Shown: in pieces, positions 1-64,000 of the stretch | Layout: the number at the start of each line of letters is the position of its first letter | Numbering within the stretch: the first letter of the stretch is position 1 | NCBI RefSeq assembly: GCF_964188315.1 | Contig: NC_135666.1 | Span: forward strand, 27,404,001-27,468,000 | Source of the DNA: Podarcis muralis | Taxonomy: Eukaryota | Direction of reading: 5' to 3' | DNA length: 64,000 nucleotides | The notes under the pieces: model-generated | The model's database searches: none | What the model was told of the DNA's origin: nothing | Seen by the model: the letters and a program-made list of their open reading frames with translations, nothing else | Translations under genes and position numbers: made by a program

Positions 1-1155
1 GTGAAATAGGGGGCTTCTTTTGTTCACTTACATTTCAGTTTTATATATTTTGATTTGAGGTATGTATAAAGCCTGAAGAAATTAGTGCTGTGCTGAGCCT
101 TGAATACTCTCTAGATAATTGAACTAATTAAATCTTTACCAACATTAACACAACTCCAGCATTCCTCGGACAGTGGTTAATTATTGCAGGAACATGGCAA
201 GCTTCAGCTAAACAGATGAAAATAGAGTCCTGTGGAATGGTTATTGAGTTTATTCTTTATTCATCTTTTGATAAGGTTTAATTAAAACTGCCTCTCTCCA
301 TTGTGGTAAGAATGAATGTGCTTGTTTTCTTAGTGAAAGCCGAATTATTCCCTTCAACCATGGTTCAGCAATCAAAGCTGCTTCAAAGTTTTGGGTTATA
401 CTGTAGCTGTGGAGATATAATTGCTGAAACTCTCTATGAAGGCTTTATTCTTTCTTGTGTTTCTTTATTTTTATTTTTATTTAATATACTTTCAAGAATT
501 ACAACATCCTTTCCCAGCTGCAGTTAAATTTTCCAAATGTTTATTATATATACATGGTGAAAGCTCAGAATGGAGTAATTAAAAAACAAACATAAAAAAT
601 ATTTATTTAAGCTCTCCCCTGACAAAATAGTAAGAGGTCATTATTTTAAAATTGTAGTTGCAACTGGTATTTTTTTTAACTTGGCATCATTTAAGCAAAA
701 ATCCTACACTTGTTCAGAAGCTAGACTTTAAGATGAAAAAAAATAATGACTGTGTTTTTAGTGGCAATGAAGGACAGGAATAGTGACTCTTTACATAGGC
801 ATACCAGGCAATGATTCATTTTAAAGCAAAAGTGCTAAAAGTATTGATGCCTTGCCAGTTTATAAAAAAGCAAAACTCACTACCTCTCCAGATAAGCAGT
901 TCCATTTGCTACCCACAGATACACAACTTCATTTTTGAAAACTTATTTTATTGTGTGTTTTTTTAAAAACAGTACAATAAAGCTATTATTAAGAAACTTA
1001 CTATTCATGTCCTATTACGTCAAGATGAGGTTTGATACCGGGGGGGGGGGGCAAAATTTCTACTTTAAAAGTCAACAACAGAATGTGTGGATGTGCCCAA
1101 CACCTGTAAGTGTGCAAGTAGTTGGTTATATGAACAGTTTGTGAATCACTATCCA

Positions 1156-1545
1156 TGCTAGGCTGTGGGAATCAGGCTAGAGTGAGTTAGGAGCTCAGAC
1201 CTGAGAGTTAGGGCTGAAGAACAATTTGAAAAGATGGCAAACCAGAAGGCAGAACTGGTAGAATATGCCAGGAGTTGGCATCAAGAAGCAATCTGGATTG
1301 GGAGGCAAACCAAAAGGCAAGGCCAGTGGACAAGCCCAGAGTCATAAAGAACAAGGCAATAAACAGAAGTCACACTAGAGCTTAGATAGGACTTGTTGCT
1401 TGACTAAATCAACACTGAGTCAGGAAATCCTCTTATATTCTGTCTTGCCCATTAGTAGTCAATGACCAGCTTGGGAAAGATCAGTCTGGAAAATTCGTCC
1501 CTGAGAAGCTAGAGTGACACTGCTTGCCAGGAGCAGTTCCTGATA
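1156..1545. mobile_element. Possible decayed solo LTR
   Basis: Purine-rich block starting TG (TGCTAGG) and ending TCCTGATA, resembling a TCCTGACA LTR end. Flanks ATCCA/ATCAT match only partly as a TSD. Confidence 0.25.
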
Positions 1546-2020
1546 ATCATACAGGTATCCATTCCTTTGTGTGCTAACACTTTACCAGATCCTCCAAGCT
1601 GGAAGGCAAGAAGATGGGAAGCAATGCTTCCTTCCTGACCCAATACTATCCTTCATGCCATTGAGCATTTTGATAATCTGGTGTAGTGAATGCATCACCT
1701 ATGATGGTTCTTGCCCTTTGGAAGTATCTCTTCAGTATTCTGGCCCACACAAGCTCAAGTGATTGGACTAGCATTATGTAAACTTCCAGGCACAGGATAT
1801 TGGAGCTGTAATTTTGGTGCAGCAAATCTATATTCCTCTAGTGACTGACTGACTGACTATTCCTCTAGGCCTCCAAGCAGTGCGTAATGGCATTTGATTG
1901 CAGCCTTGGTCTAGTTATGAAAATTTAAATATCTGCTTCTAAATGTGTCAGGCAGCCTGATTGGAAGGTTGTCCCATCTCCAAGTCTTGTTTGTGATGTC
2001 TGAGCTTCAATGACCTATTT

Positions 2021-2091
2021 AGGTATGTGTGCTGGTCCTGTGTAACCTTTTTAAGGTATGTGTGCTGGTCCTGTGTAACCTTTTTAAGGTA
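2021..2091. repeat. Perfect 33-bp tandem duplication (about 2.15 copies)
   Basis: AGGTATGTGTGCTGGTCCTGTGTAACCTTTTTA at 2021-2053 and 2054-2086, followed by AGGTA. Confidence 0.95.
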
Positions 2092-2659
2092 CACATAGGT
2101 TTTCCTAAAGGGGAAGATCATGTCTCTCACAGACTTGCATCAGGAGAAGGATGCGAGAGGGAGATAGGTTGAACAACCTCATGCTGCAGTTCTGATCTGG
2201 ATTGGAGCCCTCACAACTTTCCTATAGTGCTATATTAGTTGATCATGAGCAGGTATCATGAGCAGCTTGTTACATTTCTATATTATGTGAAGCAAAATCA
2301 CTGGAAATGGAAAAGCCAAGTACAGTAAATAGAAATGTTCAGCTGGGTAGAGGGGTTGATACTCTAATCAGTATTAGATACCCAGAGGCTTTTTTCTAAT
2401 GTAATTTTCTATTTTTGTAAAAATTGTTTTTCCCCCTGGATACCAAAAAAGACAAGCCCTTTGCTGTAATTATATTGAACACTTAAACAGGGAGAAAAGA
2501 GCAGATGTAGCATTTTTTCTTGGTAAGTACTGCAGTAACCTTGCATCTTAAAGAAACCCTATTTTCTTTTAGAGGGTGGGGAGGCTCTGTAGATGTATAG
2601 CTATCATAAAGAAGAAATATCCTTCCACCAGTTTTTATCCTTCTAATAGTACTGACACT

Positions 2660-2884
2660 AGCTCAGTTTGCGCATAATGCTAAGCCAGACCTTGACTTAG
2701 TGGAAGCATGTGGGTTCTGGAGAGGAAACCACAACTGCTTTTCTTCTCGTCTGGTCCTGCTGCTGCTGTGCTGCGGTGAGCTAAACCATGGTTTGGCTTG
2801 GCCCTGTCATCTGAAACAAGTTTGACAAATCATGAACTGTAAGCCATGGTTTGGTTTGGCTTAGCATTGCATGCGAACAGGGTC
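2660..2884. mobile_element. MITE, PIF/Harbinger-like
   Basis: Imperfect terminal inverted repeats sharing AATGCTAAGCCA / TGGCTTAGCATT. Right end GCGAACAGGGTC resembles the reverse complement of the GGCCTTGTTCGCAC start at 55163. Confidence 0.5.
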
Positions 2885-3615
2885 ACTGGTTTCATTTGTA
2901 GTTTGTGTTGATTAAATACCTGCTTGACTGATACTATGCCGTCCTTAAGCAAAAACACTGCTGGATTGAAATTAAGAGGGAGAACTGCTGAACCATACAA
3001 GTATGTAGCTAATTCAATCAGAGAAGCATGAGAAAGGGCGAGAATGGCTAATTGTGTAGGACAGCTTTGTCATTATTTTTGCTCTGAAATGGTGGGAAGC
3101 AGCCTGGGTTTCTGATGCCATCTCTCTGGATTTGGCAACATTTGGCTTTAACCCAAAAGAGAAAGTGGAGTGTATACGTTTCCAGCAGGGCCCTGTTGCT
3201 CTTGCACAGAATGGTTAACAGTGACATTAGTAGACAGAATGACCATTCCCCTACTCTTCCTTTAAGCAGATCCTTTAAAATGTATTATTGGGTGGATGAC
3301 CCATTACTTTGGGGTGCTAACTACCTCCCCCCCCCCATAGTTATACATACACTACATTGTTTTCACAAGAATTTCATTTCATCCCATGAAATTAATTGTG
3401 TTGACCTTACCTAAAAGTGGCATGGCAGTTACAGCCCGGCATATCCATGCCACCATGACCCAGCCTCTCCTTGCCAGGCTCCAACAGCCAACGGAAGACA
3501 TAACAACCTCTCCCATTGGCTGTGGGAATTCAAATTGGCCCATCTGCAAAATTGGCCAGTTATAGGCAGGTGTGGAAGCAGGGATTCAGAATGGTGGAGC
3601 TGATAGGGACTCCCA

Positions 3616-3645
3616 AAGGAGTCCTCACTGAAGGAGTCCTCACTG
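3616..3645. repeat. 15-bp tandem duplication
   Basis: AAGGAGTCCTCACTG occurs twice in tandem. Confidence 0.9.
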
Positions 3646-6339
3646 AGGTCCCCTCCCCTGGCTTAAAACAGACCCACCTCCTCACCCTGCACCGCAGTTG
3701 CCTTTTCGATCTCCCTCCGTTCCTTAACTCATGGTTGCATCATTTCATTTGTGTGTGATATCTTGTTCGACTTTGCCAAGGGTTGCTTCGGTATCAGTAT
3801 TCAGTATATCAGCCTCTGTTGGAAACAGCATAATACCAGGTAGATGTTTTCTGAAACTGAAACATATATATGTTTGTGTAGTGATTTTTAAATACTAAAA
3901 AGGGTCCGAGCAAGTAAATTTAGAGTATATTTCAACATTGAATCCCCCCATCAAATTTACTTCAGAATTCAAGCTTATTAGGGCCCTAAGAAATAATATT
4001 GTTGCATAGTTGCTACAAAAAGAATGTGAAATTGGGACATGGAGCATGTGGTGTTCTTGATCATGTTAGGGCCTGTCTGCTTCATTTGCAAGCACAGCAG
4101 TTTAAAATATGACTGTCGTAAAGCTCAGTTCTTCTCTGAAATGTAGCTTTGCATGCATCTAAGGGTTCTCCCTGCCCCCCATGCAGTCCTTGCATGAATG
4201 TAGGTTAAGTCTGACCACCTATGCTGGATGTATATTACTATGAACATGGTTGCTATAGGCATTTGCTCCTTGAAACTCGGGACGGGCTGCATATTTCTCT
4301 TGCAAGTAGCCAATAGCTATGAATAAAATTAATCTATCCCACTTCACGACATATTTTTTCTTTTGAACTCCCAAACCTGGAATGCTCTGCTGCACACCGA
4401 GCAATAGAATATGCCTTTCAGATATTGTCTGTGAATTATCCCACCTCAAACTTTAGTGTTACTTCTCTGCAGAATTTGAATGTTGATGCATGTTTATAGA
4501 GGTGTTTGTGTTAAGAAGCAAGAACCTCAAGTCTTGCTCTGTGAGCTGCCTGTGTCTGTTTCTCCTGCTCAGCCTTGTACATACACAGAAACGAATGAGA
4601 TTTGTAACATTAGTCCCTGCAATTGGCAGGCAGCATGGATCACCTAGACTGCCCAGAGCTGATATAAATACAGGTAAGGGATTTCTGCCCTCAACTGTTT
4701 AACAAACCAGTACCCTCTGCCTGCTGTACTTCAGACTCATGCACCAATCCCTTGCGCCTGTATCAAACCTTGGGACCGTAGAGCTGGAGAACATAACTAT
4801 CAATAGGTTTGCATTCGGGTGTGACTTCCCATGATCCTGGGATGGCCCAATTCTTTGGACTTTTAAAAACATTAATTCACAAAAGCACTGTTAGCTTGCC
4901 CTTTCTGACAAGCTAGTTGCATTCTCTTCAGTTGGTGTTTCAGCTACTAATACAAAAAGCCATCCACTGGGGGCTACCAATTGCATCTAGAGCGTTGAGG
5001 TTATCCCATTTTTTCCTGCCCATATCCCCTCTTGCCACTCTTTGCAGTGGATATTGATCAATTTTACTTCTAAAACACGCTTCATCAGTAGAGATCCCAA
5101 AGTAGTCACAAGCTTAAAAAAACAAAACAGTAAAATAGTGTTTCAAACAGCAGCAATTCTCAATAAGCCTGAGATCTTAGCAAATTTTACTCCAGTAGTG
5201 GCCATCCATCTCATCAGAGGCAACCTTCAGTGGGAAATCAGTGCAGTTGGGCGGGGAGGTAGCTAATTGCAAGCATGTGCTTAAAAGAACATGTGTCATA
5301 TAACATGTAGTTTGACCTTCTGAAGTTTACCCTGTAATACATGTGTTCATTATAACATATTCAGATTTTAGGATGCTGAATACACTAGTAACTCATACGT
5401 AATTCTTCTCTACTGATTCTAGAAGAATTAGAATGCTTCAAATACAGTGTTGAACAATAAGCCCTTTTACATCTTTAACCACTTTCAAATGTATTTTTAA
5501 TCCATTAACAAACTTCCTAATACAGCATTAAATCTACATCTTCAAATAGATTTGCCTGCCTTTCACAATCTTTTGTATTCACTTTATTCCGTACCTTCCA
5601 TTTTTAGTTCCTTTCCTTGACCTTAGCATACAAATGTGTAATGGGAGAAAAAATGATTGACTCACAGAACAGGGGTCTGCAGTGTAGTGATTTCATGCTC
5701 AGTTGTTGGCTAACAAGCTGCCATAGTTTCATTTAGTGAAGCCCAGTTGCAAAAGATGAAGGATTGTGTAAGGCCCAGCTGCCAAGGTTACAGAACAGAC
5801 TGCTTAAAGGACTTCAAGGTTCCAAGTGTGAGGGGAATTGTCTCTGCCCAGCAGGTATGGAATAGATTTAGACAGAGTCTGTTGTGCACAAGATGCTGAC
5901 TGGCCTAAGCAATTCATAAATCCCCACCAAAATTACAACATTCTCCTCCCATTTCGCTGTGTACATACTTAACCCTTACACAGCTGTTCTGGAATAGCTT
6001 GTCTTTCAAAATAGGCATGAAATATAAAAAAGCTGTTTCTACATACTTTGTGGTAATAGTGATCCATGATAGAACCTGGCGTAACCAAATGCATGCATGT
6101 ACTACTCTACTGATATAGCTTTATATTTGAAAAGAAAAAGGCAGTCCTTTTAATTACCCAAATAGCTTGATAGTCAAGGGCCTCTCAGACTTTCTAAGCC
6201 CCAGGCTTACTTGGCAGGGCTAAACATTTCTGAGGCCCATGAATCATAATATGGTGGTGGAGGGGTAGAGCCAGTAATATATATAGGAGGAAATTGGCAT
6301 AATCAGTTGCTAATTACTGATATCCTTTTATATTGACAG

Positions 6340-6420
6340 TTAATAATTCTTGGGAAATTGTTAGATTCACTGCTAAATTTCATTGTGGCAGGGAATTCCA
6401 TAGTTCAGCTTTTCTCAGGC
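6340..6420 (-). mobile_element. Decayed CR1/L2-type LINE ORF2 C-terminal relic
   Basis: Minus strand of 6386-6406 reads ELWNSLP, the typical CR1/L2 C-terminal LWNxLP motif. Flanks are heavily degraded. Confidence 0.25.
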
Positions 6421-6977
6421 TGAATACAGACATGCTCTCTGGAGGTATTGTGACTCAGCCTTCCCATTTTAGGCAAAATTTGTTGATTCAGCACATATCT
6501 CTCAGCCTCAGACCTGCTACCAGGTTTCAAATTCCCAGTGTTTCCAGCCTTTCTTTGTCTTCTTTCCTCTACCACCACCTCTTTAAAAGCACATGGTTTT
6601 TTCAGCTGAAAAATCCATACCTGGGAAGATTTCAGTTAGTTATCTGCTTCTGTCATTTAAATCCAAGGGAAATATTGTTTATTTGCAATGTTAGAAAGGA
6701 TTTCACAAAGTTAAATCATCCATCCTTCCAATTCCTGAATTATATACTGTAATATAACTGGATGATGCAACTGGCATCTACTATTAAATTAAACATAGAG
6801 AATAGTTGAAGTAACAGGCTATTTCTATCTGTGTCAAAAAGGTGTCATAGTGGTTAATTAAGTTGTTTTTAGCTCCAAGGTTTCTCTATGCATTTCATTA
6901 GCACTTATTATTCAAACACTGCATATACAGATCTGTCTTTAAGTAATATAGACTAAATTGTACAGTCTTTTTATATA

Positions 6978-7401
6978 CCGTATTGGCCTGAATACAGTGG
7001 TACCTCAGGTTAAGAACTTAATTTGTTCTGGAGGTCCGTTCTTAACCTGAGGTACCACTTTAGCTAATGGGGCCTCCTGCACCGCTGCGCAATTTCTGTT
7101 TTCATCCTGAAGCAAAGTTCTTAACCCAAGGTACTATTTCTGGGTTAGCGGGGTCTGTAACCTGAAGTGTCTGTAACCCAAGGTACCACTGTATGGGCCT
7201 CATTTTTCCCCCAAATTCCGACCGTGAAAAGCGACCTTACAAAAATTGGCTTTTACGATATCTCTGCTGAAACAGACATACGGTAAAATGGAACAGGTGT
7301 GAGTGCCTGCGGAATTTTAAGAGAGCGGCTTATATTCAGGTATTGTCTTTTTTTCTTTCCCCCTCTTGAAGTCTAAAGATGTGGCTTATATTCGGGCCAA
7401 T
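6978..7401. mobile_element. Tc1/mariner-type MITE (host element, interrupted)
   Basis: Left end TA|CCGTATTGGCCTGAATA. Right subterminal/terminal copies GCGGCTTATATTCAGG (about 7325) and GTGGCTTATATTCGGGCCAAT (7381-7401). Interrupted by the MITE at 6995-7191. Confidence 0.65.
6995..7191. mobile_element. Tc1/mariner (Tigger-like) MITE
   Basis: TIRs CAGTGGTACCTC...GGTACCACTG flanked by a TA TSD (6993-6994, 7192-7193). Same family as 17334-17543 but in the opposite orientation. Confidence 0.9.
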
Positions 7402-7829
7402 CTTTCTTCTGCTGTGCATTAAATTCATCATAGCTGATACATTTTCCTTAATTTTGTGGAACTAGGTAATATTTTTGCTTTTATTCTGTTGTTGCCTTAT
7501 AATTCCTATTCATAAGGAATTCCTATTGTCTTCTCACTTCCCACTTCAAAATTTACTTTAGAATCATATCACTGCATTTACTACAAAGGAAGACAGCAAT
7601 ATGAGGTAATAGTAGTCAGTGCATTCTTTCCCACAAAAATGCACCCCTTAAGGAATTATATGGTGCTTTTTATTTACTTCTTACATTTTTCTTTCATGCA
7701 TTACATTTGTATAAGTTTACTGCATCCTAGACACTTGAGAAATCAGCCTGCTGGTCTGTTCCTTTACTGATCTCCCCCCCCTTTTTATAAGCTGCTATGG
7801 CAACATTTCTTATCAAAGGACCTTGACTC

Positions 7830-8040
7830 TTGAATGTATGAAATCCCAGCTGTAGAGTTTGATACACCAAAGTAACTTCCACTTGACCAAATTCATCCTA
7901 TATTTAACTCTATGGGTATAAACCTTTCTACAAGGCATAAGTTGATTCAAGACCACAATGAGAGATAGCTGCTGATCACATTCTTCCAAATCTCAAATTT
8001 CAAACAATACTTACAAATATTTAAAATGGGATAGTTCCTT
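7830..8040 (-). mobile_element. Very old LINE RT relic
   Basis: Minus strand of 8002-8028 reads HFKYL*VLF, resembling the FKYLG RT motif. Multiple stops. Confidence 0.25.
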
Positions 8041-9229
8041 CTCCTGGTTGTTAGATGAACAATTTGCAAATGACCCCCAGGGAAGTGATGTTCCACAATT
8101 TCCATATCATCCCTGTAGCAGAAGACAAAACGAGAGAACTGCTAAGCAAGCCCTGTGACATTAGAAGAAAACCCCAACATAACACTCAAGCAACTTCTGT
8201 CCCCCAGCCAGGTTCCTCTGTCTTAAAATAAGAGGGCACTGAGTTACCTAACTTGGGAAGACTGTGTTCCTTTTAGTTTTACCTGAGAAATACATTCCCC
8301 TAGCATAAGGTATGTACCTCAATTCTGATGATAAAACTTTGTTCTGTACTCTAAAAAAGTAGTGAGCTAATTCCATTTTCAATGGGAGTTGACTTACAAG
8401 TGAGAAAGCTGTTTGAAACCAAGGTATGAACTGGAAGTTCTAGAAAGCACCTTTCCTTACTGTCCATATGCAAGTTGTCACTTGTCTGTATGCAAGAGGT
8501 TCCAATAATCAAGGCTGTTCCTTCCTGATAGTATTAAAAACCAGAAAACTCAAACTTCTCTTTGCCTACCCCTGAACTAAAGCATTGAAAGCTTAAACTA
8601 TGCTTATTATAGCATATATTTATCAATAGATTGCAAAGCAAATCTGCACTGAGAGTATAATGTGAATTGTTTTGAGATCATAATTATCACAGGCCCCAAC
8701 ATTTCTCTCTAACTTATCACACTGTTTTATCTTGAGTAATTCAGATCCTTGGAGACTCCTTTCTTCAAAGCTTTGGAGAGGACTTTAGTGGGGTTAGATT
8801 GGTGAAAATGGACAGGTTTCAAAACTAAACTACATACCTCTGCTGTTACAGTTTTCTGTAATCCTTTTGGACACTTGCAGCTGTAAAGCGTTTCATTCTT
8901 TAGAAAGCCATGTGTCTCCCAATTCACTCACTAAATTAAACTTTTCTGCTGACTTGTGTTTATTTAAACAGCTTTGATTAAGTAATTATACTAGTTTGCC
9001 TGTCATGGTTTCATTGGTCTCCTATAGCCCCTGGAGGGGGAAGGCAGAAAAAGACTATTTATGGTCAGCTGGAGGTCTTGTCCAGAGCTGCTTGTACCTG
9101 CCCAACATCAAGTACTATATTTATTAATTGAACTCTAACCTTTTCTTACCCTGAACTTTCATTATGAGCCCTTTCTTGATATTTCTGAATGTTTTTTTCT
9201 AGTCCTGCCTGTTTGCTTTAAAATATTTG

Positions 9230-9420
9230 TTTGTTTAATATTTGTTATTCTCTTTACCCAAGTATTCAAAGGTGGCTTGAAGCTGCAGATTTAGAAAACG
9301 TCAGCAAACAATAAAATATATAATAGAAAACATTAAAATAAAGGCAACAAACAAAAAACAGAATGGCAGCAATTAAAACAGAACTATAATATCCACTAAG
9401 TATGTCTGATAAACACGTAA
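9230..9420 (-). mobile_element. L2-like LINE 3' tail fragment
   Basis: A-rich reversed tail with CCCAAGTATTCAAAGGTGGCTT, resembling squamate L2 3' ends. Confidence 0.3.
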
Positions 9421-9489
9421 TTGACCCATAAATCCTTCAGTTTTACACATGTGAAGGTTCTGTAAACCAAAACTGATTCCAAGATATTG

Positions 9490-9625
9490 CTACTGCACTA
9501 TCTCAATGCACAATATGTCAAATCTTTTGGATTTAAGCTGGTCTGGTCAGTACTTCTATATGGGTGATCATGTGGGAACCCTATGTATGCTGTCTTTGAG
9601 TTTCGTTGTGGAAGGAAGGTGTATT
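9490..9625 (+). mobile_element. Degenerate 5S rRNA-derived SINE fragment
   Basis: AAGCT..GGTCTGGTCAGTACTT..ATGGG.GA...TGGGAA aligns by eye to the 3' half of 5S rRNA (TGGTTAGTACTTGGATGGGAGACC) and is followed by a SINE-like tail. Too diverged to be a 5S gene. Confidence 0.4.
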
Positions 9626-9837
9626 AATTAAATATGAATGCATTGCTTTGTGTAGATTTTCAAAAACATTATTAAATATGACTTAAGAAGATAAATGCCA
9701 AATCTCTTCCATTTGTCTTCATTACTTTTGCCGGTTGAATACAAACCTGCAAATAGAAGGAATCTTTGGATACAAAATCTGTATATAGATGGCATCTCCC
9801 ACTTAACAGCAAATCTATTTAACGTTTTCCCTTAGAT

Positions 9838-10159
9838 CATGGGTGGATAACAGTTTTCAGCCTGGGGCTGTACTCCTTTTTGGCCAAACTTTCAAGGACC
9901 ACATGCCAGCTTTGTGTGAGGTCAGAGGTCAAAGTGAACCAACCAATTAATATAATTTTTGCTTTTGTACAGTAGGCAAGCTTTCACACACACTAACAAA
10001 CCCCTCTGTAGCCTCCATCCTGATGAGCAAGAGGCATTATCAGAATTCAAGGCAAAGATACTCAGGGATGGGATGTAGCCTAGGGAGAATCCCAAGAGTC
10101 ATATAGAGAGACCTGGAGGGCTGCATCTGGCCCCCAGGTTTGATGCTCCCCCACCCCTT
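9838..10159. mobile_element. hAT-type MITE
   Basis: Ends CATGGGTGG.../...CCCCACCCCT. 8-bp TSD CCTTAGAT / CCCTAGAG (6/8). Related to 22334-22572. Confidence 0.65.
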
Positions 10160-13100
10160 CCCTAGAGCATTCCTCAAAAGTAAGAAGCTTTTCCCCTTGT
10201 GCAAAAGCCTGTTGTACAAGCAGAAATATGAACTGTGATAGAGGACCTATTGTAGCACTGCATAACTTCTTGCAGAAGTTATTGACACAATCATTTATTA
10301 AACAACGCAAGCAACACCCCCCCCCAAAAAAAAAACACAACTTACCATACTTATGGCTCAGTGCATCTTTTAAAAAGGCATTCACTACACTAAACAACCA
10401 GAAGTCCTACACTTCTCAGTAGAATTTGTGAGACTCAAGGAATATGAAACCATAGTTTGTTTACCTGAAGCTAGCTAATTTGATATTTCTAAATTACTTA
10501 CATTTAGGGCACAGTCTTTATGGAAGACAAACATAATGGGGTCAATGAACACAAATTCTTAGATACTTAGAGGAGTCAAGTCTGTAAAAAAAGGGGGGAA
10601 AGACAGAACTTTTCTAGTCTCAAAACCACCTAGTGATCCGAGGTTGGTGGTCTCAAAACAAAACATTTGTGAGGAAACAAATACCAACCTGCCATAGATA
10701 TACATAGAGTGAAGATGTTTTAGTTTAAAAGAACAGCAGCTGAGAAACAGTTATTTGATCCCTGCTGTTTGAGGGACAAAAGAAGAGCGTTTTTGCGATC
10801 ACTCATCAGTGATCCCTGTGCAGCTTGATTCCAACAGCCGCAACAAAACCACAGATGTTATAACAACATTGCAGTAGGTGGTATTATGTTGCAAATCTTA
10901 TGCATAGTAGTATCAGACAGATGTATTGTTCTGTTGCTTCCAGAACTATTGCCCAAGTTTGCTGCAACAGTACAGCTAGTCTGTACATAATTTGTAAATT
11001 ATGTGCCTGCGTCACCTACTCTATTTATCTGAAGTAGAGCCATAACTTGCAAGTTGTGTGTGTGCTTCACACAAACAGAAGTATGAAAATTTCCATAGGG
11101 CCCTTCTGTTGGAACTATCTGTTATAGAAGGTTGCATTATAGTGAGTGTGTGTTTGTGAGAGACAGACAAAGACAGAGGACAGGATTCTACTACCTGTGT
11201 TTTGTTCAGATGTTGTGCACACAAAATAAACATAAGTACTCATGTCTAATGTGCAGACCAGTTACATACACACATTAACAGACCTTTTAGGGTCGTTGTC
11301 CCCAGAAAAATCAACTTTGAAGTATTATGATTTGGAGTTAGGAAGAAGCACTTAACCCTTCCCTGCCTTCTGCTTCTCTGTTCCTAATTGCCCTTTCCTC
11401 AAACCACCTTTTTTTACCTGTGGATTTCAAATGCATGTTAACAGTTCTTTTTGGAAACATGAAATAACAACACACTAAGCACTGCTTTGAAGCAAATCCA
11501 TAGAACACAAATCATGTATGTATTGATTTATAGGTTCACTGCATACAAAGCACCTGGTTTTTCTGTGACATTTTTCTCTTTCTTCCACATAATCGAATTA
11601 CCAAGAATTATTTGATGTTGTTAGCACTTAACCTAGACTTTTTTATGAAATCAGTTGCTCAGTCAGCATGCCTGCCACCTATGTCCACACAGCCAACATA
11701 TCTTTACACTATCTAGGTCCTTCTATCTGAAGGATTGTATGAAATTTTATGTTAAACGGTGGTCTGCTATTCACACATCCATTTTATTTTCTTTGAACAT
11801 GGACCACAGTTAAGTGTATTGTACAACTAGGCAGTTTGATATCACTTTGATAGACACAAAGTGACCTTATATGTGCACTCCTGTGTACTCTAATCTGTGG
11901 TCTCCCATCTCCCACTCGACAGGAATTCTGAGATGTTGATGGAACCCTCCGTTTCAACAGAGCAGCTGTGCTGACCTTTAACCCTTCACACTGGTTCTGA
12001 CAGCTGCCTGCCATGTGTAGAGGAAACCTCACAGACGAACATTTCTGTCCTGAAGTAAAGACTTTTAGATAAACATGCAAGCACTACTATGGATACTACT
12101 TTTAAAAATAAATAAGCTACTGAATATATAACAGCAGGATACGTTGTAGACTGTTAAAAAATATATACACACTATTGCTAGCTCGTTTTCCTGAAGAACT
12201 TTTAAATAACGAAAATTATCATAAACTTAAAACTGCACACCAAATGTAACCAATCTGAAATTTATAAATTTTATTAAATGAAGTTAATTGGGTGCCGCAA
12301 ATATAGGCTTATGGCATTACTGGCATATATGTAGGTGAGGTGATTCAGACACTTCTAAAGCAACTGAACTTGTGTGCAGTTTTTAAATTTTAATCCAAAT
12401 AATACAACCTTTTTCCAGTTGTTGTTTTCGGGGGGAGGGGGAATTAAAACACAACTTTAACCAAAAAGAAAACTGCTTTAAAAACCTTTATGTGTTAAAA
12501 TATGGTGACTTGAATGTCAGGTTCATCTTGCTCTTATTGAGAGTCCAGTGTTATGTGCTAATGTTTTCCTGCCTTTTTGCGCAGCTGTCATGGTATTAAT
12601 ATAATATACCTTCCCCATTTGTGTAGAGGTCACTATTCTGTTGCCCACTCACATTACGTCTGCTCAGATATTAACTGCTTGAGATTTTTTATCTCAATAA
12701 ATATTGAACAGTACCTCAACAACATGAGGTATTGCTTTTTCTAAAATGAATGAATGAATGAATAAAAATACAGTAGAAGACTTTTTTTATTCATTTGTTT
12801 CTTAGCAGCAGAAGAAAGTCTCTTGGTTAAAATCATATTCTATTCAAATTCTTACCTTACCTTACAAAATAGTTGCCTCTTTTTTCTATTGGACAGTTTG
12901 ACAGACTGTAATTCAGTACTGTTAATTTTTTGTTCATATGTTACTAAAAATAAAACAAAAATCGGGTGGGGGGGGGAACCGCTCTCTCTGTGTAGGGTGT
13001 TAAGTGTTCATGTCCTTAAGGCAAATGGATAATATATTTTCTACCTCTGTCCAGCTGGAAATTCTGTTAAATTGGCACATGAGTGCCTCTTTAGTTGAGT

Positions 13101-14249
13101 AGTGAAAAGAAAACGTTTCCACCATTATAAGCCTTAAAATTCTATACTTTATAATAATGGCATCTCATGAGCTATCAACATGAAACCTGACATTACATGA
13201 TCGATGTGATAAGGTCTACAAAATTTCAAACTGATCCAATGAAAATTGTTGGATTTACAGTAAGTTTAAAAGTGCTGAAATGTACACTTTTATTGGTTTA
13301 AAGTTTTGGTTTGATGAAGTTCTGGGCAGCAATTCAAAGGTTATTAATGTTTACCTGCCCCATTGAAGTCAGAGGTAGCAATTACTGGTAAAATAACTGT
13401 CAAAATACTATGGCACATGCACATTTTACATTTTGGAGCAGAAATTTGCCTGGACTTCAGTGTCTGCACAGTGAGCCACCTAATGAATGCTATGTGCAGT
13501 TTGGCACAGTGGTTGGACAAACTTCTTGGGCTCAATGGCATGTACAATTTGTGATGTTACATAGCATCTTTACTGATCACAGGATACGTTTCTTAAGGCG
13601 TCTAGGGAGATTAAATTTGGAACTATTTAAAATGCAAGCATTAATGTTTTTCAATACCTGGTTAGACATTCAAGTCATTTAAGATGATACTGTGAAATAC
13701 GCCCCAGGGCCCACTTTCCAATACAGTGTCAAGAGACTGCATTTTCTATGTTTGTTCGATTTTAATAGTAGATGGGGTAATGATTTCATCAAGTTAGATA
13801 GTAGTGCAAGTTATACAGGAGGGTTGTTGACAAGGCTCTTGGGGTTATATCCCCTGTTGCAAACATATACTTTGCCTTCTAGAGCCTCCTTACATTGCTA
13901 GCAGCCTAACAATACACATACAGAAACTGTTTCTAAAAATGCTTCCCTTAGTATTGAAATAGGGTGTCATTTTTAAGCTTAAACCGTTACACAATTTCAA
14001 AGCAGACTTAAAGAAAAAAATAATTGCATACACTGCAGAAATGTCCAGTTTGTTGTATATCAGAATGAACTACATTCCCATGCCTGTCACAGATATAACT
14101 GCTGGATGTCATTCTAACAGCATGGCTCCATTCCTCCCCCCACTCCACCCCCAGCAGATTTCCATGTAGCCTTTTAATCTGTCTCTTGTCTTTGGGTGTT
14201 TACACTTGATGCATTTAACCCAATGTTGTAGATATTCTACATATAAGGG

Positions 14250-15230
14250 CTTCCTTTATCCACTTCAGTTCCTACATTCTTTTGCATCTGATACATGTTT
14301 TGACCACATCATATTTCTCAAAATATTTAAGCCCACAGAAAGCAATTGACATAATGAACTAAATTCTTCCATATACTTTTCTAGACTTATTGCTTTACAT
14401 TATACGTTTGGATTTCACAATTGAAACTTAATGTATGATTCAAAACAAATCACAATCCTTTTCGTACCAGGCAGCTCATACTGGTCAAGTCTTCCTCACT
14501 TTGGCTGGTTCTCATCTTGTTAGCCAACCATGTCTCTCATTGGAGACTTCTGACCCTCTTGTGTTTTTCCAATACTTTGAAATTTCTTGATACTATCTTG
14601 TTTTGACTAAATGTTGTTTTCGCTATGTTGTTACTAAAGACACTTCTTCATCCTAAACATGTTTACTATTTCTTACTTTCAGCTGTTCATAAATGGTTAT
14701 GCTTCCACTATCTTAACTCATACCAACTGTGTCATCATCTATGTCTATATAATTTCATGTTCTCAGTTTACCTCATTAGCTTACCCAAAGGCCTCACACT
14801 AACCCTTTCCCATAGCTAGTATTTTTTCAAGTATCATTTCTATAGAGTTCCTATCAAAGTAGGTTTCTGGAATCCTTTCTTCAAGTTTCCCCCCAATAAC
14901 ATGCATATGATGTATCACAAGTTAACAGCATTAGGCAGCATAGCAAGGATCTGTCATGTTGTTCTTGTTTCCCCTCAGCTCCTGGGAAAAGGAGTATGTA
15001 AGTAGTTTAATGCAGCTCTCACAAAACAACAATTGTGGTTTGCTGTCCAAAGTTGGCAGCTGCTCGTGGCATGGGAGCAAGGAGCTATGTGTACATCTCT
15101 GAAAGTGAGGTTGACTAAGGATTGGGAAGCCACATCCTCTACTTGAAAGGCTTTGCAATAAGAATTTCCTGATCTCTTTAGTTTTCTCCAGCATTTGTGT
15201 AGGTGGGCAAAGATTTTCTAGCTCCATGTG
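14250..15230 (-). mobile_element. Decayed L1-like ORF2 remnant (endonuclease end and linker)
   Basis: Minus-strand fragments such as LANKMRT and KYMEEF recall L1 ORF2 post-endonuclease motifs. A-rich coding-like composition with many stops and frameshifts. Confidence 0.35.
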
Positions 15231-15901
15231 GTATATGGATAATTGTGAAGTGTATTATATACCTATTATATAAGCTTATGTTCTGTTCCCATTGACAGTG
15301 AATAATATCTCTAAAGTTAAGTGTGAGAGGTTTTCATTCCATTTAATAGTGTGTGTATAGTTAGCGGCTCCAGTACTATAAGGATTTACCGTAATTATTT
15401 TAATTGCAATGAGCTATCCTATAAAACAACACAGTAACAAGTGAACATAAAAAGTGGGTCATAAAAATAATCTCTCCCCCCCACCCCACCCACAAGAAGT
15501 ATTTTGTGCTGTAGGAACCAACATATTGCATTCCTTTATGTTTTTTAAAAAATAAAATCTTCTCCCAACTCAGTATTACAGTCTTATTGAAAATGTAAGG
15601 TCTTAAAAGAATTCTTTCTTTTGGATAGAAAATAGAAGAAAATGATTATTTTTGGCTCCTATTTGGTATTACCTTTTTCAATCCAAAAATATTTCAGTAA
15701 AGTGCAAAAAAGGCTACCTGGGCTGTGGACAAATATTGATAATAAACAACAATTAAGGTTTCCTTATTTGAAAATAACTCTGGATTATGACATTCCCAGC
15801 TATGCTGGTTCTCTTAGATTTTCCTTCAACTTATCCTTAAATCCCTTACTGTCTTCATTTGCCACGTTAAAAGTTGGAAAAGCCTGTCTAATAGCTTTTC
15901 A

Positions 15902-15987
15902 AAAGTCACTCTAATAGCTAATATCCAGAGTTATATACAATAATAAAGTCACTCCAATAGCTAATAGCCAGAGTTATATACAATATT
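15902..15987. repeat. 43-bp tandem duplication
   Basis: AAAGTCACTCYAATAGCTAATAKCCAGAGTTATATACAATAWT at 15902-15944 and 15945-15987, with 3 mismatches. Confidence 0.9.
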
Positions 15988-17333
15988 ACTTTCCAGTGAT
16001 AATTTGCAGCAAAAGTATAGTTGTACATATAATTTAAGGACTCATACTTTTCAATGCCAGTGTAAGTGCTGTCATATGGCGGCCATCCTGGGACTGCACC
16101 ACTTAATAATTCAGTTTTTTAGCTTGCAGTGCTAAAATCTTCCCTGTCCATGTAGCATTCCAGACCTAGCCTGCTTCTTGATGTTCTGTTTGTGTTTAGG
16201 GAGGCCTCTTTGTATGGGAGAGCAAGCATTCAAACCTGCAGTTCACCCATCTGCATTCTGAAGGTGTAAAATGCCAGGAGGGCTGTCTCATATGCTTTTT
16301 GTAGATCAAGTCTTTGGATAGAGGAACACTTTCTTAAGGGCCTTTCTGCACCTGTATTTTAAAGAACTACCCAAGTTTTTTCATCACCATATATTTGCCA
16401 TTCATAATATAGTACTTTTGAGAAAACATGGGTTTTCAGAATGATCCATCTGAATTGTGCTCAATGACCTATCTTCCTCCTGCCTGGAGCTATGGGGTTG
16501 TGATGTGGCTGGTACAGTGGCTATAGACTCTTATCTGGCAGGTGCAAAAGGCGTTTGTACCCACTTCCCCCAACTGAGCAGTCACTTTTCCCCCCCTTTT
16601 CACTCAGTTGCACAAAAAACTTCATAGCTATGATAAATAGCCCTAAAAATGTAGTTAGGATGCAGATCCCCAACCGCAAGCTCTGTGAGAAGCATGAAGA
16701 ATCTAGGTACTAATCATGGAGGAGTAATTAAGAAAATGTAGGCATAGACCAAATTTGAAAAAATGCCACATACTGTTGAAGAAATACTGTATTAATGCCC
16801 TGTTGATAATTTTTATTATTGAGGCAAGTGCAGCCAGGAGTAAATAACTAGGATTAATAGCTTTTATTTCTTTAAGTTTCCGTGCATGTAATTCACTTGG
16901 GTATTTGAATAATAGAACAACAGGTAAAGCATACACTGAAATGCATTACATTCAGCACTAAGGTGAAAAATAATTGATTATGCAAAGTAGGCCTAGGTCC
17001 ATGTAAATATTTAGGGATTTTACTTATCAAATGCATGCTGGTGTCTCAATCTTTTGGCACTTTTTAGTAACTAGAGCATGTCAAAATGTAATAATTGTTT
17101 GCTTTTTATTTTAGTACTTTCCCCCTACTTCTAAAATATATTACCTCTGCAACTTTTGAGCTATTTCTCCAAACTAAATATCCCGTATTATTTCAAAACT
17201 AGAGTTCCTCATTTTTTACTAGGAAAAGGTCTGCAATGCCGGCCAGATAAAAAAATCATAGTGGAACACAAAACCGCTTTAATTGCCATTTATATAAGGC
17301 TGCATATTAAAATATCCAGGAAGGAATCTATTA

Positions 17334-17543
17334 CAGTGGTACCTCAGGTTACAGACTCCGCTAACCCAGAAATAGTGCTTCAGGTTAAGAACTTTGCTTC
17401 AGGATGAGAACAGAAATTGTGCTCCAGTGGCGTGGCGGCAGCAGGAGGCCCCATTACCTAAAGTGGTGCTTCAGGTTAAGAACAGTTTCAGGTTAAGAAC
17501 GGACCTCCGGAACGAATTAAGTTCTTAACCTGAGGTACCACTG
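17334..17543. mobile_element. Tc1/mariner (Tigger-like) MITE
   Basis: TIRs CAGTGGTACCTCAGGTTA / TAACCTGAGGTACCACTG with TA TSD (17332-17333, 17544-17545). Internal sequence is the reverse complement of 6995-7191. Confidence 0.92.
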
Positions 17544-17657
17544 TATATACCTTTTCATTTCTCCTCTGTTAATGAAAGGTGCCTTGTGCTCACGCTACAC
17601 CGCTGTACTCCTCTCTAAAACATATTTACTTAGATGACCACTTGCAAATCTACCTGT

Positions 17658-18445
17658 GTTTGGTGTGGAGAGAACAATCTGGCTCTTAATACGGCTAAGA
17701 CCAAGGAATTGGTGGTGGATTACAGGGGGAAAAAGGCGGACATTCAGCCCTTGTATATCAACGGGGAACGGGTGGAGAGGGTGGCGGAATTCAGGTTTTT
17801 GGGAGTAACTATCGATCAGGGCATGACTTGGAGCGCAAATACCACTGCTCTGGTGAAGAAGGCCCAGCAGAGAATTTATTTCCTCAGACTTTTAAAGAAG
17901 AACAATCTGAGTGAGAGACTGCTGGTGTTCTTCTACCGAGGCTCCATAGAGAGCATTCTTACATACTGTATTTGTGCTTGGTTCTCCAGTTGTACAGCTA
18001 GGGAGAGGAAGGTGCTCCAGAAGGTCATAACCACAGCCCAAAGGATTATTGGTCATCCTCTCCCATCTTTGGAAGAACTGTACGGTTCCCGTTGTCTTAG
18101 GAAAGCAAACAACATCCTGCAGGATTCATCTCACCCGGGACACAGTCTGTTTGCACTACTGCCTTCTGGCAGGAGATATAGAAACATCAAGTCAAGGACA
18201 AATAGACTGAAAAACAGTTTCTATCCAAGAGCTGTGGCCTTTTTGAATGCTGTAACTCGATAGTGTGACCTGGGAGTTTGATGGGTGTTGGTGTGGGTGT
18301 GGCTGGAATGTGGTTTGTTTGGTTGTTGTTGTTGTTTTGCTTTTGTTGTTTTTAAGGGATGGCATCCAATTTCGTTGCACTTGTGCAATGTTGCACTTGT
18401 GTAATGACAATAAAGAATCTATTCTATTCTATTCTATTCTATTCT
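17658..18445 (+). mobile_element. 5'-truncated Rex1/Babar LINE (RT C-terminus, 3' UTR and tail)
   Basis: Uninterrupted frame WCGENNLALNTAKTKELVVDYR...FRFLGVTI...KKAQQRIYFLRLLKK...RGSIESILTYC...LLPSGRRYR...TNRLKNSFYPRAV (stop 18261-18263), diagnostic of Rex1. AATAAA at 18409-18414 and an (ATTCT)n tail to 18445. Confidence 0.93.
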
Positions 18446-18460
18446 AAACAGCTTTCCTAG

Positions 18461-18736
18461 CAGAGGTGTAGTGGGGGGCAGGGGGGTCATGGCCTCAGGC
18501 ACACATTTTCGTGGGGGCGCAATCCGGCGCCCCAATGACAGGCATGGAGCCCTGGCAGCTGAGGCACGGCAGCAAGCACTTTTGTCTAGTGGGCAGGTGG
18601 ATGGACGCAGTGGGTGAGGAGCCTGTTGGAGGCGGGTTCCATTCACCCTCCATGCGGACTTCAGATGTGCCTCCATCCCAGCTGCCCAGTCCACCAGGGG
18701 GGCACAACATTTGCCCCAACCCACGCTACACCGCTA
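18461..18736. mobile_element. hAT-type MITE
   Basis: TIR-like ends CAGAGGTGTAGTGG / CCACGCTACACCGCTA. Perfect 8-bp TSD TTTCCTAG (18453-18460, 18737-18744). Confidence 0.88.
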
Positions 18737-18773
18737 TTTCCTAGGAAATAATGGGCTTTCATTAGGAAAATAT

Positions 18774-18975
18774 TATATCACAGTGATAGAGCACGTGTTC
18801 TGCATTAAGTAGGTTCCAGGTTCAATCACTACTGTCTCCTGGGGCTGGACAAATCTGTCTGAAACTCAGAGCCACAATCAGTCAGTGTAGAGCTAGATTT
18901 GTCTGTTAGAGAGCAGTGTAACTGTCTAACTGAGATTCTTGGAAGGAAAGGATAGTATATAAATGTAATAAATAG
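18774..18975 (+). mobile_element. Decayed tRNA-derived SINE
   Basis: CAGTGATAGAGCAC...GTTCCAGGTTCAATC (A/B-box relics), then CAGTCAGTGTAGA...GCTAGA as in the better copy at 33621. Confidence 0.5.
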
Positions 18976-19113
18976 CTAAATAGTTAATACAACCTCAATT
19001 TGGGAATTGACATAGCTGGTCCTTCTTCCTTATAGGCCTCCCTCTTTTTTGCCTCTGCTGCTGGGGGAATATTCTTTCCTACGGTTCTCCCAGCTCCTCC
19101 CTCTAACAGATAA

Positions 19114-19141
19114 AGGGAGGGAGGGAGGGAGGGAGGGAGGG
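19114..19141. repeat. (AGGG)7 microsatellite
   Basis: Read directly from the sequence. Confidence 0.95.
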
Positions 19142-19985
19142 AGAGAGTTCCCCAGGAAATAAGCTTACTGCAGTGTGCTACTTCTAACTACTAACTGCAA
19201 AGTCAAGAGATCACAATTTTTCCCAAACATGCCCTTGCAAAATAAGAAAAAGAAAAGCTATAACTTCCTTCAATTATTACCCACTGGAACTATCATAATC
19301 AGTCTTAGTAACTTTCTCCCCAGTATATTTTTTATTCAAAACTGAGCCTTACAAATTATCTCTATTTTAGTTTACGAACAGGAAGAATAGAAAAAAGTAA
19401 GCCCGAACCTGTTTGCTTAAAATTAAACTCCAATTGAAATGTGTCCATAGTAGCTTTCTATTAATTCCTAATAAACAATGGAGCTCAATAAAATGCACGC
19501 ATGGTTTAGCACAGGAACAGATTCCTTATAGCTATAAATCAAGCAGGAGTGGGTATTACCATCGCTAATACATCCATTAATTCAACCTCACTGTTAACGT
19601 TACTACAGCTACGAAGAAAAACTTGGCTAATAGGCAGCTGCCTGCAATGATCCTGGCCTGAGGAAAAATTGCAAAGTTGAGCTAACACTCCTTGTCTTAC
19701 TGAGCACAATAGCATTTACTTTTAAATCCAGAAACTAGAAAAATGTGAGAAACCAAGGCAATATGTTTATAGTGCATTCATTTGCAGTCTGCTGTGTATC
19801 AAAGCATATATGTACACAAATGTACAAACAGGAATAATCTAGGTGTGGGTATAATTCATGTTGCATATGCATAAGCAGGAGGGGGAGGGGAATTTATGAG
19901 AGGCTGGCCAGGTTTAATTTGTGTCTGCTTGTATTTAGCACTTAAAGTTTCTTACATTCAGTTTGCTCAGAAGCGTGATGAAGTG

Positions 19986-20141
19986 NNNNNNNNNNNNNNN
20001 NNNNNNNNNNNNNNNNNNNNNNNNNNNNNNNNNNNNNNNNNNNNNNNNNNNNNNNNNNNNNNNNNNNNNNNNNNNNNNNNNNNNNNNNNNNNNNNNNNNN
20101 NNNNNNNNNNNNNNNNNNNNNNNNNNNNNNNNNNNNNNNNN
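19986..20141. other. Assembly gap (156 N)
   Basis: Run of N. Confidence 1.
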
Positions 20142-21648
20142 GAATAAGATGATCTAATCAATTGGTCTGTGTCTGATGGTACGTGTAAAAATCCTACCAG
20201 GCAGAGCTGTCTCCCACAGGTCACTCACCTGCACAGCAGGATTGCTCATTTTCATTTTTCATCTCTTCCATCACATGATGCTGACAGTTGGTTTTAAGAA
20301 AATTGAATTTAAAAAAAGAAAGAAAGAAAGAAATCTGGTTCATAGGGCATGTGGGTCAGAATTAAGTTGCATTATGGGTATTGGTGATCCAGTTCATTAA
20401 CATGGGTAGCAGAATTTGTAGCATGAATTTGTTTGCCATATACATGGTTTTGTCAATAACATAAAATCTTTTTATTCTTGATTCACAAAAGATGATTTCA
20501 GTAAAAATGTAAGCAAGGAAAGAGTGCTTGTTCAATGCATTCGAGGGAGTGTTATCTATTGCCTAATATTATCAATGGAATTTACCAGTAATTGGGAACG
20601 GCACTTTGCATGCAGAGAAACAGGGCATCCTCTTCGTTATCGCTTCACTTTTAAAAAAACAACCCATGTGATTGGAGGAACCAGTATTCTAAAGTGGTAT
20701 CAAGCCAGCTGTGTGCATTGAGCCTTGAGTGTGTTCAGCATGCTAAGACACTGTGGGAGCCCTGCCCCATCCTTTTTCTCAGAATGTACCTCCAAATGGA
20801 CTGCCCTTAAAAGTCATGGTGTGTATGCAAAAAGAAGCTAGCATGCCCTAAGTATTTTTTTTAATTGGGACAAATATTCTGGAAATAGTGATATCTTACC
20901 CCATGCCTTTAACTATAATTAATATTTTAAATCAAAGCTTTGTCTCACTTCTGTTCTCAGACTAGCAGCAACAGTATTTTAAAGTTATTATTTGGCTTCT
21001 TTGTTCAAGTCAGAAATGGTTCTGATTTATGAGAGAAGCAGCTCTATATGGCACAGGATTTGTGGACAAGATGAAAACATGATTGTACTGATTCTTAAGC
21101 CCTTAAGTTGTATCCTAAGCATGCTCATTTTTTTCTGTAAATATACTGTGAAGAAATCAAACCTACCCACACAACCTTTTGCATTTCAAAATTAAAAGTG
21201 CATTTTTATGGCAGTATGTTGTTCTACGTCAAAGGGATTTTTGAGGATCTCTGAAAGCAAGCCTTCCTTTGCTCTTGGGAAATCAGAGGTAGCAAATACT
21301 GGATTTTGCAGCAGTTGCTGTTATAAGCAAAGATGTGACCGGAGGCCATATCACCATCTGCAAAGATTCTAAGAGAAACTTTGATTTTTCCTGATCTGAA
21401 GAAAAAAATAAAAATTAACTGGATTCTTTTCTAAAATAGCTTTAAAAATACTGCCATGAAACCAAGGACTGGTCTATAATGTAAGAACGGACATTGTGTC
21501 TATAACACTTATGCACTGAGTAAAACCCATTGTCTTGTCTCCTAGACTTTGTATTGGTTCATTCTCTCCCTCAGGCAAGTGGTTTCTCACTATTCTGGCA
21601 ATGCAAAATGTTGGAATTTTTTTTTAATGACACCATAAGAATAAAGCA

Positions 21649-21752
21649 CCAGATTTACTCAAGTATAATGCGCCATCAAATCTAATGCGCACCTTAATTT
21701 TCACAATGTAATTTAGCCAAAAAAGGTGAGCATTAGATTTGAGTAAATACGG
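21649..21752. mobile_element. Short Tc1/mariner-type MITE
   Basis: Left CCAGATTTACTCAAGTATAATGCG versus right GCATTAGATTTGAGTAAATACGG|TA. Confidence 0.65.
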
Positions 21753-22333
21753 TAATCAGTCTCCAACTCTATTTTCTGCTAGTTCTGCACACTAGCATCA
21801 GCAAATGCTTGTTTGAAAGGATGAAGTTTACCCATAGTGATTAAGAAACAGCTCTTCCCAACTTACTATTTCAATTCTATATACTTCATAAGGCACAAAT
21901 TAATTCTACTGAAGGTGGCATCAGTGACACCAACAGCACCCACTAAAAAATTTGTTAAGAGGAGTCAGTCAAACAGTTGAGCTAATCAGTCAGAAGGTAT
22001 TAGGAAGGTATAGGCCAGTAAGTAAACTAAAGTTAAGATATCTGAGAAACCATAAACTTGTTAATGTTTGTAAAATAAACTTGGGTTTTGTTTTTTTTTT
22101 GGTTCACTTTTAACAACTGACTGGACTCAGTGTTTTACCAGAGAGTAACTGGTTGGTGGCAGCGGGGAAGCGAGCACAGTGATGGCACAGGGATCAATAG
22201 ACCGTTAAACGTCCGGGGACCCTGTGTGATCGCCACAGTGGCGTCACCCAGAATCTCTGTCAGAAGCTGTTATTAGTCACTAGAACCCATAAGGTGCCCT
22301 GCATTTTCTGTGCATGGAAATAGTACTCTAAAG

Positions 22334-22572
22334 CAAGAGTGGAGAACCTTTTCCAACCCAAGGACTTCATTGCTTTCTGGGCAAATTTCCAGGAGCCACG
22401 TGCCAGTGGTGGGTGGTCTCAGGCAAAACTGGGTGAACCATTAGCCTAGGACACATTCTAGCCGGCCAAAATTATTAGAATGCAAGGCAAGTAGGAGGTG
22501 TGGCTGAAAAGGTGGTGTGGCCAGATAGAGAGCTCTGAAGGACCCATTCAAACCTGAGTTCCCCACTGCTTG
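22334..22572. mobile_element. hAT-type MITE
   Basis: CAAGAGTGGAGAACC...GTTCCCCACTGCTTG. Both flanks contain CTAAAG (partial TSD). Same family as 9838-10159. Confidence 0.6.
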
Positions 22573-22779
22573 CCTAAAGCATGTACAATCTAAACTCCAT
22601 TACTAAGTCATCACAGACACATACCCGCATACACAAATTGGGGTCTGGGATTCAGGGCAATTTCACTTGAGAGCAAATTTTGAAGGCCCAGCATACCTCT
22701 TTACATATTAGGTGCAAGCTTAATTAATTTTTTAAATTATTATTTAAATTCCTCATTCTTGGTAGTAGAGCTTCTATAA

Positions 22780-22990
22780 CTTCCATCTTATTTCATCATC
22801 CAACCATTCCTAGCGTTACATGATATTATATCTTTTATTCTAACAAGCCATCCTATGCAGGTTAGGTTTAAGGCTAAATTGCCTGCCCAAGAATATAGAG
22901 TGAGTTTCAAGACTGTTCATAGAACTCTGTTCTCCTCCCCAACATCTCACTCTAATGTGGACCCACATACCTGGCTCCAAATCTAGAGCT
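22780..22990 (-). mobile_element. MIR/CORE-type SINE relic
   Basis: ACAAGCCATCCTATGCAGGTTAGG...TGCCCAAG...GTGAGTTTCA matches a reversed CORE-SINE body. Confidence 0.35.
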
Positions 22991-23358
22991 GATGAAGGGA
23001 GGCTCACTTACAGGCCAGGGAGGTGGGTGTGTCTTTGTAATTTCAGAAGAGTCAGCCAATTGGCGATCAACACAGCCAGTTTCTGTTGCACAGCTCCTGA
23101 GTTCAGTTGTCTTAAGAAGAAGGGGTGGGTGTGGATCTGCTCAAGCAATGTATTTTAGTACACACCATTCAAGGAAAACATTTAAGAGTGCCTACAGTTC
23201 AAGCCTTTCCTTCAGAATAGCTTAATATTTGAAAAAGGGAACCCTATATTACCTTAAACCAAAATCAGTTTGCTGATACTTAAGCATTGTAACAAGTTAC
23301 TTTGTACTGTTATGTTCTTGGCCATGATCCTTATTGTACTCTCTGTTGGTTTTTATAG

Positions 23359-26300
23359 GAACTAAGATCACCAGACTGGAGGAGAACCAAAACCTAAAAA
23401 GAGAGCCAACACTATGAAGACACCATGGCCCTGCTTCCTTTCTCTCTCAGTGGTGGATTTCAGTCACAAGAAAAACAATGCTGGCAAGACCTTGTTCCCC
23501 TTCCCTCTCAGTTTATTTAAAACCTTGCACGCATTTTGATACCTTGTGATTTCAGAGACCTCTGTGAAGATTAAGCTTTTTTGCTTACTGATACATGGCA
23601 TGTTCTTTCCCCCCCAGCCTTTTGTGTTGAGTTTATCTGGTTTTTCCACAGCAGCACAAAACCCTTGTGAAGATATTTATGCTTTCACCAGCAATGTCTT
23701 ATTAAGACAACACATTTGGTGTTCACACTTCTTCAGTAATGTCTGTAGATAAAAGCCAGTCATGGCATGCCACAGTGTGTGTGTTCATCGAAATGTTCCA
23801 CATATTTTGCAAATTGTCAGAAGGATACTTTAAGCTAAAGCAGAGCTTTCCAAGTTGGTTGTAACACAATCAGTATCTTACAACTATGCCCATTTATTAC
23901 TGCTAGAGGACATCACGTTCCTTTCTTTAACCATGGCAATAAGTGCATCTTAGTCACCCTGAGTTTGGTTACTCTGCCTATGTTGCATAATTTGGCAGAT
24001 ATTAAAACAGACTTCCACTATATATATATATAGTACTGAGTACTTCAAATATTTGAGACCTATTTAGAATAAAGGGGTTTTGGGGTTCCACATTTACTTT
24101 TTCCTGTAGCTTAGTTCATAATATATTCTAAAAAGTAAAATAAAGAAGATGAAGGGGGGGAAATGAGTTTACATTAGGATAAGCACTATGGTATAGAATC
24201 TGTAGTTGCTGAATGAGCCATTAAAAAGCCTAGTTTTTAATAGTCATCCGAAATCCAAATATTTGTTCTTCCAAACCAAAGCATCTTTCCAGTTATTTTT
24301 ATAAGATGTTCAGATACGATTGGAAAATGCCTCTGTTACTGCATCTTCAAATGGGATTTTTCCCAATAATCATTCAAATTTCTAAAGATTAAAGTAACTA
24401 GGAATTGAAGGGATTTCTATTCTTGTTTTGAGGGAGGATGGAGCCTATGGGAATCTTACGGGCTGTAGCGGTTTCTGCCTACCATTCACCATCCCTAACA
24501 TGATTAATAACACTTGTATTCTAGGAGATGGGGAGTGGGCAATCCAAAAAAATAAATTTGACATGCTTACAGTGGGGATTTCTCATCCATTTATTCCAAC
24601 AAAGAAAGCTTATTTGCCTTTCTAGTAAATCAGCTGCTTAAAAACACGTCTATTTTTGTAACACGTCGATTGTAGCATCTAATGCTATGTTAGAAAAAAA
24701 GGAGAAAACAGGGATATAGGACCCATTCTGAACTTTCATTTTGTAAACGGATGTCTTGATATTGTTTGGAGTTGGCAAATTATTGATTTTGCAGAGGACT
24801 TGTTTTTAGCAAAAGGCAACAGTGGTAAATATTATTCTGTGATATTGATTCCAGTAGTTATACAATAAGTAAAATATGCACCTCCTAAACACCACCTAAA
24901 TACTACTACTAAAACTCAAACCCTAAATATCTCAAACTTTGTTTCTGTATCTGTGGAAACAAATAATCACAAAATAAAATAGAACACTTTGAACGTAACA
25001 CAGATGCCTTAACTATGACTTGCTTTGAGTTTCGTATTCAACCTTTTGTATGAATCTCCTTTTCCAAGTTAGGTCACATTTACTTGGATGTTTCAAGATG
25101 AGGGTTTCTTTTTAAAAAAAAAAAAAGTATCTGTGCTTGCAAAAATGTGAGGAATCTTTGAGTATGTAACAAAGGTTAAATTAGGAAAATGAGGGTAGAT
25201 CTTTAGGTGTAAATCTCTTGCTTTGGCAGCTTAAGGAGTGAGGGAGGCAATTACACTCCTTGTTGAGGCATCTGATGGTTTGATGTAGAGAGGAATTCTA
25301 CTGAAGAGCTCTCATCTGTGGTTTAAATGCCTAGCACCTTACTGTCCTCAATTAATCAAAAGCTCAGAGCTTCTGCTTAGGTTTTGTGAATGTGCGTATG
25401 TATGCTTTCAGTGCTTCCTCTATTTAAAATAGCCATTAATGCAACTGAACATATTGGCCTATAATATTTAGTTATCAGCTATCAAAGTCTGAGAGTCAGC
25501 CCCACTCCACGCATATCACTTCAATTACATGTTTTTGGAGTGATTTCCCATGGAGGATTACATACATAAAAACACTGCATGAAAACTGAAAATCTACACA
25601 CTCCCCAAGAAGGATTTGTGGTCAAAATACTACGTCATTCCTAGATATTCCTGTTATAATCTGGCTTTTCAATTCCAGTGTTAAATAGTTTTGACAGAGT
25701 CCCTATATTTAGCTTCTTAAAGAAGTTACTTTTTTGTTCAAGGTGCTGAGATTCCAACAGAATTCCATGTACTTCAAGCAACTAAATTTTAAACCAGCTT
25801 GAACTTTATAGTTGTATTGGGGTGGGGAGGTAATTGTCACTGCAGTGTAAGAGGAATACACATAAGGGTTGTGTGATGGGCTGATATTGTGCAGTATGAT
25901 CTGCTGTATCCACATCATCAGGCTGGCCAAGAGAAAAATCCAGTGCAGTATAGTTAACCCATGCAAGTCCTCAACAAAGAGAGTTGTAATTATAAAACCA
26001 TGCCCTCCCCCTTTTAGAGCATACTCCAACCCCAAAATATATTCCAATGTTCTATTTGTTTCTGCCAAGTCCCAAGGCTAGATAATTTTGTTCATAACTC
26101 CTTCTACGCCATTTTATCCCTCTAATGATTCTCTTAAGGGTCATTCAGGCAAAACCGCTAATTTCCAGAACTCTATTCTGGAGGTGTAAAGGCAATCCTG
26201 GAGAGCTTTGAACACTACATAACACAGGTTTTTAAATGTTACATCTACCTCCACCATCAGCTGCGCAAGCTTTCTCTGCATCTGAAGATTGTGCCCTTGA

Positions 26301-27720
26301 CTGCAGCAGGAGATGGGAATCTTGCGCTCTGGGCACTCCGAAGTCCCTTGCACTGTTTCCCCTGTGTTATGAAGCCACTCTGAGCTTTGCAAGATTGCAA
26401 CAAAAGCCAAAACTTGATACAGTTCCAGTCCTCCTTTCAGCTACTTGAAAAGAAACAATTCTTATTCTCATTTCCCCATGTATATAACAATTGTGGGCTG
26501 ATTCATATGTTGCTGAAATGGAGGTTGTTGCTTTCCCATAATTGAATCCCGTACTTTTCCAGTAACAGTTGAATGAGCTTTATCACATGGGTAGATGTAA
26601 AGTCTACCTACAGGATCCAACTATTCCGCATGATTCTGTGCTTCAAATGCATAGCCAGAGAACTAGCAATAGAGGACCAGAGGTGGGTAGAGCCACAACC
26701 GTGCTTTTTTGATAACACAGATTGGGCCTATGTGATTGGTATTAGAAATGCGACAGCTTTCCTTTTCCTTACAGTACTCCTGAATTGCACCCCTTCTTGT
26801 TTTAGTGGGCTTACCCAATGAGGAGAGGAGACTCTGAAGTTGTGAAGAGCTTCAGCTTGCAGTCAACAATAAGAGTTTGCTGTAATGTTGATTTTTCTTT
26901 TCAGAGGAACCCTACCAAACATGCAGAGTAGTATTGGCATTACTTGACTATACAGTGCCCTTGGGGTTATTTTAAGAATAAAGTGGTTAAGTAGCAGTAG
27001 AAATTTTAATGCACAATGGCTAGAAAACTTTGGGGTTCAAGTCTTCCTTTCAACATTTGGAAGAGCTTTACATAGACATTTCCTATTTATTCTGGCTTGG
27101 AAAAACTCTCACCACTCTCAGTGGTGAGGGCAACAGACCCTAAGTGTGATCTTTTATGTGTGTGCACAATGGACTACGAACTGTGTGCTCCATACAAAAC
27201 ATTATTATTGTTTTTATAACCTAATAGGATAAATGGCATTTAGACTGTACAGACTGGCACTGAATATAGATGCCATATAAATAGATGTTCTGTTATTGGC
27301 CATAACTAAACCTTCTCTCTTGACATAAAGGTGTGGAGGTAATTATATTTGTTGTTGCCTTGCAATATTCTCAAAAGCAAAAACAAAGGATGCACTAAGA
27401 AATTCCCTAATCACAGAAAACTGCCCTTCTGCAGTGCTATATTCAAAATCTTCCCTTGCTGGGGCTCTTTATATAAGGCACAAAAGTGCTCTTTTTAACA
27501 GGGGTTTGGTACTCAAACAATGTTAATATTAAATATGTATACATACATATAGCCACACAATTTAGAATGACAGCTTAGTAAGCAGTATGGTTAAGTAAAT
27601 GTTACATTGTTTGTTTTCAATGTGTAATTTGTCTGTATTATGAAAGATGTAATGGTTCGTCAGGTATTGACTGTTTTCATGTAATATTATATTGAATAAA
27701 GTATCAAAGGATTTCTATGC
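23359..27720 (+). other. CDK14: Probable non-coding terminal exon (3' UTR) of CDK14
   Basis: Acceptor TGTTGGTTTTTATAG|GAACTAAG at 23358/23359. About 4.3 kb poor in recognisable TEs, ending in AATAAA (27695-27700) with a downstream GU/U-rich tract. CDK14 lies directly upstream of FZD1 on the same strand in mammals, and from memory its last exon is non-coding and starts GATTAAG. The identity is inferred, not shown by coding sequence. Confidence 0.6.
27695..27700 (+). terminator. Polyadenylation signal (probable distal CDK14 PAS)
   Basis: TGTAATATTATATTG-AATAAA-GTATC followed by TTCTTGGTAGTTTTATGT. An upstream TGTA (CFIm motif) is present. Confidence 0.6.
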
Positions 27721-29423
27721 TTCTTGGTAGTTTTATGTACAATTAGTACCACAATTCAAAAAATTTAAAAACGTATGGAGAACATATGAGAATGGGAAAG
27801 GAGAGCTTTTTGTTTAAGGGGTTTGAATTACTTCCATTGGCTTTATTGATAAATTTACTTTTTGAGAACAAATTGCAGCACAATATTGTTATTTGTTCAT
27901 TCCCTCTGGGTTTAAACTGATGGTGGCAATGAGATCTTGAATTAACAAGAAATGTCCTGTTTGTTCATTCCCCTGTGGTTATATTTTGTTCAAGATACAG
28001 GACAAAAATACAAATTCAGAGGCTGTGCTTAAGGCAACCTTCTTTCTACACAGGATCAAAGTACTGCCATTGGGGGGCGGGGAACCACTAACACTCTTCA
28101 AAACAATATAATTTGGTTATGTGGATATAGCTCATATTTCAAGTTGCTTCTTAGCTATACCTCTTGCCAAGTTCAGCCTGGCTGTTACCACCAAGAAAGC
28201 TTTTGCTGTAATAGCTACTGCTCCCCAGAGGAAAGTAAAACCAGAGGGAAGGTGTTTGAGCAATCCTGTGCCACTAGGTTAATGCACAGCTTTTCAGAAT
28301 AATGGCCGCCATTGTAAATCATAGCAGTGTGAACCCTACAGCAGCAAAACAGCCCGCTGCTACCAGTGGGGGGTGGTGTTATGGGCATTAGCTTTGAGAA
28401 GCTTATACTGCACAAGAGCGAGGAGGATAAAGGATACAAATCAGGAAACAACTGACAAGACTTTTTATTATTAAAAAAAAAAAAACCCAGGGCCTAGTAT
28501 TTACTGTTCATTCCCCTTGTGAATAGTCGTATATATTGTCTGCAGTGAATCATGCTGAGAGTGTCAAGCACAATAGCTAAGAGCACACTAACAGTTCCAC
28601 GGTTGTTCCTTCCAGAGGTGCTTGCTGAACAAGTAGAGCACACAATTGCTAAGCTCTGTTCTATTTCCAGAGAGTGAGAGAGAGATGAATTTGTGATTAA
28701 TTCACAGTGCTAATATTCCTGTCTCTACAGACGGTGGGAACAGCAGCATATTTCAGAATGAAAAGCTTTCTCCTCGGCCAGTAGCCAAGGCCACAAAACA
28801 CTGACAGGAAAGAGACCTTTCTCCGCATTGTCCAAACTTTGTTCCTGCTAGGTAAAATAAAGCTCTGCTTGTGCTGGACACTATCTTCTTAACCACTGAT
28901 GGCCAGACCTAACACATCAAGCTTAGGAAATTTCTCCTTTTTCTCCCTGTCCCAGTGACAGATATTACCATGAAGAGAAACAGCTTAGCAGTGGATTACC
29001 TTATTCCCTACTTTCAAGGCCTTGTGGAGTGAGAACAATTAGCAGGTGAAGGATGCTCAAAACTGGCTATCTCTTTGCCCATCCACCCGATGGTCACAGA
29101 ATGAATGGAAGAACTGTGTCTATAGGTGGCCATTTTAATGGCAGCAAATGCTGATGCAGTGGTTGTAAAGATAATTCAACCGCTAGCCAACCAAAGCACA
29201 TTTCATGATCAGAGATGTCACTTCCTCAAGACTATAATGGGTCAATTTTCTCCTGTTATCAGTGAAAGCATTATTACACCCTGAGCTTGCTGGGTGGCTT
29301 CTAAAGAGGGGTAAAGCTGGAGGCAAAATAGTAAGTAATGTCACATAGGGTTGCCATTTATTGAAATTAATTTTTTTGTTACCTTTATGGGGTTTGAGGC
29401 TAGAGCAGAGAACTCTGAGCACC

Positions 29424-30021
29424 TGTCATGGATTGTCTAGATGCAGAAGGGTGGTGGGAATCTCCAAGGGAAGGAAGCTCAGAGGCAGGGGATTGGTGGT
29501 GAGATGATAATGAGTGGTCAGAGGGAGAAGATGGAGAAGACCAGGAGAAGTTGTTGGAAGCTGAAGAGGTAATGGGATTTGGTGAGCAGGAAGAGCCTGT
29601 GGCAGAGAGCAGTCCAGAGGCAGAGGCAGAAGAGGAGGCTGGAGAGGAGTGGTGGCCAAGAAACAGCAATGTGTGAGGAAGCCAAACTGTCTCCCCCTCC
29701 TGCTGTGACCAGCTCCCCTCCCCTGTGGTCTCCCAGAACGCGAAGAAGTATGATGAGGACAGAGCAAAAGCAGGCAAGATGATGGATGAAGCCTCAGATT
29801 GCTTGGGAAGGAACTGGGGGAGGATGGGGCTTTGCAAGTGGTGGAAAGGTGGGAACCTTCAGTCCTCACAAGTGTCTCATAGGGGCAAGTTCTACTGGGA
29901 AGAGTTGCTTGTGCTCACTAGGTCTGGCCTCCTGAGTTGTCTTGTTTCTTTGAATAAAGAGTTAACTTCACTGAAGCCATGTGAGTTACTGCTGACCTGC
30001 TCCTAGCACCTGCTCCTGACA
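29424..30021 (+). mobile_element. Solo LTR (Ty3/Gypsy-like), 598 bp
   Basis: Begins TGTCA and ends TGACA. Perfect 5-bp TSD GCACC (29419-29423, 30022-30026). Internal AATAAA at 29953-29958. Confidence 0.88.
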
Positions 30022-30080
30022 GCACCTGTTGAGAAGACCAAGATGGAGCCCAGTTCAAAAGCTGTCTTGTTTGCCTAAGG

Positions 30081-30198
30081 CAGGGTTGGAGAACATGCAG
30101 TCCTCCAGATGTTGGGACTCCCATCTCCATCAGCCCCAGACAGCATGATCAATGGTCAGGGATGGTGGGAGCTGGAGACCAAATAATCTATGGAGGAT
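30081..30198. mobile_element. hAT-like palindromic MITE, right end truncated
   Basis: CAGGGTTGGAGAAC...CTCCAGATGTTGGGACT...GATGGTGGGAGCTG. Same family as 36794, 53145 and 60369. Confidence 0.6.
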
Positions 30199-30295
30199 TA
30201 TTATTATTTATTAGGTTTCTATACCATTCTTCATCTGAGGATCACAGGGCAGTTTACAATATAAAAGCACAAAAATACATGCCATAATAACAATA
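30199..30295 (-). mobile_element. L2-type 3' terminal fragment
   Basis: Reverse complement of TGTAAACTGCCCTGTGATCCTCAGATGAAG..GGTATAGAAA..AATAAATAA. Compare the plus-strand copy at about 43560-43625. Confidence 0.6.
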
Positions 30296-31148
30296 TGCAC
30301 TTTCTATATTTCTTTGCCACTTTGTCTTTTCCAGTTAACACAGCTTCCTAGTTCTTGTGACATTTTATCCTACTTCATTGCTGAGGTAACTGGCACACAT
30401 TCAAACCATAAATAATAGCTTAGGGGATGCATTGCAACAGAACTGATTTGATTTGGGGGGGGGGCAGGACTGAAATTTTGTTCTCTTTTTAGCAACACCT
30501 ACTTTTGTACTTTTTATTTTCTGGAAATTCTGCAAAGAGAAGGTGCTACATCGCTATCAGTATTTTGATAGTATCTTGGAACAAACCATTCTGGCTTGGA
30601 GGCCTAAAGGCAGCAATTCTTAGAATGTTTTTCCACAACCAAGACTGTGCTTCCAAGCTGGGAATTATCTCACGAAACACACACTACTTCAGAATCTAGA
30701 CTGTCTTGCATCAATAGTGTGCGAACAAGCTGTGCATTCTAACAGCACCAAGAGAGACAACTGCTGATGCCCAGTCGGACATTTGGGAGCTGCCTGCTGT
30801 CTTGCATTTCCTGCTGAGAACCCTTGGGAAATATAAGGGCAGGGGAGAAAGATTTGATGTCTGAAAGAGAGAGAGAGGGGAATAGGAATGATGGCAGCTC
30901 AGAGAGACAGCAGTAAGTTGAAGGAAAGGAAGGGAGGAGGAAATTCATCTTTGAGAAAGAAACAAAGTTTGCAGCCGAGGAAAGTAAGAAATGTTAAAGG
31001 GTACAAGATTAATTAGCATGGAGATACTGGGACAAAAAAATATTATAATGCACTAGTCGAGTTATCCAAGTCTATAGTTACTCAACTGCTTGATTATCCA
31101 ATACTATGGAAACAAAAATGCAGAACTGTTGTGGTTGGGACAGATACA

Positions 31149-31183
<35 letters not shown>

Positions 31184-31190
31184 CGCGCGC
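31149..31190. repeat. Compound microsatellite (GT)13(GC)8
   Basis: Read directly from the sequence. Confidence 0.97.
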
Positions 31191-31984
31191 ACTCCACTTT
31201 CCCCAAAAGGTGAGAAGCTCCAGGAGCAATAATATAGAACATAAGAGGAGTTCTGATGGATTGGTTCAGTCCTATCCAACTATACCCAGTATACAACTAT
31301 GTTTCTACTCACATGTTTCTACCTATTGAAAATCAATTGAATTAATCTAGTCTTTTCAGTAGGTCTACACTGAGTACAACTACCACTGGATACAAACCAG
31401 AAGGAATCAGGCCCACTCCCAGTGTGTTCCTCATTCTTTCTTTCAATCCTCTGGTAGAATTCAGTGCTTTTTTAATGTAGCACCATGCAAGGCGCACATA
31501 GGGTTGGACCAAATTGGCTCCTGACAAGGCCTGGGGTGTGGGTGCAAAAATTGTCACTCCTGCCCTGGCTCAGAGTGTCTAGGAGCTGCCCTCCACTGCC
31601 TGGGTGGCCAGGCAAGGTGCACAGATTTCTCTGGGTGCCTCAGTGGAGGAATCCAGTCATTGGTGTGGGCTGTTGTAACAGCCCTGTGAAGCCCCCTCCC
31701 TAGAAGGCCATCAGCCCTATCAGAAGAGTGAGCCGAGTGCCCAGCAGAGCTCAGAGGGAATAAGAGTCTAGGTACACTTCTGGTGGTCCATGGTCTCTCT
31801 CAGCTTCAGAGGCATCCATACAGCTCCTTGCCAAGGGAACCTAGGTACGCCTCTGGAGCCATGCAGCAACAGAAGAAGGCACCACATTAAAACAAAAACA
31901 CTGATTTACAGCTGGGAAGGAGAGATCAATAACTTTATCCCAAGCACACATCTTTGATTTCATTCTCAGTCTTATGAAAATGTA

Positions 31985-32170
31985 AGACCCAAGGCCCCTC
32001 TAGCCTGGCATCCTATGTCCAACAAGCCAACCAGGTGCCAGTGGGACCTGGCACAAGCACAACCTGAGTGGAACAACATGCTCCCCTCTTGTGATTTTGA
32101 GCAACTGAGGAGCATACTGCCTCCTACACCAGACATAGTTTATAGCCGTCACAACAAGGAACCATTGATA
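31985..32170 (-). mobile_element. Old CR1 3' UTR fragment
   Basis: CTAGCCTGGCATCCT...GCCAACCAG...GAGCATACTGCCTCC is the reverse of the CR1 3' UTR seen at 45972-46205. Confidence 0.55.
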
Positions 32171-33620
32171 CCTTACACTCCATCAAGCTCACCCTCAATA
32201 TTTTGCTCAAAAGGGCAGAATAGATCCCCAGTACTAAATTACTATTAAAAAGCAAATGTACCAGGTTTGTTTTATTGTGTGCAATGGCAGTCCAGGGTTA
32301 CCAGTCTTTAGTACAAGGGGTGTGGGTGGGTGGGTGTGGGTGGGTGTGTACGTACATGTGTATTTGGCTTTGGTAAGTCTGATAATTTACAAAACAGCCT
32401 TTTTAGCTATTTTTAAAAGGCTTTTATATTGTGCTGACACACGGTGATTATGATCTTTGGATAGTTATCATATAATGTTTGTTTCTCCTCATTTTGCACT
32501 GCAAATTTAATATATTTATTGAAAAGTGGTAGTGTTGACTGACATTTATATTTACAGACGCTTGAGAAGACGCCGTATTTTAATATGTCACTTAGTTTGA
32601 GGTTCACACTTTTTTTGCTTTGTTGCTCACCAAAGTAAGGTAGGGTATAATATAAACTCCAAATTCAAAATAACATCCTAAGTCATCTTTTAAAAGCTTC
32701 CCCACAGTGTATCTTCAAGTGTATCTACTTGAGAAAATTTACTTCTAAATTGAGATGCTAATATCTACAATCCTGAGAGGCCAATTGTTTTAGTTTGGAG
32801 GGATGCAAAGTCTGTTGACTTGCATCCCTTGAGAAGTTGTTCATATATTGAAGTGTTTCTTTTGACAGTAGCAAGCATTTCCCAGGGTTAGCCTGATGTA
32901 CATATAAAATAGTATGCTCTGACCCAGACAAGGACAGCATCAGAGAGCATGACAATTCAGATTATAAATATGAATGAAATTATTCATATTTGCATTGTTT
33001 TGTTGGTCAATACAGAGTTGTGAAGCATGGGTGATATCCAACTTTAATGATACTCAAAACAAACATTTGAAAGCTGTAGAATTAAGGTACATTGATTTCA
33101 ATGGGTGCTATTCAACATTGCACTCTTCCAACCATTCTGTCTGCACAAGCTTTTCAATTTGCCGAACCGAATGATTCCTCCCTTCTCCCCTTTGCATTCT
33201 TCTGGGGGTTCTCCTGAATCCCCTAGAGCCTATTTTTGGGAAAACATGTGTGCACAAGAGGAAGTGGGGGAGCTCCATTGGCACAAGCAAAAAGTCTGTG
33301 TGGGTCTTCTGCCAACAAGGCTGGCCCAATGGGTCTACTCTATAAGTGTGACTAACACTGAATATCACCCTGTGTTATCTTTTACTTTACTGGATATATT
33401 TCGTTTTTAAAAAATTGTACATGGCTTGGAAACTGGTTATATTAAGCAGTTTGTGATTTATTTATTTTTGTAAAATGAACTATTGCTGTTGACTCTACCA
33501 TTACATGTAAACGCTTCTAATCTAAAAAGGTAGCTTGGGTTTGGATCCAGAAATGCATAACTTGAAAGCCAAAATGGAAACTTGGGACTAGATCCAGGCT
33601 CAGTTTTAGATGATGTTTAT

Positions 33621-33822
33621 GGGGAAGAGCCATAGCTCAGTGGCAGAGCATGTGCTTTGCCTACAGAAGGTCCTAAATTCAATTCCTGGCATCTCTAGGT
33701 AAGGCTGGGTGAGAGCACAGTCTGAAATCCTGGACAGCTGCTGCCAAACAGTGCAGACAATATTGAGCTAAGTAGACAAATGGTCTAATTCAGTATAAGG
33801 CAGCTTGCCAATGTTCCTTCCT
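33621..33822 (+). mobile_element. tRNA-derived SINE (Squam2-like)
   Basis: GGGGAAGAGCCATAGCTCAGTGGCAGAGCA (A box)...AAATTCAATTCC (decayed B box)...TGGTCTAATTCAGTATAAGGCAGCTT..ATGTTCCT tail. Confidence 0.75.
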
Positions 33823-34839
33823 GTGCTCCTAGTTAGTTTACCTTAGTTCTCACTGATATCATTCGGGCTTCACTTAGCCCCGATTTGCTTGTTAACTTGA
33901 AACCCAACTGATACAGGGGGAACTAATTTAATCTAACATTGTCCAGATGCATCCCTGTGTTTCATTGTGGAGGGGATTCTGTTTTCCCAGGAGACTGTCC
34001 ACCTGGGATGGAAGAAAGGAACAGGGGGATCTATAAACATGCCAGTATCATTCCACACTAGAAAACTGAAAGAGTTGTCTCTTAAGCTCTTCCATATATT
34101 TCAGGGGTGAGGTACCTTTGGCTCTCCTGATGCTGATAACCTACATTTCCCATCTGTCCCAGCTAGCAGGGCCAATAGCCAGGGACGATGGAAGTCGTAG
34201 TTCAGAAATATCTGAAATGTCAAAAATTCCCCACATCTTGATTTGTTTATTTGTAGCATGGCAATGACACTTCCTTGTTTGGCTGTATGTTTGGCTTGCA
34301 CATGCATATTTGAACCAGCTCCCCCAAAATGTGTTTTTGCTAGTATTTACTCGCCAACGGGTTCTTCAGTTTGGCCATATGTGCTTACAGTAAACCTTAA
34401 GAGCCATGATTTATAGCAATGGTTGCACAGGTCAAATTTCAATTACCCTGGCCTCTAACCCCAATGTCCCACTGTTCATTCTTCTTAGCAACAGACATGA
34501 CATTTTTCCTGTAGAATTTGTGGATGCTACCTATTGTCAGGAAAGTTCCTCTTATAGTGCACCTAGGTCTCTTTTCTGGTGGAAATGTGAATTCATTTGA
34601 GGGGGTGGAAGTGGAGTGACATCTGCTTCTCTCACTTGCTATAAGACGGCATGTCTCAAAGCACAAGCAAAGCAGGTGGCTTGGCCCTTGCTCTCTTTAG
34701 ACAATTGCAGCTTAAGGGGGGCAGCTGCAGGAGGTGCTTCCTGGAGCTCCTGCTCACTCTGCGCATCTATATGCCACTCTCCCTGAAGATACAGTTTTGC
34801 TGCAGTTTAAGTTCATTAAAATTCGTAGACACCTATTTC

Positions 34840-35240
34840 TAAAAAAGACTCAAGGCATCGTGCAGTAGATTAAATTACACAAAAAATCCATACAAGACAA
34901 CAATATAAAATGATACCATAGTCACAGCATGCTACGCTACTGGATAAAAAGTATCAGGGGTAATCAACTAAGGCAGGCAGAAAGCAACTCCCATATCTTA
35001 TCAGGTGCTTGGGAGGAGAGGAATGTCGTTACCAAGTGCTGAAAAGCTTTTCACATATAGGGGGCCACTACTGAAAAGGCCCTTTGTCACCACTCTCTGA
35101 ACCACCCTTGGAAAGGCACCTGGAAGTGGGCTTCAGGGGTTGACCTAAGATTGTAACCAGGGTCATGGTGGCAGAAGTGTTCTGTCAAGTACTGGGGTCT
35201 CAAAATGTATAGGCAGCCAGGCCAGGATAGGCACTACATG
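34840..35240 (-). mobile_element. L2 LINE 3' fragment
   Basis: A-rich reversed tail followed by GGGGCCACTACTGAAAAGGCCCT, the typical reversed L2 ORF2 end. A related piece lies near 40190-40230. Confidence 0.5.
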
Positions 35241-36793
35241 ATCTGGTTTGTGGTTTCAGTCATCAATCTGGCCGCTTGCCCTTCTGCATCAGATACAGTT
35301 TCCAAACTGCCTTCAAAGGCAACCCCATTTAAAGCTCATTACAGTAATCAAACCTGGAGCTTATATACCACACATTCTTCCTTCCCCCACCAAACTGTGA
35401 AAAATTATGGCGTTAAAGGCATAAGGGAAGGAGACTTCTTCACTGCTCTGCCTCACACAGTCTTAGAGTTTATTAAATATAATTAAGCTTGCTTTATAAA
35501 AGGGCAACATTTCAGCTCTTGAAAGTGGGGCTGACGAATGTATGGGAAGACATAGGCCATATGGATCTGCCTCTCCCTTTGTGCCGCTCTCTTTGCATTG
35601 TTGCCTGAGACTGGGGCGGGGGGAGAGAAGTCAGTCGGAGCCGCTGAACACAAGACGGCGAAGGAAGTCGTTTCCCTAGTAACAATAACCATGTAGCAGA
35701 TCTCAGAACTTCTTGCCCTTTCTTATGGGATTTTGTTTTGTTGTTTGTTTGTTTTTCCTGGGTCAGACAGAGTAGAGGCAAAAGAAAAAGGAGGAGGAGA
35801 AGGAGGAGGAGGAGGAGAAAAAGCCAGCTAAAAAGCATCTCTTATCAGCTTGCTTGTGAGGAAGAAAAAGTCTAGAGACTCAAACATGTCAGCTGTGTTT
35901 GCTGAAGGTGCTGTGGCTGACTTTGTTATCCTTCTTTCAAAACAAAGCAAAGCAAAAACTAATGCTGCAGACCCAGCCATCAGGTGCACCAAGGATGAGT
36001 CCAGCTCAGCAGCTTCTGGCTCAGTCTTGCCTTTCTCTCCCAACCACTAATTTATGACTGCCTTCTCTAGCAGCCCTGCTGTGTCTGGTAGCCTTGCCTC
36101 CAGTTGGACAACCTGTGGCTTGGGGCTGAAGTATCACTCTTACCACAAACAGCAGTGCCACAAGGCAAGATGGCCGTGGTGCGGGGGTCCTTCAGGATTT
36201 GTAGCCAAGACAAACACCCAGGCCCAGCATCAGCACCCGGCACCCTAAGGCAGCTGCCAGGTCTCCAGAGCTGGCCGTTTCAGTCCCCAGCAATGGGTTC
36301 ACCTGATGTGTTGTAATTTATGTATGTACCCAATACCGATGAATTGTAAGGTGAAAAAGGACACAGTTAGAAAAGGAAGAAAGGACCCACAGTGAGGTGG
36401 GTGGAAGTCACATTCAAAGAGTAGAAGGTGATTTAATGTATCGCCGACATATGATGTTGAATCTTTTATATCATGTACTGGTGTTTCTTGGAATTTCTTT
36501 TCTTTTCTTTTCTTTTTAACAACAAATGAAATAGTTGTAATACTTAATAAAAGCAATAAAGAGCATTTAAAAAAGTAATTTATATATGTACCACAGTCAT
36601 AGCTATCCTGTGACACTTGGGTTGATATAAAAGAAAGGTATTGTCCTACTACAGAATTCTGATTCCTCCACCCACATGCCATAGACCATCATGGGTTTCT
36701 ACACTTTCACTGCAGAAGAATACTTAGTCCTGTTGGTGCAAAGGTTGACAGGAAGACCTACACATTAACTTTAAGTGCGCATTGCTTGTGCAG

Positions 36794-36915
36794 CAGGAAT
36801 AGGGAATCTGTGGCCCTCCAGATGTTGTTGGACTGCAGCTACCCTCATCTCTGGCTTGCTGACTGTGGCTGAAAGAGTCCAAAAACATCTGGGGGGCACC
36901 TATTCCCCATCCCTG
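36794..36915. mobile_element. hAT-like palindromic MITE
   Basis: CAGGAATAGGGAA...CCTCCAGATGTTGTTGGACT...AGTCCAAAAACATCTGGGGG...TTCCCCATCCCTG. Confidence 0.7.
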
Positions 36916-39381
36916 CCACACAGAACCCTTTGCTGCCACACCCACTGCCATGTGAATTTATCGGCTATTTGTGTGGGCCACAGGTGGGCCACGGCCTAAT
37001 GTTCTGTTGCCTTCAGACCAATTTCAAGTGTTCTCTACGATTAAGCGGTTTAGAAGATGAACCGGCCACCCACCCTTCAGCAGGCTGTTGGTTGTAGAGA
37101 AAGATGTTAAAAGAGAAGAAGAAAGAAGGAGGCATCAGAAAGAGGAGTCCCCACCCATAACTGGCTTCAGCCTTGCCCACAATTGGCATTTGGTCCTTGA
37201 CAGGGGAAAAAGGGTGCCCACACCAGACTACCAGTACTGTATGGAACTACCTTGAGATGGGATGTAGTTGAGCTAGAAAAGGTATCTGTCCAAGGTGCTG
37301 AGTTGTATGTAGCATGGCTGCTCCTCACCCAGTTAGGTGGTATGGGGCTAAATGGGCAACTGGTCTAATTCACTAAACACCACTCTCTTCTTTTCTGGTT
37401 CATTGTCAGTACACTTAAAATGCGGTTCATGAATTGTTTTTTCTCTCCAGATAGGGAGAGTCATACATTTGGATCTATGAATAAAAGTTTCTGTTCCGTT
37501 TTTAAGGGTAAAGAATTCTCATTGTAGGGTTTATTTATTTATTTTTAAAATCAATTTCCCTACTTTTCTCAGCCTCCAGGGCCTGACTATAAACAAGCTC
37601 ATATTGTTGTGAAAAGACTCAGTCATCTGTCTGTATCATACGCCGGGATGTCGAGCGTTTTCTCCTTTTCTCTTGCCCTTGTTGCTTTTAATGCTGGGTT
37701 CTTTTCTCCAGCCATCCATAGTAAACACCAATTCCATTTCCATTCTATTATTTTTCTAATCAAGAGTTTGTCATGCAAAAGAAGATCTGAGGTGACTGTG
37801 TTTTCCATTATGCAAAGTATTCAACTATGATAATGGCTTTAGGACAGTTTCAGAAAGAAAAGGTGGGGGGAGGGGAGGAGTGCATGGAAAGATCCCTTCA
37901 TATATATTTCCTCCCTCACATTTAAAATTCAGGCCACTGAGTTCACCCTAATTTGCCACACACATTTTCTCTAGTCTCCCCAATCTGTTCTTATTGTAAA
38001 TAAAAGAATTGGCAGCTTCCAGTGAATGGGCTTCTCTTAAGTGCTTATCAAAAAAAGAAAGGAGGGGGGAGGGAGGAATGTAGAAGAAGGAGAAGAGGGA
38101 AGAAAGGGATTGTAAAACGTAGTCATATTTAGTACACTCTCCGCTTCTCTTTGCTTGCACGACTAAACGCGCATTTAGTAAAATCTACAGTCAATGAATT
38201 TTACCTTTTGAGCCCAAGTTGTTTCTGCTCAGAACAAAGTAATAATAATATAAAGAAAAAATGCCAGCAAAGAAAACCTGACATTTCTTAGAAATTTTCT
38301 AGTCTGTCTTATGCCAAATCCCATAGGGACGACGGGGCTGTAAAGAATGGGAGTTTATTTTCCAAGTGCTTTGAACACGGCGCTTTCATATTTTCTGGGG
38401 CAAGGTGCTTTGGCAATCTCAATAATTGTATTTTGCTATTAGTCTATCATTTGAAAATGTTGAAGATTCTGCACGCACTTGATGAGGCATGAGGATTTGC
38501 TTGCTTTTAGTTTGCATGGTAATTAATGTCCAACCAAATGCAAAAACTACTGCCGTAAACCTGATTTCTAGGGCAACTATATATATTTTTTTCTTTGGCT
38601 CTCTCTTTTTGCCACATGCATTTCTCTGTGTACATTTGCAGATATATCACGACAGTTGGTTTGCACTACTTGCTCAAGGGGTGTGCCTTGGTGGAGAAAA
38701 AGTAAGCTATGAGGCCCACCTAGCAACACAGCAACCACCTCTCTGATCAGTGGGGATCACTACCAACATCTACACCACCTTGAGGTGGATTGCAATAGGC
38801 AGTATATAAAAATCATTGTAAATAAACAAAAGTAAATAAAACTCATGGTATGCATCACGGTTTATTTATCCAAGCCAAACGACAAGAACCCCCCTCCCCT
38901 AAAATTAGAATCATAAGGGATCAAAAGCATAGAACCATCCACAGGCCAGCCTGCCTGGTTTCCCCACCCCCATTCTCACGTCAATCCAAACCACAGTACA
39001 CCATCATGGCCGAGATTTAGAGTACTATGCCAGGCAATTTTTTTTGTCCAGTGGAACTTTGGATATGATACTCGACCACATGGAGGGGGGGTTTGGGGAG
39101 CAGCTTGTGGCATTGGGGAGGAGGGTGTCTGCCATTCAAAATGGGTAAGTAAAAAATCCCATTGAGCATGCCCACAACCATTGGGCACATCTAAAGTAGC
39201 TCCTTAGAGATCCCAGCCAATGTGCTGCACAAGATTTGAAGAGAAAGAGTGCCGGAAAAGCCAAGAGCAATACAGTAAGAGAAGGTCAAATGAAGGTCAC
39301 TTGTCAAATGGGCCTTTGTAATTAATCAGATCTGGAGTACGACTTGTTTCAAAGTATCAATGAAACTCTTAAAGTTTTTTG

Positions 39382-39384
<3 letters not shown>

Positions 39385-39414
<30 letters not shown>
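39385..39414. repeat. (AC)15 microsatellite
   Basis: Read directly from the sequence. Confidence 0.97.
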
Positions 39415-39415
<1 letters not shown>

Positions 39416-41149
39416 ACTCAAGAAAAAGAGCTGCCGGAATTCACCATGAACACCACCCTCATTTTCTTAGAACGACAATGGTGCCCACTTGAGAGGTGCA
39501 GGAACTCACCTGAGAGGTGCCAGAACTTAGTTCTGGTGAGTTAAAAAAAAAAGCTGTGTGCTTGTTTGTGACTCTGGGATTTTGATTCCTTTGGGTGATA
39601 GATAGTGCTGATAACTGAGGATGACTGTATGAGCAGAATCCATTGGAAGCAAAGATGCAACAGAGATCCAGAAAACATGTATCTTTCCACCATCACCACC
39701 TCCCACAATACCTGTTTCTGGCTAATTCTAGGTAAAAAACTGTCTTTGTGCAAACTTCAAAGGTGCTGTATCACACTACTACAGGGCTCAACTGCTGCAG
39801 GTAAATGGCCGTTTCCAGGAAATGTAGTTCTGGTCCTATCCTTCCTTTACACATTTCATTTACCTGCCCTGAGGTTTTAGGCTGCCCTATCCTGTATTGT
39901 TTAAAATATTTGTTTTTATTTTAAACTGTACCTGGTTTTAATCTGTATCGCTGAAAACCATTTTGGGACCTTTAGCAAAAAGGATCTAAAGATCTAATGC
40001 ATGAATAAAATAAATAAAAATGTAGTGAGAACATGTGGTGAGGATTTTCAGATCCCTGAACACTCTGTCACCATGGTCAAACTGGCTAAACTCACAACAA
40101 CAACACCTACCAAATGCCTGAGAAAACATTTAGAAAACTAAATGCCTTTATTTGGCACTGAATTATATAAGAGTCGGTCATCCTAATTTCCAGAGGCTGG
40201 GTGCCACAAATGAAAAGGCCCTGCTGCAACCTTACTTCACTATATTAATGTGCTGCATTTTTGAAATGGCCACTTATTGGCTAGCTTCTAATTCAGCACT
40301 AATTCCTGGAATCCTTGCCGATTTCTGATATTTTTTTTACTCTCTGTGAAGTATTTTAACATCCGTCACAACCAGCACAGTCCCATTGTCCACCTCACAC
40401 CGACCCCCAACCAAGAAGGGAGTCAGCAGCACCTTAATTCATCTTGTTTATACACCCTCCATCTCCCCTCAAAGACAGCCCTTGATGATTGTTTTGACAC
40501 AATCCTTAGAGTAGATAGTAGAATAGACGTATTACCTTGGCAGGCTGCAGGCCAAACTCTTGTTCAAATTCTTCTGGCTGAAAAGCTCCCCTTCTTAAAC
40601 TCCACTTTTTCAATTCATCGTCTTGAATACAGAGTTAGGCACTTCATCTCAGTGTGTAGCAAGACTTGGTCTTTATGTATTTAAGTCACACTAAGAGAGA
40701 GAAAAAGAAAGAAGGAAAGGTGTGGGCCTTAATGATACTGTTCCATCATGCTAAGCACACACTGTAACAATCCTATATGCCCATTTCCTTCAGACCTGAG
40801 TCAACGCGACCAGATATATCAGCAAGTTCACACTTCATTCTAAATTACACAAAGGTTTTCCAAATCAGTCGAGATTTTAATTTTGGTTGTAATTTTCAAA
40901 TTGTCCTATCACAAACTTTTAGGGTGATCTGTAACAAAGGACAAAGTCCCTGCTCTCCACCAATCAATGTCAAGCACTTAAACAAAAAACAAAAAACTTA
41001 TACCATTCATCAATCTTATTATGTGTCTGCTCCAGCAGTAGCTGCAATGTAAAAGGTAAGGAACTGATTTAGAGACAAAATCTTTTGTACAAAGCCATCC
41101 ATGACTTTATGAGCAAGTTTTGAACCCACATCCAATCTTGGTACTGTAT

Positions 41150-41330
41150 TTATTTATTACACTTAAGTTGTACCTTTTGTTCAAGAAACCCAGGGCATCG
41201 TACATGTACCTGCCTCATTTAATCCATTCAACCCTGTAAACCTGGTTAGGGTGAGAAAAAGAGAAGGAACCAGTGAGGGTTGACTGAGTGGATTTGAAGC
41301 CACATATCCCTGGTCCAAGACACTATCCTG
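41150..41330 (-). mobile_element. MIR/CORE-type SINE relic
   Basis: TATTTATTTATT tail, then AACCCTGTAAA..GGTTAGG and GGATTTGAAGCC (reversed B box). Confidence 0.4.
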
Positions 41331-41497
41331 CATTGGCTCACCTTGGATCAAACTTCAGCTCTGTTTACCAGGTTTCTGACCATTTTTAAAATATGGTGTT
41401 CCTCTTGTTTAGCAGAAGTGTTAAGAATTAATTTAAGAACCTGAATTTGTAATTCCACAAAGCAAACAAAGTGTTTCCATTGTACTATGAACAGTAT

Positions 41498-41863
41498 AGG
41501 TAAAGGTAAAGGTAAAGGTACCCCTGCCCGTACGGGCCAGTCTTGACAGACTCTAGGGTTGTGCGCTCATCTCACTCTATAGGCCGGGAGCCAGCGCTGT
41601 CCGGAGACACTTCCGGGCCACGTGGCCAGCGTGACAAGCTGCATCTGGCGAGCCAGCGCAGCACACGGAACGCCGTTTACCTTCCCGCCAGTAAGCGGTC
41701 CCTATTTATCTACTTGCACCCGGGGGTGCTTTCGAACTGCTAGGTTGGCAGGCGCTGGGACTGAGCAACGGGAGCGCACCCGCTGCGGGGATTCGAACCG
41801 CCGACCTTTCGATCGGCAAGCCCTAGGCGCTGAGGCTTTTACCCACAGCGCCACCCGCGTCCC
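41498..41863 (-). mobile_element. Full-length Sauria SINE (young copy)
   Basis: Minus strand starts GGGACGCGGGTGGCGC, has an intact B box GGTTCGAATCC (41789-41799) and a (TTTACC)n tail. 11-bp TSD ATGAACAGTAT (41487-41497, 41864-41874). Many CpGs retained. Confidence 0.95.
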
Positions 41864-43399
41864 ATGAACAGTATTAACTATACTGGACCATACCAGTGTA
41901 GGATTGCCTTCCAGTACCTTGAAATTGTAGTGAGTTATAAGAAAAGTTTAAAAAGTTTATTTAACCCCAACAATGATTAATTATTGTTGTGAACCATTTA
42001 AGAAGCCCCATGTGTGCAAACAATGTCTGCTCTCTCCCCTGTTGTGAAAACGATGTATGCTGAGGAGGTCTAAACTCATGAGTGTTATTTTTAAAATATT
42101 CAGATATAAATCTGAAAAAGCGCTATTGTTTAAGGAAGAATTGGGTTGCTCAAAAAGCAGATTTAGAAACACCTTCCCTTTGCAGGAGCTCCAAGACACA
42201 CATGAGGCTCCTCAATAAATCATTACTTTTCCACTCATTTCAATGGCTGCATACTAAAAGGAAGTAGATCGTCATAAACTTTTTTCACATATTAGAATGA
42301 CTGAGGCAAACCCGCATGTGCAATGGAATTTGTGCAAATCTGATTGTATATGTATTTGATTAATTGTGGGTGCAAATTAAAAGGGGGGGAATTAACAGAG
42401 TAATCATATGAATATCTACTCAAGTAGTAAGCCACATGGAGCTTATTCCCAGGTGTGCAGGACTACAGCTTAGCTCTTCCATTCTAAACACATCTACTAG
42501 AGAGTCGGTCCCACTGAATGTCATGAAACTTACTTTTGAGTAAACATGCATGAGATTGCCCTGTTGGAAGGAGAGCTGGCCCAAAAGAATATCAGCAATA
42601 ATTACATACGATATATGTATGCTATATCTGAAAGAGATCCAGCAATCATTTAAATATATTCATTTTCTCAACATAGAATGTCCTGCACTGTGAATTTTCA
42701 AGTACCCAGGAGTTAGTGTATTACAGATTTTTTATTATTTAAAAAACCAGATAAACTAGATAGGTAATGATATGCTATTTCAAAAAGATGCCTTTCTTCC
42801 TCTATTCATTATAACTAGATGTTGGTAGTAACTTTTTTGAATGTGGGACAGCACTGCTGGGAGAAAGGAAGTGGCCTAAATATTTAGTCTGAGATCTGTC
42901 TGTAAGACAGAAAAAATGTTCTAGCTATTGACTGCAACAGAGTCAAAACAGAAGCTGGAAGACATTCTCTCCTAATAGACTTGATTCTAGCTTGTTTTGT
43001 TTCTGTGCGAGACAGGCTGCAATCCTACATGCACATACCTGGGAGTAAGTGCCACTGAACTCACTAGGTCTTCTGAGTGAGTAGACAACCCGAGGAACCT
43101 GTGGTGCACAAGCTACAAATTAATTTTCAAAGCAGGATGTAGAAGCCTATGTTCCTTTATCCAACTTATATAGTAGCACATTTTACTGGGGTGTATGTTT
43201 CTGTTCAGATTTCACTTGGGAGTTGGTTTCTGTGAGCAAATGGAAAGAGTTTGAACTTAAGGGAAAGCTTATGGTGTGATGGGGAAGTAAATGAAAGTTG
43301 AAATGGAATTATGTGTAATTCCAAGGAGTGCCTTGGAAAACAGCCCACTAGGATTCCACTGTAAATGTATGAGGGTCAAAATTAAATGTGGCTTCCTGT

Positions 43400-43625
43400 T
43401 TGTGGAATGCTATCCCCAGGGAGGTTCATCTTCAGGCACCAGGCAAAAAACGGATCTCTTCAACCAGGCTGATTGGTATTCTATGGCCTTTAAAATGTGT
43501 TTGTGGAAGAGAGCAGTTAATGTTTTAACTATTTATTTCATGCTTCTATCCTGTATTTTTATCCTGTGAACCACCCTGAGATATTTGGATGAGTGCGGTA
43601 TATAGATCTAAAAATAAATAAATGA
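43400..43625 (+). mobile_element. L2 LINE 3' end
   Basis: CCCCAGGGAGG...CAGGCACCAGGCAAAAAAC...CTCTTCAACCAGGC...GTGAACCACCCTGAGAT...AAATAAATAAA. Confidence 0.6.
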
Positions 43626-44894
43626 GATGTTAGGCTACAAGTTAGAAAAGGCCCAGCTTTTGGAACCATTGGAACTACCTCCCAAGGAATCTGATTTGGA
43701 TCTCTCTTTTTTTATATGAAATTGGTCAGATGGTTACAGGTTTTCCATGAGGACTAGGAGCTTCACCCCCCTGTCCTTTTTATGAAAATTGGTATTTTCA
43801 GGATGCTGCTCCAGTTGTTAGTCACATGTCCTCCTCTCCTGTGGCATAACCAGAGTTATGCTGCTTTGTTTAATCTCCCCAACTGTTACTGCCCAGCAGA
43901 CTACACTCCTCAAACTACGTCTTCTGGCCAACTGGGTGGAGTCTTGCTACAATCCAATGACTTGTTTAGGGAGGGAGATGGGTCAACTATTTCTCTCTAC
44001 ACCTTGAGTCATACAATTCGCTACCATATTCCAGAAGGGAAGGCTAGATCAGCAGGTGTGTTTTGGTTTATGAGGCAATACATTTGGGTGGAGCAGTGAA
44101 GTTGTCAAAAGTGTGAAGTGGGAGGTTAGAAAGTCCTAGGCGATAATAAGAGTGACCACCAAGTATGGCCATTGTAAATATTGTTTAGATTATGTGTGTG
44201 AAACACTAAGCTTACAAAGTGATATTACACATCTATGTACTGAGAGGTGGAAGGTGGGAAAGAGACAGAGAGAGATTCTTACTACTTGCTTCTATAGGAA
44301 CCAGTATTAGTATGGAGACAACCTTGACTGCGTAAACACTTGTTCCCAGCCAAACTTCTTTGCTACCAGTTGTTTTGAGTGCATCTTTTGTCCTTGGCAC
44401 ATCCTCCCTCCCATCCCAAAGTTTGAACTTGCCATGGAAACCTCAGAGGAACCACCAGTCAGGAAGCTAGCTAATGCCACAACAGCAGTGGAAACACAAA
44501 TGGGAGTGTGTAAACAGGCTTACAGCCACATTTACCCAGTGAAGTTATCAGATGATCCCCACACATGTGCTGAAGCTAGCTAGCCCTGTCCCATGTGCAA
44601 AAGCCATGGCTTCATTTGACTTGTTTATATGTTCAGTCAGCATGTGAAGGGGCTCTACATGTGTACTCCTCCCCCACTGCAAAGGTGCCACCTGATTGGC
44701 CCAGGATTCCTCCTTATGTCGAAGAGCTCATTGCCTACAGAGCCCCTTCACAGGCTGGCTAAGCACAAGGGCAACAAAGGGGAATGGCTGCTGTACACCT
44801 GGGCAATGGTGGTATGAATTGCCTGAGCCTATTGTCTCTAACAAGAACAACAACAACAGGAAACACCTGATTCCAGCTAAACACAACTAAGTCC

Positions 44895-44909
44895 AGTGCC
44901 ACCTAGTGA
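44895..44909 (-). promoter_or_regulatory. Candidate CTCF site
   Basis: AGTGCCACCTAGTGA matches the canonical CTCF core AGTGCCACCTAGTGG at 14/15 positions. Confidence 0.5.
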
Positions 44910-45152
44910 CTAAACATAATGACAATTTATCCTCCTTGTAGCATTACAGCTATCAGAGACCTGCTGCATTAGCCTGAAGTCCCAATTCTTGCACTTATTT
45001 GTGGGTGAGGGATGTATTTTTGAAACTAAAGCTAAAACTACCTCTAATTTTTGGCCGACAGATCAAACACAGTGAGATCTCTGTCTCTCCTTCAGCTATG
45101 CATTTCTTTTGCTGTTTCTGCCTAACCTCACACTTGGAAGTGATCAAACATG

Positions 45153-45404
45153 TTGTTGTTGTTGTTGTTTAGTCGTTTAGTCATGTCCGACTCTTCGTGA
45201 CCCCATGGACCAGAGCACGCCAGGCACCTCTGTCCTCCACTACCTCTCGCAGTTTGATCAAACTCATGCTGGTAACCTCAAAAACACTATCCAACCATCT
45301 CGTCCTCTGTCGCCCCCTTCTCCTTGTGCCCTCCATCTTTCCCAGCATCAGTGTCTTCTCCAGGGAGTCTTCTCTTCTCATGAGGTGGCCAAAGTACTGG
45401 AGCC
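45153..45404 (-). mobile_element. 5'-truncated RTE-BovB LINE
   Basis: Minus frame LQYFGHLMRREDSLEKTLMLGKMEGTRRRGRQRTRWLDSV...WRALVHGVTKSRT is the BovB C-terminus. (CAA)n tail and 11-bp TSD GATCAAACATG (45142-45152, 45405-45415). Confidence 0.95.
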
Positions 45405-45494
45405 GATCAAACATGAGCAAGATACTATTCAGTGGACACAGCACCACCTAACTCTAATGAAAGTAACACGAGTACCTTGAGTAGCTTGGGAAGT

Positions 45495-46205
45495 TATGCA
45501 TTCATGCAGCACAGAGTTAAACTATGAGACTCATTCCCGGTTGAGGCAGTGACGGCCACCAGCTTGCATGGCTTTAAAAGAGTACTACTATATTGGACAA
45601 ATTGTTTAGCCTGGAGAAGAGGAGGTTAAGGGGTGATATGATAGCCATGTTCAAATATATAAAAGGATGTCATATAGAGGAGGGAGAAAGGTTGTTTTCT
45701 GCTGCTCCAGAGAAGTGGACACGGAGCAATGGATCCAAACTACAAGAAAGAAGATTCCACCTAAACATTAGGAAGAACTTCCTGACAGTAAGAGCTGTTT
45801 GACAGTGGAATTTGCTGCCAAGGAGTGTGGTGGAGTCTCCTTCTTTGGAGGTCTTTAAGCAGAGGCTTGACAACTATATGTCAGGAGTGCTCTGATGGTG
45901 TTTCCTGCTTGGCAGGGAGTTGGACTCGATGGCCCTTGTGGTCTATTCCAACTCTATGATTCTATGAAATTCATGGAGTTATTCAAGGCTTTCACTGGCT
46001 ACGAGGCATGGTAGCTATGCTCTGCATCCACAGTCAGAGGTGGTAATGCAGCATTACCAATGACCAGTTACTAATGCTTCAGAATATCAGCTTCTAGGAA
46101 CCTCAGGAGCTGAGAATGCTCTTGTGCTCAGGTTTTGCTGCTGATATCCCAGAGGTATGTATGGTCAACTGTGAGAACAGGATGCTGGACTTGGGCAGAT
46201 CTACT
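45495..46205 (+). mobile_element. Old CR1 3' end, split by a younger CR1
   Basis: FMQHRVKL*DSFPVEAVTATSLHGFKR resembles the CR1 C-terminus (FTQRIVKLWNSLP..AVMATNLDGFKR). It resumes at 45972 (CATGGAG...) into the 3' UTR. Confidence 0.7.
45604..45966 (+). mobile_element. Younger CR1 3' fragment
   Basis: LFSLEKRRLRGDMIAMFKYIKGCHIEEGERLFS...RFHLNIRKNFLTVRAV with an (ATTCTATG)-type tail. 5-bp TSD AAATT (45599-45603, 45967-45971). Confidence 0.92.
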
Positions 46206-47521
46206 ATGAAACTAATGAAGCTTAAGGTTCAGGACCCTTAATCCCAGAGGGGCCCCAGAAGTGATTTTAGTCCTCATTGCTTAACATTTTTGGGTCTAAT
46301 ACACCCACAATTTGTGTCATACAATTCAAACTGGGTTGGTTTTTTTACTGTATTTCAACAATCCCAAAGTTAAAGAGTCAGTAGTGGTGATCTGTCATGG
46401 AACAACCCTACTGAAGAAGAAAACAGTGGTTACCTAGAACTTGTTGCTGGTTGAGAAGTGGCCCGGTTACAGTTCAAGCTTCAAGGCCCCCAAAATGTAG
46501 ATTCAGGGCTGGCTGGAATAAATGGGCCACTGGACTAAAGGTTCTTCTCATGTTCACATGTTTATTTGAAAGCCAGCCACACTCAATTTCACCCAGGTAC
46601 TTATGCACAGCATTTGATCTGGGCCACAAAAGTTGGTCCTGGTTTTTTATTTTTGTTTTATTTTGGTTTGGTCTTCAAATCCTTTGAGATATTTGCCCAA
46701 TTTTACCTCCCAGCCTGACATCAGTCCCTCCAGCAATGATGTGTTTTGTAAGTTCTCGGATGGATGGGTGGGTGGAGGGAGGGAACAGCTGTCATTTTAA
46801 ATGTTAATTTCTGGGAAGAAACTGACTTAATGTTTGCTTCATTTTTTTAAACAAAATACATAATCGTTTCATGTCGACTTTACAAGTGTATTTAAGGGCG
46901 GGAGGCTGGGAAGCGAGCGCTGAGTAAGGCGCGCCAAGAGGCCGCCTCTAAAGACTTCCCTGCGTCAGGTTACAATCATTTCAAGTGAAGAGTTTTTGGT
47001 GGTTGAGGGTTTTGTCGTTTTTGTTTTATTGAAAGCTGCTCAGCAAACGAGCGTCTACCTCCAAGTTGCGATGCTCTAAAACTTTGCTCTAATTCACAAA
47101 CATACGTCCTTGCCTTAAGTCTTCTCCTGCCCCCCTTTTTGCATTTTATTAAAATGCGAACCACCGAATTTTTAGGCGTAGAAAGGGGAAGAAAGCAATT
47201 GTATGCTGCCTCCTATTCATTAGCTGCTCACACAGCATATGGGTCTATTCTTCTTTTTAAGGCAAAACCCACCAAGCCTGGCCTCCCCCCCTCCCCCTCG
47301 TGTCCTGGAGGAGAAGTTGGAGGAGGAGCGAGGCGGGAGGGAGGGCGGAGAGAGAGAAACCGTATCGGACGACCTCCGCCTCCTCCTGCGCTTGGAAGCG
47401 GGGAGTGATGTTGGGCGACGGTCCCTGACGCAGGGAAAACTTAGGCGTCGGTTTCAAGGCTCCTCCCTTCTGGTGAAAGGCAGACTGCGGGGCGCCTGGA
47501 AACCGGTTCGAGGGAGAGAGG

Positions 47522-47850
47522 GCTTGAGGGATTGCCACAAATGGTCAGGCGGCAGCGGTGGCGGAGAAAGAAGAAGAAAAGGCGGCGGTAGCAGCAGCAG
47601 CAAGAGCTGGAGCTGGCGCGCTCTGCCTGGCAGGCGAGAGAGAGAGCAGAGCGCGCTGGCGGCGCGGCGGAGGGACGTGCTCGCGGGGTGGCCCTCGCCG
47701 TCCTCCTCTTCCTTGCAGCCTCCCCTGCAGGAGGCTCAAGTTTGACCTGGCAAGAGAGGAGGTGAAAGGCGGCGGCAGCAGCAGCAGCAGGAGGGACCTG
47801 GAGAGGGAGGAGGCGGCGGCGGGAGCAGCAGCCAGAGGACCCGGCGAAGT
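47522..47850 (+). other. Probable FZD1 5' UTR
   Basis: TTGAGGGATTGCCACAAATGGTCAGGCGGC closely matches my recollection of the start of human FZD1 mRNA (AGTTGAGGGATTGACACAAATGGTCAGGCGGC). The TSS position is inferred. Confidence 0.6.
47541..47591 (+). CDS. Candidate uORF, 16 aa, MVRRQRWRRKKKKRRR
   Basis: Only ATG in the inferred leader, with G at +4 and TAG at 47589-47591. Out of frame with FZD1. Translation is not demonstrated. Confidence 0.45.
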   Translation: MVRRQRWRRKKKKRRR

Positions 47851-49626
47851 ATGGCAGAGAAGTGGACTCGGCAAGTTTGCAGCGGGGCCGAGGCGGAGAG
47901 GGGCAGCCGGGCCGGCGCTTTCTCCCCGCCGCTGCTGCTGCTGCTACTGCTGTGCACGGAGGCGCCGGTGCTTCCCGCTCTGGGGCAGCAGCAGTACAAC
48001 GGCGAGCGGGGCATCTCGGTGCCGGACCACGGCTACTGCCAGCCCATCACCATCCCCCTGTGCACGGACATCGCGTACAACCAGACCATCATGCCCAACT
48101 TGCTGGGCCACACCAACCAGGAGGACGCGGGCCTGGAGGTGCACCAGTTCTACCCGCTCGTCAAGGTGCAGNNNNNNNNNNNNNNNNNNNNNNNNNNNNN
48201 NNNNNNNNNNNNNNNNNNNNNNNNNNNNNNNNNNNNNNNNNNNNNNNNNNNNNNNNNNNNNNNNNNNNNNNNNNNNNNNNNNNNNNNNNNNNNNNNNNNN
48301 NNNNNNNNNNNNNNNNNNNNNNNNNNNNNNNNNNGCGAGAAGTTCCCCGTGCACGGCGCCGAGGAGCTCTGCGTGGGCCAAAACACCTCCGAGCGCGGCA
48401 CGCCCACGCCCTCGCTGGGACCCGAGTTCTGGACCAGCAACCCGCAGCTGCGGCCCGGCGGCGGCGGCGTGGCAGGAGGCGGGGGCGGAGGGAGCCACCT
48501 GGCGGAGCGGGCGGGCAGGTTCACCTGCCCCCGGGTGCTCAAGGTGCCCTCCTACCTCAACTACCGCTTCCTGGGCGAGAAGGATTGCGGGGCGCCCTGC
48601 GAGTCCGCGCGCCCCTACGGGCTCATGTACTTTGGGCAGGAGGAGCTGCGCTTCTCTCGCACCTGGATTGGCATCTGGTCGGTGCTGTGCTGCGCCTCCA
48701 CCCTCTTCACCGTGCTGACCTACCTGGTGGACATGAAGCGCTTCAGCTACCCGGAGAGACCCATCATCTTCCTCTCGGGCTGCTACACGGCAGTGGCGGT
48801 GGCCTACATTGCAGGGTTCCTGCTGGAGGAGAAGGTGGTGTGCAACGAGCGCTTCTCCGACGATGGCTCGCGGACGGTGGCGCAGGGCACGAAGCGGGAA
48901 GGGTGCACCATCCTCTTCATGATGCTCTACTTCTTTGGCATGGCCAGCTCCATCTGGTGGGTGATCCTCTCCCTCACCTGGTTCCTGGCAGCTGGCATGA
49001 AGTGGGGCCACGAAGCCATCGAGGCCAACTCCCAGTACTTCCACCTGGCTGCTTGGGCTGTGCCCGCTATCAAAACCATCACCATCTTGGCTCTGGGGCA
49101 GGTGGATGGGGATGTGCTCAGTGGCGTCTGCTTTGTGGGCATCAACAATGTGGATGCCCTGCGGGGCTTTGTGCTGGCTCCTTTGTTTGTTTACTTGTTC
49201 ATTGGCACTTCTTTCCTCCTGGCTGGATTTGTCTCCCTTTTCAGAATTCGGACCATCATGAAACACGACGGTACCAAGACAGAGAAGCTGGAAAAGCTGA
49301 TGGTTAGGATAGGGATCTTCAGCGTCCTGTACACAGTGCCTGCCACCATAGTCATTGCCTGCTATTTTTACGAGCAAGCATTTAGGGAACAGTGGGAAAG
49401 GAGTTGGTTTGCTCAAAGCTGCAAGAGCTATGCCATCCCTTGCCCCAGTAACCACCACCATCCGCCCATGAGTCCTGACTTCACCGTCTTTATGATCAAG
49501 TATCTCATGACTTTAATTGTAGGCATCACTTCTGGCTTTTGGATCTGGTCTGGGAAAACACTCAATTCCTGGAGGAAGTTCTATAGCAGACTCACCAACA
49601 GTAAGCAAGGGGAAACTACAGTGTGA
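47851..49626 (+). CDS. FZD1: Frizzled-1 (Wnt receptor), single exon, 591 aa
   Basis: Strong Kozak (AAGTATGG), poly-Leu signal peptide, CRD start [19 protein letters not shown] (FZD1-type rather than FZD2/7), 7TM region, KTLNSW (KTxxxW, 49555-49572) and C-terminal [15 protein letters not shown] ligand typical of FZD1. Confidence 0.97.
48172..48334. other. Assembly gap (163 N) inside the FZD1 CRD
   Basis: Run of N. The reading frame is preserved across it. Confidence 1.
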
Positions 49627-49972
49627 AGTTCCCACACCAACCAGAGACAGCTGGCAAAGGAACTTCCTCTCTGCTCACAGTCCCAGCCAGAAAGTAAAGG
49701 AGAGAAAGTGGTCACATAGGTGCTGTCCAAAGTCTTATGACTTTTCTCTCCAGCCCACAGGGGACTGGATGTAAAGAGGTTGGTGCTGGTGGAGAAAGAG
49801 ACCTTATTCCCCTTGCCTCTTGTCTTCTACTGGACTAAATTTTACTGTAAAGTTGGGAATGTGGATCTGAGGTTGTAAATAGCCTCTGTAAGATTTTGTA
49901 AGTATATTTGTATTTAAATTGCAAAGTTCTCACTTTTGTAATTATTTAGAACTTTTTTAACCAGTTTGCAGC

Positions 49973-50023
<51 letters not shown>

Positions 50024-52290
50024 AGAAAGAAAATCAATGTTCTTCTTTATTTTATTTGCAAAGCTGATATCATAGGAACCAAAATGAGCCCAATAGCTTT
50101 CCTTTTCACACCTCCCACCCCACACGTCATGGTAATAGTTGCGTGTCAAGCTGCTTAGGTCCAGGATTAAGGATAACTGATTCATAATTTGACATATGTT
50201 ATAAGTTGCCCCACTGATACCAGTAGAATTAATGGTTTCAGGAAAATTGTCTGGGTAGGCTGCACGGCTGACTTGATCTGCGCTGCAAGACAAATACAGA
50301 CAGGGAGTGGAAAAGCCTTAACTCCCATCTCTGCTCAGCATGACCTGAAGGAATAAAGGAGCAAGCAGTTTTACCTGTTCCACCCCACCTGGGGAGGAGT
50401 ATGGGAAAGGGAACTGCATGTTATTATTACCCAACTGTATTGCCTAGCCCTTGCCTAAGAAAACTTTCTCTCCACCACCAAACTCTTGGTGAGAAAGTTT
50501 CCTAAGCTCTGCCTAAAGGTGTGACCTGTTTTTAAGAAGTATGAAATTGAAAGGTTGGGAGTGATATTTTTCTCACCAGCTGCTCCTTTACACACATCTG
50601 ACCATTTTAAAGAACTGTTAACTTTTCTCTTAACTTTGTTAATATATGGAATGGGCAGCCTGCTTTTTAAGCCTGTAAGAGGCAGCTTCTACTTTCTATG
50701 GAAATACGGCCATTGGTTGTAATTGTTAATCTGTAGTGAGGACGAGGCGGTGCATTTTGATTGTGATTTTGACACTCCATTCCTTAATAGCCTGCAATTT
50801 TGATAGATTTTTTTGTTCTGTTTAATGAGTTTGCTGGGAGAGAGCCATCAGGAAAAGCGCTATTGAGCCGATTTTTACAGACCTAACTCAGTATGACCAA
50901 GAAGAAGGGGGGACATAAACCCAGTAAAAGATCTCTGCAGCTTGGATTATTCAGATTTTCACAGCATTTATAACACTGACATTTCATTTCTACATATCTT
51001 CATAACTGGTGGGTTTTAATTCCTTCTTGTTAGTAGGTGAATGAAAGGCATGGTGATTTATGCCGCCAAGAAAAATAGATTTCAGTTGAATGATAGGGTG
51101 TGAGACCCCAAAGAATCTACAAGCCTGATGTTTCAATATAGTAATTTATATGTAAAGCTAAAAGAGCCTGTGTATGATTGGTCTGTGTTCTCTCTGAACT
51201 GTTATGGCTCATATTTCCTTAACAGGCTTATACAAGATGTGTCAATTTTAACTGGCAAACACCTTTTAATATTTAATCCTTTGTATAGCAGCAGACTTGC
51301 TGCTCTTCCGATTGTACTGTTTCAAACTTCTTTTTATATAAGCACCTGTCATAAATATTATCCATGACTTAACCTTACCCTAAAATGCATAGCTATGTGA
51401 ATTTGGTATGCTTTTCTTTCTGTTCACTATTGCAAGATCAACTATATTTATAGAGGAATAGAAGTTTATATATAAATATATATAAAATACATATTTTTAA
51501 TTTCTTTGAAATAAATTGAGGTTTTGTACAAAATTGTCTTGTCCTTTTAACATTCTTCAAGGAAATTTAAAATGCACATCCTGTACTGTTTTAAAACTAA
51601 AGCTGCACGTGTTTCCCCCCCATCAAGCAAAACAGGCTACATTGTATACCTCTTTTCCTTTAATTTAAACCAGTCTTTAAATGTACATAAAACAGAAAGA
51701 ACTACCTTTCCAACTCTAAAATTCTATAATTCTATAATGTGATCTGTGTACAGTTAATGAGGAGTAGAGCTGATGGTGTAAAACTTGTTTCTTCTGTCAC
51801 AGAAGATAAAAAGCTTATAAGTGTTTATTTCTTTAAAATACCAATTTGGTGCTCTTTTGTGGCATGCTTGCTCCTTTAACACCAATATATGAAAAATTTC
51901 ACACTGCTCAAATTGCTTTTAGAATTTATGTTCACAGAATATCAACTTTAGGCAATGTGTTTAGAATGCTTAAGTTGGCTACAACAGTAACATGGTTAAG
52001 GGTGAAGTGCCTATTTCTGTTCTTTGTAGGGGAGAAAATATCCTCTTTCACAGTGGTTCATCGGTGATCAAAATATTTTGATCAAAATAAATATTTTAGT
52101 CTCCTAATGAAATTGCATTTTAAATAGCATTTACTGGCTTTAGGAAATGTTATATATAACCAATAGTACTAAAAGAAAACCAAGTAAATGGCAAAGTATG
52201 TGATAACACGATGGTACAGAAACTTTAAAAACAGAATATATATAATTTTGCAGTAGTTTAAGAGAATAAAAATGCAAGCATTTAAAAAAT
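49627..52290 (+). other. Probable FZD1 3' UTR
   Basis: AT-rich, no recognisable TEs. Candidate AATAAA at 51510, 52086 and 52265. The true end is not determined. Confidence 0.55.
49977..50020. repeat. (TC)22 microsatellite in the FZD1 3' UTR
   Basis: Read directly from the sequence. Confidence 0.97.
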
Positions 52291-53144
52291 ACCATAAACA
52301 TTTCAGCTCAAATTATGTAAGCAACCACACTTAATTTCATTTGATATGTAGTTCTGTTCTAATCAGATCAATTTTATAGTTCTGAATACATTAGGTATTT
52401 TTAATTGAACAATCATATTGAGTCTAAATGCATATATGATGCATGGAATGAGAGAAGGCCGGGTCCATTTACTCTAAAAGGAATGACCACTGAGGTGTCT
52501 GGACCTTACACTTCATTATCATTGAGTGACTTTCCAGTAAATGGCATTTGCTCAGTTTTTATTCTCTTTTGCACATTTGTGTACATGCTTTTCATGCACA
52601 TCATGCCCCTCTCATGGCCTTGTTGAAGACAAAGACACAAGGCTGTCTTTCTACAACAATTCTAGGACTGAAAACAACCCCTATCTGCTTAACACAACAG
52701 TAGCATAACCTGATTTTTTATGTAATCAATGTACTTGATACTAAATAGAGCTCAGTTGAGACTGCTTTTGTTGCCCCTCTACTGACAGCCATATTACAGC
52801 AGCCTAGGCATGGTGGGGTTGGCCACTGAGCCATAACATAACTGCTCCATTTCTTCTTCCTGCTTGTAGCACTGTGCATAAACTACTTCACTGTTTTGTC
52901 TTACGCTACACAGATTTGAATTTGTCACTATCCCAGCAGTTTCAAACTTTCCAGTTACCATTTCATTTTCAAGTGAAACACATGTTGAAACATTTCCATA
53001 CCAGTTTATCCCTGACCCTTCCCATGCCAACGGTTATGCATTTTGATATTTGAATATGCTTACAAAAAGAGCTGATATTTTCAATTAAAAGGAAGGCCAC
53101 AATCCATCTAGTGCAGCATCCACTTATTTCACTTAACATTCACC

Positions 53145-53265
53145 CACTTCACCAACCTGATGCTCTCCAGATGTTCTGGACTGCAACTCACATCAGCCCT
53201 AGTCAACCCTTGCACTGATGGGAACTGTAGTCCAAAACATCTTGAGTGCACTAGGTTGGTGAGGT
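53145..53265. mobile_element. hAT-like palindromic MITE
   Basis: TTCACCAACCT...CTCCAGATGTTCTGGACTGCAACT...AACTGTAGTCCAAAACATCT...AGGTTGGTGA. Confidence 0.7.
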
Positions 53266-53324
53266 CTGTCCTGTGCCTTGCTGCTGCCGACAATAAAATA
53301 GTGGCATAAGCACATGAAATGAGC

Positions 53325-53510
53325 TTACTGAATCAGCCCAATGATCCATTTAGTCCAGTTCTCCCAGTGGCTGGCCAGATGTCTATGGGAACCCTGCAAG
53401 TTGGACACGAATGCAACAGCACTCTGCCCACCTGCAGTTCCCAGTAACTGGTATTCAGAGTCATAATGCCTCTTGACAGTGAAGGTGGAACATAGCTATC
53501 TGATAGGCAT
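53325..53510 (-). mobile_element. Old CR1 3' UTR fragment
   Basis: TAGTCCAG...GGCCAGATG...GCAACAGCACTCT...CAACTGGTATTCAGA-like sequence is the reverse of 45972-46205. Confidence 0.6.
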
Positions 53511-53898
53511 GATTCTATTTTCCTAGAAAGCTTCATTATGTTCAAAACAAGCATGCCAGTTCCAAGGCAATAATGCTATAGACTTTCATTCCTGTATTGA
53601 AGTGGGGGTTTCTTCTGAGTAAAGCTGCACAAGCCAAGTTTCACACAAAAAACAACACTATTTTCAATGCAATCCTAAGCATGCTTACTCTGAAAAAAGA
53701 GTTGTTCAGAGGGCAATATGGACAGATTGAGCCCCTATGCACATCTAGAGATTGGAGCAACATTAAGGGCAGGAAAGAATCAGATCCTGTTGGCCCAAGT
53801 GCCATGTGAGGATAGAGCAGAAGGCCTGCGTTCTTACCACAAGTACAAGTGACATTCAAAAATAAGGTGAAATAACAGGCTGCTATCCCATATCTCTA

Positions 53899-54262
53899 GG
53901 GACGCAGGTGGCACTGTGGGTTAAACCACAGAGCCTAGGACTTGCCGATCAGAAGGTCGGCGGTTTGAATCCCTGCAACGGGGTGAGCTCCCGTTGTTCG
54001 GTCCCTGCTCCGGCCAACCTAGCAGTTCGAAAGCACGTCAAAGTGCAAGTAGATAAATAGGTACCGCTCCGGCGGGAAGGTAAACGGTGTTTCCGTGTGC
54101 TGCTCTGGTTCACCAGAAGCGGCTTAGTCATGCTGGCCACATGACCCGGAGGCTGTCTGCGAACAAACGCCGGCTCCCTCAGCCAATAAAGCGAGATGAG
54201 CGCCGCAACCCCAGAGTCGGTCACGACTGGACCTAATGGTCAGGGGTCCCTTTACCTTTACC
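53899..54262 (+). mobile_element. Full-length Sauria SINE (second subfamily)
   Basis: GGGACGCAGGTGGCACTGTGG...GGTTTGAATCC...AGAGTCGGTCACGACTGG...CCCTTTACCTTTACC. Imperfect TSD. Confidence 0.93.
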
Positions 54263-54436
54263 CTATATCTACTTGAGAGTAAACTCCATTGCCCCCGATG
54301 CGACTTGCTTCTATGCAGACATGACAGGACTAAGCTGCTAATTACTCTAGCACCACATCACAATTCCTAACTCTACTTTCTCTACTGCACCACAACTGAA
54401 TAACAGCCATTGATTGCACTAAGGAGCACTACCTGA

Positions 54437-54628
54437 CAGGGGTGCCCACTTGAACAAAATATTGGGAGGGCCCAGGTAAAAGCCCCACCCCACATAATTG
54501 ATCATGTGATATAGCACATGCACACCATTTGAATGGCAATGCCCATCAACTTTGGGAGGCCCCAGCTCCCTCAAATATTTTATGGGGGGAGCTGAAGGGA
54601 CCTTGGCTCCTAAGAGTTGGCTCCTGTG
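54437..54628. mobile_element. hAT-type MITE
   Basis: Ends CAGGGGTGCCCACT / AGTTGGCTCCTGTG. 8-bp TSD CTACCTGA / CTATCTGA (7/8). Confidence 0.8.
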
Positions 54629-55162
54629 CTATCTGAACATGCTAAGTAGCAACTTAGCAGGCTTGGTTTGCCTTATAAATTAAGGGACAATTCAAATATG
54701 ATGGTCACTACATCCATCCACTTATCCATGTAGCCACGCCACTTTGCAGGTGCAATATTAAAAAAGTTCTGGTCCATGTACTGATCAAAACCTGCGTAAT
54801 TATATTATGCATAGCCACAGTGGAATTCTCCATGCAAAGGTATGCAGGCTCAATGCTTTTTAATATTGTGGCCAGGTTGTACAGTAGTAATACATAGGTA
54901 ACTACTTCCTTCTACCTGGTTGCTGTTGAAATTAAATCAAGTATTCCAAGAAGCATGGATAAGTCGATACATTAGTGCTTTAAATTGCTGCTTTTTCGCA
55001 CTTTCCCTGTAACGCTGGAAGAGAAATTTAGACTGAGATGTACAAGCTTCGGATATACAAATCTGTACATTTGCATGGGGGGTGTCCCAAAAGCTGAAGC
55101 ACAAAGCTTCTGTATGCAACTTCATGGTTGTCCTTACGGTGTTATAAGAGAATGGCTACTGT

Positions 55163-55420
55163 GGCCTTGTTCGCACGTCACGACAAACCACAGTTAATGG
55201 TCGTGATAAAACATAGTAAATAGTTTACCGTGAACGGTGTATTTTTCATTGTCTCCTCCCTGCTAGCATGCAAAGGAATCAAACCACAATCCCTGGCTTA
55301 GCATTACATAAAACCCCAAGATTGTGGCTTTGTTTCACTGCCAAAAAACATTGTCTTGTTTTTCAGAAATGAAATAAACCACAATCCCTGGTTCAGATGC
55401 AACATTAAGCCAGGGATTGC
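55163..55420. mobile_element. PIF/Harbinger-like MITE fragment
   Basis: GGCCTTGTTCGCACGTCAC start, with repeated AAACCACAATCCCTGG / CCAGGGATTG subterminal motifs. Confidence 0.45.
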
Positions 55421-55432
55421 CATTTGCTTCTT

Positions 55433-55771
55433 CAGTGGTGGACTTTGGTATTATGGTGCCTTGTGCGAGGCCAAAATTTGGTGCACCGTGCCCCCCGTCC
55501 TTGCACCGTGTTCCCAAAGCTGGGTAAGGAAGCGTCGGGTTTGGGGAAGAAGGCATGAAGGCTCTGGCAGGGTCCAAGAGCCATCCCACCATCTTCCCAA
55601 AGCTGGGAAAGTGCCGCCTGGGCTTTGGGAAGGAGGCTGGTGGACTCCAGGACCTTGTCAGAGGTCAGAGTCTTGTGACACCTTCCACCATTTTTCTTAC
55701 TGAGCTTTGAGACCACTCGGCTCTGCACCCAATGTATGCACACTGCTTGGACAGCCCAAAATCCACCTCTG
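55433..55771. mobile_element. hAT-like MITE
   Basis: TIRs CAGTGGTGGACTTTGG / CCAAAATCCACCTCTG. No clean TSD. Confidence 0.6.
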
Positions 55772-56109
55772 GTTTCTACTACTGTGTACTAGGAGGGGGA
55801 GTGAGGCAGATCAGAAGGTGTGGTCATAGTAAAGTATTAACCATGGTTTACTGTGACACGCAGGTAAGGCAATGGAATGCACAGTGACGTGTAGCTCTTT
55901 GTTTTTATTTAAACTCCAGCATCTACAAGGGCCTAGCTGAGGTTCCTTGCACTGCAGGAAAGTGTCACTGGTTTTTTAAAAATGAAGGCTACATTTAATA
56001 AAATGCATCCAGTGTGCGAAATACGTGGGACTTCAAGATTCTCATAGTTCATTTCAGGACAGAATGTCTTCTACCTGGTGGCCTTACTTTCACAGTCTTA
56101 GAAACATGT

Positions 56110-56275
56110 AACCTGGCGAGTTCAAATGCTCACTCAGCCATGAAGTTGAATGGGTGACTTAGTGCCAGTCACTAACTCTCAGCCCAACCTGACTCACAGG
56201 GTTGTTGTGAAGGTAAAATATGGCGGGGAGAACCAAGTACACCACTTTGACACCCCTGGAGGAAAAAGTGGCAAT
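56110..56275 (+). mobile_element. MIR/Squam3-type CORE SINE
   Basis: GTTCAAATGC...GGGTGACTT...CCAGTCACTAACTCTCAGCCCAACCT...CACAGGGTTGTTGTGA core. Confidence 0.6.
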
Positions 56276-56779
56276 CAATCTGACTTGCTACCCTGTGAGC
56301 TTTCATAACCTTATAAAAGGTTATTTTACATTCAGCTCACCTGATTGAAGTACTGGGAGCCACTGTCATCCTTGGAGGGGGGGGGGGGCTTTTGCCATAA
56401 TATTTGCTTGCAAAGAAAGATACTAGCTTAAACCATAAAAAGTAATTTGATCTGTTTCAAAGACATAAATTATCTGTGAGCGAATAAACAACAACAAAAA
56501 ACCACCCCAATTTTACGAAGAACAACAAGGAAAAAAAAGATGCTTCATGGTAGGTGGCCTAAACGTGGTTATTCATGGCAATTCTCTCCAGTGCGATTGC
56601 TCTAAGCAGTAGAATTAAAATTATTATTGTAACAAAGAGCTACTGTGTTGGTGATAAAACCCATCAGCAATTCTGTCCAATTGCTATAAAAACAAATGGA
56701 AAGAGCAATCCACGCTCCAGGAACTTTCCGTTCATTTCAACAGGCTTCTGTAGAAGAATCATAGGATTTTATCCAGTAT

Positions 56780-56880
56780 TAGTCCCACCCAGAGTTGAAC
56801 TGTTGGAAATAATGGACATGACTAACATAGGCCCTGTCATTTTAATGGGTCTCCTCTGAGTAGAGCTTGGTTGGATGCAA
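56780..56880. repeat. Short quasi-palindromic squamate interspersed repeat
   Basis: CCCACCCAGAG...AATGGACATGACT...GTCATTTTAATGGGTCTCCTCTGAGTAG. Related fragments near 8350, 31340, 33330, 42500, 43020 and 54275. Confidence 0.45.
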
Positions 56881-57115
56881 TCTACAGTCACAGTTGGAAG
56901 GGACCATCTCCTCCAACCTAATGCTCAATGCAGTATCTGCAATACAGGATACAATACAGCATCCTTGATAGATGGGATGCCAAGCTTCTGTGTAAATACC
57001 TCCAGCAAAGGAGAACCCACCACATCCTGAGGCAGCTTGCTCCACTGTCTTGCTGTTAAGGATTTCCTCCTAAAGTTTTGCTGAACTTTCCCTTGCCTGC
57101 AGTTTTGACCCACAG
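56880..57115 (-). mobile_element. CR1 3' fragment
   Basis: Minus frame NFRRKSLTARQWSKLPQDVVGSPLLEVF is a CR1 C-terminus. Confidence 0.75.
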
Positions 57116-57121
57116 ATTTAA

Positions 57122-57255
57122 AGCCAGTGTGGTGTAGTGGTTAGAGTGTTGGACTAGGGCTTGAGAGGCCAGGGTTCAAATCCCTGCTCACCCAAGAAGT
57201 TTGCTGGGTGACCTCAGAGTGAGAGAACCGTGAGCTCCTTGGGAGAAAAAGTAGA
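57122..57255 (+). mobile_element. MIR/Squam3-type tRNA SINE 5' part
   Basis: GCCAGTGTGGTGTAGTGGTTAGAGTGTTGGACTAG (A box)...GGGTTCAAATCCC (B box)...GCTGGGTGACCT. Confidence 0.8.
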
Positions 57256-57349
57256 AATGGAAATTGCAGAATGCACAAAAAGTACACATTTCCTACAAAA
57301 GAGATGCACAACTTTAGGTTCCCGAGTATGCAAAAGCGATCCAATCACT

Positions 57350-57640
57350 CAATCAATAATAGTCTAGTCCTCTGGAGCAATAAGAAAAAGTCTGCTCTGT
57401 CACTTGTGTAACAGCCCTTCAGATATTCCAGGACTGTTTTATGTCTCCCCTTAATGTCTCCTTTTTCCACTAAAACTTTGCTCTTTCAACCATTCCTATT
57501 AAGACTTGGCTTCTGGGCCCTCAACAATGGGGTCACCTTCCTCTAAACATGCTCCAGGTTGCCAATGTCCTTCTCATAAAGTGGCATGCAGGACTGGACT
57601 TGGTACTCCAGCTGCAGCCCCAACTAGTGCAGAATAAAGT
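57350..57640 (-). mobile_element. CR1 RT fragment
   Basis: ACTGGACTTGGTACTCCAG and CTCCAGGTTGCCAATGTCC are reversed LEY(C)VQFW / KDIDKLE-type CR1 motifs. Confidence 0.6.
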
Positions 57641-57644
57641 GGAA

Positions 57645-57925
57645 GTGTTTTTATTTCATTATATTATTTAAGAAAAATTATAATACCGCTTAATTGCACT
57701 GAAACCTTTAAGTGGTTTACAATATAATATTCAACTAATCAAAAGCATTTGAAAACATTTAAAAATAATTAAAATGAACATCAAAAGAGATTAAAGCACA
57801 TCTACATGTCTGGATAGGCTTGCCTAAGCAAAAATGATCTAAGCAGGTGCCAGAATAAATTGCAGTGCAGTTACAGCAAAGGCACCTGCCTGTTGTCAAT
57901 AGGCAGGGTGTTCCGAGTGTAAATA
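57645..57925 (-). mobile_element. L2-type 3' fragment inserted among the CR1 pieces
   Basis: T/A-rich reversed tail followed by GGATAGGCTTGCCTAA...GGCACCTGCCTG...AGGCAGGGTGTTCC. Confidence 0.5.
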
Positions 57926-58149
57926 CATTAAAAGATCAATTTATTACAACTGCAGGATAAGTAATGAGTGTCACCTGTAACTGTGCCAGCTTCCTGTGAC
58001 CTGGATTTTAAACATCTACCATGTTCTGCCTTAGTTACCTCTCTTCTATAATTAAAAACAATAAAATGTTTTAACCTTTAGAGATCAATAGATTAGATCA
58101 CTTTCAGCTGCTGCCTTCTGTATTTCCCCCCACAAAGGTATGAAATAAT

Positions 58150-58610
58150 TTTTGAGATGCTGTGGCCAGAACTCTATATATAGTATTCAAATAGTGGTGA
58201 CACCATGATTTTTTATATGTACATTTTTTTATACAGGCAGGGTTATTTCCACTCTTTCTCCTAATAACCTGTAAGCATGGAACATGGCCTTTTACTGCTA
58301 CCAGTTGACATTTTCACTGTGCTCTCTGCTGTAACCCCTAAATCTCTTTCCTGATTAGTTGCTGCCAGTTCAGATCCCATCTATCTATATATGAAGCTTG
58401 AAATCTTTTTCCCGTGCTTTGCTTTACACTCATTTACACAGAACCTCATTTGCCTTAATTAAAACAACAACAACTTCAAGAGATCCTCTTTGGAGTTGTG
58501 TTCAACCTTGAATAGCTCTGTGTCATCTGCAGGCCTGGCTACCTCACTAATTGCTGGTGACACCGGATAATTTTTGAACCAATTTAACAGTCCTGGTCCC
58601 AATACAGATT
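58150..58610 (-). mobile_element. CR1 RT fragment
   Basis: TGTGTCATCTGCA reverse-translates to ADDT (FADD motif). GGTCCCAATACAGA gives SVLGP. Confidence 0.65.
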
Positions 58611-60368
58611 ATTTTATGATCCTCTTGAAAGCATATTATGGTAACATGCTTTGCCCATGAACATCTCAATTTTGGGGGCGGGGGGGGGGGAGGAATAGGA
58701 GCTATGCTACATTAAGCACACATGCAAACCTGCCCTCTAGGAACACAGTCCTTGGAGTGCTGCATTCACTTGCCAGCATACACAATCCTCCTATACACAG
58801 CTGATCTTGAGTTAATGCTAATCAGTACACTGTAAGCAAAGAGAGAGATTATCCAGTTGCTCAGAGTCAAATAGTGCTAAGTATTGCTGATAAAGCAGCT
58901 CTTTATGGAATGATTTTAGATTAGAAATGGGGTGGGGAGAACCATCAATAAAATTTTCTCCCTGGAAAACTGGAGTGTAATCAACCAGCATGTAAATGCT
59001 ACTATAGTAACCAGACAACGAGGTTCTTTTTCAAGGTGAAACTGAACTGAGTTTCCAAGTCCTACAAAACATTACATAATAGACTTAAATATGTTATTTT
59101 GGGTGTGATCTAGTTCCAGAATTATGCTGCCTGGAGACTTTTAAGATTCGGGGAAAGCCTAGCTGTGCTGGAGGGATGCATCATATTGATATGCAGGCAA
59201 AACACTCTCAATATACTTGCCAAAGCTCTAACACTCTTGCTCTCAACGGTAAGGAGCACAGGGGAGGCACAGTCTCGGTGGGCAAAGGCCAGGCACATCA
59301 CTCCAACCACCATTAGCCAAATGCTCATGAGCACTTATGTTATCCAGAATCACAGCCCGGATGCACAAACAAGGCAAACAAGGCACCATCTACAACCACA
59401 GTACTTAGCTACAACCGCCACCAAGGAGTAGTAGGAGGAGGAAGCATACTCACTGGCACTTCTGTTTCTCCCTCACCATCCCAGCAGGCTCCTGTACCCC
59501 TACAAGCTTCATGGCAGATAGCAACACTTTCCTGTTACAAAACATGCATGACCAGCCCATGAAAACTTGATGCCAAAGGAAAACACCTTGTGGATATATT
59601 TTTGCATCAACCAATCCACGTATATGGAAGTAGTTGTAGCTACTCACATGCTTTATCAGCTTTTAAAGCTGCCACAATCATGCAATTAGTCACAGCTGGT
59701 ACAACAAGCCAGGCTAAACTTAGGAACAAATGAGATGCAATGCTATTCAGGCCAATAGCAATTGCATGGATAGCTGTAAATCACAGGAGTGGGACGGATC
59801 AGGATCCTGCGATGGAAATAAGGGGGTTTCAACCTCCCTGCTGTGGTTTGGATTGGGGGCGCTCTACCTGCTCTTTGCACTGGACAAAAAAAATAACCTC
59901 ATTGTCATAGAGAGTAGGGAAGCTTAGGGTTAAATGGTAGAAAATTGATAAAATATTTAAGATGACCCTCTTTGCACCTCAATAACTTAGTGGCCTTTCC
60001 TGCATCCATTCCTCACCCTTCCTAAATGAGCAACCAAGGTTGACCTTTGCGAACCTTGTTTCATCCCTGCCAACATGTGGATGCAGTGTAGGCCACTGTG
60101 TCAATTTCACAAGCAAAGACTAACAAAGGCTGGGTCTTGGGCCTTACTGTAGGCTCCTACTGCTCTGTGTTGAGTAGGTGGTGGCTGCTAACTAGCCACT
60201 GGACTATTCAGCTCTGGGTTTAACACCAGCATCAAAGCTGGGGCATTTGGGTGTCTAGGTAAGCTGTTCATTTTAGTGACTTCCCTGGGAGTGTGCCTGG
60301 GTACAGAGAATGGTAAGGACTCTCTTAAGGATACATCATGCTCCTATTTACTCATTCATTCTGTAGTT

Positions 60369-60491
60369 CAGGGGTAGGAAACTTGTGACCCTCCAGATAC
60401 TGGACCACAGCTCCCATCAGCCCCAGCCAATGGGAATGATGGGAGTTGCAGTATAGCAATTTCTGGAGGCTCAAGTAGTTCCCCATTCCTG
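60369..60491. mobile_element. hAT-like palindromic MITE
   Basis: CAGGGGTAGGAAAC...CCTCCAGAT...CTCCCATCA...TGATGGGAGTTG...GTTCCCCATTCCTG. Confidence 0.65.
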
Positions 60492-60912
60492 CACTAAAAA
60501 AACACAAAAGTGGGGGGGGGGGGAGGTTCCAATGTAATTCTTATCAGGAGAGTCTCTAAATTGTTCTTGGCAAATTATCCTTTTCTACATGGAAACGAAT
60601 CCATGTCAAAGAAGGCATAAAACACGCACTTTGGCTTTCCCCCCTCTTGTTCTTTGGTGATGATGTTTTAGTCTTCTTAACACACTATTATTTGTCAAGC
60701 TGCTCGCAAGATCCTGGAAAATCTCCAAAATGTATGTTGAGCCAGGCGATAATAGCATAGCTTTGGCACATACACTTACAGAAGTCTGTCATCATGGCAG
60801 AATACCCCCAAATATTTAACATGTCGATTTCCCAGAATTCGTGATTAGCAGATGGGTCCAGAGGAACAAAGCAAACATTACTCTTCCTATGAAATGGAAA
60901 GGGGTATGTGAG

Positions 60913-60915
<3 letters not shown>

Positions 60916-60954
<39 letters not shown>
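60916..60954. repeat. (GT)19 microsatellite
   Basis: Read directly from the sequence. Confidence 0.97.
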
Positions 60955-60956
<2 letters not shown>

Positions 60957-61801
60957 GATTTAAAACCCTCTTAGATAATTCACCAAATCTACTTCATTTC
61001 ACAGTGACTATATAGTCACCCCCATGTTTGGAAAGGTTGTCTGAATGTGACCACCCATACTTAGCTTGTGTCTTGCATTCCGAAGCTAACCTGTCAGATC
61101 TATTTTTAAAAGAAGCCACGTTTGTGCCTCTACAATTCCCTAACGACTGGTGTGAGTGTAAATATCCTTCCATCATATGCTGCAAAGCCGTTATTAAAAT
61201 ACATCTCAATACTCTTTCAAAGCTGTTTTTCCCCGCCCCTCTACAGCAGTTCTGTAAATAGTCTTTCTCTGAAGTGTTAGCATTTTATTGAAGTCGAGCT
61301 TGTATTGCTAAGGGGGATGAGAGGAGGTGCTTCTTGGGATATTAATTTTGTTGCAGCATTTTGGGTTTATTTATCATCCTGTTTATATGTCACACTTTTA
61401 GTTTATGGTTATGTTTTGCTTATTGGAACTGCCCAGAGCCCTGGAGTTAGAGACGTGCTGGACTGGTGGGCAAGTATTAATAAGGACAGAACAACACATA
61501 GAAGGAATCTTTTATAGTAATTCCCGTCTAAGCTATGACTGCATACACATCACACAGAGATTTCTAGAACTGGAACTATTTCTCAGTGTGATTAATCAAT
61601 CTCTTCAGTGCTTAAAAACAGCAACACCCAGATTTCAGATTAACCGAAAAGGAAATAATGTAATTTCCATTTACCACGCATCTCATCAAATGCTGACACC
61701 ATCCATTGCTATCTTTTTCAAATAAATGTATCAGAGGTTGATTGAACAGCCATGCTTTGTTGGTGCTGCAAAGTGGTTGGACTGCTAACATGCACCAAAC
61801 A

Positions 61802-62150
61802 CGTACCCTCCAACATTTCTCCAATGAAAATAGAGACATCCTATTCCATAATGATAATTTTAATATTTACACCTCACACATCTTACTGTGTTGCCCCAGC
61901 CACTCTGAGCAGCTTCCAATCTATATATAAAAACATAAGGAAACATAAAACATTTTTTATAAAAACTTCCCTATACAGGATTGCCTTCAGACAGCTCAGG
62001 GGTCGGATAGCTCCATACCCTCCAACATTTCTCCACTGAAAATAGGGACAACCTAAGGAAAAGTGGGACATTCTGGGGTCAAATCAGAGACTGGGATGGC
62101 TTCTCTAAATCAGAGAAGTCCTTGGAAAATAGGGACCCCTGGAGGGTCTG
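61802..62150. mobile_element. Composite MITE with a duplicated left end and an internal L2 3' fragment
   Basis: ACCCTCCAACATTTCTCCA.TGAAAATAG.GAC at 61802-61837 and 62014-62049. Right end GGAGGGTCTG. Flanked directly by CAAACA on both sides. Confidence 0.75.
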
Positions 62151-62199
62151 CAAACATATAAGCAAAAATAGGCACCCTTTTCCTCCAGGTGCTCTTCTC

Positions 62200-62430
62200 T
62201 GTGAGAGTTGGTTCCTCTGATGCTGGGAGAGGAGTGACAGACTGGGCCATGCTGGGGGTGCCTGCTTCAGGCCCCCTCAAAAACCTGTGCCTGAGGCCAC
62301 GACCCTCTGGCACCCCTCACACTATGCCCCTGCAGTCTGGTGAAGTCACCAGAGGAGGGCACAGAGCACAACCAGTGAAAGGCGTGGCCTATCCAGAGCA
62401 CATTTGGCCTCTGAGCCTGAGGTCCCTCAC
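62200..62430. mobile_element. Stacked right-end fragments of two hAT MITE families
   Basis: CACACTATGCCCCTG (as in the 18461 family), then GGCGTGGCC...GCACATTTGGCC...CCTGAGGTCCCTCAC (as in the 9838/22334 family). Confidence 0.45.
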
Positions 62431-64000
62431 TCACTTTAAGGACCAAAACGTAGAGTATCATAAAAGTGGTAGAAAATATTAGAAACGGCCACATTCTGAA
62501 TTTCAGCATCAAACGTTTATCTGAAGCTGAAACTTGATGGGTACTTTGCCCTTCTCCCTATCTAGGATTTGAGGTAGGGATGGCTAAACGGTTCCACTTG
62601 GATTTGTGCATCAAGGCCACCATGAAATGTCTTCTAATTCTTGGGTAAGTAGCAACTCAGGTCTGCTGGTGGCCACTGAAGAAGGAGCAGCTGCCATATT
62701 TATGTAATAGCACATGAATAACTTGCAGACGCTTCGATCTCCATATTACTGACCCAGACGAGGCAAATTTAATGCTTTAATTTATTAGTTTGATTGCTCA
62801 TATGGTATGCATGTATCTATATATACATATTTCTGTGCGTGTATGCATGTGTGTCCACACTCACAAACACTGGTTCATTGCAAAACATTGTGACAAACCG
62901 CAAGCATATTTTTCTGCAGCTAAAGCTTAAGCCTTATCACAGTCTGAAAATGTGGAAAATCAATTATATGGTCTGAATTATTCTTTTCTTTCTCTCTTTT
63001 CCTTTCTTAAGTGCAAGTTTCTTTTTCCTTTCAGAGTAGTGTGTGCTTCGTAACATCCGCCACTAACAAGCTGTTAGGACTTTTTGCTAAATTAATACAC
63101 TGGAAGTAAGCTAAACAGAAGGCTTGTGGAATTCCAAGCATTCACTTTCTCTTCTGTTGTGGCTGCCTTTCAGCTTGGGAACCTTCCGTCCTGTTGCTAT
63201 AACATCTGGACAACATTTGGGGCTGTCTCTCAAGCACACGGGGTGTGCACCGCCAGTGAATTTCAACTTTCAACATCTCCCTGCCTCTAATCTATATTTA
63301 ATGTTTCATGACTGGTAGTCAGAGAAACTTCAGCTAACTACCAGGTTGGAATGAAAATGATCCTTGGGAAAACAGTCATTTTTTTCCCTCCAGCCTATGC
63401 CAGCAAAGTATCTGTGACAGAGATGCTCCTTGGAGATTTGTAGCCCATTCACTCGCAGTAATAATAATTAAGACTCATGATTACTGTGCCCGCATAATCA
63501 AAGATTGCTTCATAAAATGTACTCCCTAAGGGGACAAATTTCTCTGTTCTTAACTGGATGTCAGTCATAAGGATCAGCACCCCTAGGGATCTCCAGTCTT
63601 TTGCCTGCCCTTTTCATTACTCCGTTGTTAGCATTGTATTATTCTTCTCGATGCAAATGAGTAGGTAATCATGTGTAAATCGTGCCCTCCAGAAGGCACA
63701 TGTAGCGAGTCACCCCCCCTTAAAAAAAAAATCTACCACAGGGATTTCTCACATAGAACATAATTACATCTCAGCCATATGGGCTCATTTATATTCTATT
63801 ACAGGTTAAGCTAATACGACTGCGAAATATGCTAAAAATACCTCAAAGTGTTATGAGTGCTGTCAAAACACTTGTCATTTCTCGCCTGCCTGTTTGATTG
63901 CTAGTGACTCTATATTTATTTAAGAATCCACAGAGCCAGGGAACCTAGGAAAACAAATTTGAGAGGCAATCTGAAATCAAGAAAGCTGGTCGCTGAAATG

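Follow-up and report, generated by a model that had tools for sequence, protein, structure and literature searches.

The leader of FZD1 (frizzled-1) in the lizard Podarcis muralis carries a short and strongly basic upstream open reading frame, uORF1, which by its gene, its ATG block and its opening residues is the orthologue of the poly-arginine uORF of mammalian FZD1. Its conservation looks like a constraint on the letters of the DNA or RNA and not on the encoded peptide. The best reading, to which we give a probability of about one half, is that uORF1 is leaky and acts in cis as a damper on FZD1 translation, and the same block could also have a role as a promoter element.

The analysis covered a window of 64,000 nucleotides (contig NC_135666.1, positions 27,404,001 to 27,468,000 of the forward strand), and coordinates are given as positions in that window. 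Its single-exon frizzled gene is FZD1, judged by protein matches. The product of 47851-49626 contains an Fz domain and the Frizzled 7TM region (Pfam), its C-terminal 429 aa match frizzled-1 of Podarcis raffonei at 100% identity and FZD1 from other squamates, birds, turtles and mammals at 86-97%, and FZD2 and FZD7 are weaker matches. (Masked N inside the CDS, at 48172-48334, were left untouched.) A CpG island extends across 47300-48100. The features that matter here are the following, in which uATG1 is the start codon of uORF1.

47440-47510, plus strand: deeply conserved non-coding block, 30-100 nt upstream of uATG1, with stretches invariant from skate to mammals.
47523-47561, plus strand: conserved block 1, about 39 nt from -18 to codon 7 of uORF1, nearly invariant in amniotes, 5' flank and wobble positions included.
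47541-47591, plus strand: uORF1, ATG plus 15 codons plus TAG, peptide MVRRQRWRRKKKKRRR*.
47562-47588, plus strand: purine-rich trinucleotide repeat, CGG AGA AAG AAG AAG AAA AGG CGG CGG, source of the 9-residue K/R run.
47592-47850, plus strand: remaining leader, GC-rich, with CAG, GA and GGC runs, poorly conserved, no ATG.
47724-47749, plus strand: remnant of conserved block 2, the site of a second uATG in other tetrapods (CTTCATGA.., reading MSLKFE or MNRKFP).
47851-49626, plus strand: FZD1 CDS, single exon, 591 codons, with Fz and Frizzled Pfam domains.

uORF1 starts at 47541-47543 and stops with TAG at 47589-47591. K and R make up 12 of the 16 residues of MVRRQRWRRKKKKRRR, with a longest run of 9. 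The two strands of the window together contain 1564 ATG-initiated ORFs of 8-100 aa, and no other comes near it: 75% K/R here, 46% in the runner-up. The offset from its ATG to that of FZD1 at 47851 is 310 nt, which places it in frame +1 relative to the CDS, and a spacer of 259 nt separates its stop from the FZD1 ATG. It is an upstream ORF in the usual sense, being initiated by an ATG 5' of the CDS and out of frame with it. The original prediction had described just such an ORF, opened by the ATG at 47541, with 12 of 16 residues Arg or Lys and out of frame with FZD1, and both its coordinates and its translation hold. The start codon lies in the context CCACAAATGG, with C at -3 and G at +4, a Kozak context that is weak as judged from these letters. 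Between 47409 and 47850 the window contains no other ATG, and the nearest on the 5' side, at 47408, encodes MLGDGP*. This scarcity is not significant (one ATG observed, 3.3 expected, P = 0.14), and ATG depletion was rejected as a sign of a transcribed leader. Also rejected was uORF1 as an N-terminal extension of FZD1, given that it is out of frame, that stops intervene and that its frame relative to the CDS varies among species.

How old is this ORF? FZD1 loci with 3 kb of flank were compared from ten species besides the window, none of them human: Varanus, Rhineura, Phrynocephalus, a penguin, a turtle, a marsupial (Dromiciops, the monito del monte), panda, warthog, Xenopus laevis and a skate. 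Together with the window, this gives a set of nine amniotes. All nine have the [A/C]CACAAATGG start followed by GTC AGG and a CGG-rich tract, so that the encoded peptide opens with MVR and continues into a basic tract, whose longest K/R run is 7-14 residues. The panda, warthog and Dromiciops sequences read ACACAAATGGTCAGGCGG.. and give an MVR-plus-poly-Arg opening at the same leader position. The original prediction had proposed an alignment of FZD1 leaders as its test, and there the ATG and the basic opening are kept in all nine sampled amniotes. Outside the amniotes, Xenopus retains the ATG and its flanks, with most of block 1, and has no basic run (MVGARF*); the skate retains only the core of the block with the ATG, again with no basic run (MDSGARAG..). 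uATG1 is thus present in all jawed vertebrates sampled. By this comparison the uATG predates the basic tract, whose appearance coincides with the G-rich repeat of the amniotes.

What is being conserved? Mean pairwise identity among the amniotes is 0.85 over positions -18 to -1 of the uATG and 0.93 over the uATG and codons 2-7. It drops to 0.56 across codons 8-16 (where repeat length and composition depend on lineage) and to 0.30-0.38 in the remaining leader; the opening 30 nt of the FZD1 CDS reach 0.51. The 18 nt on the 5' side of the uATG are therefore about as conserved as the uORF1 codons themselves. From -15 to codon 4 the sequence is, wobble sites and all, invariant or nearly so, and across codons 2-7 a single third-position change occurs, in Rhineura. 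The substitutions that are seen in codons 2-7, CGG>CAG (R>Q) and CGG>TGG (R>W), are CpG transitions and nonsynonymous. Beyond the block, the amniotes differ in stop, in C-terminus and in frame with respect to the CDS, and their uORF1 is 13, 16, 16, 28, 33, 33, 37, 56 or 60 aa long. As read from the alignment, this pattern is the opposite of purifying selection on a peptide, and neither the retention of sequence up to the stop nor the codon-level purifying selection that marks conserved-peptide and arrest-peptide uORFs was found.

The basic tract itself is a (GGC/GGA/GAA)n repeat, which is Arg/Lys in the frame of the ATG and poly-Gly or Ala/Glu in the other two. What holds it in frame is its position directly against the frozen ATGGTCAGG, together with slippage in steps of three nucleotides. 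(An additional G in Phrynocephalus takes the purine repeat further downstream off the basic frame once 7 Arg have been read.) Given the frozen wobble sites, the nonsynonymous changes and the variable stop, the kept ATG, frame and basic content are not independent evidence for a selected peptide. The suggestion that the basic character had been kept despite different codons, as peptide selection would have it, consequently finds no support: the wobble positions are frozen, such substitutions as occur turn R into Q or W, and a repeat read in one of its frames supplies the K/R run. The case serves as a caution, since a frozen DNA block that abuts a trinucleotide repeat can yield a conserved ATG, frame and basic content together. 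The leader has only two conserved islands, however, and both centre on an ATG, for which a rough estimate from base composition gives a chance of about 0.05-0.1; this would be one point in favour of the ATG itself mattering.

The second island, block 2 (C.CTTCATGA.TC.CAAGTTT), is conserved from Xenopus to mammals and contains a second upstream ATG, uATG2, in eight other tetrapods. In the window the uATG2 triplet is AGG, at 47729-47731, and uORF2 has been lost. The single leader uATG is therefore a peculiarity of Podarcis and not the ancestral state. Where uORF2 is present, its end varies: in the placentals and the marsupial it finishes with ..KYG* and a TGA that overlaps FZD1 codons 2-3, in the penguin its stop falls 2 nt before the FZD1 ATG, and in Varanus, Rhineura and Phrynocephalus it exceeds 200 codons and reads into the CDS in a different frame.

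The human ORF has already entered the literature. In a preprint of August 2026, Hashimoto et al. drew on the RefSeq 5'UTRs of human and mouse for uORFs 93-453 nt long and kept 111 human-mouse conserved uORFs at no less than 60% amino-acid identity, among them a human FZD1 uORF (bioRxiv 10.64898/2026.08.12.739961), which by this selection lies inside the annotated mRNA in both species. The ORFs were assayed as uORF-FLAG-EGFP fusions with an optimal Kozak sequence in a CMV vector, a design that leaves FZD1 output outside its scope (bioRxiv 10.64898/2026.08.12.739961). The uORFs termed "translation-restricted" were defined there as enriched in basic residues and local RNA structure; removal of the poly-arginine stretch from the human FZD1 uORF brought accumulation of uORF-FLAG-EGFP back to the control level; and genes with predicted translation-restricted uORFs have lower translation efficiency of the main ORF (bioRxiv 10.64898/2026.08.12.739961). 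The preprint does not name which FZD1 uORF was used, and we infer that it was uORF1 because the placental uORF1 has 10-12 Arg and uORF2 has at most 4 in a row. The control is therefore not undescribed, as the original prediction had it, the human uORF having been reported as both conserved and translation-restricted. The further claim of conservation to human stands for panda, warthog and the monito del monte, and for human itself by way of the preprint.

The lizard ORF shares with its human counterpart the gene, the ATG block and the MVR-plus-poly-Arg opening (as judged from the panda, warthog and marsupial orthologues), as well as the N-terminal enrichment in basic residues, with 12 of 16 K/R and a run of 9. 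On the other hand, at 16 aa it falls below the 31-codon cut-off of the preprint, its tract mixes Lys (AAG/AAA) with Arg and is interrupted by Q and W, and no stable local RNA structure was found in the lizard. The leader from 47520 to 47860 has a minimum free energy of -144 kcal/mol, no better than that of shuffled sequences (z = +0.80), a measure that differs from the metric of the preprint, which is base-pairing probability over the first 15 nt. A conserved or unusually stable RNA structure in the leader was rejected on this ground. Rfam gave no family above threshold in the leader, and its only hit, a minus-strand flavi_FSE match scoring 22.6 bits where the gathering cut-off is 43, was taken as chance. 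What the preprint covers is human-mouse conservation and reporter accumulation, and not the control of FZD1 output; the reporter effect is thus its own, while the ORF, its orthology and the nucleotide-level constraint come from the present comparison.

How might such an ORF act? On transcripts that start just upstream, the uATG, with its weak context and probable nearness to the cap, would catch a part of the scanning ribosomes. Those captured would read a very short ORF, in which early elongation may be slowed by the G-rich codons and by the basic chain growing in the exit tunnel. The flux of ribosomes to the FZD1 AUG, 259 nt downstream, would fall, and leaky scanning and reinitiation would supply the rest. 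At 16 aa, translation of the product would end before it emerges from the exit tunnel. It is not expected to be stable or to function as a peptide, and since FZD1 has no introns, there would be no NMD of the kind that depends on the EJC. We infer that uORF1 is included in the lizard mRNA, that it is initiated in vivo and that it affects FZD1 output, and its ATG presumably lies close to the cap, at about 20 nt in the original prediction. AUGs near the cap are often skipped, as Kozak reportedly described in 1991. The human RefSeq FZD1 mRNA begins, as we take it, about 16 nt before the uATG; this cap distance would fit the position of the uATG in panda and warthog, at -397. Stalling proper is another matter. 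Its substrates are A-tracks of about 11 or more consecutive A, or long K/R tracts, and against these thresholds for ZNF598/RQC stalling on poly(A) or polybasic sequence the lizard ORF falls short, with a K/R run of 9 codons and a longest A-run of 4. The repeat thus contains no poly(A) track, and poly(A)-track stalling was rejected and RQC via poly(A) judged unlikely. A damper in cis remains plausible, and the translational control put forward in the original prediction survives in part: the uATG and basic opening of all nine amniotes and the effect of human poly-Arg, which blocks reporter accumulation, speak for it, but the constraint is at the nucleotide level and the control had been described before.

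The same observations can be turned around. Block 1 may serve first and foremost as a DNA element in the core promoter or around the TSS of FZD1, with the ATG as part of its motif, the polybasic ORF incidental, the downstream G-rich repeat an ordinary CpG-island microsatellite and the translational effect small or nil. This is a serious possibility, if somewhat short of an even chance. It accounts for the near-invariance from -15 to codon 4, wobble positions included, for a 5' flank conserved like the codons, and for the freedom of uORF1 to vary in length, stop and frame. It also explains why the motif is kept in skate and frog although the peptides encoded there are unrelated, and it is in keeping with the still more deeply conserved non-coding blocks 30-100 nt upstream, of which 47440-47510 is probably a core-promoter or TSS-proximal element. 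Candidate motifs include a YY1-like AAATGG with CCAT core, an E-box CAAATG, a DPE-like GGTCA and, in non-squamates, a PBX/MEIS-like GATTGACA. The YY1 core-promoter motif we take to be AANATGGCG in its strict form and VDCCATNWY in its loose form; against this consensus, the reverse complement of block 1, read by eye, agrees at 8 of 9 loose positions, but at only 5 of 7 positions of the strict core. The match to TISU is likewise poor: with a consensus that we assume to be SAASATGGCGGC, located 5-30 nt from the cap, the window reads ACAAATGGTCAGG and departs from SAASATGGCGGC at -4, -3, -1, +5 and +6, and this candidate was rejected. Squamates, moreover, alter the GATTGACA half-site (A>C) and retain the block. 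That an ATG lies inside both conserved leader islands also argues against a pure DNA element, as do the location of the human uORF within the RefSeq 5'UTR and the measurable effect of poly-Arg in reporters (bioRxiv 10.64898/2026.08.12.739961). The alternative that accompanied the original prediction, a DNA element with the basic content as a by-product of the repeats, fits the substitution pattern at least as well as a translated ORF does. By the sequence evidence, the two readings are not mutually exclusive.

A main TSS in the lizard that fell downstream of 47541, or inside the block and a few nt short of the ATG, would mean that most FZD1 mRNAs lack the uATG or ignore it and that the ORF goes unread, an unlikely arrangement on balance. 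CpG-island promoters start broadly, and the island here spans 47300-48100. A squamate-specific Inr-like GCCACA, read by eye, would allow a +1 at 47537, 4 nt before the ATG. A human FZD1 fragment from -175 to +71 of the translation start, which does not include the uORF, still drives a reporter (PMC5047477), so that some transcripts may start downstream of the uORF. Against this, selection from RefSeq implies that both the human and the mouse models contain the whole uORF (bioRxiv 10.64898/2026.08.12.739961). The lack of any other ATG in 310 nt and the retention of uATG2 in relatives resemble a transcribed leader, the former at the P of 0.14 given above. Of 19 sequencing runs that contain the stretch, none is catalogued as RNA. 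The literature searched contained no mapped FZD1 TSS, and a search on frizzled uORFs returned nothing further. Could uORF1 instead encode a trans-acting micropeptide, rich in Arg and Lys and, for example, NLS/NoLS-like or RNA-binding? Its composition is like that of NLS/NoLS sequences and its basic opening is common to amniotes, but the products range from 13 to 60 aa with unrelated C-termini, frog and skate have no basic run, no excess of synonymous over nonsynonymous change is seen, and peptides of 13-16 aa are generally unstable. In addition, the human uORF product accumulates very poorly, with poly-Arg as the cause (bioRxiv 10.64898/2026.08.12.739961). A micropeptide, which the original prediction had also entertained, is thus most improbable, since length, C-terminus and stop are all unconserved.

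Taken as a leaky cis-acting uORF, uORF1 resembles several known systems in part. The arrest uORFs (AMD1 MAGDIS, the fungal arginine attenuator peptide, the CHOP/DDIT3 uORF and plant CPuORFs) are also short and thought to act in cis via the nascent chain. However, these are conserved up to the stop and halt ribosomes as they terminate or at a set position, whereas the C-terminus and stop of FZD1 uORF1 are unconserved. Closer in architecture are the 5'UTR CGG-repeat ORFs, FMRpolyG in FMR1 and uN2C polyG in NOTCH2NLC, in which a repeat in a CpG-island leader likewise lies within a small upstream ORF and sets the length of the peptide (PMC8918734). Those ORFs use the Gly frame, often have near-cognate starts and matter when expanded (PMC8918734), while FZD1 has an AUG that imposes the Arg frame and a short repeat of 7-14 codons. 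The likeness to ATF4-type leaders holds for Varanus, Rhineura, Phrynocephalus, the marsupial and the placentals, in which a short uORF1 comes first and a uORF2 then extends across the main AUG; the penguin uORF2 ends just before that AUG, and in the window uATG2 is mutated and uORF1 stands alone. As for the TISU/YY1 element, said to have been described by Elfakess and Dikstein in 2008 and by Xi et al. in 2007, the resemblance is to an ATGG motif a short way downstream of the TSS, conserved at the DNA level and overlapping a start codon. The TISU consensus is absent here, and TISU starts the main ORFs of very short leaders, not uORFs.

A more ambitious reading would make this a control of the FZD1 leader some 300 million years old, in which uATG1 is read in vivo and the repeat-encoded Arg/Lys chain has been selected to throttle ribosome flux. 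Combined with a switch at uORF2, it is rather unlikely. If true, repeat length would tune the dose of the Wnt receptor, and the uORF2 found at or over the main AUG in most amniotes would be an ATF4-like, eIF2alpha-sensitive switch, lost secondarily in Podarcis.

Compared with the human-mouse report of 2026, what is new is how deep the uATG goes, since each jawed vertebrate sampled has it; that the basic tract arose from a repeat in amniotes; that the constraint is at the nucleotide level; and that a second uATG, equally conserved among the remaining tetrapods compared, is gone from this lizard. Wnt signalling responds to FZD1 dosage, and a brake in the leader, if real, would be a direct handle on the level of the receptor. 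Variants of the repeat or of the uATG could then be read as dosage alleles.

The leader of FZD1 carries a second conserved ATG block, CTTCATGA.., whose upstream ATG (uATG2) opens a reading frame, uORF2, that reads MSLKFE or MNRKFP. This block is kept from Xenopus to mammals but is mutated in the Podarcis window. It was located as follows, positions outside Podarcis being those within FZD1 loci taken with 3 kb of flank:

47724-47749, Podarcis window: block remnant, with the mutated uATG2 reading AGG at 47729-47731
Other loci: L001 2867; L002 2867; L010 2828; L003 2915; L005 2865; L006/L007 2808; L008 2979

Where uORF2 terminates varies among lineages. In placentals and the marsupial, its TGA overlaps codons 2-3 of FZD1, and in the penguin the stop lies 2 nt 5' of the main FZD1 ATG; in other squamates, uORF2 enters the FZD1 coding sequence out of frame and continues for more than 200 codons. 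For the turtle Carettochelys, the distance of -154 from uATG, the ATG of the Arg/Lys-rich uORF1, to the coding sequence is not comparable with that in other species, because the annotated start is out of alignment with other FZD1 starts and the model (L004 3001; 629 aa) is labeled "LOW QUALITY PROTEIN", the translation of the locus not giving the query. The Podarcis window itself includes two runs of N (masked or gap), at 19986-20141 and 48172-48334, the latter within the coding region of the FZD1 cysteine-rich domain.

Simple repeats are abundant in the leader and 3' flank, namely CAG runs, GA dinucleotide runs and, in the 3' region, a GA repeat whose minus strand reads ERERER:

47590-47602: simple repeat
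47643-47656: simple repeat
47777-47792: simple repeat
about 50200, minus strand: simple repeat

Within uORF1, the Arg run is interrupted by Q (CAG) and W (TGG) at 47553-47561. These interruptions are common to Podarcis and Varanus, and partly to Rhineura, whereas the run of the agamid Phrynocephalus is pure CGG. From this distribution it follows that either CpG decay took place in parallel or slippage re-homogenised the repeat.

The next ATG upstream of uATG, at 47408 (MLGDGP*), lies within a block (47405-47425) common to squamates and the turtle. At the matching position, roughly 130-145 nt upstream of uATG, the mammalian sequence is GATTGG; this is a CCAAT box in inverted orientation, which makes it a possible site for NF-Y. 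Between this position and uATG is a further conserved block:

47440-47510: non-coding conserved block, 30-100 nt upstream of uATG

Its long invariant stretches extend from skate to mammals, a deeper conservation than that of uORF1, and it is probably a core-promoter element.
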